Part shown: piece after piece, positions 1-39,398 of the stretch
How the letters are laid out: each line of letters begins with the position of its first letter
How positions within the stretch are numbered: position 1 is the first letter of the stretch
NCBI GenBank assembly: GCA_047972845.1
Contig: JBKEBB010000286.1
Coordinates: 1-39,398 of the forward strand
Reading direction: 5' to 3'
Length of the DNA stretch: 39,398 bases
Origin: Bacteroidales bacterium
GTDB taxonomy: Bacteria; Bacteroidota; Bacteroidia; Bacteroidales; JBKEBB01
Translations under genes and position numbers: made by a program
Notes under the pieces: model-generated
Told to the model about the DNA's origin: nothing
The model's input: the letters and a program-made list of their open reading frames with translations, nothing else
Databases searched by the model: none

Positions 1-945
1 GAACTCTTCGGGCTTACTTACAAGAAGAATGATAAAATTCCGGTGTATAATCCGGAAGTATCGGCTTATGAAGTGTACAACGCTGAAGGTAAGTTCATGG
101 CAATCCTTTACACCGACTTCCATCCGAGAAGCGGCAAACAGCCCGGTGCATGGATGACCTCTTTTAAAGGACAATGGAAGAAAGAGGGAGTGGACAGCCG
201 TCCGCACGTGACCATCACGATGAACTTCACCCGCCCAACAGAAAACGAACCCGCTCTTCTCACCTATGGAGAAGTAGAAACTTTCCTGCACGAGTTCGGA
301 CACGCTCTTCACGGAATGTTGTCGGAATGTACCTATCGCTCGCTTTCGGGAACAAACGTCTATAACGACTTCATTGAACTTCCTTCTCAAATCATGGAAA
401 ACTGGTTGCCACAGAAAGAGTTCCTCGATCGTTTCGCGGTGCATTACAAGACAGGAGAGAAGATTCCCGCCGAACTGATCAAAAAGATTCGCGACGCGGA
501 GAACTACAACGTAGGCTACGGTTGTGTGCGTCAACTCTCATTCGGATTCCTCGACATGGGTTGGCACACGATCACCCAACCGTTCAGCGGAGATATGGTA
601 CAATTTGAAAACGAAGCACTTTCAGGAACTCAACTATTCCCTTCTGTTTCGGGTGTAACCATAGGTCCGGCCTTCGGACATATCTTCAGCGGTGGATACG
701 CGGCAGGCTACTACAGCTACAAATGGGCGGAAGTGCTCGACGCGGATGCCTTCTCTCTGTTTGAAAAGAATGGAATCTTCGACAAGGCGACTGCACGTTC
801 GTTCGCTGAAAACGTCCTATCAAAAGGAGGAACGGAAGATCCTTCTGTTCTTTACCGTCGCTTCAGAGGACAAGATCCTACTCCCGACGCACTGTATCGA
901 CGCAACGGGATCACACTTCCGAACCAAATTAGTCCCAGAAAATAA
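1..945 (+). CDS. dcp: M3 family metallopeptidase (peptidyl-dipeptidase Dcp-like), C-terminal part; the 5' end lies outside the window
   Basis: Frame 1 is open from base 1 (ELFGLTYKKNDKIPVYNPEV...). It carries the HEFGHALH zinc-binding HExxH motif and the M3-type C-terminal segment GGYAAGYYSYKWAEVLDADAF. Confidence 0.85.
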   Translation, partial: ELFGLTYKKNDKIPVYNPEVSAYEVYNAEGKFMAILYTDFHPRSGKQPGAWMTSFKGQWKKEGVDSRPHVTITMNFTRPTENEPALLTYGEVETFLHEFGHALHGMLSECTYRSLSGTNVYNDFIELPSQIMENWLPQKEFLDRFAVHYKTGEKIPAELIKKIRDAENYNVGYGCVRQLSFGFLDMGWHTITQPFSGDMVQFENEALSGTQLFPSVSGVTIGPAFGHIFSGGYAAGYYSYKWAEVLDADAFSLFEKNGIFDKATARSFAENVLSKGGTEDPSVLYRRFRGQDPTPDALYRRNGITLPNQISPRK

Positions 946-1005
946 TTATTCGCACGATCTTTAACCTACGATAATTTAACACGCATCTATAAATCCATTC
1001 CAATC

Positions 1006-2007
1006 ATGAATCCATACCTGCAACTTATAATAGGCCTGATTCTTCTCCTTTGGGGAGGCGATATGCTTGTAAACGGCGGAGTCGGCCTTGCAAGACGTTT
1101 CCGTATTTCTTCGTTAGTAGTCGGAATGACTGTCGTTGCCTTTGGCACCTCTGCTCCCGAACTTATTGTAAGCGTTGTTGCAGCCATTGACGGAAATCCC
1201 GAAATTGCACTTGGAAATGTGATTGGCTCCAATATTGTCAATATCGGACTAATATTGGGATTTGCCGCTCTTATTTTACCTATCCCTGTTAATAAAGAAT
1301 CCATACGCAGAGATTTTCCTATGATGTTGATCGTTACCCTCCTCTTTTGGATAATTGGATCAACTGGTGAGATTGGACGTATAAGCGGACTGATTGGAGT
1401 AATCATCATTATTGCATACACCATTTGGGCCATTCGCAAATCACGCGCAGAGAATAAAGAAGAAGAAAAAGCCAATCCGGAAGAAAAGATAAAACCTCTC
1501 TGGTTATCTATCATTTATATCCTTATTGCTCCGGCTCTTTTAGCTTTCGGTGCGGATAATCTTGTTTCTGGAGCCTCCTCTATCGCCTTTAGCATGGGGG
1601 TAAGCGAACGCGTTGTAGGTGTTACAATCGTTGCCTTCGGGACAAGCCTTCCTGAATTCGTTGCATCGGTAATGGCCTCTATTAGAAGACAGCTCGACAT
1701 CTCTATTGGAAACATTATCGGATCGAACCTGTTTAATATCTGTAGTGTGATCGGATTAACCGCACTCATCAAACCGATTGAAGTGAACTATGCCGCTTTT
1801 ATGAGCGATTTTGCATGGATGACCTTCTTTGCCTTGTTGTTATTCTTAATGTTATTACCTTTGATGGGCAATTGGCGCAGGTTCAAACAGTCAGGCTATA
1901 ACTCTCCAAAGAAACTGACCGGACTCGAAAACGGAACACTCCGCCGCTGGGAAGGATTGGTATTAATTGGTCTATATGTACTCTATATTGTGAAGTTATT
2001 CCAATAA
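1006..2007 (+). CDS. Calcium/sodium antiporter, CaCA (YrbG-like) family
   Basis: 333-aa polytopic membrane protein. It has the two internal alpha-repeat signatures GTSAPEL and GTSLPEF, each followed by GN(V/I)IGSN. Confidence 0.85.
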   Translation: MNPYLQLIIGLILLLWGGDMLVNGGVGLARRFRISSLVVGMTVVAFGTSAPELIVSVVAAIDGNPEIALGNVIGSNIVNIGLILGFAALILPIPVNKESIRRDFPMMLIVTLLFWIIGSTGEIGRISGLIGVIIIIAYTIWAIRKSRAENKEEEKANPEEKIKPLWLSIIYILIAPALLAFGADNLVSGASSIAFSMGVSERVVGVTIVAFGTSLPEFVASVMASIRRQLDISIGNIIGSNLFNICSVIGLTALIKPIEVNYAAFMSDFAWMTFFALLLFLMLLPLMGNWRRFKQSGYNSPKKLTGLENGTLRRWEGLVLIGLYVLYIVKLFQ

Positions 2008-2023
2008 CCCGAATTATTACCCT

Positions 2024-2467
2024 ATGGACGAAAAACAACTGGCTCTCGACAAACGCTATCTACGCATGGCTAAAATATGGGCGGAAAACTCATATTGTAA
2101 ACGGAGACAAGTAGGAGCGTTGATCGTAAAGGATAAGAAAATAATCTCCGATGGCTACAACGGAACACCCTCGGGGTTTCCTAATCTGTGCGAAGACGAG
2201 AACGGCCTTACCTTTCCTTACGTACTTCACGCCGAGGCCAATGCAATAACCAAGGTGGCTTGTTCAAACAACAGCAGTGAAGGGGCAACCATTTATTGCA
2301 CTTCGTCTCCCTGCATCGAATGTTCGAAGTTAATCATTCAAGCCGGAATACGGCGTCTTGTTTACTGCGAACAATACCGGCTTATGGATGGCATACAACT
2401 ACTTCAGCGAGCCGGCATAGAAGTTGCTTTTATACAAATAGATCCCTCTAACGAAACAAACAGATAA
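2024..2467 (+). CDS. Deoxycytidylate (dCMP) deaminase, ComEB type
   Basis: 147 aa. Cytidine/deoxycytidylate deaminase zinc motifs HAEANAI and PCIECSKLI are present. Confidence 0.85.
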   Translation: MDEKQLALDKRYLRMAKIWAENSYCKRRQVGALIVKDKKIISDGYNGTPSGFPNLCEDENGLTFPYVLHAEANAITKVACSNNSSEGATIYCTSSPCIECSKLIIQAGIRRLVYCEQYRLMDGIQLLQRAGIEVAFIQIDPSNETNR

Positions 2468-2603
2468 TCTTAACAATACCCCCATTTCAATTGTATGAAA
2501 CGAGCATTCAAGTCAAATAATTAGTCCTATTCCCCAAGGGAATGGTTATTTGTATTCCATGCGAGCTCCATAATTTCTTCATTCAATTAATAAATTATGA
2601 GTT

Positions 2604-4232
2604 ATGAAAAATAAAATTCTTTTACCCGTCATCATAACCATCTCCATCGCTGCCGGAATCGCTATTGGAAGCTATTTCTCCAGAAATGTGGTGATAAAAG
2701 GAACCTCTATATCTTTTCCCCGCGCCTCAAACAAACTGAGCGGACTGCTTGAGGTCATCAATCAACTCTATGTAGATACGGTCAATATCAAAGACCTGAT
2801 CGAAAAAACAATCCCTACCGTTTTGGACGATCTCGATCCTCACTCCTCATACATCAAAGCCGAGGATCTGGAGAATGCGAACGAAGAGTTGGAGGGACAT
2901 TTCTCCGGAATCGGTGTACAGTTCAATCTTCAAAACGACACCATTACGGTGGTGAATGTTATCTCAGGCGGACCTGCCGAGAAGGTGGGTGTGATGCCCG
3001 GCGACCGGATTGTGGAGATCAACGACACCCTCTTCGTTGGCAAAGGGATAACCAACGAGAAGGTGATGAAACACCTACGTGGTCCCAAAGGCTCTGAGGT
3101 GAAAGTAGGAGTGAGACGTACCACCGCCGAATCCGTGATCCCCATCAAAATCATTCGGGGAGACATCCCTCTCACCAGTGTCGATGCCTCTTATATGATC
3201 GAAGAGGGCGTAGGGTTTATCCGTATCAGCAAATTCGGAGCCTCCACCTACAACGAGTTCATCACCGCATTGGCCAAACTAAGCAGCCAAGGGTGCGATC
3301 GCTTTATCATCGACCTCCGTGGTAATCTCGGCGGTTATATGGAGGCTGCTATCAATATGATCAATGAGTTCTTGCCGGCCAAACAGTTGATCGTTTACAC
3401 CGAAGGAAAATCTGTTCCTCGCAACGAGGCCTTTTCCAATGGAGCAGGTGCTTTCCAGCAATCTCCCGTGGTGGTTCTTCTCGACGAATGGAGTGCTTCC
3501 GCCAGTGAGATCTTCGCGGGTGCCGTTCAAGACAACGATCGTGGTTTAATCATCGGTCGCCGTTCGTTCGGAAAGGGATTGGTTCAACAACAGCTCCCCT
3601 TCAACGACGGATCTGCTATCCGTCTTACCATCGCCCGCTACTACACTCCTTCTGGCCGCAGTATTCAGAAGAAGTACGAACCGGGCAAAGGGGAGGAGTA
3701 CGAACTCGATCTATATGAACGTTATCAACGGGGTGAATTCTTCTCCAAAGATAGCATCAAACAGGTTGATAGTACCGAATACTTCACCGTGGGAGGAAGA
3801 GTAGTATATGGTGGCGGCGGAATCATGCCCGACATCTTTACACCACGCGACACCGTCGCATTCACCCCCTATTTCAACCAAGTAGTCAACTTCAGCATTC
3901 TCTATCAGTTCTGTTTCCAATATGCTGATCAGAACCGTGCGGCCATCGCTGCTCTGCCTGACACAAAAGCCATAGAAGCCTACCTCAACAAAAAGAATGT
4001 GTTGAACGAATTCATCGCCTATGCGGAGAGCAAAGGAGTTAAGCCTAATCGTGCCGATATTGCCAAATCACGCGTATTGCTGACCGATCAGATATATGCC
4101 TATATTGCCCGTAACGCGAAAGACGACGAAGCCTTTTTCCGTCTCTTCTTCAAACACGACGAAACCGTTCTTCATGCCGTGAAAGAGATCAAACTAATTG
4201 GACCTTCTGTCAGCCAGTATTCGTCCAATTAA
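2604..4232 (+). CDS. S41 family carboxy-terminal processing peptidase
   Basis: N-terminal TM/signal anchor. PDZ-like segment GIGVQF...GGPAEKVGVMPGDRIVEIND. S41 catalytic region LLDEWSASASEIFAGA ... RRSFGKGLVQ. Confidence 0.85.
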   Translation: MKNKILLPVIITISIAAGIAIGSYFSRNVVIKGTSISFPRASNKLSGLLEVINQLYVDTVNIKDLIEKTIPTVLDDLDPHSSYIKAEDLENANEELEGHFSGIGVQFNLQNDTITVVNVISGGPAEKVGVMPGDRIVEINDTLFVGKGITNEKVMKHLRGPKGSEVKVGVRRTTAESVIPIKIIRGDIPLTSVDASYMIEEGVGFIRISKFGASTYNEFITALAKLSSQGCDRFIIDLRGNLGGYMEAAINMINEFLPAKQLIVYTEGKSVPRNEAFSNGAGAFQQSPVVVLLDEWSASASEIFAGAVQDNDRGLIIGRRSFGKGLVQQQLPFNDGSAIRLTIARYYTPSGRSIQKKYEPGKGEEYELDLYERYQRGEFFSKDSIKQVDSTEYFTVGGRVVYGGGGIMPDIFTPRDTVAFTPYFNQVVNFSILYQFCFQYADQNRAAIAALPDTKAIEAYLNKKNVLNEFIAYAESKGVKPNRADIAKSRVLLTDQIYAYIARNAKDDEAFFRLFFKHDETVLHAVKEIKLIGPSVSQYSSN

Positions 4233-4262
4233 CGTTGAATAAACGGTCAATCAACTTAAAGA

Positions 4263-4811
4263 ATGGAGATGTCGGTAGTGGCCCTCAAACAACAACTCAG
4301 AAAAGAGATACGTGAGCTGTCCCGTTCCCTTTCAGAGGATGAGCGCCGACTTCGGTCCCATCAGATCTGCATCGAGGTCGAACAACAGGAAGCTTTCCAG
4401 CAGGCTGAATACATATTGCTCTATCACCCTCTGATGTATGAAGTTTCTACACTCTCCTTGCTGCATGAATATTGTGAGAGAAAGAAGGTCTATCTCCCAA
4501 TCGTGGATGGAAACGATCTGTTTCTGGTGCGATACCAAGGCGAGAATAGCTTAATAAAAGGAGCCTTCGGAGTGATGGAACCCGTTGGAGAACGATTCTC
4601 TCAGTTGGATCAAATCACATGCGTCGTTGTTCCCGGTGTAGCTTTCGATCCGCATGGCAATCGGTTGGGATACGGCAAGGGATACTACGACCGACTGCTC
4701 CCTCAACTACCCAATGCCACCCGAATAGGGATCGGATTCTCCCACCAATTGGTTGACCAAGTACCTGTGGAGCCTTCAGACCTTCCCATGAACAGGGTAA
4801 TTACCGGATAA
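4263..4811 (+). CDS. 5-formyltetrahydrofolate cyclo-ligase
   Basis: 182 aa. Family signature VVPGVAFDPHGNRLGYGKGYYDRLL. Confidence 0.85.
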   Translation: MEMSVVALKQQLRKEIRELSRSLSEDERRLRSHQICIEVEQQEAFQQAEYILLYHPLMYEVSTLSLLHEYCERKKVYLPIVDGNDLFLVRYQGENSLIKGAFGVMEPVGERFSQLDQITCVVVPGVAFDPHGNRLGYGKGYYDRLLPQLPNATRIGIGFSHQLVDQVPVEPSDLPMNRVITG

Positions 4812-4896
4812 AACAGCCCGATGTCAGGCGCAAAAGAGCGTGTCGGTCCACACATTTGGAAACAATATTATTAAAAATAAAACTACAGAAAATCAT

Positions 4897-5739
4897 ATGC
4901 ATATAGCTATTATTGGAGTTGGATTAATGGGAGGTTCGCTGGCCATGAGCCTCAAGGATAATCAGTTTTCCACCAAGATTGTGGGAGTGGACGCTTCGGC
5001 GTCTAATTGCAAAAAGGCGCTTGAACTGGGACTGGTTGATGAGATTTCCACTTTCGAAAAGGCGATTGAAGAGGCCCAATTGATCGTTTTGGCCACACCC
5101 GTGGACACCATCCCTACCCTTGCGGTAAAGGTGTTGAACAAAATCTCCTCGAATCAAATCGTGATGGATATCGGTTCCGTAAAAGAGGAGTTGGCCGAAA
5201 TGATCTGTCAGCATCCCAAACGGGGACGGTTTGTAGCCACCCACCCGATGTGGGGAACGGAGAAGAGCGGACCCGAATGGTCGGTCAAAGGGGCCTTTAA
5301 GGGCCGTACCGTGGTGATCTGCGATCCCAACAGCTCAGACAAAGAGGCGCTTGACACAGTGGAAAGACTCTATACCGCCATCGGAATGCCTGTCAGCTAC
5401 ATGACCTCCGAAGAGCAGGATCTTCACTCCGCCTACATTTCCCACATCTCTCATGTCAGTGCCTACGCGCTGGCCCTAACCGTTTTGGAAAAGGAGCGTG
5501 AAGAAGATCGTATCTTCGAATTGGCAAGTGCCGGATTCGAGAGTACTGTCCGTTTGGCGAAAAGCTCCTCCAGCATGTGGGTGCCCATCTTTCTGCAAAA
5601 CAAGTACAACCTGCTCGATGTATTGCGGGAACACATCCATCAGCTACAAATATTCCGCAAAATGCTTGAGAACGACGACCGCGAAGGACTGACCGCCGTG
5701 ATTGACAAGGCCAACACCATCAAACGAATCATTCCATAA
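4897..5739 (+). CDS. tyrA: Prephenate dehydrogenase
   Basis: Rossmann motif IAIIGVGLMGGSLA sits right after the ATG at 4897. HPMWGTE motif is present. The ORF-track start at 4840 is a GTG that adds 19 unlikely residues. Confidence 0.8.
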   Translation: MHIAIIGVGLMGGSLAMSLKDNQFSTKIVGVDASASNCKKALELGLVDEISTFEKAIEEAQLIVLATPVDTIPTLAVKVLNKISSNQIVMDIGSVKEELAEMICQHPKRGRFVATHPMWGTEKSGPEWSVKGAFKGRTVVICDPNSSDKEALDTVERLYTAIGMPVSYMTSEEQDLHSAYISHISHVSAYALALTVLEKEREEDRIFELASAGFESTVRLAKSSSSMWVPIFLQNKYNLLDVLREHIHQLQIFRKMLENDDREGLTAVIDKANTIKRIIP

Positions 5740-5782
5740 TTCGGGTCCGTTAAACGGACATTCATCCTGTTTCGAACATAGT

Positions 5783-5815
5783 AATACCGACATGGCAGTG
5801 TCGGTATTTTTTTTG
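5783..5815 (+). terminator. Rho-independent terminator after tyrA
   Basis: Perfect 9-bp stem AATACCGAC (5783-5791) / GTCGGTATT (5800-5808), followed by a run of eight T. Confidence 0.8.
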
Positions 5816-6157
5816 TCTCCCATCAATCTCCCATTATCTCCCGACGTGTCCCTATTTTAAAAGGATGTAATTCCCATTATACAGATGTGTATTCATTCAT
5901 TGAAAACAGACCGATCCGTTGGTTCAAAAGGAGCAAACGTTTTGGTAAAACAGACGGCTCCTTTTGTAGCAGAGATACAGACCTTTTCACCAAAAGGTAT
6001 ATACCTTTTTATCACTCCTTCAAACAAGGAGAACAGAAGGGATTCTTCGGTTTGATAATCAAAACAATAGAGATTGATCAATGGAATCTGAGAAGAAGGA
6101 ACGCGATTATAGGGAAAATGTCAAATCAAATTCGTTGCCAAACGATGAAAAGTTGCC

Positions 6158-6165
6158 TATCTTTG
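6158..6165 (+). promoter_or_regulatory. Bacteroidota -7 promoter box (TAtcTTTG) feeding the cobalamin riboswitch
   Basis: TATCTTTG matches the TAnnTTTG consensus. It lies about 6-8 nt upstream of where the aptamer's first helix begins. The -33 element is only approximate (TTCGTTG at 6131-6137). Confidence 0.55.
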
Positions 6166-6167
6166 CA

Positions 6168-6365
6168 ACTGCATAGGTTTCGGAGTGCATGGCTTTGCAC
6201 AATCCGACTAAGAGGGAACCGGGTGTAAATCCCGGACAGTTCCCGCTGCTGTAAGTTCCGGTTCTGATACAACAGAACCATTCGGCTGAACACTCTTTTG
6301 CCACTGACAATCGTTGTCGGGAAGGCGTTCAGTCGGGAATAAGTCAGAAGACCTGCCTGTGTGCG
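6168..6365 (+). promoter_or_regulatory. Cobalamin (AdoCbl-type) riboswitch aptamer
   Basis: Conserved blocks read directly: AGAGGGAACCGGGTGTAAATCCCGGACAGTTCCCGCTGCTGTAAG (6211-6254); GCCACTG...GGGAAGGCG (about 6300-6327); B12 box AAGTCAGAAGACCTGCC (6341-6357). A cobalamin adenosyltransferase gene lies downstream. Boundaries are approximate. Confidence 0.9.
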
Positions 6366-6532
6366 ACAACATTCAACGGCTTTCGGGTAAAGAGCCTACG
6401 AAAAGAGTTTCGGGTTGCTACACAGCTTCTACACCTCCTCAAACGACCTTCGTTATTCTTGTCCCCATGCGTTTTGCGTTGAACGTTGTCAACTGCATTT
6501 AGATACTATTCAACACTAAAAACAAAACAATT

Positions 6533-7114
6533 ATGGAAAACAAGAAGATCAATTTGCGATTTGGAGCAATCTCATGTATGATTCTATTGGCAGCACTGAG
6601 CCGACTGATTCCCCACCCCATCAATTTCGCCCCGATAAGCGGAATCGCCCTGTTTGGAGCGGCCTTTTACGGTAAAAAATATTGGGCCTTCATCATCCCG
6701 ATTGTCTCCATGTGGATCAGCGATCTGATCATCAACAACGTGGTGTACGCGGAGCTGTTCGATGGATTTGTATGGTTCTACTCAGGTTCTCTCTTTACCT
6801 ATGCGGCGTTTGTAGCAATTGCCATTCTTGGAATGAATGCACTGAAAAGAGTAACGGTAAGCCGGGTGGTAGCCTCCGCTATGTCGGCCTCCATTTTGTT
6901 TTTCGCACTGTCGAACTTCGGGGTGTGGCTTTCATCGGGAATGTATCCCCACACATGGAACGGGCTGGCAACCTGCTATGCCGCAGGCCTCCCATTCCTT
7001 AAAAACACAGTAGCGGGCGATTTGGTATATAGCGCACTCCTGTTTGGTGCATTCGTTTGGGGAGAGAGCCGATTTCCGGCTCTTCGCCCGGTCTCACAAT
7101 CAATAGCATCGTAA
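6533..7114 (+). CDS. Small polytopic membrane protein, DUF6580-like putative (corrinoid-related) transport protein
   Basis: 193 aa with about 5-6 hydrophobic helices. The N-terminal segment LSRLIPHPINFAPISGIALFGAAFY resembles what I recall of the DUF6580 family. It is the first gene after the B12 riboswitch. The family assignment is from memory, not from a search. Confidence 0.6.
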   Translation: MENKKINLRFGAISCMILLAALSRLIPHPINFAPISGIALFGAAFYGKKYWAFIIPIVSMWISDLIINNVVYAELFDGFVWFYSGSLFTYAAFVAIAILGMNALKRVTVSRVVASAMSASILFFALSNFGVWLSSGMYPHTWNGLATCYAAGLPFLKNTVAGDLVYSALLFGAFVWGESRFPALRPVSQSIAS

Positions 7115-7629
7115 TGAACGGATTTGTGCATGTCTATACCGGCGATGGAAAGGGTAAGACAACCGCGGCTTTCGGATTAGCACTACGTGCGGCCGGAGCG
7201 GGAAAGCAGGTGTATATTGCCCAATTTGTGAAAAGTATGATCTACTCGGAGGTTAAAACCGTAGATCAATTTCTGCCCAACATCACGGTAAAGCAATACG
7301 GATTGAATTGCTTTTTGATAAACACTCCCGACAACAACGACATGGAAGCCGCTCGAAAGGGATTGGAAGAGGTGAAACAAATGGTATCCTCGGGAGAGTA
7401 TGACATGGTCGTGCTTGACGAAGCTACCATTGCCGTGTTTTACAATCTGATCTCGTCCACCGAACTGATCGATACAATCAAAGGGAGAAATCCCCGAACA
7501 GAAATTGTGGTAACGGGACGATACGCGTCATCGGATCTGATTGAGATAGCCGATCTGGTAACCGAAATGAAAGAGGTAAAGCACTACTACCAGAAAGGCA
7601 TCGAATCGAGGGTCGGCATTGAATGCTAA
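7114..7629 (+). CDS. cobO: Cob(I)yrinic acid a,c-diamide / cob(I)alamin adenosyltransferase
   Basis: The N-terminus VHVYTGDGKGKTTAAFGLALRAAGAG is the CobO/BtuR P-loop. The ATG at 7114 overlaps the upstream TAA by 1 nt (TAATG). The ORF-track start at 7057 would overlap the preceding gene by 58 nt. Confidence 0.85.
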   Translation: MNGFVHVYTGDGKGKTTAAFGLALRAAGAGKQVYIAQFVKSMIYSEVKTVDQFLPNITVKQYGLNCFLINTPDNNDMEAARKGLEEVKQMVSSGEYDMVVLDEATIAVFYNLISSTELIDTIKGRNPRTEIVVTGRYASSDLIEIADLVTEMKEVKHYYQKGIESRVGIEC

Positions 7630-7648
7630 CATCAAAAGTAAAACTATT

Positions 7649-8353
7649 ATGCGCAAAAAAGCGGTAATGAACAGGAGCGGAGGAAAAGACTCTGCTTTGG
7701 CACTGTATAAAGTAATGCAAGGCGAAGAATATGAGGTAGTCTCCCTGCTTACGACAGTAAACAGAGAGACCCTCCGTTCGTCCATGCACGGCATACCGAT
7801 AGGGCTGCTTCAGGCACAAGCCAGAAGCATCGGAATTCCTATTCAGGAGGCATACCTCGACCCATCGGGAGAGATGAGCGGATACAACGAAGCGATGCGT
7901 GAAGCGGTGGAGTACTTTCAGTCAATCGGGGTGACCCACTTCATTTTCGGCGACATATTCCTGCATGACGTACGCTCCTACCGTGAGGCACATTTGAATC
8001 CCTATGGCATCGAAGTGGTAGAACCGCTGTGGGACAAAACATCGGCAGAGGTGATGGAGGAGTTTCTGCAATCGGGACTACAGACAGTAGTGGTCAGTAC
8101 GATGGCAGACAAGCTGGACGAAACATTTATAGGACAACCGATTGATCGATCGTTTGTGGAACGAATTCCCGAAGGGGTAGATATGTGTGGCGAAAACGGA
8201 GAGTATCATACGTTCTGCTTCGACGGTCCGCTGTTTCGTTCTCCCGTCCGTTTCTCGATGGATGAAACGCCCATGCGGGTGTCGCACGACGTAACATTGG
8301 ACACAGGGGAGGTTCGCGCCTATCACTACTGGTATGGCAAACTCAAGAGGTGA
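7649..8353 (+). CDS. PP-loop ATP pyrophosphatase of the MJ0570 / Dph6 (diphthine-ammonia ligase-like) family; function unknown in bacteria
   Basis: SGGKDS PP-loop at the N-terminus (MRKKAVMNRSGGKDSALAL). Family-typical FGDI, EPLW and CGENGEYHTFCFDGPLF blocks. The start is 19 nt after the cobO stop. Confidence 0.75.
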   Translation: MRKKAVMNRSGGKDSALALYKVMQGEEYEVVSLLTTVNRETLRSSMHGIPIGLLQAQARSIGIPIQEAYLDPSGEMSGYNEAMREAVEYFQSIGVTHFIFGDIFLHDVRSYREAHLNPYGIEVVEPLWDKTSAEVMEEFLQSGLQTVVVSTMADKLDETFIGQPIDRSFVERIPEGVDMCGENGEYHTFCFDGPLFRSPVRFSMDETPMRVSHDVTLDTGEVRAYHYWYGKLKR

Positions 8354-8387
8354 TCTGATTGAGTAATTGGCCGCACCAACCCATTCG

Positions 8388-8438
8388 AAGAGAAGGGAGG
8401 ATTTCATCGTTCTGAAGATCCGCCCTTCTCTTTTTTCT
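8388..8438 (+). terminator. Rho-independent terminator closing the riboswitch-controlled unit
   Basis: AAGAGAAGGGAGG (8388-8400) pairs with CCGCCCTTCTCTT (8420-8432), giving 12 bp with one mismatch. It runs into a TTTTTT tract. Confidence 0.7.
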
Positions 8439-8645
8439 TCCAAGATTCTTCCTTTCAATTCATTACCGACAGTCAAAACAGAGTATTCGTAAGTCATACA
8501 TGACTTGGCTGATCTGAATCATTGTACCCATAATCATCCTGATAAAGAGCAAGAAAAGAGATAAACCATCATTTCTTTTTGAACGATAAAGAGTTAAGCA
8601 GCTCAAAAAAGTTGCATATAAGGATGTAATCTCAACAAAATCTTC

Positions 8646-8653
8646 TATTTTTG
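8646..8653 (+). promoter_or_regulatory. -7 promoter box TAttTTTG upstream of the DUF59 gene
   Basis: Exact TAnnTTTG match 24 nt upstream of the ATG at 8677. No clear -33 element. Confidence 0.45.
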
Positions 8654-8676
8654 TGATTATTATCAAGGTGTAAACG

Positions 8677-8994
8677 ATGGAGAATAAATTTCTTGAACTC
8701 GAAGAGAAGATCGTACGGATGCTCAAAATGGTCTATGACCCTGAGATTCCTGTTAATGTGTACGATCTGGGATTGATCTATAAGATAGATGCAGACGATC
8801 CGAAACATATACGTATCGAAATGACTCTGACAGCCCCCAACTGTCCGGCGGCCGACTTTATCGTTGAAGACGTGCGCATGAAGATAGAGGGTATCGAAGG
8901 GGTGGAAAGCGTAGATATACAACTGGTGTTCGAGCCCGAATGGCATAGAGATATGATGACCGAAGAGGCCAAATTGGAATTGGGATTTCTCTGA
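8677..8994 (+). CDS. DUF59 / SufT-like metal-sulfur cluster assembly factor
   Basis: 105 aa. YDPEIPVNVYDLGLIY and TLTAPNCPAADFI are typical of the DUF59 (PaaD-like) family. Confidence 0.8.
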   Translation: MENKFLELEEKIVRMLKMVYDPEIPVNVYDLGLIYKIDADDPKHIRIEMTLTAPNCPAADFIVEDVRMKIEGIEGVESVDIQLVFEPEWHRDMMTEEAKLELGFL

Positions 8995-9111
8995 TTGGAT
9001 TTCTTCCCGACAATTCAATAGAAGAATAAAGAAGAGAAAGAAGAACCGCTCGGAAGAGACTTTACCCGAAGGTCAACCGACGGAAACAATACCAACAGAC
9101 TCGTTTCAACA

Positions 9112-9870
9112 ATGAAAAAAATATACTTCGCTTCCGATGCCCACTTAGGGGCTAAAACACTTGAAAATCCGTTGGACACCGAGCGACGACTCGTCAGGTG
9201 GCTCGATCGGATCAAATCAGACGCGGAGGCCATTTACTTCATGGGCGACATGATCGACTTCTGGTTTGAATACAAAACAGTGGTGCCAAGAGGGTATGTG
9301 CGCTTCTTCGGAAAAGTGGCGGAGCTCTCCGATTCGGGGGTTGAGATACATTGGTTTATCGGGAACCACGACTTGTGGCTGACCGATTATATTTCCTCCG
9401 AACTGGGGGTTAAAGTGCATCGACAAGCAATGGTATGCACGTTGAAAGGGCGTTCGTTTTTTCTTTCGCATGGGGACGAATTCGGTGATCCGAACGATTA
9501 TAAGTTCCGAATTATCCGAGCTGTATTCCACAATTCGCTATGCAGAAAGGCCTTTTCAGCCATCCATCCACGATGGACAATCGGTTTCGCCCACGCTTGG
9601 TCGCGCCAAAGTCGTATAAAAGGAGAGAAGTACAGCGATTATCTTGGAGAAGAGAAAGAACACTTAGTACAGTTTGCCAAACGTTACCTGAAGTATCATC
9701 CACAGGTCGATTTTTTTGTATTCGGCCATCGACATATTCCACTTGACCTAATGCTATCACGGGAAACCCGTCTGATCATACTGGGCGACTGGATTACCCA
9801 TTTCACATACGGAGTACTCGATGAAAAGGGATTCTCACTGGAGATGGAAAATGAAAACGTGACTCAATAA
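9112..9870 (+). CDS. lpxH: UDP-2,3-diacylglucosamine diphosphatase
   Basis: Calcineurin-like metallophosphoesterase motifs SDAHLG, GDMIDFW and GNHDLW. The length (252 aa) and layout are LpxH-like. Confidence 0.75.
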   Translation: MKKIYFASDAHLGAKTLENPLDTERRLVRWLDRIKSDAEAIYFMGDMIDFWFEYKTVVPRGYVRFFGKVAELSDSGVEIHWFIGNHDLWLTDYISSELGVKVHRQAMVCTLKGRSFFLSHGDEFGDPNDYKFRIIRAVFHNSLCRKAFSAIHPRWTIGFAHAWSRQSRIKGEKYSDYLGEEKEHLVQFAKRYLKYHPQVDFFVFGHRHIPLDLMLSRETRLIILGDWITHFTYGVLDEKGFSLEMENENVTQ

Positions 9871-9933
9871 AACAACATACTGAAGAAAACCGTCAACACA
9901 ACGATTTTTTATTAACACTTAAATAATACAATT

Positions 9934-10584
9934 ATGAGAAAGACTTTAGCGAAAATGGCGGCTGTTATTGCCGTATCGGGTATGATCGTATCATGTCAGC
10001 CAAAAGGAGAGGAAATCCAACTGTTTAACGGAACCGACCTCAGCAACTGGACCTGCTACACAAGCGATACAACAACAACTGCCGAAGAGGTGTTTGGTGT
10101 GAAAGACGATGTGATTCACGTGAAAGGAAACTTGGGATGGATGCGTACCAACGAACGGTACACCAACTATACCCTGAAAGTAGAGTGGCGCTGGGTGGAA
10201 GAGTTGAGCAACAGCGGAATATTCATCAATCAGCAAGATCAGATGGATAGTTTCCCCAACGCGATTGAGTGCCAGTTGATGAACGGAAAGGCAGGAGATT
10301 TCGTTCTTTTAGGAGGTTCGGATCTGGCTGAGTTTGTTGTTCCCGAAGGCAAAGAGCGCCCCGCGTTCCCGGTAGTTCAAAAGTTTACCGAATCGAATGA
10401 GAAGCCTCTGGGCGAATGGAACCAAGCCGAGATAAAAGTAACGGATAAAGGCGAGATTTGTGTGAAGATAAATGGTGTAGAACAAAATAAAGGAACCAAT
10501 TCACTGCATAAAGAGGGCTTCATCGGTCTGCAGAGTGAAGGAAAACCCATTGAGTTCCGCAATGTGACACTAACCAAATGGTAA
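9934..10584 (+). CDS. DUF1080 (3-keto-disaccharide hydrolase-like) lipoprotein
   Basis: Lipoprotein signal ...VSGMIVSC. LFNGTDLSNW near the N-terminus and IGLQSEGKPIEFRNV near the C-terminus are typical DUF1080 ends. Confidence 0.75.
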   Translation: MRKTLAKMAAVIAVSGMIVSCQPKGEEIQLFNGTDLSNWTCYTSDTTTTAEEVFGVKDDVIHVKGNLGWMRTNERYTNYTLKVEWRWVEELSNSGIFINQQDQMDSFPNAIECQLMNGKAGDFVLLGGSDLAEFVVPEGKERPAFPVVQKFTESNEKPLGEWNQAEIKVTDKGEICVKINGVEQNKGTNSLHKEGFIGLQSEGKPIEFRNVTLTKW

Positions 10585-10611
10585 TTCATCAGATAGATTA
10601 TTGAATATCCC

Positions 10612-10643
10612 AAAGGCTTATACACATCGATGTATAAGCCTTT
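10612..10643 (+). terminator. Terminator-like hairpin after the DUF1080 gene
   Basis: Perfect 13-bp stem AAAGGCTTATACA / TGTATAAGCCTTT with a 6-nt loop. Only a short T run, which lies inside the stem. Confidence 0.6.
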
Positions 10644-10718
10644 GATTGGATTATGTCAGAGGCTGACGCCAACGATACAATAATCATCAATCGCTCGAAC
10701 TAACAATACAACGGATCA

Positions 10719-12707
10719 ATGAAGGAAGATAAGATTCAGGGACTGCCTGAGAATGCGTTTAGAGAACTGAACCCGGGAGAAAAATACGAACCACTGATCT
10801 CTCCGGAAAGCAGACCCAAAGAGGTAACCGTATGGTCAGTGACATGGGGAGTATTAATGGCGGTTCTTTTTTCAGCGGCCGCTGCCTACCTGGGACTAAA
10901 GGTAGGGCAGGTGTTTGAAGCCGCGATACCGATCGCTATTATCGCGGTGGGACTATCGACGGCAACCAAACGCAAAGGCGCGTTGGGAGAAAACGTAATC
11001 ATCCAGTCGATTGGCGCCACATCGGGACTGATCGTCGCCGGATCGATATTCACCCTCCCGGCCCTTTATATACTTCAAGCTAAATATCCTGAGTTGACGA
11101 TCAATTTCATGGAAATATTCCTCAGCTCGTTGCTCGGAGGAGTATTAGGGATCCTCTTCCTTATCCCCTTCCGTCGTTTCTTTGTGAGCGATATGCATGG
11201 CAAGTACCCATTTCCCGAAGCTACCGCGACGACCCAAGTGTTGGTGTCGGGCGAAAAGGGAGGCAATCAAGCCAAACCGCTTATACTGGCAGGAATCATA
11301 GGAGGTTTGTACGACTTCGTCATGGCTTCTTTCGGATGGTGGACCGAAGTAGTTACCACCCGCCTGCTTCCGATGGGCGTAACCCTGGCGGAAAAAACAA
11401 AGATGGTGTTCAAGGTAAATACCGGAGCGGCCGTTCTGGGTCTTGGATACATCATCGGATTGAGGTATTCGGCAATTATCGCCGCGGGATCTGTATTTGT
11501 ATGGTTCATCATTATTCCCGCGATGAATCTCTTCTTCGGAGGAGATGTTCTCACTATTGCCAATCCTACTAATACCGTACTGATTGTAGATCTCACCCCT
11601 GAAAAGATATTCTCGATGTATGCGCGTCACATCGGAATCGGAGGAATCGCAATGGCCGGAATCATTGGAATCATTCGTTCATGGGGTATTATCAAAAGCG
11701 CGGTTGGCTTGGCAGCAACCGAAATCAAAGGGAAAAGCACCCAAGTAGCCGAAACAACCCTTCGCACTCAGCGCGATATCCCAATGAAGTTCATCGCCTT
11801 TGGCTCTATTATCACTCTGGTATTGATATTTCTCTTCTTCTGGTTCGGACTCCTTCACAACCTCACATTCGCCATTGTCGCGTTGGTTGTGGTAACTGTC
11901 ATCGCGTTCCTCTTTACTACCGTGGCAGCCAATGCCATTGCCATTGTGGGAACCAACCCGGTATCGGGAATGACATTGATGACTCTTATCCTTGCCAGTG
12001 TCGTGCTGGTGGCAGTGGGACTGAATGGTGTTGCCGGAATGTCGGCGGCATTGGTAATCGGGGGAGTGGTATGTACCGCTCTCGCGGTGGCAGGCGGATT
12101 CATCACAGACCTGAAGATCGGTTATTGGATTGGGACAACTCCTGCTAAACAACAGACATGGAAATTTTTAGGCACCCTTGTGTCGGCCGCGACAGTAGGG
12201 GGCGTAATCATGATATTGAACAAAACCTACGGATTCACCAGCGGACAGCTTGCCGCTCCTCAGGCCAACGCCATGGCGGCGGTAATCGAGCCGTTGATGT
12301 CGGGAAGCGGAGCCCCCTGGTTGCTTTATGCCATTGGAGCGGTAATCGCTTTAATCCTTACCTATCTTAAAATACCCGCGCTTGCATTCGCGTTGGGAAT
12401 GTTTATTCCTCTTGAGCTGAATACTCCCCTTGTTGTCGGAGGTTTGATCAGTTGGTATGTAAACCGCAGTTCAACCGACCCAACAATCAATAAAGCCCGA
12501 TTCGACAAAGGAACGCTTCTCGCGTCAGGTTTCATCGCCGGAGGAGCTTTGATGGGTGTGGTAAGCGCGGCGATCCGTTTTGCCGGATATAACTTTGTAA
12601 ATGAAGCGTGGCTTGAGACCTCCATTGCCGAGGCCATTGCACTGGCGATGTACGTCGCACTGATAGCCTACTTTGTATGGGAAAGCAAACGTCCCGATAA
12701 AAATTGA
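10719..12707 (+). CDS. OPT family oligopeptide transporter
   Basis: 662-aa protein with many TM segments. The N-terminal GLPENAFRELNPGEKYEP segment and overall architecture match bacterial OPT transporters as I recall them. Confidence 0.75.
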   Translation: MKEDKIQGLPENAFRELNPGEKYEPLISPESRPKEVTVWSVTWGVLMAVLFSAAAAYLGLKVGQVFEAAIPIAIIAVGLSTATKRKGALGENVIIQSIGATSGLIVAGSIFTLPALYILQAKYPELTINFMEIFLSSLLGGVLGILFLIPFRRFFVSDMHGKYPFPEATATTQVLVSGEKGGNQAKPLILAGIIGGLYDFVMASFGWWTEVVTTRLLPMGVTLAEKTKMVFKVNTGAAVLGLGYIIGLRYSAIIAAGSVFVWFIIIPAMNLFFGGDVLTIANPTNTVLIVDLTPEKIFSMYARHIGIGGIAMAGIIGIIRSWGIIKSAVGLAATEIKGKSTQVAETTLRTQRDIPMKFIAFGSIITLVLIFLFFWFGLLHNLTFAIVALVVVTVIAFLFTTVAANAIAIVGTNPVSGMTLMTLILASVVLVAVGLNGVAGMSAALVIGGVVCTALAVAGGFITDLKIGYWIGTTPAKQQTWKFLGTLVSAATVGGVIMILNKTYGFTSGQLAAPQANAMAAVIEPLMSGSGAPWLLYAIGAVIALILTYLKIPALAFALGMFIPLELNTPLVVGGLISWYVNRSSTDPTINKARFDKGTLLASGFIAGGALMGVVSAAIRFAGYNFVNEAWLETSIAEAIALAMYVALIAYFVWESKRPDKN

Positions 12708-12737
12708 GGTTTACTAATTTCGCACGAATAACCCCTT

Positions 12738-14204
12738 ATGGAACTGAATACCATTGAATCGCTGCTGAGAGCTTCTAAATCGGACAATCTCGAGTTCTCC
12801 ACCTACAGCAACAAAGAGTCTGTTTGCCGAACCATCTCCTCTTTCCTGAACGGATCAGGAGGTAAACTCATTCTTGGAGCACAACAAGGCGGACTGATAA
12901 CACACGTACAAGACGCCAACAACGTATTGGCTGAGATACGGGAATATGCCTATACCTCGATCAATCCGCAACCCTACTTCCTCAGCGAAGTGATCCGGAT
13001 TAACAAGCAGGATATCATTCTCATCGACATTCCTCCGGGTAACAACAAACCCTATCTCTATAAAGAGAACTGCCACATCAGGCAATACGGGCAGACGGTG
13101 GTAGCCAACTATCAACAATTGGTATCGATCCTCAAATCGACCCTTCTCGAAAGCACCGACTGGGAAAGCTCTATCTGTCCCGGGGCGGGACTTCACTGCA
13201 TCAGCTCTGAAGAGACCTCCAAAGCGATGACGGAGCTTTCCGAGTTCATCCGTGCCAGTATCTTTTCAGAAACCAATGTGGAGACTCTCCTCTCACGATT
13301 CTCCTTGATGAAGGAGGGGATGCTCACCAATGCCGCGATTCTGCTTTTCGGCAACAACACCGCTCAGTTCTTCCCACAATGCCGTCTTAGAATTACTCAG
13401 TTCTTTGGGGTGGACAAACGAAGTAAGATTCTCAATTCCCAAGTGATTGACGGGAATCTGTTTGAAATAGCGGAAAAGACAACCGCCTCGATCGCGAAGC
13501 TCCTTCGGAAAAGAACAGACATTTCACCCAGAGCGGTACGTGAGGCGGTAAAGAACGCATTGATTCATACTGACTACTCAATCCCCTCGGGAGAGATAAA
13601 TATCTTTCTATACCGTGATCGCGTAGAAATAGAAAACTACACCAGCAAGGAGTTTGAGGTGAACGAGAAGAGTCCAAACGAAGTGTTCGAAATCAATCCA
13701 ATGATCACCCACTTCTTCTTTCTCCGCGGACAAACCCCTAAGTTAGGTCTTGGATGTCTAACTATTATACAGGAATCAAAGGCCATAGGCTCCAAGAAAC
13801 CTAAATGGGAATTCTCCAAACAACGGGTTACATGTACCATCTACGGCATCACTCCTACCGATGAATTGCGTAAGAACGGAAGAAAAAAAGCAGTTCCTAA
13901 GGTGAATTATATGGAAGAAGCCATCGAAAACCTTATCTTTGAGGGTATCGAGAACGGCATTATTGAGAAAGTGAGCAACAATGTGATGGATTCAAGCGTT
14001 GAAGTAGTCAAACTTCTGTTTAAGAGACCGGGTTTGAACGCCGAGGCGCTGGCGCGAAAAATCAACCGTCCGAAGTCAACGGTGGAACGCTACCTTCACA
14101 TTCTGAAAAAGCTCGATCTGATCTACTACGAAGGATCGCCCAAAACAGGAGGATACTTCCTTCGTCCGTTGATAAAGGATGATCTTTTCAAGGTGTGCGA
14201 ATAG
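12738..14204 (+). CDS. AlbA_2 (divergent AAA / Schlafen-like) domain protein with an HATPase_c_4-like region and a C-terminal winged-helix; putative regulator
   Basis: N-terminal E..LEF...ISSFLNGSGGKLILG block. Central REAVKNALIHTDYS block. C-terminal STVERYLHILKKLDLI HTH-like segment. Confidence 0.6.
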   Translation: MELNTIESLLRASKSDNLEFSTYSNKESVCRTISSFLNGSGGKLILGAQQGGLITHVQDANNVLAEIREYAYTSINPQPYFLSEVIRINKQDIILIDIPPGNNKPYLYKENCHIRQYGQTVVANYQQLVSILKSTLLESTDWESSICPGAGLHCISSEETSKAMTELSEFIRASIFSETNVETLLSRFSLMKEGMLTNAAILLFGNNTAQFFPQCRLRITQFFGVDKRSKILNSQVIDGNLFEIAEKTTASIAKLLRKRTDISPRAVREAVKNALIHTDYSIPSGEINIFLYRDRVEIENYTSKEFEVNEKSPNEVFEINPMITHFFFLRGQTPKLGLGCLTIIQESKAIGSKKPKWEFSKQRVTCTIYGITPTDELRKNGRKKAVPKVNYMEEAIENLIFEGIENGIIEKVSNNVMDSSVEVVKLLFKRPGLNAEALARKINRPKSTVERYLHILKKLDLIYYEGSPKTGGYFLRPLIKDDLFKVCE

Positions 14205-14288
14205 ACCATCGAATGAATAGAGGTGTAACAAAATAGGAATACAATGACACAGACTTGCCACAAAACAGGTCGATGAGCAAATACAACT

Positions 14289-15221
14289 ATGAGAAAGATA
14301 ATAGGAATCGGAGAAACCATTCTTGATCTGATAATAAAAAACGGACAACCTACTAAAGCCAACCCCGGGGGATCGGTATTCAACAGTATGGTTACATTGG
14401 GGCGCCTCGGTCTTAATCCTACCTTCTTGAGCGAAGTTGGAAACGATATGGTAGGCGAGTTGATTGTCTCCTTCATGAAGGAGAACAAGATTAACACCTC
14501 CAATCTCGATCGTTTTTACGATGGAAAATCGCCTATCGCCATGGCGTTTCTGGACGATAAGAACAATGCCAAGTATCAGTTTTACATTGATTATCCAAAG
14601 AAGCGACTCGATCTGCTATTCCCTAAGATCCAAGAAAACGACATCTTCATCTTCGGCTCAATATATGCCCTCCGTCCGGAGTTGCGCGAAAAGATGGTCG
14701 AACTGCTTGAATATGCGAAAGCTCAAAAAGCGATCATCTACTACGATCCGAACTTTCGCTCTCCCCATTCCAGCGAATTGATTCGTCTGCTGCCCACTAT
14801 TCTCGAGAACATGGAATATGCCGATATTGTACGGGGATCAGACGAGGACTTTTTAAATATCTTCGGAGTAAGCGACATCAAAAAAGTGTATTTAGACAAG
14901 ATCGCGTATCATTGTCCTAATTTTATTTGTACCCGTGGAGGAGATGGGGTGGAACTATTTACCAAAACCGTCACCACCCATTTCGATGTGAAACCGATCG
15001 TTCCCGTAAGCACCATTGGCACCGGAGATAATTTCAACGCCGGAATCCTTTTCGGCCTACTCAAAGAGAATGTGACCAAAGAGGAACTTCCAACGTTGTC
15101 GGAGGAACGCTGGGGTAAGATTGTCGAATCAGCCATCGCTTTCTCTTCAGAGGTATGCGGCAGTCTCGACAACTATATCTCCAACGAGTTCGCCCAGACG
15201 TATCTCGAGCGACTCAAATAA
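14289..15221 (+). CDS. PfkB family carbohydrate kinase (fructokinase-like)
   Basis: 310 aa. N-terminal GE.ILD...G..PGGS.FN block, DPNFR, and the C-terminal PfkB signature GTGDNFNAG. Confidence 0.8.
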   Translation: MRKIIGIGETILDLIIKNGQPTKANPGGSVFNSMVTLGRLGLNPTFLSEVGNDMVGELIVSFMKENKINTSNLDRFYDGKSPIAMAFLDDKNNAKYQFYIDYPKKRLDLLFPKIQENDIFIFGSIYALRPELREKMVELLEYAKAQKAIIYYDPNFRSPHSSELIRLLPTILENMEYADIVRGSDEDFLNIFGVSDIKKVYLDKIAYHCPNFICTRGGDGVELFTKTVTTHFDVKPIVPVSTIGTGDNFNAGILFGLLKENVTKEELPTLSEERWGKIVESAIAFSSEVCGSLDNYISNEFAQTYLERLK

Positions 15222-15259
15222 TTACTTCACACAAACAATCCCCTATCCATTTACGGTTT

Positions 15260-16342
15260 ATGACGGCAAACAGGTTATACTACAAATTTCCGCTGATAAT
15301 AATTCCTATTATCTTCATGGGGATTGTACAATCCTGCACATTCTATGCTCCTAAAATCGAGGTTGTTTGTAATGAACTTGGTTTGGGATATTACCAATTG
15401 GTATGGGAAACAACTCCCCGAATAGAAGGAAAGGTAAAGATATATATATCCGAAAGCCCCACTCAGTTTCGTCGATTGATTCCAGATAGAGTATGCGATA
15501 TAGGTGACAATACCACCTCCTTTTTTCTTGACGACTCCTATAGGCGCAAATTCTTCCTCCTTGTATTTAACAACGAATACGAGGTGATAACCAGCAATCG
15601 AGAGATCAAACTCGATGGGATAAACAATTTCAGAGACGTCGGTGGTTACGAGACCTCGAACGGAAAACAGATCCGTTGGGGAATGCTCTATCGGTCAGGA
15701 CTGATTGGAGACTTAAGTCGTAATACCCATATCAGACTGGGAAACTTACGCCCATACACGATCATTGATCTTCGTCCGCACGATCCGATGGCCAGGCCTG
15801 AAATTGATCTTCCCAACATTCAATATGTCAGATTGCCTATTGAAGGGATAGAGATGGCATCGATTGCCGATCGTATTTACAACAACGAATTCAAACGTGG
15901 CGATGCGGTAATCTTTAAACAAGACACCTACCGCTCTTTTGTCGATCACAACCACACCTATCTGAGCGAACTGTTCGACATTCTTGCCAATCATCAAAAC
16001 TATCCCATTATCATTATGGGAAACTATGGAAAGGATCGTGTAGCGATAGCCACAGCCTTGATTCTTCATCTACTTGGTGCGACTCAAGAGACTATTATTC
16101 AAGATTATGTGCTGTCAAACAACAACCTTACCTACTTGTTTCAGTTTGAAACAGGGGTAGAGAATCTCTCCTTGGATACCCAAGAGGCGGTCACCTATCT
16201 GATGAACTCTTCTGAAGAGAATATGGAGGATCTTCTCCTTTATATCACCCGCAAATACGGGTCGCTTGATGTGTATCTGGAGGAAAAACTGGGTGTAACA
16301 CGTGAAAAGCGCAACCGTATCCGGATGAATCTGCTTTATTAA
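15260..16342 (+). CDS. Tyrosine-phosphatase-like (PF13350-type) lipoprotein lacking the catalytic cysteine
   Basis: The ATG at 15260 gives the lipoprotein signal MTANRLYYKFPLIIIPIIFMGIVQSC. NFRDVGGY, LYRSG and IIDLR blocks are present. The P-loop position reads MGNYGKDRVA rather than HCxxGKDRTG. The ORF-track start at 15155 overlaps the kinase gene. Confidence 0.7.
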   Translation: MTANRLYYKFPLIIIPIIFMGIVQSCTFYAPKIEVVCNELGLGYYQLVWETTPRIEGKVKIYISESPTQFRRLIPDRVCDIGDNTTSFFLDDSYRRKFFLLVFNNEYEVITSNREIKLDGINNFRDVGGYETSNGKQIRWGMLYRSGLIGDLSRNTHIRLGNLRPYTIIDLRPHDPMARPEIDLPNIQYVRLPIEGIEMASIADRIYNNEFKRGDAVIFKQDTYRSFVDHNHTYLSELFDILANHQNYPIIIMGNYGKDRVAIATALILHLLGATQETIIQDYVLSNNNLTYLFQFETGVENLSLDTQEAVTYLMNSSEENMEDLLLYITRKYGSLDVYLEEKLGVTREKRNRIRMNLLY

Positions 16343-16462
16343 TCGGATATCGCCGATCGGGATTATTTCTCAAACAGGAGCTATCTTCTACTCAATCCAT
16401 TCGTATCCTACTATCTTGGGGGTCCACTCCTATTAACCGATCGGAGCATTCTCTTCTGATTT

Positions 16463-16521
16463 GCGGTGTACACGGGAGTTGCCTGCGGTGTACACCGCGA
16501 TCGAATGAGGTGTACACCGTA
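16463..16521. repeat. Three phased copies of the palindromic motif GGTGTACAC(C)
   Basis: Cores start at 16465, 16487 and 16509, exactly 22 bp apart. The middle copy, GCGGTGTACACCGC (16485-16498), is a perfect 14-bp palindrome. The array lies between two convergent stop codons. Confidence 0.85.
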
Positions 16522-16666
16522 GCACAAAAGGGAATATACGTTTTTACTATTCTTTCCGCTCAAACAATCGAATGATATTATTCAGACGACTAAAACCCAA
16601 TAAAGAGATCATTTATAGAAAAAGGGGAAAAGAGAAACGAAAACTATTTCGTGTCGACCTCACCGA

Positions 16667-19336
16667 TTAAAGGGAGAACCAATAGTTCACTTTGAGCATA
16701 AACGTGTCATAGGATGGGAGTGTAAACATTCTGTCCAGATTGCCACCCCAACCTTCCCTATAATAATTGTCACGGTTGCTCATATGGTGTTCCCACACAA
16801 AATAGAGCGTTGACCCACGAATATATTCCCATCTTAACACCAGATTAGATCTAAACTCATTAAAACTGAAGCCGGGATTGTGGAATCTATATAAAGGCCC
16901 TGTACCCTTTCTTACACTGTAAAGTCCATCAGTGATCGAAACTTCTTCTGGCAGGAAGGTGTAGAATCTCTCTTCCTTCTTGTGAGAAAGAGGATCAACG
17001 GCCTGTTTCAGCTCAGTAAAACGTCCTACCGAGGTAAATGGCGCAGCGTAAAGTTGGATAGAGAGATCGGGCGTAATGTTTGCCTGAACTTTCATGGTCA
17101 CACCATAAGTTTCCTGTTGGATATTTCCGGCAAAATAATTAGGCCCGGCGGTAGATGTCTCGCCTATCATTGCGAGCGGATAGGCAGTTGCCACATATTG
17201 ATGAATAGTATGCCCATTGTAATAATTAAACTGCCCTGAGAAATGGAGATGCGATCCTACACGCATCGCTATTCCGGGAGTAAGGGTAAATCCGGTGAAT
17301 TGATTGGTAGCGCTGATGTCTGCAATTCCGTTGAATGTAAACATAAATCGCTTCGCTTTATCTGTATTAAACTTAAACGTCGATGTAAGCCAAGGATCAA
17401 AAAAGATATCGGGACCACCTCTCAGCATCCGACTGTCCACGGAGTTCCAACCAAACACATTTTTGAAATCCCACTCCATACGGGAAAGGTTCATCGCCTC
17501 CCACCGCAATGTCAGATCACTTCCCACATAACGTCCACCATAATTCCACTTATTGCTCTGCATAAGGGTGAAGGTTAGAGATCGAAATTTCTTATAGATA
17601 TCGGTTTGACGGAAAGCAACTTCGGTTTCATTGCGCAGGTTGTCTGTTTCACGCAGATACCCGATGTCGTTCAAATCAAATCCGGGCGAAGACCAATTGA
17701 AGGTTTCGCTGAATGTCCAACGGGCATTGCCTCTTTTTCCAAATTTAAAATATCCCCCACTACCATTGAGAGAGGTTCGGTTGGGATCGACCCGAAGATA
17801 ATCCTGCGACGACTCACGCTGATAGTAGTGGACTGCCGAACGTTGAAGAGCGGCGATCGCCTCTTTTGTTCCATTCAACGAACTGAACATCGCCTTGGCA
17901 TCAATATAGTACAATCGATTGGAAAAGTATTGGGTGAAATCGATTCCTCCGGTGAAGGCATTTCTCACCAAGGCTTTTTCGAGATACGGTTCGGTCAACG
18001 CACGATTCACACTGGTGATCATTCCTCCCAGCAGAGTATTTCCCTTCCAATTCTTCTGCACCCGTGCCACTGTATAGTTAGTCAGAGGCTCGACCACCTC
18101 TTCTGCCTCGGTTCCGCTTCTCATTGTACGAACTACCGAACGAGCCGTAACACTCTGCACGGCACCAATGGTTACTCCATGGCTATTGGTTCCGGTGAGC
18201 TTTACCGCTCCGATAATGGGAACATTGTCCGCCTTCTCCGCGAAGGAGTTTACGTTGTCAATCCCACTGGGAGATAATTGGGGAGCCGCTCCAATGCGGC
18301 GGGAATAAAACATCATATCTGTTCCCTTCTTGAAATCGGTGATGTGTTTTCCTTCGAGGAAGAAGGGGCGTTTCTCGTCGTAGAAAGTTTCATAGGCGGA
18401 AAGATTCATTACAGAGGGGTCGAGCTCCACTTGCCCGAAGTCGGGATTAACGGTCAAATCGAGCGTGTAATCCCTCAATGAGGCTTTCGCGTCGATACCA
18501 ATGTTTCCTTTCCAACTGCTCCCTGTCTGGTAAGGACTTCCCTCAATCCGGGGTTCGCGCCTATGTTTTCCCAAAACATAGGGTAAGAACTCGATTCCCT
18601 TAGGCTTGGGCAGATCCTTCAGTCCATGCAATTCGCCGAACGAAAAGACATGTCCGTTGTTTTTCAACGGAATCATACTCCAGTTTTGCACTTCGTTGTT
18701 GTTTCGGATCAACCTACGGACATGGAGCCCCCACACTCCGTCCGTTTTGTTGTGATTATATCTCAACTGGCTGAAGGGTATTCGCATTTCGACTGTCCAA
18801 AGCGAGTCCTTTTCACTGATATGAGTCCGTCCCTCCCACACCACATTCCAACTCAAGTTGACATCCTTGGAGTCGGTCACAATGAGATCGGTCTTGTTAC
18901 CTCCGGCATTGATATTAAACTCGGGAGCGGCGCGAAAGTCGTGATAGGTGTCGAAGGCAATACTGATAATATCTCCTATGGAGTTGTCGTCTCGATTGCC
19001 GATAAATCGATTCACCGTGCGGGGGTTCTTATCTTTACATTTCACTCCCACGTAAATGTATTTGTCGTCATATGTGAGTTTCACATAGGTAGGCGATTCG
19101 GAGGGGGCACGTTCGTAGGGTACAATCTGCACAAAGGAATCGCTCCAACCTTCGTCCGCCATCCAAATGGAATCGTTTAGTTTTCCATCCACGATAGGAA
19201 CTTTCCCTTCCAATCGTTGAATGGTATAGACACGTTTGTAGGCCTCGTCCATGGTGAGCAGGGTGTCCTGACGGGCAAACACGACAGAGGAGACAGAAAG
19301 AAGTATGATTATTAATAATCCGGATTGCTTGTTCAT
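16667..19336 (-). CDS. Large secreted/outer-membrane protein with a CBM9-like N-terminal domain and a DUF5916-like remainder
   Basis: Signal peptide MNKQSGLLIIILLSVSSVVFA. A DGKLNDSIW...YIYVGVKC block typical of CBM9-like domains. Long beta-rich C-terminal region. Family names are from memory. Confidence 0.65.
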   Translation of the reverse strand: MNKQSGLLIIILLSVSSVVFARQDTLLTMDEAYKRVYTIQRLEGKVPIVDGKLNDSIWMADEGWSDSFVQIVPYERAPSESPTYVKLTYDDKYIYVGVKCKDKNPRTVNRFIGNRDDNSIGDIISIAFDTYHDFRAAPEFNINAGGNKTDLIVTDSKDVNLSWNVVWEGRTHISEKDSLWTVEMRIPFSQLRYNHNKTDGVWGLHVRRLIRNNNEVQNWSMIPLKNNGHVFSFGELHGLKDLPKPKGIEFLPYVLGKHRREPRIEGSPYQTGSSWKGNIGIDAKASLRDYTLDLTVNPDFGQVELDPSVMNLSAYETFYDEKRPFFLEGKHITDFKKGTDMMFYSRRIGAAPQLSPSGIDNVNSFAEKADNVPIIGAVKLTGTNSHGVTIGAVQSVTARSVVRTMRSGTEAEEVVEPLTNYTVARVQKNWKGNTLLGGMITSVNRALTEPYLEKALVRNAFTGGIDFTQYFSNRLYYIDAKAMFSSLNGTKEAIAALQRSAVHYYQRESSQDYLRVDPNRTSLNGSGGYFKFGKRGNARWTFSETFNWSSPGFDLNDIGYLRETDNLRNETEVAFRQTDIYKKFRSLTFTLMQSNKWNYGGRYVGSDLTLRWEAMNLSRMEWDFKNVFGWNSVDSRMLRGGPDIFFDPWLTSTFKFNTDKAKRFMFTFNGIADISATNQFTGFTLTPGIAMRVGSHLHFSGQFNYYNGHTIHQYVATAYPLAMIGETSTAGPNYFAGNIQQETYGVTMKVQANITPDLSIQLYAAPFTSVGRFTELKQAVDPLSHKKEERFYTFLPEEVSITDGLYSVRKGTGPLYRFHNPGFSFNEFRSNLVLRWEYIRGSTLYFVWEHHMSNRDNYYREGWGGNLDRMFTLPSYDTFMLKVNYWFSL

Positions 19337-19454
19337 GGTTAAAATGGTAGTGGTGGTGGAATATGGGCTCGTGGCAATAGCCGAATGAGCTCAGGAATAG
19401 ACGCTGACTGTTTATCCGCATTTTACTCAAGAAGAAGAGACAAGAGATATCTGA

Positions 19455-20021
19455 TCAGAATTCATATCCAAGTCGAATGTTTAGAGTGTAATTTGAAGCA
19501 GTCCAGGGACTAACGGAAGAACTGCTCTTCGGTCTATATCGAAGGGTATTTGACTCGAAAGCAAGCCCGATGGAGAAAGATCTATTGGCATCGATACGAA
19601 ATTTGGCACCCAAACCGGGCGACCACATAAAGCCTCCCTTCATATCCACAACGGTGGGTTGGTCGAATCGAGCAACCGTTTTCTCACTCCACCCCAGATT
19701 ATATCCTATCTTGGCATCAACAAACGGAATAACCCTTCCGGAGCGCAGCATGTTGACGGTGATATGTCCGAAAAGAGGAATTTGGGCAACGTTATAAGGA
19801 CTGCTCGAGGCATATTGCAAATAGCCGACACCAACGCCCATAAACAGATACGGGTTGAGATGCCATCCGGGCATGGCGCGGAGAGAAAGAACGGGAGAAT
19901 CGGAATCTGTCACAGTAACTCCGTATCCCAATTCCGCTCGGAAGCCGAATCCTGAATTAGGTTGAGCCTTCGCCACACTGACAACAAGGAGAAGCAACAA
20001 AATAATTGCACACTTTTTCAT
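19455..20021 (-). CDS. Small outer-membrane beta-barrel protein (porin-family/OmpW-like)
   Basis: The start at 20021 gives the signal peptide MKKCAIILLLLLVVSVAKA. Alternating beta-strand pattern with a terminal ...RLGYEF (C-terminal Phe). The ORF-track start at 20159 adds 46 non-signal residues. Confidence 0.7.
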   Translation of the reverse strand: MKKCAIILLLLLVVSVAKAQPNSGFGFRAELGYGVTVTDSDSPVLSLRAMPGWHLNPYLFMGVGVGYLQYASSSPYNVAQIPLFGHITVNMLRSGRVIPFVDAKIGYNLGWSEKTVARFDQPTVVDMKGGFMWSPGLGAKFRIDANRSFSIGLAFESNTLRYRPKSSSSVSPWTASNYTLNIRLGYEF

Positions 20022-20095
20022 GGAAATCTCTATTAACGTCAGAGAAAAGGAAAAGAGACAAATGAGGAGTATCATCCAACCCCCTCTTCTATTTA

Positions 20096-20103
20096 CAAAA
20101 GTA
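20096..20103 (-). promoter_or_regulatory. -7 promoter box TActTTTG (minus strand) for the beta-barrel gene
   Basis: Plus-strand CAAAAGTA is the reverse complement of TACTTTTG. It lies about 75 nt upstream of the ATG at 20021. Confidence 0.4.
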
Positions 20104-20375
20104 CACGACTTTTCGAAAAATACATCACTGGGGAGCAAAAAGGTAGAAAAACGAACCATTCTGTGCTGAATTGGGTTTTAAACAGTAGCCTCGATGGTAT
20201 AATTACAACTAAAAAGAGGCTCCTAACCATCGGATTAATAGAGGCTGAAGGTACAGATTTGAAACGAAATCACTACCTTTACGCCCTGATTTTCCACCTT
20301 ATCGAGAAGAAAAGAGTGGGGCTGAGTACGGAGAATCTTTTTCACGAGTTGATACTCATTCAATATCTCTATTCT

Positions 20376-21173
20376 ATGAACCGAATTCGAATACACGCAA
20401 TCATTCTGCTCTTTTCTCTTGTTTTCGTTGTTCCCTTTTATTTTACGGCAGTCAACGCGGCCGATCCGATCACTTCGGTACGGACGAAAGAGGCTGACGC
20501 GCTGCGGATTCTGTTGTATAACGTTCGCAATTGTAGAGGAATGGATGATGTGATCGATTATGATCGGGTAGCGAAAGTGATCAATACCATCGCGCCGGAT
20601 GTTGTCTCCCTTCAAGAGCTCGATAGTATGACTGTAAGAAGTAATGGCGAAGTGGTGCTCAAAAACCTTGGGTTGCGCACCATGATGTTTTATACCTATG
20701 CCGCCGCTATTGAGTTTCAGAGTGGGAAATATGGAATAGGGATTTTATCCAAAGAACGACCGCTGGGTTTCCGTTCGATTCCCCTTCCGGGACGAGAGGA
20801 GCCGAGAGTATTGCTCATTGTTGAGTTTCAAAACTATTTTCTTGCCGGATGTCATCTCTCACTCACCCCCGAAGATCGCGTTCTCTCTTCTGAGATAATC
20901 AGCAATGAATTAAAAGATCTTTCTAAACCGGTCTTTTTAACCGGAGATATGAATTCGATCCCTTCATCGGAGACCCAGGTCAATCTCAGAAAAACCTTCA
21001 CCACGCTTAACGACACCGCTGTCGCGACCATTCCGGTTGTGAACCCAAATCGGTGCATTGACTATATTTATACCCGTAAGATTGACTCGTCGTGTGTGGT
21101 TCTTCGTCGACAGGTGATCGACGAGCAGATGGCTTCCGATCACCTTCCGGTATATGTGGATGTGAAATTTTGA
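20376..21173 (+). CDS. Secreted endonuclease/exonuclease/phosphatase (EEP) family protein
   Basis: The ATG at 20376 gives the signal sequence MNRIRIHAIILLFSLVFVVPFYFTAVNA. LQELD and GDMNS blocks are present. The terminal SDHLPVYVDV is typical of EEP enzymes. Confidence 0.75.
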   Translation: MNRIRIHAIILLFSLVFVVPFYFTAVNAADPITSVRTKEADALRILLYNVRNCRGMDDVIDYDRVAKVINTIAPDVVSLQELDSMTVRSNGEVVLKNLGLRTMMFYTYAAAIEFQSGKYGIGILSKERPLGFRSIPLPGREEPRVLLIVEFQNYFLAGCHLSLTPEDRVLSSEIISNELKDLSKPVFLTGDMNSIPSSETQVNLRKTFTTLNDTAVATIPVVNPNRCIDYIYTRKIDSSCVVLRRQVIDEQMASDHLPVYVDVKF

Positions 21174-21253
21174 AACCTCGGACAGGAAGAACGTAGCTGA
21201 ATACACTGCTTGTCAAACCATAAACCAATTCACTAACCAGTAAATAGAACACT

Positions 21254-22390
21254 ATGCAATATTTATTCTCTGTATGTTTTGCGCTCCTTCTTCTGTTTAC
21301 ACAGTGCGCTCCCATGCCCGAAAAGAAGGGAAACTTGCCTCAAACCTATTCCACTTCCAACACCTATGATCCGGTTTTAATTACTCCACCAACAGGCAAA
21401 CCGGTGAAAAACGTAGTTCTCATGATCGGAGACGGAATGAGTCTGATGCACGCTTACACCGCATGGGTTGCCAACAAAGGGCGTTCGAACCTCGAAAAAT
21501 GTCAAGCGGTAGGACTATCAAAAACCTATTGTCTGGATCGACTGATCACCGACTCTGGAGCCGGAGGAACAGCCATGGCAACCGGACAAAAAGCGAAATA
21601 CCACACTGTGAGCGTCGATACGCTTGGAAACCCATTGCCAACCATTATGGACTATGCGGCACAACGGGGACTATCGACCGGAGTGGTTGTTACATGCCGA
21701 CTCTATGATGCTACTCCCGCGGCATTCTGCGCGCACAATATCGACCGAGACAACAGCGAAATGATTTCGTCTGATTTTGTGACCAGTGGCGTCGATTTTA
21801 TCTTTGGGGGAGGAAGTAAGGCTTTTGAACAACGCTCCGACAATAGAAACCTATTTAACGAAATGCGCGACAAGGGCTATCAGATTGCCCGATCGTGGGA
21901 AGAGGTGGCCTCATTCGAGACAGGTAAACTATTGGCTGTGGTGGATAGCTTCGACCTGCCCAAACCAGCTGAAAGAGGAGACATCTTAGCTCGTGCTTCA
22001 CTTAAAGCGCTGGAATCACTCAATAAAAATCCAAACGGATTTGTGCTGATGATCGAAGGTTCACAACTCGACGATTATGGCCATTCAAACGACCTTCCTT
22101 TGTTGATGGAGGAGGTGATGGACTTTGATCGTACGGTGGGCGCAGTGTTCGACTGGGCGGCACAGAACGGAGAAACACTGGTGGTAGTCACTGCCGATCA
22201 TGAAACAGGAGGTCTTACCCTGATCGACGGCAATCTCGAAAAAGGAGAGGTGGTAGGTACGTTTTCAACCACAGGTCACAGTGGAGTGATGGTTCCGGTC
22301 TATTCATTTGGACCTGGAGCCGATCTGTTTACAGGGATCTTTGAGAACACCGATATTTTCCATAAAATCAAATCATTATTAAATCTGTAA
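21254..22390 (+). CDS. Alkaline phosphatase (PhoA-type) lipoprotein
   Basis: Lipobox LLLFTQC. DGMS, active-site TDSGAGGTAMATG, DHETGG and GHSGVMVP motifs. Confidence 0.85.
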   Translation: MQYLFSVCFALLLLFTQCAPMPEKKGNLPQTYSTSNTYDPVLITPPTGKPVKNVVLMIGDGMSLMHAYTAWVANKGRSNLEKCQAVGLSKTYCLDRLITDSGAGGTAMATGQKAKYHTVSVDTLGNPLPTIMDYAAQRGLSTGVVVTCRLYDATPAAFCAHNIDRDNSEMISSDFVTSGVDFIFGGGSKAFEQRSDNRNLFNEMRDKGYQIARSWEEVASFETGKLLAVVDSFDLPKPAERGDILARASLKALESLNKNPNGFVLMIEGSQLDDYGHSNDLPLLMEEVMDFDRTVGAVFDWAAQNGETLVVVTADHETGGLTLIDGNLEKGEVVGTFSTTGHSGVMVPVYSFGPGADLFTGIFENTDIFHKIKSLLNL

Positions 22391-22438
22391 TCGGAATCTT
22401 GATTTCCCGATTATGATACATACAAAACAAACTCTATC

Positions 22439-23320
22439 ATGCGTTTATCCAAACTATCCATCTCTCTCTCCATTCTAATCGTACTAACCATTCTTAACGC
22501 CGAAGCAAAAATTCCTCTCTGGAAGGTATCAGGGAAGGGATTATCAAAACCCTCCTATATATTCGGAGCAAGTGCCCTACACTCTGCCGAATTATTACAT
22601 GAAGTGGATGGATTGCAACGGGTGTTTAATTCATCGGAAGTATTGATACTCGAATCAAACAACACGCCAACCGACTTTGTCTCCAAGATCCGCACTTACG
22701 GATTGATGAAAGATCAGCGAATTAAGAATCTGTTTACCGAGGAGGACTATAAGAAAGTGGATAAAGAGGTGAGAGGAGCCATTACAATCGGGCTATTCTT
22801 TCTTGGTGGAGTGAAACCGGCGGCATTGAGCATGATTATCTGTTCCGCTTGGCAGAAGGATGTGATGGGAGGGAAAAAAGAGGAGTTTCTAAACAAAACA
22901 CTTATCAATAACGCGAAGAAGAGCCATAAGGAGGTTATCGCGCTGGAATCGGTGGAAGAGCAAATGGACATGATGCTCAATGGCGGAACAATGGAGGAGC
23001 AGGCAGAGATACTCCGCCGACTTGTGAATCAAAAACAGACCATGCTCGACATGTATCGAAAGGGAAAAGAGGCCTATGCGAAAGGTGATTTCGAAACAAT
23101 GGGTAATCTGGGACGACAATTCCCACTCCCCTATTCGTTGACAGCCGCCGAACTTGATAAAATGATCTTCGGACGTAATCACAAATGGATCAAAAAGATC
23201 GAACCTAAAATGAAAGCAAAAAGTTGCCTAATCATTATCAACCCCGCTCAATTGGTCTTCGACGAGGGAATGCTTTCACTCCTTAGAAAAGCCGGATACA
23301 CGGTCGAACTAGCCCATTGA
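22439..23320 (+). CDS. TraB/GumN family protein
   Basis: Signal peptide followed by LWKVSGKGLSKPSYIFGASALH, the N-terminal block typical of TraB/GumN proteins. 293 aa. Confidence 0.65.
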   Translation: MRLSKLSISLSILIVLTILNAEAKIPLWKVSGKGLSKPSYIFGASALHSAELLHEVDGLQRVFNSSEVLILESNNTPTDFVSKIRTYGLMKDQRIKNLFTEEDYKKVDKEVRGAITIGLFFLGGVKPAALSMIICSAWQKDVMGGKKEEFLNKTLINNAKKSHKEVIALESVEEQMDMMLNGGTMEEQAEILRRLVNQKQTMLDMYRKGKEAYAKGDFETMGNLGRQFPLPYSLTAAELDKMIFGRNHKWIKKIEPKMKAKSCLIIINPAQLVFDEGMLSLLRKAGYTVELAH

Positions 23321-23340
23321 TATTGTGTCCGGTCAAGTAT

Positions 23341-24306
23341 CTATACAAAATTGAAGAGATAACCCGTGAGGATTATTAAAAAGGCAATAAGGGAAAAATA
23401 GATCCCTATCAGCTTCCATTTCATAATCTTCTTGAGCATCATCGCTTCAGGAAAAGAAAGACCCACCACAGCCATCATAAAGGCAATGGCAGTACCCAAG
23501 GAGACCCCTTTGGATACTAATACTTGTATAACCGGAATAATTCCGGCAACTCCCGCATGTACCGGAATGGCAAGAAGTACGGCCAACGGAATTTCATACC
23601 AACGATTGGACGAAAGGTATGTTTCAAAAAAATTCTCCGGCAAATATCCATGCATACATGCTCCGATTGCGACTCCTATCACAACATATACAAAAATCCC
23701 ACGAAGGATGGTCCAGGCCTCAGCTGCTATTCGCGGCACTCTTTTCAAAAATGAGGTATGGTCTGAAGTCCATCTTTCAGCTTCTGTATCCGATTGTTGT
23801 TGAATCTGACATATCCAGTCGCTCAAGTAACGTTCCAATCGGAATTTAGATAGAATCCATCCTCCGACAACTCCCAAAAAAATTCCGCTAACGACATAAA
23901 CTACCGTTATCTTCGTTCCGAACGTGGTTAACATCATTGCAACGGCAATCTCATTAATTAGTGGAGAGGTGATTAGGAAAGAAAAGGTCACTCCTAACGG
24001 AATACCTCCTTTTACAAATCCGATAAACAGAGGAATTGAGGAACAACTGCAAAACGGAGTAACTGCGCCAAACAGTGAGGCAAACAAGTATTGACTTCCA
24101 TACAACTTGCGGGACGACAGAATTCTCTGCAATCTCTCCACCGGGAAATAGGCATTGACAATGCCCATCAGGAAACTGATAAGCAGTAAACCAAACGAAA
24201 TATTTATTATGGCAAAGAGAAAATAATGGATAGATTCACCCAAACGGCTTCCCCCTTCAAGTTCTAAAACAATATGCGCAATCCATCCTGCAAAACGGTA
24301 TATCAT
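23341..24306 (-). CDS. arsP: ArsP-type permease (PF03773 family; organoarsenical efflux permease candidate)
   Basis: 321-aa polytopic protein carrying the vicinal-cysteine motif TPFCSCSSIP characteristic of ArsP. It is the last gene of an arsR-led operon, with 5-nt and 2-nt intergenic gaps upstream. Confidence 0.7.
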   Translation of the reverse strand: MIYRFAGWIAHIVLELEGGSRLGESIHYFLFAIINISFGLLLISFLMGIVNAYFPVERLQRILSSRKLYGSQYLFASLFGAVTPFCSCSSIPLFIGFVKGGIPLGVTFSFLITSPLINEIAVAMMLTTFGTKITVVYVVSGIFLGVVGGWILSKFRLERYLSDWICQIQQQSDTEAERWTSDHTSFLKRVPRIAAEAWTILRGIFVYVVIGVAIGACMHGYLPENFFETYLSSNRWYEIPLAVLLAIPVHAGVAGIIPVIQVLVSKGVSLGTAIAFMMAVVGLSFPEAMMLKKIMKWKLIGIYFSLIAFLIILTGYLFNFV

Positions 24307-24311
24307 ACTCC

Positions 24312-24776
24312 TTACTCACATTTACAAAAACTGTTTGCTCCGCACGGACAACTCTCGCTTCCCTTTACTTCGACAATAAGAAATCGATACAATTGTTCAC
24401 CTATATCATCTCTCACTCTTATATATTCAGATTCAACGAAAGCCTCAGTACCCTCTATACATGACAGATCGTCAAAGTCAAAATCTACTCTTTGCTTTAC
24501 TTTTCCTAAAAACGTAGGAGACGATTTTCTGGCTTCTTCACATAGAGTTACAACATAGTCCCACTCTTCATTCAAGTATTTATCAATACAGTTCTGAGAT
24601 TGTTGACTAATATCAATTCCTTTCAACGACATCACTCTGACGGCATTTTCATTCATAGGGATCTCAATCTTTGTTCCGGCCGAATAGACTCTCAAATAGG
24701 GATCGAACGACTGTAAGTAGCCTTGGGCCATTTGACTTCTGCAACTGTTTCCGGTACTAAAGATCAACACTTTCAT
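24312..24776 (-). CDS. LMW-PTP-fold ArsC-like protein with atypical active site and a Cys-rich C-terminal tail
   Basis: The N-terminus MKVLIFSTGNSCRSQMAQG aligns to the ArsC/LMW-PTP P-loop CTGNSCRS, but position 1 is Ser (codon AGT). VVTLCEEARKSSP stands in place of VVTLC...KCP. FDFDD is conserved. The tail is SCPCGANSFCKCE. Confidence 0.7.
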   Translation of the reverse strand: MKVLIFSTGNSCRSQMAQGYLQSFDPYLRVYSAGTKIEIPMNENAVRVMSLKGIDISQQSQNCIDKYLNEEWDYVVTLCEEARKSSPTFLGKVKQRVDFDFDDLSCIEGTEAFVESEYIRVRDDIGEQLYRFLIVEVKGSESCPCGANSFCKCE

Positions 24777-24778
24777 TC

Positions 24779-25027
24779 CTACCGGCTTTTTTCAATCAAC
24801 TGCTTCACCTCTTCCACTCTGATCCCTTTCCCTTTAGCCACCACCCGCTCATTAATTACCAGTGCCGGCAAAAGCATTGTGTTGAACGTCATAATCTCGC
24901 CAATATCTTCTACCTTCAAAAGAACCGCCTCTACACCCATCTCTTCCACAGATTGTTTTACCACATCAAAAAGAGATTTACATGCGGAGCATCCGGTTCC
25001 TAATACTTTAATTGTCATTCTAGGCAT
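24779..25027 (-). CDS. Thioredoxin-fold redox-active disulfide protein (TM0996/MTH895-like)
   Basis: 82 aa. (M)TIKVLGTGCSACKSL contains a CxxC motif. The true start may be the second Met at 25018. Confidence 0.75.
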   Translation of the reverse strand: MPRMTIKVLGTGCSACKSLFDVVKQSVEEMGVEAVLLKVEDIGEIMTFNTMLLPALVINERVVAKGKGIRVEEVKQLIEKSR

Positions 25028-25050
25028 ATTGGTTTGCTATCGGTTTTAAT

Positions 25051-25083
25051 GATGAAGAAAAGTGTCCCGGATTAGGAAACACT
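25051..25083 (-). terminator. Hairpin plus U-tract between arsR and the downstream ars genes (possible internal attenuator)
   Basis: The minus strand reads AGTGTTTCC-TAATCC-GGGACACT-TTTCTTCATC: an 8-bp stem including two G-U pairs, followed by a T-rich run. It lies 36 nt after the arsR stop. Confidence 0.4.
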
Positions 25084-25118
25084 CGATTTGTAAGAATAGG
25101 ATAGAGAGAAAAAGAGAA

Positions 25119-25433
25119 CTACTTACAACACGATTCGTTATCAGAAACACTGTTAAAAAAATCGGCAAGCATTCGGCGTGCCAACTCCCAATTCTCCCGA
25201 TGGATACAATATTTCACCTTGGGGGGGTCGATCTCTCCTTGAATAAGTCCGGCCGCTTTCAACTCCTTCAGATGTTGAGAGACGGTTGCCTTAGCAATAG
25301 GCAATACCTCATGAATAGCCCCGAAAAAGCAACTCTCTTGCGAAGCCAGATAATCGAGTATCGCCACCCGGGCGGGATGTCCCATCGCTTTGGCGAAACG
25401 GGCCAGTTGTTCTTGTGTTTGAGTATATTTCAT
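25119..25433 (-). CDS. arsR: ArsR/SmtB family metalloregulator
   Basis: 104 aa. [11 protein letters not shown] and [16 protein letters not shown] form a winged-HTH. Cys residues sit in SQESCFFG and in the C-terminal ESCCK. Confidence 0.85.
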
Positions 25434-25441
25434 ACGTATTG

Positions 25442-25449
25442 CAAAGATA
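25442..25449 (-). promoter_or_regulatory. -7 promoter box TAtcTTTG (minus strand) for arsR
   Basis: Plus-strand CAAAGATA is the reverse complement of TATCTTTG. It ends only 8 nt upstream of the arsR ATG at 25433. Confidence 0.5.
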
Positions 25450-25583
25450 GGAATGAAGTAGCAAACATAAAATCAGAAGATTAAAACTTTCAGTTATTTA
25501 ACGTCAGAAAAAGAGAACATCCAGACAATGGAACCATCATCTCCTTAATCGCTCAAAATAAAGAAGGTTTCGTAAAGGGCTGT

Positions 25584-25615
25584 TTTGCGTATGACCTTCT
25601 AAAATGCTATTTTTG
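25584..25615 (+). promoter_or_regulatory. Full Bacteroidota promoter (TTTG-N20-TAttTTTG) for trmB
   Basis: TTTG at 25584-25587 and TATTTTTG at 25608-25615, with a 20-nt spacer. The ATG at 25643 lies 27 nt downstream. Confidence 0.7.
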
Positions 25616-25642
25616 CACAAAACAAGAACCAAGTTACCATAT

Positions 25643-26431
25643 ATGGGTAAAAACAAATTGAAGAAATTTGCCGAAATGACAAATTTCCCCCACGTGTTCC
25701 AACCCTCATTTGAACAGTTGAAATCGGAAGGCTTCAACTTAAAAGGCCGATGGAACGAGCTGTTTTTTAAAAACAACCATCCAATAGTATTGGAATTGGG
25801 CTGTGGAAGAGGAGAATACGCTGTTGGATTGGCCAAACTGTTTCCTGAAAAGAATTTCATCGGAATCGACATCAAAGGGGCGCGGATGTGGGCAGGAGCC
25901 AAACAATCGGAAGAGGAGAAATTGTCGAATGTTGCCTTTCTGCGAACGGTGATCGAGCAGTTGGACTCCTTTTTCGCTTCGGAAGAGGTGTCGGAAATCT
26001 GGATTACATTCCCCGACCCTCAGATGAAGAAGGTGCGCAAACGACTTACCTCGACACGTTTTATCCAATTATATCAGCGAATCCTTCGTCCCGACGGACT
26101 TCTTCATCTCAAGAGTGACAGCCCTTTCATGTATGGATATACAAGAGCGATGGCTGAGGCTAACGGATTCGTAAAAGAGGTGGACACAGACAACCTATAC
26201 CAGTCGGGAATGGCAGACGAAATATTGAGTATTAAAACCGCTTATGAACGTCAGTGGCTCGAACGGGGAATGAACATCAGGTACTTGCGAATTGTTGTTA
26301 CACAAAAGTCGTCTCTTGTAGAACCCGATATCGAACTCGAACCCGACGAATATAGGAGTTTCGGTAGAAGCAGAAGAAGCCAACAGACTTCGTCAGATCT
26401 TCTCGAGAAAGAAGAGAGGGCTTATTCATAA
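25643..26431 (+). CDS. trmB: tRNA (guanine-N7)-methyltransferase
   Basis: LELGCGRGEY SAM-binding motif, FIGIDIKG and WITFPDPQ blocks. The start is placed at the ATG just downstream of the promoter. About 40 residues at the C-terminus form a low-complexity extension. Confidence 0.85.
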   Translation: MGKNKLKKFAEMTNFPHVFQPSFEQLKSEGFNLKGRWNELFFKNNHPIVLELGCGRGEYAVGLAKLFPEKNFIGIDIKGARMWAGAKQSEEEKLSNVAFLRTVIEQLDSFFASEEVSEIWITFPDPQMKKVRKRLTSTRFIQLYQRILRPDGLLHLKSDSPFMYGYTRAMAEANGFVKEVDTDNLYQSGMADEILSIKTAYERQWLERGMNIRYLRIVVTQKSSLVEPDIELEPDEYRSFGRSRRSQQTSSDLLEKEERAYS

Positions 26432-26518
26432 CCACTCTCTACGGAAACCAAACAAACCCCTGAACAACAATCTCCCTATTTGAAGGATTCTGCTGATCGG
26501 GATAAAATAAAGACCATT

Positions 26519-27625
26519 ATGGCACTATATCCACAGTTAATACTCGACGTGCTATCCAAAGTGCGTTACCCCGGCAACGGGAAAGACCTTGTAACCAACG
26601 GAATGGTAGAAGACGATATCCGTATTGAAGGAACACGGGTCTCCTTCTCTCTGATTTTCGAAAAGCCCAGTGATCCGTTCATTCGTTCGGTGGTGAAAGC
26701 CACAGAATCGGCACTGGAAACCTATATTGATGAACCGATCGACATCAAAGGAAACATCTCGGTGAAACATCGTCAGGCGGCTCGTCCAGAAGTGACGAAA
26801 CTTCTTCCGGAGGTGAAAAATATAATTGCAGTCTCTTCAGGTAAAGGCGGAGTAGGCAAATCGACCGTATCGGCCAATCTGGCTGTTTCGTTGGCTGCCA
26901 AAGGGTATAAGGTGGGACTTCTCGATGCCGACATATTCGGCCCGTCAATGCCTAAGATGTTTGGACTCGAAGAGGCTCGTCCGGTGTTGGAACACATCAA
27001 TGGGCGCGACCTTATAGTGCCGGAAGAGAAATATGGGGTAAAGCTGCTCTCAATAGGATTCTTTGTAAATAAAGAAGAGGCGGTACTCTGGAGAGGAGGA
27101 ATGGCAAGCAACGCCCTGAAACAGCTAATTGGCGATTCGCATTGGGGAGAGCTTGATTATCTGTTGCTCGATCTTCCTCCCGGAACCAGCGATATCCATC
27201 TTACCTTGGTTCAAACACTGGCCATCACAGGAGCAATCGTAATAAGCACGCCTCAAGAAGTGGCACTTGCCGATGCCCGTAAAGGAATCAGCATGTTTAT
27301 GGGAGACAAAGTGAATGTTCCGGTATTGGGATTGGTTGAAAACATGGCTTGGTTCACTCCGGCCGAACTTCCCGAAAACAAATACTATATTTTTGGGAAA
27401 GAGGGTTGTAAACGATTGGCCGAAGAGTTGAAAGTGCCTCTATTGGGACAAATTCCCATCGTACAATCGATATGCGAAGGTGGCGATGCCGGAAAACCAG
27501 TCGCGTTGAATGCAGAAACGATCACCGGAACAGCGTTTAGGTTATTGGCCGACAGAGTGGCCGAAGAGGTGGATAAACGGAACGAAATACTGCCTCCTAC
27601 CGAACGAGTACAAATGAAGAACTAA
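26519..27625 (+). CDS. apbC: Mrp/NBP35 (ApbC) family iron-sulfur cluster carrier ATPase
   Basis: N-terminal DUF59-like segment (VRYPGNGKDLVTNGMV). Deviant Walker A SGKGGVGKST. DLPPGTSD motif. The ORF-track start at 26480 is a TTG. Confidence 0.85.
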   Translation: MALYPQLILDVLSKVRYPGNGKDLVTNGMVEDDIRIEGTRVSFSLIFEKPSDPFIRSVVKATESALETYIDEPIDIKGNISVKHRQAARPEVTKLLPEVKNIIAVSSGKGGVGKSTVSANLAVSLAAKGYKVGLLDADIFGPSMPKMFGLEEARPVLEHINGRDLIVPEEKYGVKLLSIGFFVNKEEAVLWRGGMASNALKQLIGDSHWGELDYLLLDLPPGTSDIHLTLVQTLAITGAIVISTPQEVALADARKGISMFMGDKVNVPVLGLVENMAWFTPAELPENKYYIFGKEGCKRLAEELKVPLLGQIPIVQSICEGGDAGKPVALNAETITGTAFRLLADRVAEEVDKRNEILPPTERVQMKN

Positions 27626-27755
27626 GAGAGATATATACTCCCTGAATATTGAGGCTTACGCGTACGGAAAATAGCTATTTATAGATCGATCCAAAGGCGT
27701 AAGCCTCGCTATTGATAATAGAATCATTCACCACACATAAAAAATAAGATCACAC

Positions 27756-28586
27756 ATGTTTTCACTGAATCTAAACGGGAAACTGGTATCGCTTGAGACA
27801 CCACTGATCATGGGAATATTGAATTCCACACCCGATTCCTTTTATCAAGAGAGCCGTACATCGACTGATGCAACTATCTCAGCAAGAGTAAAAAAGATGG
27901 TTTCAGAAGGAGTGGACATAATAGATGTCGGGGGGTATTCGAGCCGTCCGGACGCGGTGGAGATCTCAACAGAAGAAGAGAAAGCAAGATTGGAGAAGGC
28001 GCTCGGAGTGATTGAACGTGAAGCTCCCGGAGTCCCTGTGTCTGTTGACACGTTTAGATCTGAAATAGCCCGATGGGCCGTGGAGGAACACGGAGTGGCG
28101 ATGATTAATGATATCTCAGGCGGAACGCTTGATGAGAAGATGTTTGATACAATTGCGGAGCTGCAAGTTGCATATGTGGTAATGCATATGAGAGGGACTC
28201 CCAAAACCATGCAACAACTCACCCACTACGAACATCTCACTGAAGAGATTATTGAGTGGTTTTCTCATCGCTTGGAACAATTACACAAAAAAGGGGTGAA
28301 CGACGTACTCATCGATCCGGGTTTCGGCTTTGCCAAAACGATTGAACAAAACTACGAATTGATGAATCGCCTGGAAGATTTTCATCCATTGAATTGCCCT
28401 CTTCTGATAGGAATATCGCGAAAATCGATGATTTACAAATCACTTGGCATTAATCCGGAAGAGGCGCTTAATGGAACTACAATGCTGAATACGATAGCAC
28501 TGATGAAAGGGGCGAATATATTGAGAGTGCACGATGTACGTGAAGCGGTTGAATGTGTCGCCTTATATAAACAGTTACGGCAATAA
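27756..28586 (+). CDS. folP: Dihydropteroate synthase
   Basis: IMGILNSTPDSF, DVGGYSSRP, MINDISGG and DPGFGFAKT motifs. Confidence 0.9.
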   Translation: MFSLNLNGKLVSLETPLIMGILNSTPDSFYQESRTSTDATISARVKKMVSEGVDIIDVGGYSSRPDAVEISTEEEKARLEKALGVIEREAPGVPVSVDTFRSEIARWAVEEHGVAMINDISGGTLDEKMFDTIAELQVAYVVMHMRGTPKTMQQLTHYEHLTEEIIEWFSHRLEQLHKKGVNDVLIDPGFGFAKTIEQNYELMNRLEDFHPLNCPLLIGISRKSMIYKSLGINPEEALNGTTMLNTIALMKGANILRVHDVREAVECVALYKQLRQ

Positions 28587-28643
28587 AACAAGAAGAGTAA
28601 CCCTCTACGTTTTACCACCGCACACTTTAAATCGAGACAAAGA

Positions 28644-28916
28644 TCACTTCACAGCCTCTGCCAATTCGGCTCCAGCTTTAAATTTAGCAGTTTTCTTAGC
28701 AGGAATAGTAATCACCTGTTTTGTTGCAGGATTGATTCCTTGACGCTCACCTTTCTCAACTACAGAGAAAGTACCAAAACCTACCAATGCAATCTTATCA
28801 CCAGCAGCTAATGCCTCAGTAACACTTGCAACCAAAGCTTCAAGAGCCTTTTTAGAGTCAGCCTTTGTAAGACCTGACTTTTCTGCCATCGCAGCAATTA
28901 ATTCAGACTTGTTCAT
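28644..28916 (-). CDS. hup: HU family DNA-binding protein
   Basis: 90 aa. MNKSELIAAMAEKSGLTKADSKKALEA...GFGTFSVVEKGERQGINPATK is a canonical HU sequence. Confidence 0.95.
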   Translation of the reverse strand: MNKSELIAAMAEKSGLTKADSKKALEALVASVTEALAAGDKIALVGFGTFSVVEKGERQGINPATKQVITIPAKKTAKFKAGAELAEAVK

Positions 28917-28965
28917 GTTGTTAAATATTAAGGGAATGATTTAGGGGAATTGTTTCTAATGCTTG

Positions 28966-28996
28966 CAAATATATGGTTTATCTTTTTATAATCAAA
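28966..28996 (-). promoter_or_regulatory. Full Bacteroidota promoter (TTTG-N19-TAtaTTTG, minus strand) for the HU gene
   Basis: Plus-strand CAAATATA (28966-28973) and CAAA (28993-28996) are the reverse complements of TATATTTG and TTTG, with a 19-nt spacer. The ATG lies about 50 nt downstream. Confidence 0.7.
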
Positions 28997-29132
28997 CAAT
29001 AATCTCACTGATTTTATTATACAAAAAACCATATTAATATGTAGAAATGTGTTTTATAGGGTGGTTTTTACTCCATGATATGGGGTAAACTAGTAGAAAA
29101 ATGTCAAGAAAATTGCAAAAAAAGTGCAAGGA

Positions 29133-29897
29133 TTAGATGGTCGCACTTACATTAAATCCCTTTTCAACGGCAATTTGCGCAATTATACGGAGTTCTTCGC
29201 TAGAAACTTTTATCAATTCTTTCTCCGGAGTTGGTCTATCAAGTGAATAAATCATCACTTGTTTTGGATTAATCTTATTTAACGCATAAATCCAGCTATC
29301 TATTTCCTCTTTTGTGGTATTATCAACCGTTTCTCCCCTTACAACCCCCCTTAGGAACATTGTCTGTATAATAAGTTTACCGTTAAAGCGAATCAGCTGT
29401 TCGATCACCTCGTTAACACTTAAGCCTAAATTTGGGGCATTCATTAGACGGAAGGTTCGGTCGATTGCCGAGTCTAGTTTTAAGATATTGTTATCTACCT
29501 TCAATAGAGCATTGAAAACGGATTCGTCCGCGATGCGGGTGGAATTGGATAGAACAGACACTTTGGCCATTGGATAGTAACGATCCCTCAATGCGATCGA
29601 ATCATCAATGATCTCGCCAAACTGAGGATGAACGGTAGGTTCTCCGTTCCCTGCAAAGGTAATTACATCGAGCGGACTATTCTCTTCGCGCATTTGTTTC
29701 AATTTACTCTCCAGAAGCATTGCGACCTGTTCTCGGGTTGGAAGCTTTCCTCCTTTCCCTTGAGAATTGAACCCGCACTCGCAGTAAATACAGTCGAACG
29801 TACACACTTTGCCATCCGAGGGAAGAAGATTTACTCCCAGGGATGTTCCCAAACGGCGACTCTTAATCGGACCGAATATTGTCTCGTTAAAAAGCAT
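29133..29897 (-). CDS. Radical SAM protein of unknown specificity
   Basis: FGPIKSRRLGTSLGVNL followed by CTFDCIYC (a CX4CX2C cysteine cluster). 254 aa. Confidence 0.75.
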   Translation of the reverse strand: MLFNETIFGPIKSRRLGTSLGVNLLPSDGKVCTFDCIYCECGFNSQGKGGKLPTREQVAMLLESKLKQMREENSPLDVITFAGNGEPTVHPQFGEIIDDSIALRDRYYPMAKVSVLSNSTRIADESVFNALLKVDNNILKLDSAIDRTFRLMNAPNLGLSVNEVIEQLIRFNGKLIIQTMFLRGVVRGETVDNTTKEEIDSWIYALNKINPKQVMIYSLDRPTPEKELIKVSSEELRIIAQIAVEKGFNVSATI

Positions 29898-29959
29898 AGT
29901 TTATTGATTTTTATTGTGTTGAAACAGACTAATTATATAATCCAACCCATCTCAACTAC

Positions 29960-32275
29960 TTAATTCACAATTAATATCTTTGTGGCGGCTCTTTGAGCTC
30001 CTCCGTCTGTGGAGCAGAAAACCATATACACTCCGGTTCGAACTCGCCGTCCGTTATCATCAAACCCTTTCCATATAACCTGTCCACCTTCCGAACGTCC
30101 GCTCCAAACCAATTGACCTCCACTATTGACAATCTTCACCTCGGTGTTATCTACCAACCCTCCTATCGTTATCCAACCGGAATAGTCAGGACGAACAGGA
30201 TTGGGGTATGCGAATACTTCGGTTAACTCTTCTGCCGGTTCACTAGCATCACCACGGAAGGATACCAATCCCAAATCTGTAGAGACAAAGATTTCGCCGC
30301 TGCGGGGATGAATGGAGATCGAAAGAATATGATTCCCGGGAAGTGGGGAGTTTTCCGAATGGATATGTTCGATGATCTGATTTCCGTCTTCGCTTACCAA
30401 GAAGAGTCCGTTTGCCGAAGTGCCCAGCCACTTTCGGTTTGCCCCATCCACTGCAATAGTAGTAATATTTTCCTCTTCCAACAAATAATCGGCATAGTTT
30501 GATCCATCATTACGTGGGACAAGAATCCGCTTGCAATAAAAGTTCCCTTCAAACGCCCGTTCGGGTGAGTCGAACACAACCGGCCCTTTTCCTGTCCCCA
30601 CCCATACCGATCCTCGATGGTCCTCTACCATGCAATTGAACATCGATGAGGGAATGGAGTTTCCGTCCTGATCGGTCAACGTTCCAAAAAACAGACTTTG
30701 ATCGTCCGCTTCGTTTTCAATGGCCCCACCATCATCAAAGATAGCCAATCCCGGTTTGTTTCGTCCGGAGATGATCCATTTATATTCGTTAGAGGCCTTA
30801 CGAAGGATCAACAGTTTATTCAATGACTGTACTCCGGTTAAAGAAGACAGCGGAAATGACTTCCAGTTTTTGTCATGCTTCAACACATTCAACGGACGCT
30901 CAACTCCGGTATTCAACATCCATAGATTTCCCGATTTGTCATAACTCAGCCCATCAACCCACGTAAAACATCCGTTGTTATCACACACATTGCGCAACGA
31001 ACTGTTTTGATCTGTATATCGCTTCACAAAAGTATCTCCAACAAACTCAACAAGTCCATGATACCATGTTGAGACAAAAAAGTGAGACGGATCGGCCGGA
31101 TCAGTCGCTATGCTGAGCATATCAATAAATTCAAATCCCAACGACTCTTTTACCATTTTATTCGAAATATTATCCCATCTCCCATCATACCGCATGATTT
31201 GTGCACGCTGTCCCCACGACGTGTAATAGGGTCCCGATGTAGTAAACACCATTCGTTCTCCGTCAAACAGGCCGTTGTAAATGGCATTTGTAAGCGGACT
31301 CTCCGGACGAACCTTTTGCGCCAATATACGAGCCACTTTGTTTTCACCGTTCAGTTGATATCCAAACAGCCCTTCATCGGGAACAATTGTCCAGATCTCC
31401 TTTCCCGAAGCGGACACCGACACATCATTCATCCACGAAACCTCTATTTTAATAGGAGAAGAACCGGTAGATGAATAAACCCACACTCCGTCATCGGTGA
31501 CTACCACAAAACGATCCGAGTAGCTCTTCAAACTCTTCACATTTTTGTATCGAGCGAAAAGAGTCCATTCGTCCTTATCCGCATTCCATTTATACAACCC
31601 CTCTCCGGCAAGCTCTGCTACGATCTCTCCCTTAAAACCGATTGCTTTGTTGAAAACCATCGAACTGCGTTGTCGCCAATTGTTTCGATCTAAAAGATTC
31701 TTTGTCATCTCACCACTCCACACTCCGTGAGCGGTGAATGCGTAAATAGTATTGTTCGCAGCGAGACTGCTCACAATTGGGAGATTCAGATCGTAAGTAT
31801 CAACCACCTCGTATTTGTTTAGGTTGACAACAATCACTCCACAATCCGCCGACAGATAGAGGTAATCCCCTGTAAAGGAGATGTCATTTATCTTTTTACT
31901 TCCCGCTATATTTTTCAAATAAACATCAGGTAGGTTTCGTGTTCCCTTATCAGTGATCAGATCGATGTTGCTATTTGCATATACCACCACCAACACTCTC
32001 TTTTTATCATTGTAGCGAATATGGTCAATCGCTTGATCTGACAAATGCGACAGTACCGAATATTTCTCCACCGACTCATTGGTCGGATCATATGAGAAAA
32101 GCGAATGATCGGCCAGAACAAACACCTTCTTATCAGCCATCTCCACTTGTTTGAAATGGCTGTAAGCATAATGGGTTGTCCAACTATCCGTTGCTATTTG
32201 CGACACCAATGGAGCCATTGCCCACCACATCACAAATACAATCATCCAATTCTTACTCATTCTACTACCATGCAT
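29960..32275 (-). CDS. Beta-propeller-rich secreted protein with a T9SS C-terminal sorting domain; PorZ-like
   Basis: 771 aa with a signal peptide. Repetitive propeller-like blades of the 'two-component regulator propeller' type. The C-terminal about 80 aa (PNPVRPDYSG...GVYMVFC...KILIVN) resemble a type A T9SS CTD. Size and architecture match what I recall of PorZ. The start could instead be Met at 32260. Confidence 0.55.
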   Translation of the reverse strand: MHGSRMSKNWMIVFVMWWAMAPLVSQIATDSWTTHYAYSHFKQVEMADKKVFVLADHSLFSYDPTNESVEKYSVLSHLSDQAIDHIRYNDKKRVLVVVYANSNIDLITDKGTRNLPDVYLKNIAGSKKINDISFTGDYLYLSADCGVIVVNLNKYEVVDTYDLNLPIVSSLAANNTIYAFTAHGVWSGEMTKNLLDRNNWRQRSSMVFNKAIGFKGEIVAELAGEGLYKWNADKDEWTLFARYKNVKSLKSYSDRFVVVTDDGVWVYSSTGSSPIKIEVSWMNDVSVSASGKEIWTIVPDEGLFGYQLNGENKVARILAQKVRPESPLTNAIYNGLFDGERMVFTTSGPYYTSWGQRAQIMRYDGRWDNISNKMVKESLGFEFIDMLSIATDPADPSHFFVSTWYHGLVEFVGDTFVKRYTDQNSSLRNVCDNNGCFTWVDGLSYDKSGNLWMLNTGVERPLNVLKHDKNWKSFPLSSLTGVQSLNKLLILRKASNEYKWIISGRNKPGLAIFDDGGAIENEADDQSLFFGTLTDQDGNSIPSSMFNCMVEDHRGSVWVGTGKGPVVFDSPERAFEGNFYCKRILVPRNDGSNYADYLLEEENITTIAVDGANRKWLGTSANGLFLVSEDGNQIIEHIHSENSPLPGNHILSISIHPRSGEIFVSTDLGLVSFRGDASEPAEELTEVFAYPNPVRPDYSGWITIGGLVDNTEVKIVNSGGQLVWSGRSEGGQVIWKGFDDNGRRVRTGVYMVFCSTDGGAQRAATKILIVN

Positions 32276-32367
32276 TTATTTCATTGTATCGGTATAACAG
32301 TCTAAAGCTGCGACTACGTTCAATCTCTCTCTATTGAAGACGACATTAGGATACGCGATTAACTCCC

Positions 32368-32949
32368 TCAATCTTTATTCTCCAACCACTCCACCAATTT
32401 CTGAACAGCTCTTCCTCGGTGGCTGATGGCATTCTTCGTTTCAGCAGACAACTCCGCGAAGGTATTGTCAAAACCTTCGGGCACAAAGATCGGATCATAT
32501 CCAAAACCTCTCGTTCCTCTCAATGTATCAACAATAGTGCCACACACTTCGCCTTCATGAAGCCTCTCTCCTTTGTCATCCACCCAAGCGATCACCGTTC
32601 TGAAACGGGCTTTTCTATTCTCCACTCCCTCCAGTTCGGAGAGCAACCTCTTCATGTTGGACATCGACGATTTCTCTTCTCCCGCATATCGTGCCGAATA
32701 GACACCCGGTGCTCCATTCAATGCCTCCACCTCCAATCCGGTATCATCCGCAAAGCAGTCATACCCATATCGCTCCTTCACATAGCGCGCTTTGATCAAG
32801 GCGTTGGCTTCAAGCGTTGTTCCGGTCTCTTCAATCTCCTCGTCACACCCTATCTCTTTTAACGACAAAATATCATATTTATTGGAGAGAATCGCACGCA
32901 CCTCTTCCAGTTTGTGGTCATTGTTGGTGGCAAATACTATTTGTTTCAT
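32368..32949 (-). CDS. rdgB: Non-canonical purine NTP pyrophosphatase (RdgB/HAM1)
   Basis: [37 protein letters not shown] and SHRG motifs. Confidence 0.9.
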
Positions 32950-32978
32950 ATCTTCTACTACTCATTATATATAGGCCA

Positions 32979-33009
32979 CAAAATTACGAGACTATTCCGG
33001 CTTGACAAA
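32979..33009 (-). promoter_or_regulatory. Full Bacteroidota promoter (TTTG-N19-TAatTTTG, minus strand) for rdgB
   Basis: Plus-strand CAAAATTA (32979-32986) and CAAA (33006-33009), with a 19-nt spacer. The ATG at 32949 lies 30 nt downstream. Confidence 0.7.
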
Positions 33010-33158
33010 AATAGTATCCATACATGGACTTAAGGATAACAATAAATGAGAGAATTAAGAGTAATTGCACACAATAGAGCCCTAATTCAACAAATCAAAC
33101 CGAATCTTTTGTGGTATTTCTCTTTTTTCTTTCCTTTGTACAACTAAAAAACTCCCCC

Positions 33159-34505
33159 ATGAACTATCTATTATACAATGCCACGCTGATAAACGATGGA
33201 AAACGTTTTGTCGGCTCTCTTCGGATCGAAAACGAACGCATATCCGCGATCTATCAATCAGACAATCTTCCGGAAGAGGCATATGCCAATACAGAGAAGA
33301 TTGACTGCACCGGAAAATGGATTCTTCCCGGATGTATCGACGATCAGGTGCATTTCCGCGAGCCCGGATTGACTCACAAAGGCGACCTACACTCCGAATC
33401 CGCCGCCGCGGTTGCCGGAGGAGTAACTTCGTTCATGGACATGCCCAATACCAATCCGCAAACCACCACCATTGAAGCACTCAATGCCAAATTTCAACGA
33501 GCCTCGGAAGTTGCGGTGGCTAATTACTCTTTCTTTCTCGGAGCCACAAACGACAACCTTGCCGAACTTCGTCGCCCTGAAGCTTCACGTGCCGTGGGGA
33601 TCAAGCTATTCATGGGTTCTTCCACCGGAAACATGCTTGTTGACAGGCCCGAATCGCTGGAGCGTATATTCAGCGAAACAAACCAGATCATCGCAACTCA
33701 CAATGAAAAGGAAGAGATTATCCGTGCCAACCGAGACCACTATGTTTCTCTTTACGGAGAAGATCTTAGCATTCAATATCACCCATTGATCCGAAACGAC
33801 GAAGCCTGCTATCGCTCATCGGCTCAGGCGGCCGAATTGGCTACCAAGCACAACACCCGTCTTCATATCCTTCATCTTTCTACCGCCCGCGAAATGGCAT
33901 TGTTTTCCGATCGTCCTCTGTCCGAAAAGCGAATCACCGCTGAAGTGTGTGTACACCACCTTTGGTTTACTGACAAGGATTATGCCAAATATGGGAATCG
34001 GATCAAATGGAATCCCGCTGTCAAAACCCTCAGCGACCGTGAAGCGCTACGAGAAGCTCTTAACAACGGTAAGATCGACATCGTCGCAACCGACCACGCT
34101 CCCCATCTCCCGAATGAAAAAGAGGGATCCTGCCTTAAAGCCGCGTCGGGAGGTCCTTTGGTACAACATTCATTGATTGCCATGCTCGAAATGGCAAAAC
34201 AAGGCATTTTCACCGTTGAAAAAGTAGTTGAAAAGATGGCTCATGCACCGGCCAGATTGTTCGGCATCAAAGAGCGCGGATATCTCTCCCCTGGCTATTA
34301 CGCCGATGTGGTGATAGTCGATCCATCCACTCCATACACCGTTACTTCTGAAAATATTCTGTACCGTTGCGGCTGGTCGCCCTTCGAAGGCGAAACATTC
34401 GCGCACTCCGTATGGAAAACCTTTGTAAACGGGCACCTCGCATACAACAACGGAGAAGTAGATCGATCCGTCAGAGGCAAAGAACTTGTTTGCTCAACCC
34501 ACTAA
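33159..34505 (+). CDS. pyrC: Dihydroorotase-type cyclic amidohydrolase
   Basis: [14 protein letters not shown] (metal-binding HxH region). ...ATDHAPH... Length about 448 aa. The ATG at 33159 is preferred over the ORF-track start at 33111. Confidence 0.75.
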
Positions 34506-34582
34506 TCACCCCCATTCAAACAAACAGACTGAAGTGATTCAGCGAATTGACCGGAAAATCCTTAACAACCAAACAAAAACAC

Positions 34583-35947
34583 ATGGAATACATTCAAACC
34601 CTGGTTACGGAGATCAATAGCGTGTTATGGGGAGTGCCCATGATGATCCTTTTAATGGGAACTCATCTTTTCTTTACCATCCGCTTGCGGTTTCCGCAAC
34701 GAAAGATATTCCAAGCCATCAAACTGTCAATAACTAAAGACGAAGGAGCAAACGGCGATGTTTCACAATTTGGTGCACTCACTACCGCGTTGGCAGGCAC
34801 CATCGGCACGGGCAACATTGTGGGAGTAGCCACTGCGATAGCCTTGGGAGGACCCGGAGCTGTCCTCTGGTGTTGGTTGACCGGTGTACTCGGAATATCC
34901 ACCAAGTATGCCGAAGCGCTGTTGGCTGTTAAGTACCGAGTAAAAGGTGAAAACGGAAAGATGATCGGAGGGCCGATGTACGCTCTCGAGCGAGGATTAA
35001 ATATGAAATGGCTCGCCGTCCTGTTCTGTATATTCGGCACCTTTTCATTCATCGTTATGGGAAACATGGTTCAGACCAACTCTATATGCGCGCTCGCGCA
35101 AAACGAATATGGCATTCCAAACTACATAACCGGATTAGTTTTGGCTGTAGTTGTCTCGTTGGTAGTCCTTTTCGGAATCAAGGGAATAGCGCGTGTAAGT
35201 TCTTTTTTAGTTCCGTTTATGGCTCTTCTATACATCATTGGATGTATTATTATTTTGATAATTAATGCCGAATATCTTCCTCAATCCCTGATGTTGATTG
35301 TAAAGAGCGCATTTACTCCTCAAGCGGCCGGAGGTGGATTTCTGGGAAGTACCATACTGATTGCCTCCCGTTATGGAATAGCACGTGGATTATTCTCCAA
35401 CGAATCCGGTTTAGGAACCGCTCCTATTGTTGCCGCGGCGGCCAAAACAAGAAACCCGGTCAGACAAGCGCTGGTTTCAAGTACCGGTACATTTTGGGAT
35501 ACCGTGGTAATATGCGCCCTTACGGGATTGGTAATTGTCAGCAGTGTACTTGCCTATCCGGAAATTGACCACACAAACGGAGCAACTCTCACTCAAACAT
35601 CATTTGGGAAGATTCCATATGTTGGCCCTTTTATCCTAACCTCCGGTCTGTTCTTTTTCTCCTTCTCCACCATTCTCGGATACGCATATCTCTCAGAGAA
35701 AACGTTGCAATATCTATTTGGTCACAAGATTATTCCATCATTCAGAATATTCTGGGTAATCGCTGTTTTTTGTGGAAGTCTGATAAGCCTGAATCTGGTG
35801 TGGGATCTGGCAGATATGTTTAATGCATTAATGGCAATACCAAATATAATCTCGTTAATATTACTTTCGGGAGTTATAATCAGTGAGACAAAAAAATATC
35901 TATGGGAGAACCGATTAGATGAGACAATGGAGGATAATATGGAGTAA
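34583..35947 (+). CDS. Alanine/glycine:cation symporter (AGCS) family protein
   Basis: FGALTTALAGTIGTGNIVGVATAIALGGPGA and RGLFSNESGLGTAP are AGCS hallmarks. The ORF-track start at 34547 is a TTG. Confidence 0.85.
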   Translation: MEYIQTLVTEINSVLWGVPMMILLMGTHLFFTIRLRFPQRKIFQAIKLSITKDEGANGDVSQFGALTTALAGTIGTGNIVGVATAIALGGPGAVLWCWLTGVLGISTKYAEALLAVKYRVKGENGKMIGGPMYALERGLNMKWLAVLFCIFGTFSFIVMGNMVQTNSICALAQNEYGIPNYITGLVLAVVVSLVVLFGIKGIARVSSFLVPFMALLYIIGCIIILIINAEYLPQSLMLIVKSAFTPQAAGGGFLGSTILIASRYGIARGLFSNESGLGTAPIVAAAAKTRNPVRQALVSSTGTFWDTVVICALTGLVIVSSVLAYPEIDHTNGATLTQTSFGKIPYVGPFILTSGLFFFSFSTILGYAYLSEKTLQYLFGHKIIPSFRIFWVIAVFCGSLISLNLVWDLADMFNALMAIPNIISLILLSGVIISETKKYLWENRLDETMEDNME

Positions 35948-36082
35948 AACTAATCCTATATTCACTCTTAATTGCTTTAACAAATCGCTGTTTTTCTGTC
36001 GAAAAAGAAGCTTATAGTAATAAATAAAGTTAATCCAATACGTTTTATTTGCGATTATATGCCGTAGAACAGAAAAGCGTTG

Positions 36083-36090
36083 TATATTTG
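36083..36090 (+). promoter_or_regulatory. Orphan -7 promoter box TAtaTTTG
   Basis: Exact TAnnTTTG match inside a 462-bp gene-free gap, 44 nt upstream of a strong terminator hairpin. No well-spaced -33 TTTG. Confidence 0.4.
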
Positions 36091-36095
36091 CACTG

Positions 36096-36165
36096 TGTTT
36101 TTCATGGTATTAGATTTAAGGTTAAGGGAGATTGGTTGTCGTGAGACAACCTTTCTTTATTTTAT
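36096..36165 (+). ncRNA. Candidate small RNA (about 65-70 nt) defined only by a promoter box and a terminator
   Basis: The predicted TSS lies about 6-8 nt after the -7 box. The transcript would end at the GGTTGTC-GTGA-GACAACC hairpin plus TTTCTTTATTTT. No homology to any RNA family I recognise. Confidence 0.3.
36134..36165 (+). terminator. Rho-independent terminator
   Basis: 7-bp GC-containing stem GGTTGTC/GACAACC with a GTGA tetraloop. It can be extended by AGA/TCT across a 2x2 internal loop. TTTCTTTATTTT follows. Confidence 0.65.
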
Positions 36166-36409
36166 ACCTATTCGAATCAATCATCAATCCTCTTCCTTTC
36201 TTGTTTGGAGATAGTCCAAATACCAATCTCTCCCCCCTCTTATATATTCCCACATGTACGCTGTGACTCTCATTCGTGAGGAAATCTAATCAAAATTCAT
36301 ATTCCTCTGTTAATTCAACGTAATGGATCGTTTTTTTATACTCTTCTATACATTCGATCTAAAAAAAAAGTACTCCCTTTGAGCCCAATTTTATAACGTA
36401 TTCAATGCG

Positions 36410-37843
36410 ATGAGTAATAAAAAAAGTTTCTTCAACAAAATAGTTCGGAATACCAAGACTCGCATCAAGAGATCCTTTCAGAAGTTCAAACGAAGAGTTC
36501 TACGTACAGATATCGAACGGATCCTCACGCTGGGATACGTTTCGAAGGTTCCCCAACGACAACTGACTGTCGGTTATCTATCCTATATCATCGCTGGAAC
36601 GGCTCTGTTGCTGCTTCCATTCATGACCAACAGTCATGCCTCGTTCTTGGATCATCTATTTACAGCGACATCAGCGGTTTCAACCACCGGACTTTCGACG
36701 GTCGATGTTAGTCAGACATATACCTTCTGGGGACAATTAGTCATCCTACTAATGATTCAATTGGGAGGATTAGGCTATATGACCATCAGCTCTTTTGCTA
36801 TGCTTCGAATGACAAAACACTTCACCCAAATTAAATCGGGTATAATGAATGCCGAATTCTCGCGTCCGGCAAATATATCGATGAAAAATCTGGTGAACGG
36901 AATCATATCGTTCACCCTCCTTTTCGAAGTATTGGGGGCAATCGCCCTCTATCCAATGATGAAAACAGCAGGAGCGACATCTCCTCTTTGGAGTGCCGTT
37001 TTCCACAGCGTTTCCTCCTTCTGTACAGCCGGATTCAGCATTTACTCAGACAATCTGATGCAATTCTCCACCCATTGGGGAATCAACCTGGTAATTATGA
37101 TTCTAAGCTATGCGGGGGCGATGGGATTTATTGTGATGATCGATTTATGGAAAAAAATCACGGAGAAAGATTATCAGGTTAGCTTCACAACACAGATAAT
37201 ACTCGGAATAACGTTATTGATTTCAACGTGGGGAACCGTTCAACTCTACTTCTTCGATTCGTCCTTACAACAATTTGATGCAGCCGACCGTTTTCTGGTA
37301 GCTCTCTTTCAAACCATGTCCGCACTCACCACCGTGGGTTACAACTCCATTGATATCACTTCCCTCTATCCGCTTTCACTTCTCACGTTGGTAGTGGTGA
37401 TGTATCTGGGAGCCTCCCCCTCAGGTACGGGAGGTGGTCTGAAATCGACTACCACCTCGGCGGTTTATGCGTACGTAAAGAGCAAATTGAGTGAAGAGCG
37501 TGATGTCTATCTCTTCGGCCGTCGAATCCCCACTTATAGGGTTGACACCGCGTTGTCCACCTTCATATTCTATACCACCATTCTATTCATCGGAAGCTAC
37601 ATGCTTTGCACCACTGAAAAGCAAGACTACCTTCACCTGCTTTTCGAAGCGGCATCCGCCTTGGGAACAGTAGGCCTTTCAAGTGGCGTTTCTGCCGAGC
37701 TCACCTCCATTGGAAAGATAATCATCATCTCCTTGATGTTCGTCGGTCGTGTAGGAGTACTGACCATCGGTAACGCGATGCTAATTCGTATGACAAGAGC
37801 ATCTAAAAAGAAGTTGATTAAAGAGGACGATTTGGTTGTGTAG
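36410..37843 (+). CDS. trkH: TrkH/KtrB family potassium uptake membrane subunit
   Basis: Four pore-loop glycine motifs: QLGGLGYMT, FCTAGFS, LTTVGYNS and LGTVGLSSG. 477 aa. An unusually basic N-terminal extension of about 45 aa. Confidence 0.8.
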   Translation: MSNKKSFFNKIVRNTKTRIKRSFQKFKRRVLRTDIERILTLGYVSKVPQRQLTVGYLSYIIAGTALLLLPFMTNSHASFLDHLFTATSAVSTTGLSTVDVSQTYTFWGQLVILLMIQLGGLGYMTISSFAMLRMTKHFTQIKSGIMNAEFSRPANISMKNLVNGIISFTLLFEVLGAIALYPMMKTAGATSPLWSAVFHSVSSFCTAGFSIYSDNLMQFSTHWGINLVIMILSYAGAMGFIVMIDLWKKITEKDYQVSFTTQIILGITLLISTWGTVQLYFFDSSLQQFDAADRFLVALFQTMSALTTVGYNSIDITSLYPLSLLTLVVVMYLGASPSGTGGGLKSTTTSAVYAYVKSKLSEERDVYLFGRRIPTYRVDTALSTFIFYTTILFIGSYMLCTTEKQDYLHLLFEAASALGTVGLSSGVSAELTSIGKIIIISLMFVGRVGVLTIGNAMLIRMTRASKKKLIKEDDLVV

Positions 37844-37957
37844 ATTCTCTCATCTATTATCTGATACTCCACCTATCACGTAAGACTAATCGAGAAGATT
37901 CATTGTTATCAAGAACAGGCTATTTTGTCTATTCGAACAGGTCCGATTGCCATTCCG

Positions 37958-38009
37958 CTGTACATCGTACTCTATGCTGCTATACAGCAGAATTGAGTAC
38001 GATGTACAG
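37958..38009. repeat. Perfect 15-bp inverted repeat with a 22-nt spacer
   Basis: CTGTACATCGTACTC (37958-37972) / GAGTACGATGTACAG (37995-38009). The spacer holds a nested 5-bp stem (CTGCT/AGCAG). No T-tract on either side. Confidence 0.85.
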
Positions 38010-38139
38010 GGCAAAATCAAACAGAGTGATCCTATAAACTAAAAATCCAAATCTGATTCAGGAATAGGATAGCAAACATATCTTATAATAAGGGTTACTA
38101 TTTGCTTAATTGGTATCTTCATTCTAATTTTGTTGGATA

Positions 38140-38529
38140 ATGAGTTATCACGCATTTACATTCATCCATACGAACAAGTTATTTGGTAGGCTGATATGCC
38201 TGCTCCTCCTCTGTTCTGTTCCATCATACTCTGCGGGAGGCAATTTCGCCTTTCAGCCGGATAATGATGAGAAAAAAGAGTGTATCATAGATAAAACTCC
38301 TCTCGACTTTCATTCAGTCGAAAACAATGTAAGATCAAACCGAAGGATGAAATGGCAATCGCCCTCCGGCGAATGGCATAATACCCCTTCGATTTGCTTG
38401 ATGTTTGACTCGACCTCCTCACTATCTCCTAAAAATGCAGCTCAACTCTCTTCTTTGATTGAGTCACCCTATGGCTCTTGTGGAGGCAAGAAACAGAGAC
38501 ATATTGTTCTTTGTGTTTATCGAATTTAG
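38140..38529 (+). CDS. Hypothetical small secreted protein
   Basis: 129-aa ORF with a hydrophobic signal-like segment (RLICLLLLCSVPSYSA). No recognisable motifs. The region is more AT-rich than its surroundings. Coding status is uncertain. Confidence 0.35.
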   Translation: MSYHAFTFIHTNKLFGRLICLLLLCSVPSYSAGGNFAFQPDNDEKKECIIDKTPLDFHSVENNVRSNRRMKWQSPSGEWHNTPSICLMFDSTSSLSPKNAAQLSSLIESPYGSCGGKKQRHIVLCVYRI

Positions 38530-38633
38530 TGGTTTATCATTCTCCTATTTCTTTTCTTCAACTATTATTCTGCTCCTCATATTCAGAGAAGCAGTGTTTT
38601 TCTATTTATTAAACCATTAAATATTGATTTACA

Positions 38634-39164
38634 ATGAACACTAATGATATAAAGGCCTTATCGTCCTTAGAATTCTCTATTGTTAAAAGAAGATCTACCG
38701 TAAAAACCATCTTCTCAGCACTGATTATTGTTGTTGGAATAGCCTTTTTTGTACTAAGCCATTCGAACGGAGAATGGATTACAAAAACAATCCAAATGGC
38801 TCTATTTACTTGTGGCGTTTTTGTATTGACCGCCGGCATCATTCTCATCATTTGGGGAGCAAAAGAAAAAATCGATGCCACAACAGGAAAAACAATCCGA
38901 TCATGCACATTATATTATCCAACCGCTGAGTTGAATCGCGTGATGTATTTCATCGAGTCCAGAAACTTTAAATCGCTCAAAGAGATGAATCAAGATCCGA
39001 ATGGAGGACTCCAATTGGAGATTTATTTTTCAAATGATAAACAATTCGTAGCATTTCGTATCTTTGAATTCAAAAACTATACCTACGATTCGGTTTCAAC
39101 TGTGTATCGATTCGAGGGAGAAGAGGCGGAGAAGATACTCTCCTATTTGCAAATAAACACCTAA
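38634..39164 (+). CDS. Hypothetical membrane protein (two TM helices plus a soluble C-terminal domain)
   Basis: 176-aa ORF with two clear hydrophobic helices (IFSALIIVVGIAFFVL; ALFTCGVFVLTAGIILIIW). It ends 4 nt before the next gene. No recognisable family. Confidence 0.5.
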   Translation: MNTNDIKALSSLEFSIVKRRSTVKTIFSALIIVVGIAFFVLSHSNGEWITKTIQMALFTCGVFVLTAGIILIIWGAKEKIDATTGKTIRSCTLYYPTAELNRVMYFIESRNFKSLKEMNQDPNGGLQLEIYFSNDKQFVAFRIFEFKNYTYDSVSTVYRFEGEEAEKILSYLQINT

Positions 39165-39168
39165 ATAT

Positions 39169-39398
39169 ATGGAATTAGTTATACTGTATCTACTGTTTGC
39201 CCTATCCTTGTCTTTCATGTGCTCGGTTCTTGAAGCGGTATTGCTATCAACACCGGTATCCTACATCACTATGAAGGAGAATGAGGGAGTTCGTGGTGCA
39301 TCTCTGTTAATGCGATACAAACAGAACATTGACAGGCCTATCTCTGCCATATTATCGATCAATACGATTGCTCACACAATAGGAGCGGCGGGAGTGGG
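39169..39398 (+). CDS. CNNM/DUF21-domain (HlyC/CorC-type 'hemolysin family') transporter, N-terminal part; runs off the window
   Basis: Not in the ORF track because no stop codon is reached. My translation from the ATG at 39169 is MELVILYLLFALSLSFMCSVLEAVLLSTPVSYITMKENEGVRGASLLMRYKQNIDRPISAILSINTIAHTIGAAGV. The ILSINTIAHTIGA block is typical of the DUF21 TM domain. Confidence 0.7.
   Translation, partial: MELVILYLLFALSLSFMCSVLEAVLLSTPVSYITMKENEGVRGASLLMRYKQNIDRPISAILSINTIAHTIGAAGV

Follow-up and report, generated by a model that had tools for sequence, protein, structure and literature searches.

A cobalamin riboswitch-led operon joining a DUF6580 membrane protein, CobO and a DUF71-B12-type PP-loop ATPase in a Bacteroidales bacterium

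The DUF71-B12 subgroup of PP-loop ATPases was defined by the motif ENGE(F/Y)H, which replaces the EGGE/DxE motif of Dph6, and a role in B12 salvage was predicted for it (de Crécy-Lagard et al. 2012, PMC3541065). In that survey 75 of 102 members adjoin B12 transporter genes, BtuFCD and CbiB being the neighbours stressed, and the subgroup is reported to co-occur with CbiB and to be strictly anti-correlated with bacterial CbiZ. Members related to the Acinetobacter proteins were not B12-linked, and the Bacteroidales genomes accessible at that time contained no homologue (Table S1). The reaction of the enzyme was still listed as unknown in 2016. In alpha-, beta- and gamma-proteobacteria, the BtuM-BtuR pair consists of a small, six-helix solitary protein of S-component fold encoded beside a corrinoid adenosyltransferase in a B12-uptake context, for which an import-then-trap logic was proposed (Rempel et al. 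2018, PMC6072759). In B. thetaiotaomicron, the btu loci (BtuB/G/H/J/K and BtuFCD) are cobamide-riboswitch-controlled operons for cobamide scavenging; a promoter of its own is described for each riboswitch, and the riboswitches are reported to repress translation; the review of these systems mentions neither DUF6580 nor the PP-loop enzyme (PMC13616437).

In the window (the whole stretch of 39,398 nucleotides analysed here, from an uncultured, gut-type member of the Bacteroidales), the plus strand between 6158 and 8438 carries a riboswitch of the RF00174 family, three tightly packed genes and a terminator hairpin, all where the preliminary description of this DNA had placed them:

6158..6165, plus strand: TAnnTTTG box TATCTTTG, a motif match to the Bacteroidetes-type -7 promoter, putative promoter
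6158..6374, plus strand: cobalamin riboswitch aptamer RF00174 (cmscan)
6375..6532, plus strand: leader / expression platform, A-rich before the ATG, no intrinsic terminator
6533..7114, plus strand: DUF6580 membrane protein, 193 aa (PF20221)
7114..7629, plus strand: CobO/BtuR ATP:cob(I)alamin adenosyltransferase, 171 aa (PF02572)
7649..8353, plus strand: PP-loop ATP pyrophosphatase of the DUF71 / 'DUF71-B12' type, 234 aa (PF01902)
8387..8438, plus strand: intrinsic terminator, hairpin and T-run (RNA fold)

Like the btu loci of B. thetaiotaomicron, this is a riboswitch-led Bacteroidales operon, but BtuFCD and proteins of the outer membrane or surface are absent from it, and its products are instead two enzymes of the cytoplasm and a putative carrier in the inner membrane. 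It differs from BtuM-BtuR in its host, a member of the Bacteroidota, and in the added PP-loop gene, and from the neighbourhoods emphasised for DUF71-B12 in having a riboswitch, DUF6580 and CobO. The packing is as first described, with a 1-nt overlap between the DUF6580 and CobO genes in the sequence TAATG (TAA 7112-7114, ATG 7114-7116) and 19 nt between CobO and the PP-loop gene (7630-7648). The order riboswitch-DUF6580-CobO-PP-loop recurs in L081/L082, a relative with 91% identity, and the same trio is found in a 65%-identical relative (L246), there with DUF2284 appended. The evidence supports one unit led by a B12 riboswitch, with genes that suit the uptake and salvage of corrinoids, as the preliminary description had proposed.

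The aptamer (6158-6374) matches RF00174 over the full length of the model (positions 1-189), with 107.3 bits (E = 4e-26; gathering score 31.5), and the motifs by which it had been recognised are all found in the sequence, namely GGGAACCGGGTGTAAATCCC, CCCGCTGCTGTAA, GCCACTG...GGGAAGGC and the B12 box AAGTCAGAAGACCTGCC (6342-6358, also given as AGUCAGAAGACCUGCC). The proposed box TATCTTTG is likewise present at 6158, where it is the sole plus-strand TAnnTTTG in the interval 6000-8450 (the whole window has 14 on this strand); a box of this type stands at the start of the riboswitch model in 42 of the 63 riboswitches of related loci, and from its motif it would serve as the promoter. The distance to the ATG, earlier put at about 170 nt, is 158 nt when counted from the end of the Rfam match and 177 nt when counted from the B12 box. 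The leader (6375-6532) contains no terminator-like site, and its fold is no more stable than that of shuffled sequences (z = -1.36). The absence of a terminator, already remarked on, therefore stands, but it is not unusual: about 20 homologous riboswitch-to-DUF6580 leaders likewise have none, and with the translational repression reported in B. thetaiotaomicron (PMC13616437) a leader of this kind is normal for such riboswitches and no anomaly. At the other end of the unit, the hairpin at 8387-8433, followed by TTTTTT, folds with -25.3 kcal/mol (z = -3.33), a stability equalled in 2 of 200 shuffles. Judging from this arrangement, the region 6533-8353 is probably repressed by B12.

Profile searches agree with the identities originally given to the three genes. 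CobO (7114-7629) scores 211 bits with PF02572, 203.4 against 185 with PRK05986 and, only just above the cut-off of 167.75, 168.5 with TIGR00708; the P-loop GDGKGKTT is present in its sequence. The PP-loop protein (7649-8353) matches PF01902 (Diphthami_syn_2, 128 bits) and contains the motifs SGGKDS and GENGEYHTF. It is homologous to Dph6 (P. furiosus PF0828, 3rjz; yeast Dph6) over about 190 residues, aligning to PF0828 with E = 5e-19 (GENGEYHTF against GEGGEFETF); the two share the PP-loop ATP site and, presumably, the adenylation chemistry. In contrast, the catalytic Glu188 of Dph6 corresponds to a His in the window protein, and its substrate must differ from that of Dph6 because bacteria have neither diphthamide nor EF-2. 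An identity as Dph6 diphthine-ammonia ligase is not supported by the score with the Dph6 equivalog TIGR03679 (96.7, with a cut-off of 197.3) or by the motif, with ENGEYH in place of the EGGE/DxE188 motif. The scores with the models of the archaeal second copies are also below their cut-offs (PAB0415_fam, 64.5 against 250; TTX_0299, 56.6 against 250).

The window protein shares with DUF71-B12 the fold family, an intact SGGKDS (conserved in 84 of 86 relatives, the window protein among them) and ENGE(F/Y)H, a motif also present in relatives with no B12 linkage. It also clusters with B12 genes, through the operon shared with the riboswitch, CobO and DUF6580. The tree in PMC3541065 separates DUF71-B12 (cluster 2) from an Acinetobacter-related cluster 3. 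In a neighbour-joining tree built without the reference sequences of that tree, the clade of the window protein is sister to an Acinetobacter-containing clade, and its nearest relatives include Acinetobacter proteins, which were placed in 2012 outside the B12-linked set. The preliminary description had called this ATPase an orphan, which is still true of its reaction, and had found no described role for the family in B12 metabolism, which was mistaken, as the salvage prediction for DUF71-B12 was already published (PMC3541065). The locus is therefore a good but not a new example of the association between PP-loop ATPases and B12.

The extent of this association was surveyed in 80 species-level PP-loop loci and 80 control loci, with a reach of 8 kb. 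CobO or a B12 riboswitch lies within this distance in 19 of the PP-loop loci and in none of the controls (p = 1e-6, an optimistic value because the loci within a survey lack phylogenetic independence), CobO being found in 13 loci and the riboswitch in nine. The linkage of PF01902 genes to cobO and riboswitches, named beforehand as a test of the proposal, is thus enriched, but it is not general: 61 of the 80 loci have neither feature within 8 kb, and B12 context is absent from all the Acinetobacter loci and nearly all those of Flavobacteriia and Chitinophagia, although ENGE(Y/F)H is kept. These counts support a linkage that is real but partial.

At least six different riboswitch-led operon types, from Bacteroidales, Flavobacteriaceae and Acidobacteria, hold a PP-loop gene. 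They include NrdD-NrdG-DUF6580-MarC-PP (L083-85), DUF6580-PP in Acidobacteria (L156), TonB receptor-DUF5074-PP-DUF2284 (L248) and a longer operon, L148, in which a BtuB-like TonB receptor, PorTail, DUF5074 and DUF6580 are followed by the PP-loop gene and then by CobT, CobS and CobC, with the PP-loop gene tightly packed between DUF6580 and CobT; L004 and L015 are further riboswitch-led cases. In most riboswitch-containing loci, the riboswitch is oriented away from the PP-loop gene. BtuFCD-type genes lie upstream of it in L019 and also, by cluster membership, in L040.

This distribution could mean that the PP-loop ATPase has no relation to corrinoids, amidating or activating some other small molecule or macromolecule and being merely co-transcribed, its B12 neighbours resulting from gene-order drift in Bacteroidales. 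Such a role would suit the roughly three quarters of homologous loci without a B12 feature, the approximately 270 different Pfam families found as neighbours, the conserved SDR, YbjQ and efflux context of the Acinetobacter loci, a 63% relative that stands alone (L250) and the failure of ENGEYH to separate B12-linked from unlinked members. It is harder to reconcile with the complete lack of CobO and riboswitches in the control loci, with the variety of riboswitch-led architectures and the packing of L148 with DUF6580 and CobT-CobS-CobC, and with the separate 2012 survey, in which most members adjoin B12 transporter genes (PMC3541065), and we consider it fairly improbable.

The riboswitch linkage and the predicted fold of DUF6580 are the fresher result of this analysis. 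The protein (6533-7114) scores 180 bits with PF20221, against a gathering score of 27, and covers positions 2-162 of the 162 in the profile. Its AF2 model has six helices (pLDDT 86.5), and the top Foldseek matches are ThiT, BtuM (8ovv, TM 0.59/0.63, probability 1.0), RibU and PanT, with weak E-values (0.1-0.2) and BtuM giving the highest TM-score. On this model, DUF6580 is predicted to have a six-helix ECF S-component-like fold and is a candidate solitary corrinoid transporter, resembling BtuM also in its position beside a corrinoid adenosyltransferase. There is, however, no detectable sequence similarity to BtuM: searches of the PDB with phmmer and with a 31-sequence profile gave no match at E <= 10, even though BtuM entries are in the PDB. 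Among DUF6580 homologues, C148 is invariant and H28 (loop 1) nearly invariant. C148 is at the start of helix 6, predicted to be periplasmic, and loop 3 (residues 72-85) contains no Cys, whereas the essential, cobalt-ligating Cys80 of BtuM is in loop 3, a comparison made without residue-level superposition.

A B12 riboswitch precedes 32 of the 70 evaluable DUF6580 loci (46%), on the same strand and within 500 nt upstream in 20, and in co-directional operons in 12 more; riboswitch-negative loci rechecked with Rfam carry none (0/11). Counted anywhere in the locus, riboswitches are found in 40 of 80 DUF6580 loci and 0 of 80 controls (p = 2.5e-15, optimistic for the same reason as above). Among the downstream partners are TonB-dependent receptors, BtuF-type binding proteins, CobT and NrdD, as well as DUF4465, a domain whose binding of B12 has been validated (PMC13398666). 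CobO overlaps the DUF6580 stop codon in the window, L081 and L246 and adjoins DUF6580 in L101 and L107. The frequency of riboswitch-led loci, together with a model closest to BtuM, strengthens the membrane passage initially suggested for this protein. In about half of the loci, for example in Balneolaceae and Saprospiraceae, there is no riboswitch and the neighbours are epimerase, SDR and small Cys-rich genes.

DUF6580 might instead carry another B12-related solute, such as a lower-ligand base, alpha-ribazole (as for CblT) or cobalt, or have a role other than transport. S-component folds serve many vitamins and precursors, as the matches to ThiT, RibU and PanT illustrate; BtuF-type binding proteins are present in four DUF6580 loci and CobT in two, half of the family is not linked to a riboswitch, and the Cys position of BtuM is not conserved. 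This alternative nevertheless seems to us unlikely, as no second inner-membrane transporter is encoded next to CobO and the B12 proteins of the outer membrane or surface in the window, L148 or L246, the highest TM-score is that with BtuM, and the pairing with CobO copies that of btuM with btuR.

We propose, with a probability of about 0.6, that the locus is one cobamide-repressed transcription unit for a three-step import and processing of corrinoids. Cobamide binding to the 5' riboswitch would turn the unit off, most likely at translation initiation and not via an intrinsic terminator. DUF6580 would act as a solitary S-component-type carrier for BtuM-like passage of the corrinoid across the inner membrane, its conserved H28, N31/F32, W81/F82, Y138/P139 and C148 lying in loops and helix ends that are probably periplasmic. 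CobO would then adenosylate the imported cob(I)rrinoid, trapping it in the cell and producing AdoCbl, the probable riboswitch ligand, which would close a feedback loop. Both the metabolic trapping and its connection with btuM-btuR co-localisation were proposed earlier (PMC6072759). The PP-loop enzyme may spend ATP, releasing AMP and PPi, to activate an oxygen function of an incomplete or damaged imported corrinoid, most likely a side-chain carboxylate that would be amidated or re-ligated to give a usable cobamide. Carboxylate re-amidation is plausible for a PP-loop enzyme, and any assignment of substrate and product is speculative; the known corrin amidations (CobB/CbiA, CobQ/CbiP) belong to a different enzyme class from the PP-loop proteins.

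The hypothesis advanced in 2012 is that the PP-loop enzyme takes the functional place of bacterial CbiZ, removing or exchanging the nucleotide loop of pseudo-B12-type cobamides with no carboxylate amidation. It draws on the distribution relative to CbiZ and CbiB (PMC3541065), and would agree with L148, in which the PP-loop gene immediately precedes CobT, CobS and CobC, the genes for nucleotide-loop assembly, and with the many cobamide analogues encountered by gut Bacteroidales. However, a reviewer in the same paper pointed out that families of PP-loop amidoligases are very rarely redeployed as amidohydrolases, and the intact ATP-binding motif speaks for a ligation or activation at the expense of ATP. 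We find a CbiZ-like activity quite unlikely.

The most frequent same-strand neighbour of the PP-loop gene is DUF2284, present in 17 of the 80 loci and in none of the 80 controls, often overlapping or adjacent; 10 of these 17 loci also have a riboswitch or CobO. DUF2284 carries the motifs CxxC...C and CxxCxxxxC...C. PP-loop tRNA thiolases perform a cluster-dependent substitution at an adenylated position. By this analogy the PP-loop enzyme might normally partner the Cys-rich DUF2284 (possibly binding Fe-S or Zn) in a chemistry other than simple amidation, with the window copy using a partner encoded elsewhere, but most PP-loop loci have no DUF2284 and none is encoded in the 39-kb window, and we regard this as very unlikely.

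The preferred reading of the locus, as a unit for corrinoid import and processing, can be extended, tentatively and at somewhat less than even odds, to the families as a whole. DUF6580 would then be a hitherto undescribed but widespread family of solitary inner-membrane carriers for corrinoids, of the S-component type and present in Bacteroidota as well as some other phyla. It would offer an alternative to BtuFCD and operate with CobO and with a PP-loop ATPase catalysing a new ATP-dependent repair or remodelling of corrinoids, possibly together with DUF2284. If true, B12 metabolism would gain its first PP-loop enzyme.

The ability to obtain cobamides contributes strongly to the fitness of gut Bacteroidales, and in current models BtuFCD is the last, inner-membrane step and no cytoplasmic processing enzyme is named (PMC13616437). 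Our results overturn nothing, and rather sharpen the existing 2012 prediction: the survey extends the published link between the PP-loop gene and B12 to Bacteroidales, which had no homologue in the earlier data set, shows that the link is missing from large clades, and points to DUF2284 as a likely partner protein. The window and its related loci offer compact, riboswitch-defined test beds for the reaction of DUF71-B12 and for the BtuM-like role of DUF6580.

In the preliminary description this region was proposed to hold a B12-controlled unit, and all the elements listed there (riboswitch, three genes with their overlap and gap, terminator, promoter box) are confirmed in the sequence. We regard a B12-regulated corrinoid unit as likely (probability about 0.85), its parts being the following:

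Features of the unit
6158, + strand: TAnnTTTG box TATCTTTG, the only one on this strand between 6000 and 8450
6158-6374, + strand: cobalamin riboswitch (RF00174), whole model matched, 107.3 bits (gathering score 31.5), E = 4e-26
6533-7114, + strand: DUF6580 membrane protein (PF20221, 180 bits)
7114-7629, + strand: CobO (CobA_CobO_BtuR, PF02572, 211 bits)
7649-8353, + strand: PP-loop ATPase (Diphthami_syn_2, PF01902, 128 bits)
8387-8433, + strand: terminator hairpin, followed by a T-run (fold -25.3 kcal/mol, z = -3.3)

The riboswitch is the sole one detected by the Rfam scan of the 39-kb window, and the aptamer core motifs and B12 box quoted for it are all readable. The DUF6580 and CobO genes overlap in a TAATG (7112-7116), and 19 nt (7630-7648) separate CobO from the PP-loop gene. 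CobO also scores above the NCBIfam adenosyltransferase cut-offs, and the PP-loop protein reaches 96.7 bits with the archaeal Dph6 (diphthine-ammonia ligase) equivalog, below its cut-off of 197.3 bits. Of the 63 riboswitches located in related loci, 42 have a TAnnTTTG box at their 5' edge, which supports a putative promoter immediately 5' of P1. With 6158 as the lone box, and none on the + strand within the operon, a separate promoter inside the unit for the PP-loop gene is disfavoured. Right after the operon terminator there is a FeS_assembly_P (DUF59-type) gene (105 aa, 8677-8994, + strand), whose position is kept in a 91%-identical relative (L081), and a FopS-family Bacteroidetes small RNA (RF04319; 75.2 bits, gathering score 56) lies far from the operon, at 36095-36161 (+ strand).

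No terminator-like site was found in the leader (6375-6532), whose minimum free energy (MFE) is not better than that of shuffled sequences (z = -1.36), and some 20 riboswitch-to-DUF6580 leaders, with 61-220 nt between B12 box and start codon, contain a single weak terminator-like hairpin. Cobamide riboswitches of B. thetaiotaomicron repress translation, and Bacteroides terminators are hard to predict (2026 review, PMC13616437). The earlier remark that the leader has no obvious terminator thus holds, but the mechanism described there as open is, given these homologous leaders and the review, the norm for the class; control in the window is probably translational. Two elements could be parts of an expression platform. 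The P1 3' strand (6356-6367) alternatively pairs with 6415-6428 in the MFE fold, a helix that the two substitutions of the 91% relative, the only available variants, do not support, and the P1 5' strand CAACTGCAT (6166-6174) recurs as a 9-nt copy at 6490-6498, some 35 nt upstream of the start codon, as is expected by chance (~0.3, a rough estimate).

The Mrp/NUBPL housekeeping gene of the window shares 74-79% identity with those of Bacteroidales MAGs (UBA4116, Tannerellaceae, Parabacteroides, Barnesiella). The complete unit, riboswitch included, is also present in the 91%-identical relative (L081/L082), with the same wider synteny, and a 65% relative (L246) has the order DUF4988/DUF5074 protein, DUF6580, CobO, 62-aa ORF, PP-loop gene and DUF2284. 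The exact trio is not common, being found only in the window, L081/L082 and L246/L247, and in all 80 species loci of the PP-loop gene DUF6580 is missing from the surrounding 8 kb.

DUF6580 is named 'putative transport protein' by NCBI, matches no NCBIfam model, and no mention of it was found in our literature search. Among 80 species-representative DUF6580 loci, 70 were evaluable for riboswitch position, and 32 of these carry the gene under a cobalamin riboswitch, either on the same strand at most 500 nt downstream of it (20 loci) or in a co-directional run behind one (12 more). A riboswitch is present anywhere in the locus in 40/80 cases, against 0/80 controls, these being loci around the Mrp gene in similar taxa (1.16 Mb) with no riboswitch, CobO, DUF6580 or PP-loop gene. 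The riboswitch prefilter agreed with Rfam for 11 nhmmer-negative DUF6580 loci and for 8 of the 9 riboswitch-bearing PP-loop loci described below. Downstream of DUF6580 we find DUF5074, TonB-dependent receptors, BtuF-type binding proteins, CobT, NrdD, the PP-loop gene (3 loci), DUF2284 (2 loci) and DUF4465, a validated B12-binding domain (PMC13398666, PMC8941943).

A confident AlphaFold model of DUF6580 built from 31 sequences has six helices (pLDDT 86.5, pTM 0.82), and its only coherent Foldseek matches in the PDB are the ECF S-components ThiT, BtuM, RibU and PanT, with the solitary B12 transporter BtuM (8ovv) giving the top TM-scores (0.59/0.63, probability 1.0), at weak E-values of 0.1-0.2. 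Sequence searches of solved structures, with a single sequence and with the 31-sequence profile, brought no meaningful match, so that the link to S-components comes only from fold comparison. With the topology set under the positive-inside rule by the K/R residues of the N-terminus and of loops 46-48 and 104-108, all residues that are invariant or nearly so (H28, N31, F32, P34, W81, F82, Y138, P139, G144, C148) are predicted to lie at the periplasmic face, where S-components bind their substrate. BtuM binds cobalamin base-off via Cys80 in loop 3, and btuM co-localises with btuR in most hosts, which was read by the authors as metabolic trapping (PMC6072759). The DUF6580-CobO pair, translationally coupled in the window, follows the same logic, but its conserved cysteine is located elsewhere, and we therefore regard DUF6580 as a putative functional counterpart of BtuM rather than as a member of its family.

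Overall, it is somewhat more probable than otherwise that DUF6580 carries a corrinoid. A different substrate appears unlikely, though about half of the family is riboswitch-free and specificity may therefore differ across it. The same-strand genes downstream of DUF6580, counted over loci with and without riboswitch, include small Cys_rich_CWC proteins (11 loci), epimerases (8), DUF5522 (7) and short-chain dehydrogenases (7), and many such loci (L117, L121, L123, L135, L141, L154, L155, L165 and others, from Balneolaceae, Saprospiraceae and Chitinophagales) are riboswitch-free, a hint that part of the family has a second context unrelated to B12.

The preliminary description knew of no B12 role for the ATPase family, and its central claim of novelty is invalid, since the link was predicted in 2012, whereas its interpretation finds support in part. 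De Crécy-Lagard et al. divided DUF71/COG2102 into Dph6 and a 'DUF71-B12' subgroup, in which 75/102 members adjoin B12 transporter genes and 18/102 adjoin cbiB, which anti-correlates with bacterial CbiZ, and in which the Dph6 motif EGGE/DxE188 becomes ENGE(F/Y)H; Acinetobacter-related members were stated as not B12-linked (PMC3541065). Table S1 of that work has no homologue in any Bacteroidales genome of the time, the Bacteroidetes carriers being Niastella, Rhodothermus, Runella, Salinibacter, Spirosoma, Zobellia and Zunongwangia (PMC3541065). A 2016 list from these authors' group still carried the subgroup as 'function unknown, B12 salvage', and no experimental work from after 2012 was found in our literature search; the idea is thus a published one. 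In the window protein, GENGEYHTF aligns to GEGGEFETF of P. furiosus PF0828. The motif ENGE(Y/F)H occurs in 83/86 sequences, including Acinetobacter and Flavobacteriia members with no B12 link, and therefore marks the bacterial clade and is not diagnostic of B12 linkage.

We surveyed 80 species-representative PP-loop loci (51-64% identity, 8-kb flanks) from Bacteroidota and 12 Acinetobacter. CobO lies in the flank of 13/80, directly downstream on the same strand in six (L043, L063-L066, L071, the last five Bacteroides/Phocaeicola-type) and mostly divergent and upstream in the others, and a cobalamin riboswitch (nhmmer and motif scan) is present in 9/80. One or the other occurs in 19/80 loci against 0/80 controls (Fisher p ~1e-6, a value made optimistic by phylogenetic dependence among the loci). 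BtuF-BtuC-BtuD-type genes lie upstream in L019 and, by cluster membership, in L040. Cultured relatives with a linked locus include Phocaeicola massiliensis DSM 17679 (L063, PP-loop gene and CobO), Bacteroides bouchesdurhonensis (L065) and Alistipes timonensis (L078). In a neighbour-joining tree the B12-linked loci occupy the clades of gut Bacteroidales, the clade of the window protein itself and a distant branch (L132/L148/L156).

Several riboswitch-led operons include the PP-loop gene. One, which looks complete and is tightly packed with overlapping or abutting genes, is that of a Flavobacteriaceae MAG (L148:375-8432), running riboswitch, TonB-dependent receptor, Por-tail protein, DUF5074, DUF6580, PP-loop gene, CobT, CobS and CobC-type phosphatase, with no BtuFCD, CobU or CbiB in the stretch examined; it sets the PP-loop gene between import and nucleotide-loop assembly. 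DUF5074 is unmentioned in the literature found, and hence we do not equate it with BtuG. DUF6580 and the PP-loop gene are joined in another way in L083-85 (L083:1-4849, L084:1817-6705, L085), as riboswitch, NrdD, NrdG, DUF6580, MarC-family membrane protein and PP-loop gene, NrdD-NrdG being the B12-independent ribonucleotide reductase. An Acidobacteria MAG (L156) has riboswitch, DUF6580 and PP-loop gene, L248 has riboswitch, TonB receptor, DUF5074, PP-loop gene, DUF2284 and Por-tail protein, and in L004 and L015 riboswitch and PP-loop gene stand in co-directional runs. That the gene recurs in varied orders and in different phyla is the strongest reason to place it in the corrinoid metabolism of these organisms, and such a role is likely in the window organism.

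The PP-loop gene might instead be a passenger with an unrelated function. Its neighbours spread over about 270 Pfam families, most riboswitches in its loci are directed away from it, and the tree has a large Flavobacteriia/Chitinophagia/Acinetobacter clade with no B12-linked locus; set against the recurrent operons, we judge this improbable. The 12 Acinetobacter loci (L041, L042, L050, L054, L056, L059-L061, L067, L069, L072, L076; 56-57% identity) have a conserved non-B12 context, with two paralogous ~220-aa proteins (no Pfam match), a short-chain dehydrogenase and the PP-loop gene, followed by divergent YbjQ-like and efflux genes, a context for which a strictly B12-related family offers no explanation.

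Under the corrinoid reading, the most likely one, cobamide-replete cells would shut the unit off. Once on, corrinoid would cross the inner membrane via DUF6580, and CobO would adenosylate and thereby trap it. The PP-loop enzyme would act on corrinoids that are damaged or incomplete, adenylating one of their oxygen functions so that an amide can form or re-ligation can occur; a side-chain carboxylate is the most plausible site, and the narrower assignment to carboxylate adenylation and amidation is tentative. That the enzyme is a CbiZ equivalent, the 2012 idea, has in its favour the anti-correlation with CbiZ and the placement ahead of CobT and CobS in the Flavobacteriaceae operon; it seems rather doubtful.

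The commonest same-strand neighbour of the PP-loop gene is DUF2284 (17/80 loci against 0/80 controls: L005, L009, L011-L016, L021, L026, L029, L036, L038, L058, L070, L077, L080), a Cys-rich 'predicted metal-binding protein' that bears CxxC...C and CxxCxxxxC...C motifs. Of the 17 loci, 10 also have a B12 riboswitch or CobO, and further cases of the gene are L246-L249 (e.g. L246:3509-4096, L248:7716-8309). No relative was found among solved structures, and the literature holds almost nothing on it. DUF2284 may act together with the PP-loop enzyme; the 39-kb window does not encode it, and a two-protein chemistry is quite improbable.

The window locus is therefore a new, compact Bacteroidales member of the known, uncharacterised DUF71-B12 kind, to which our analysis adds the possible BtuM-like role of DUF6580 and the DUF2284 lead.
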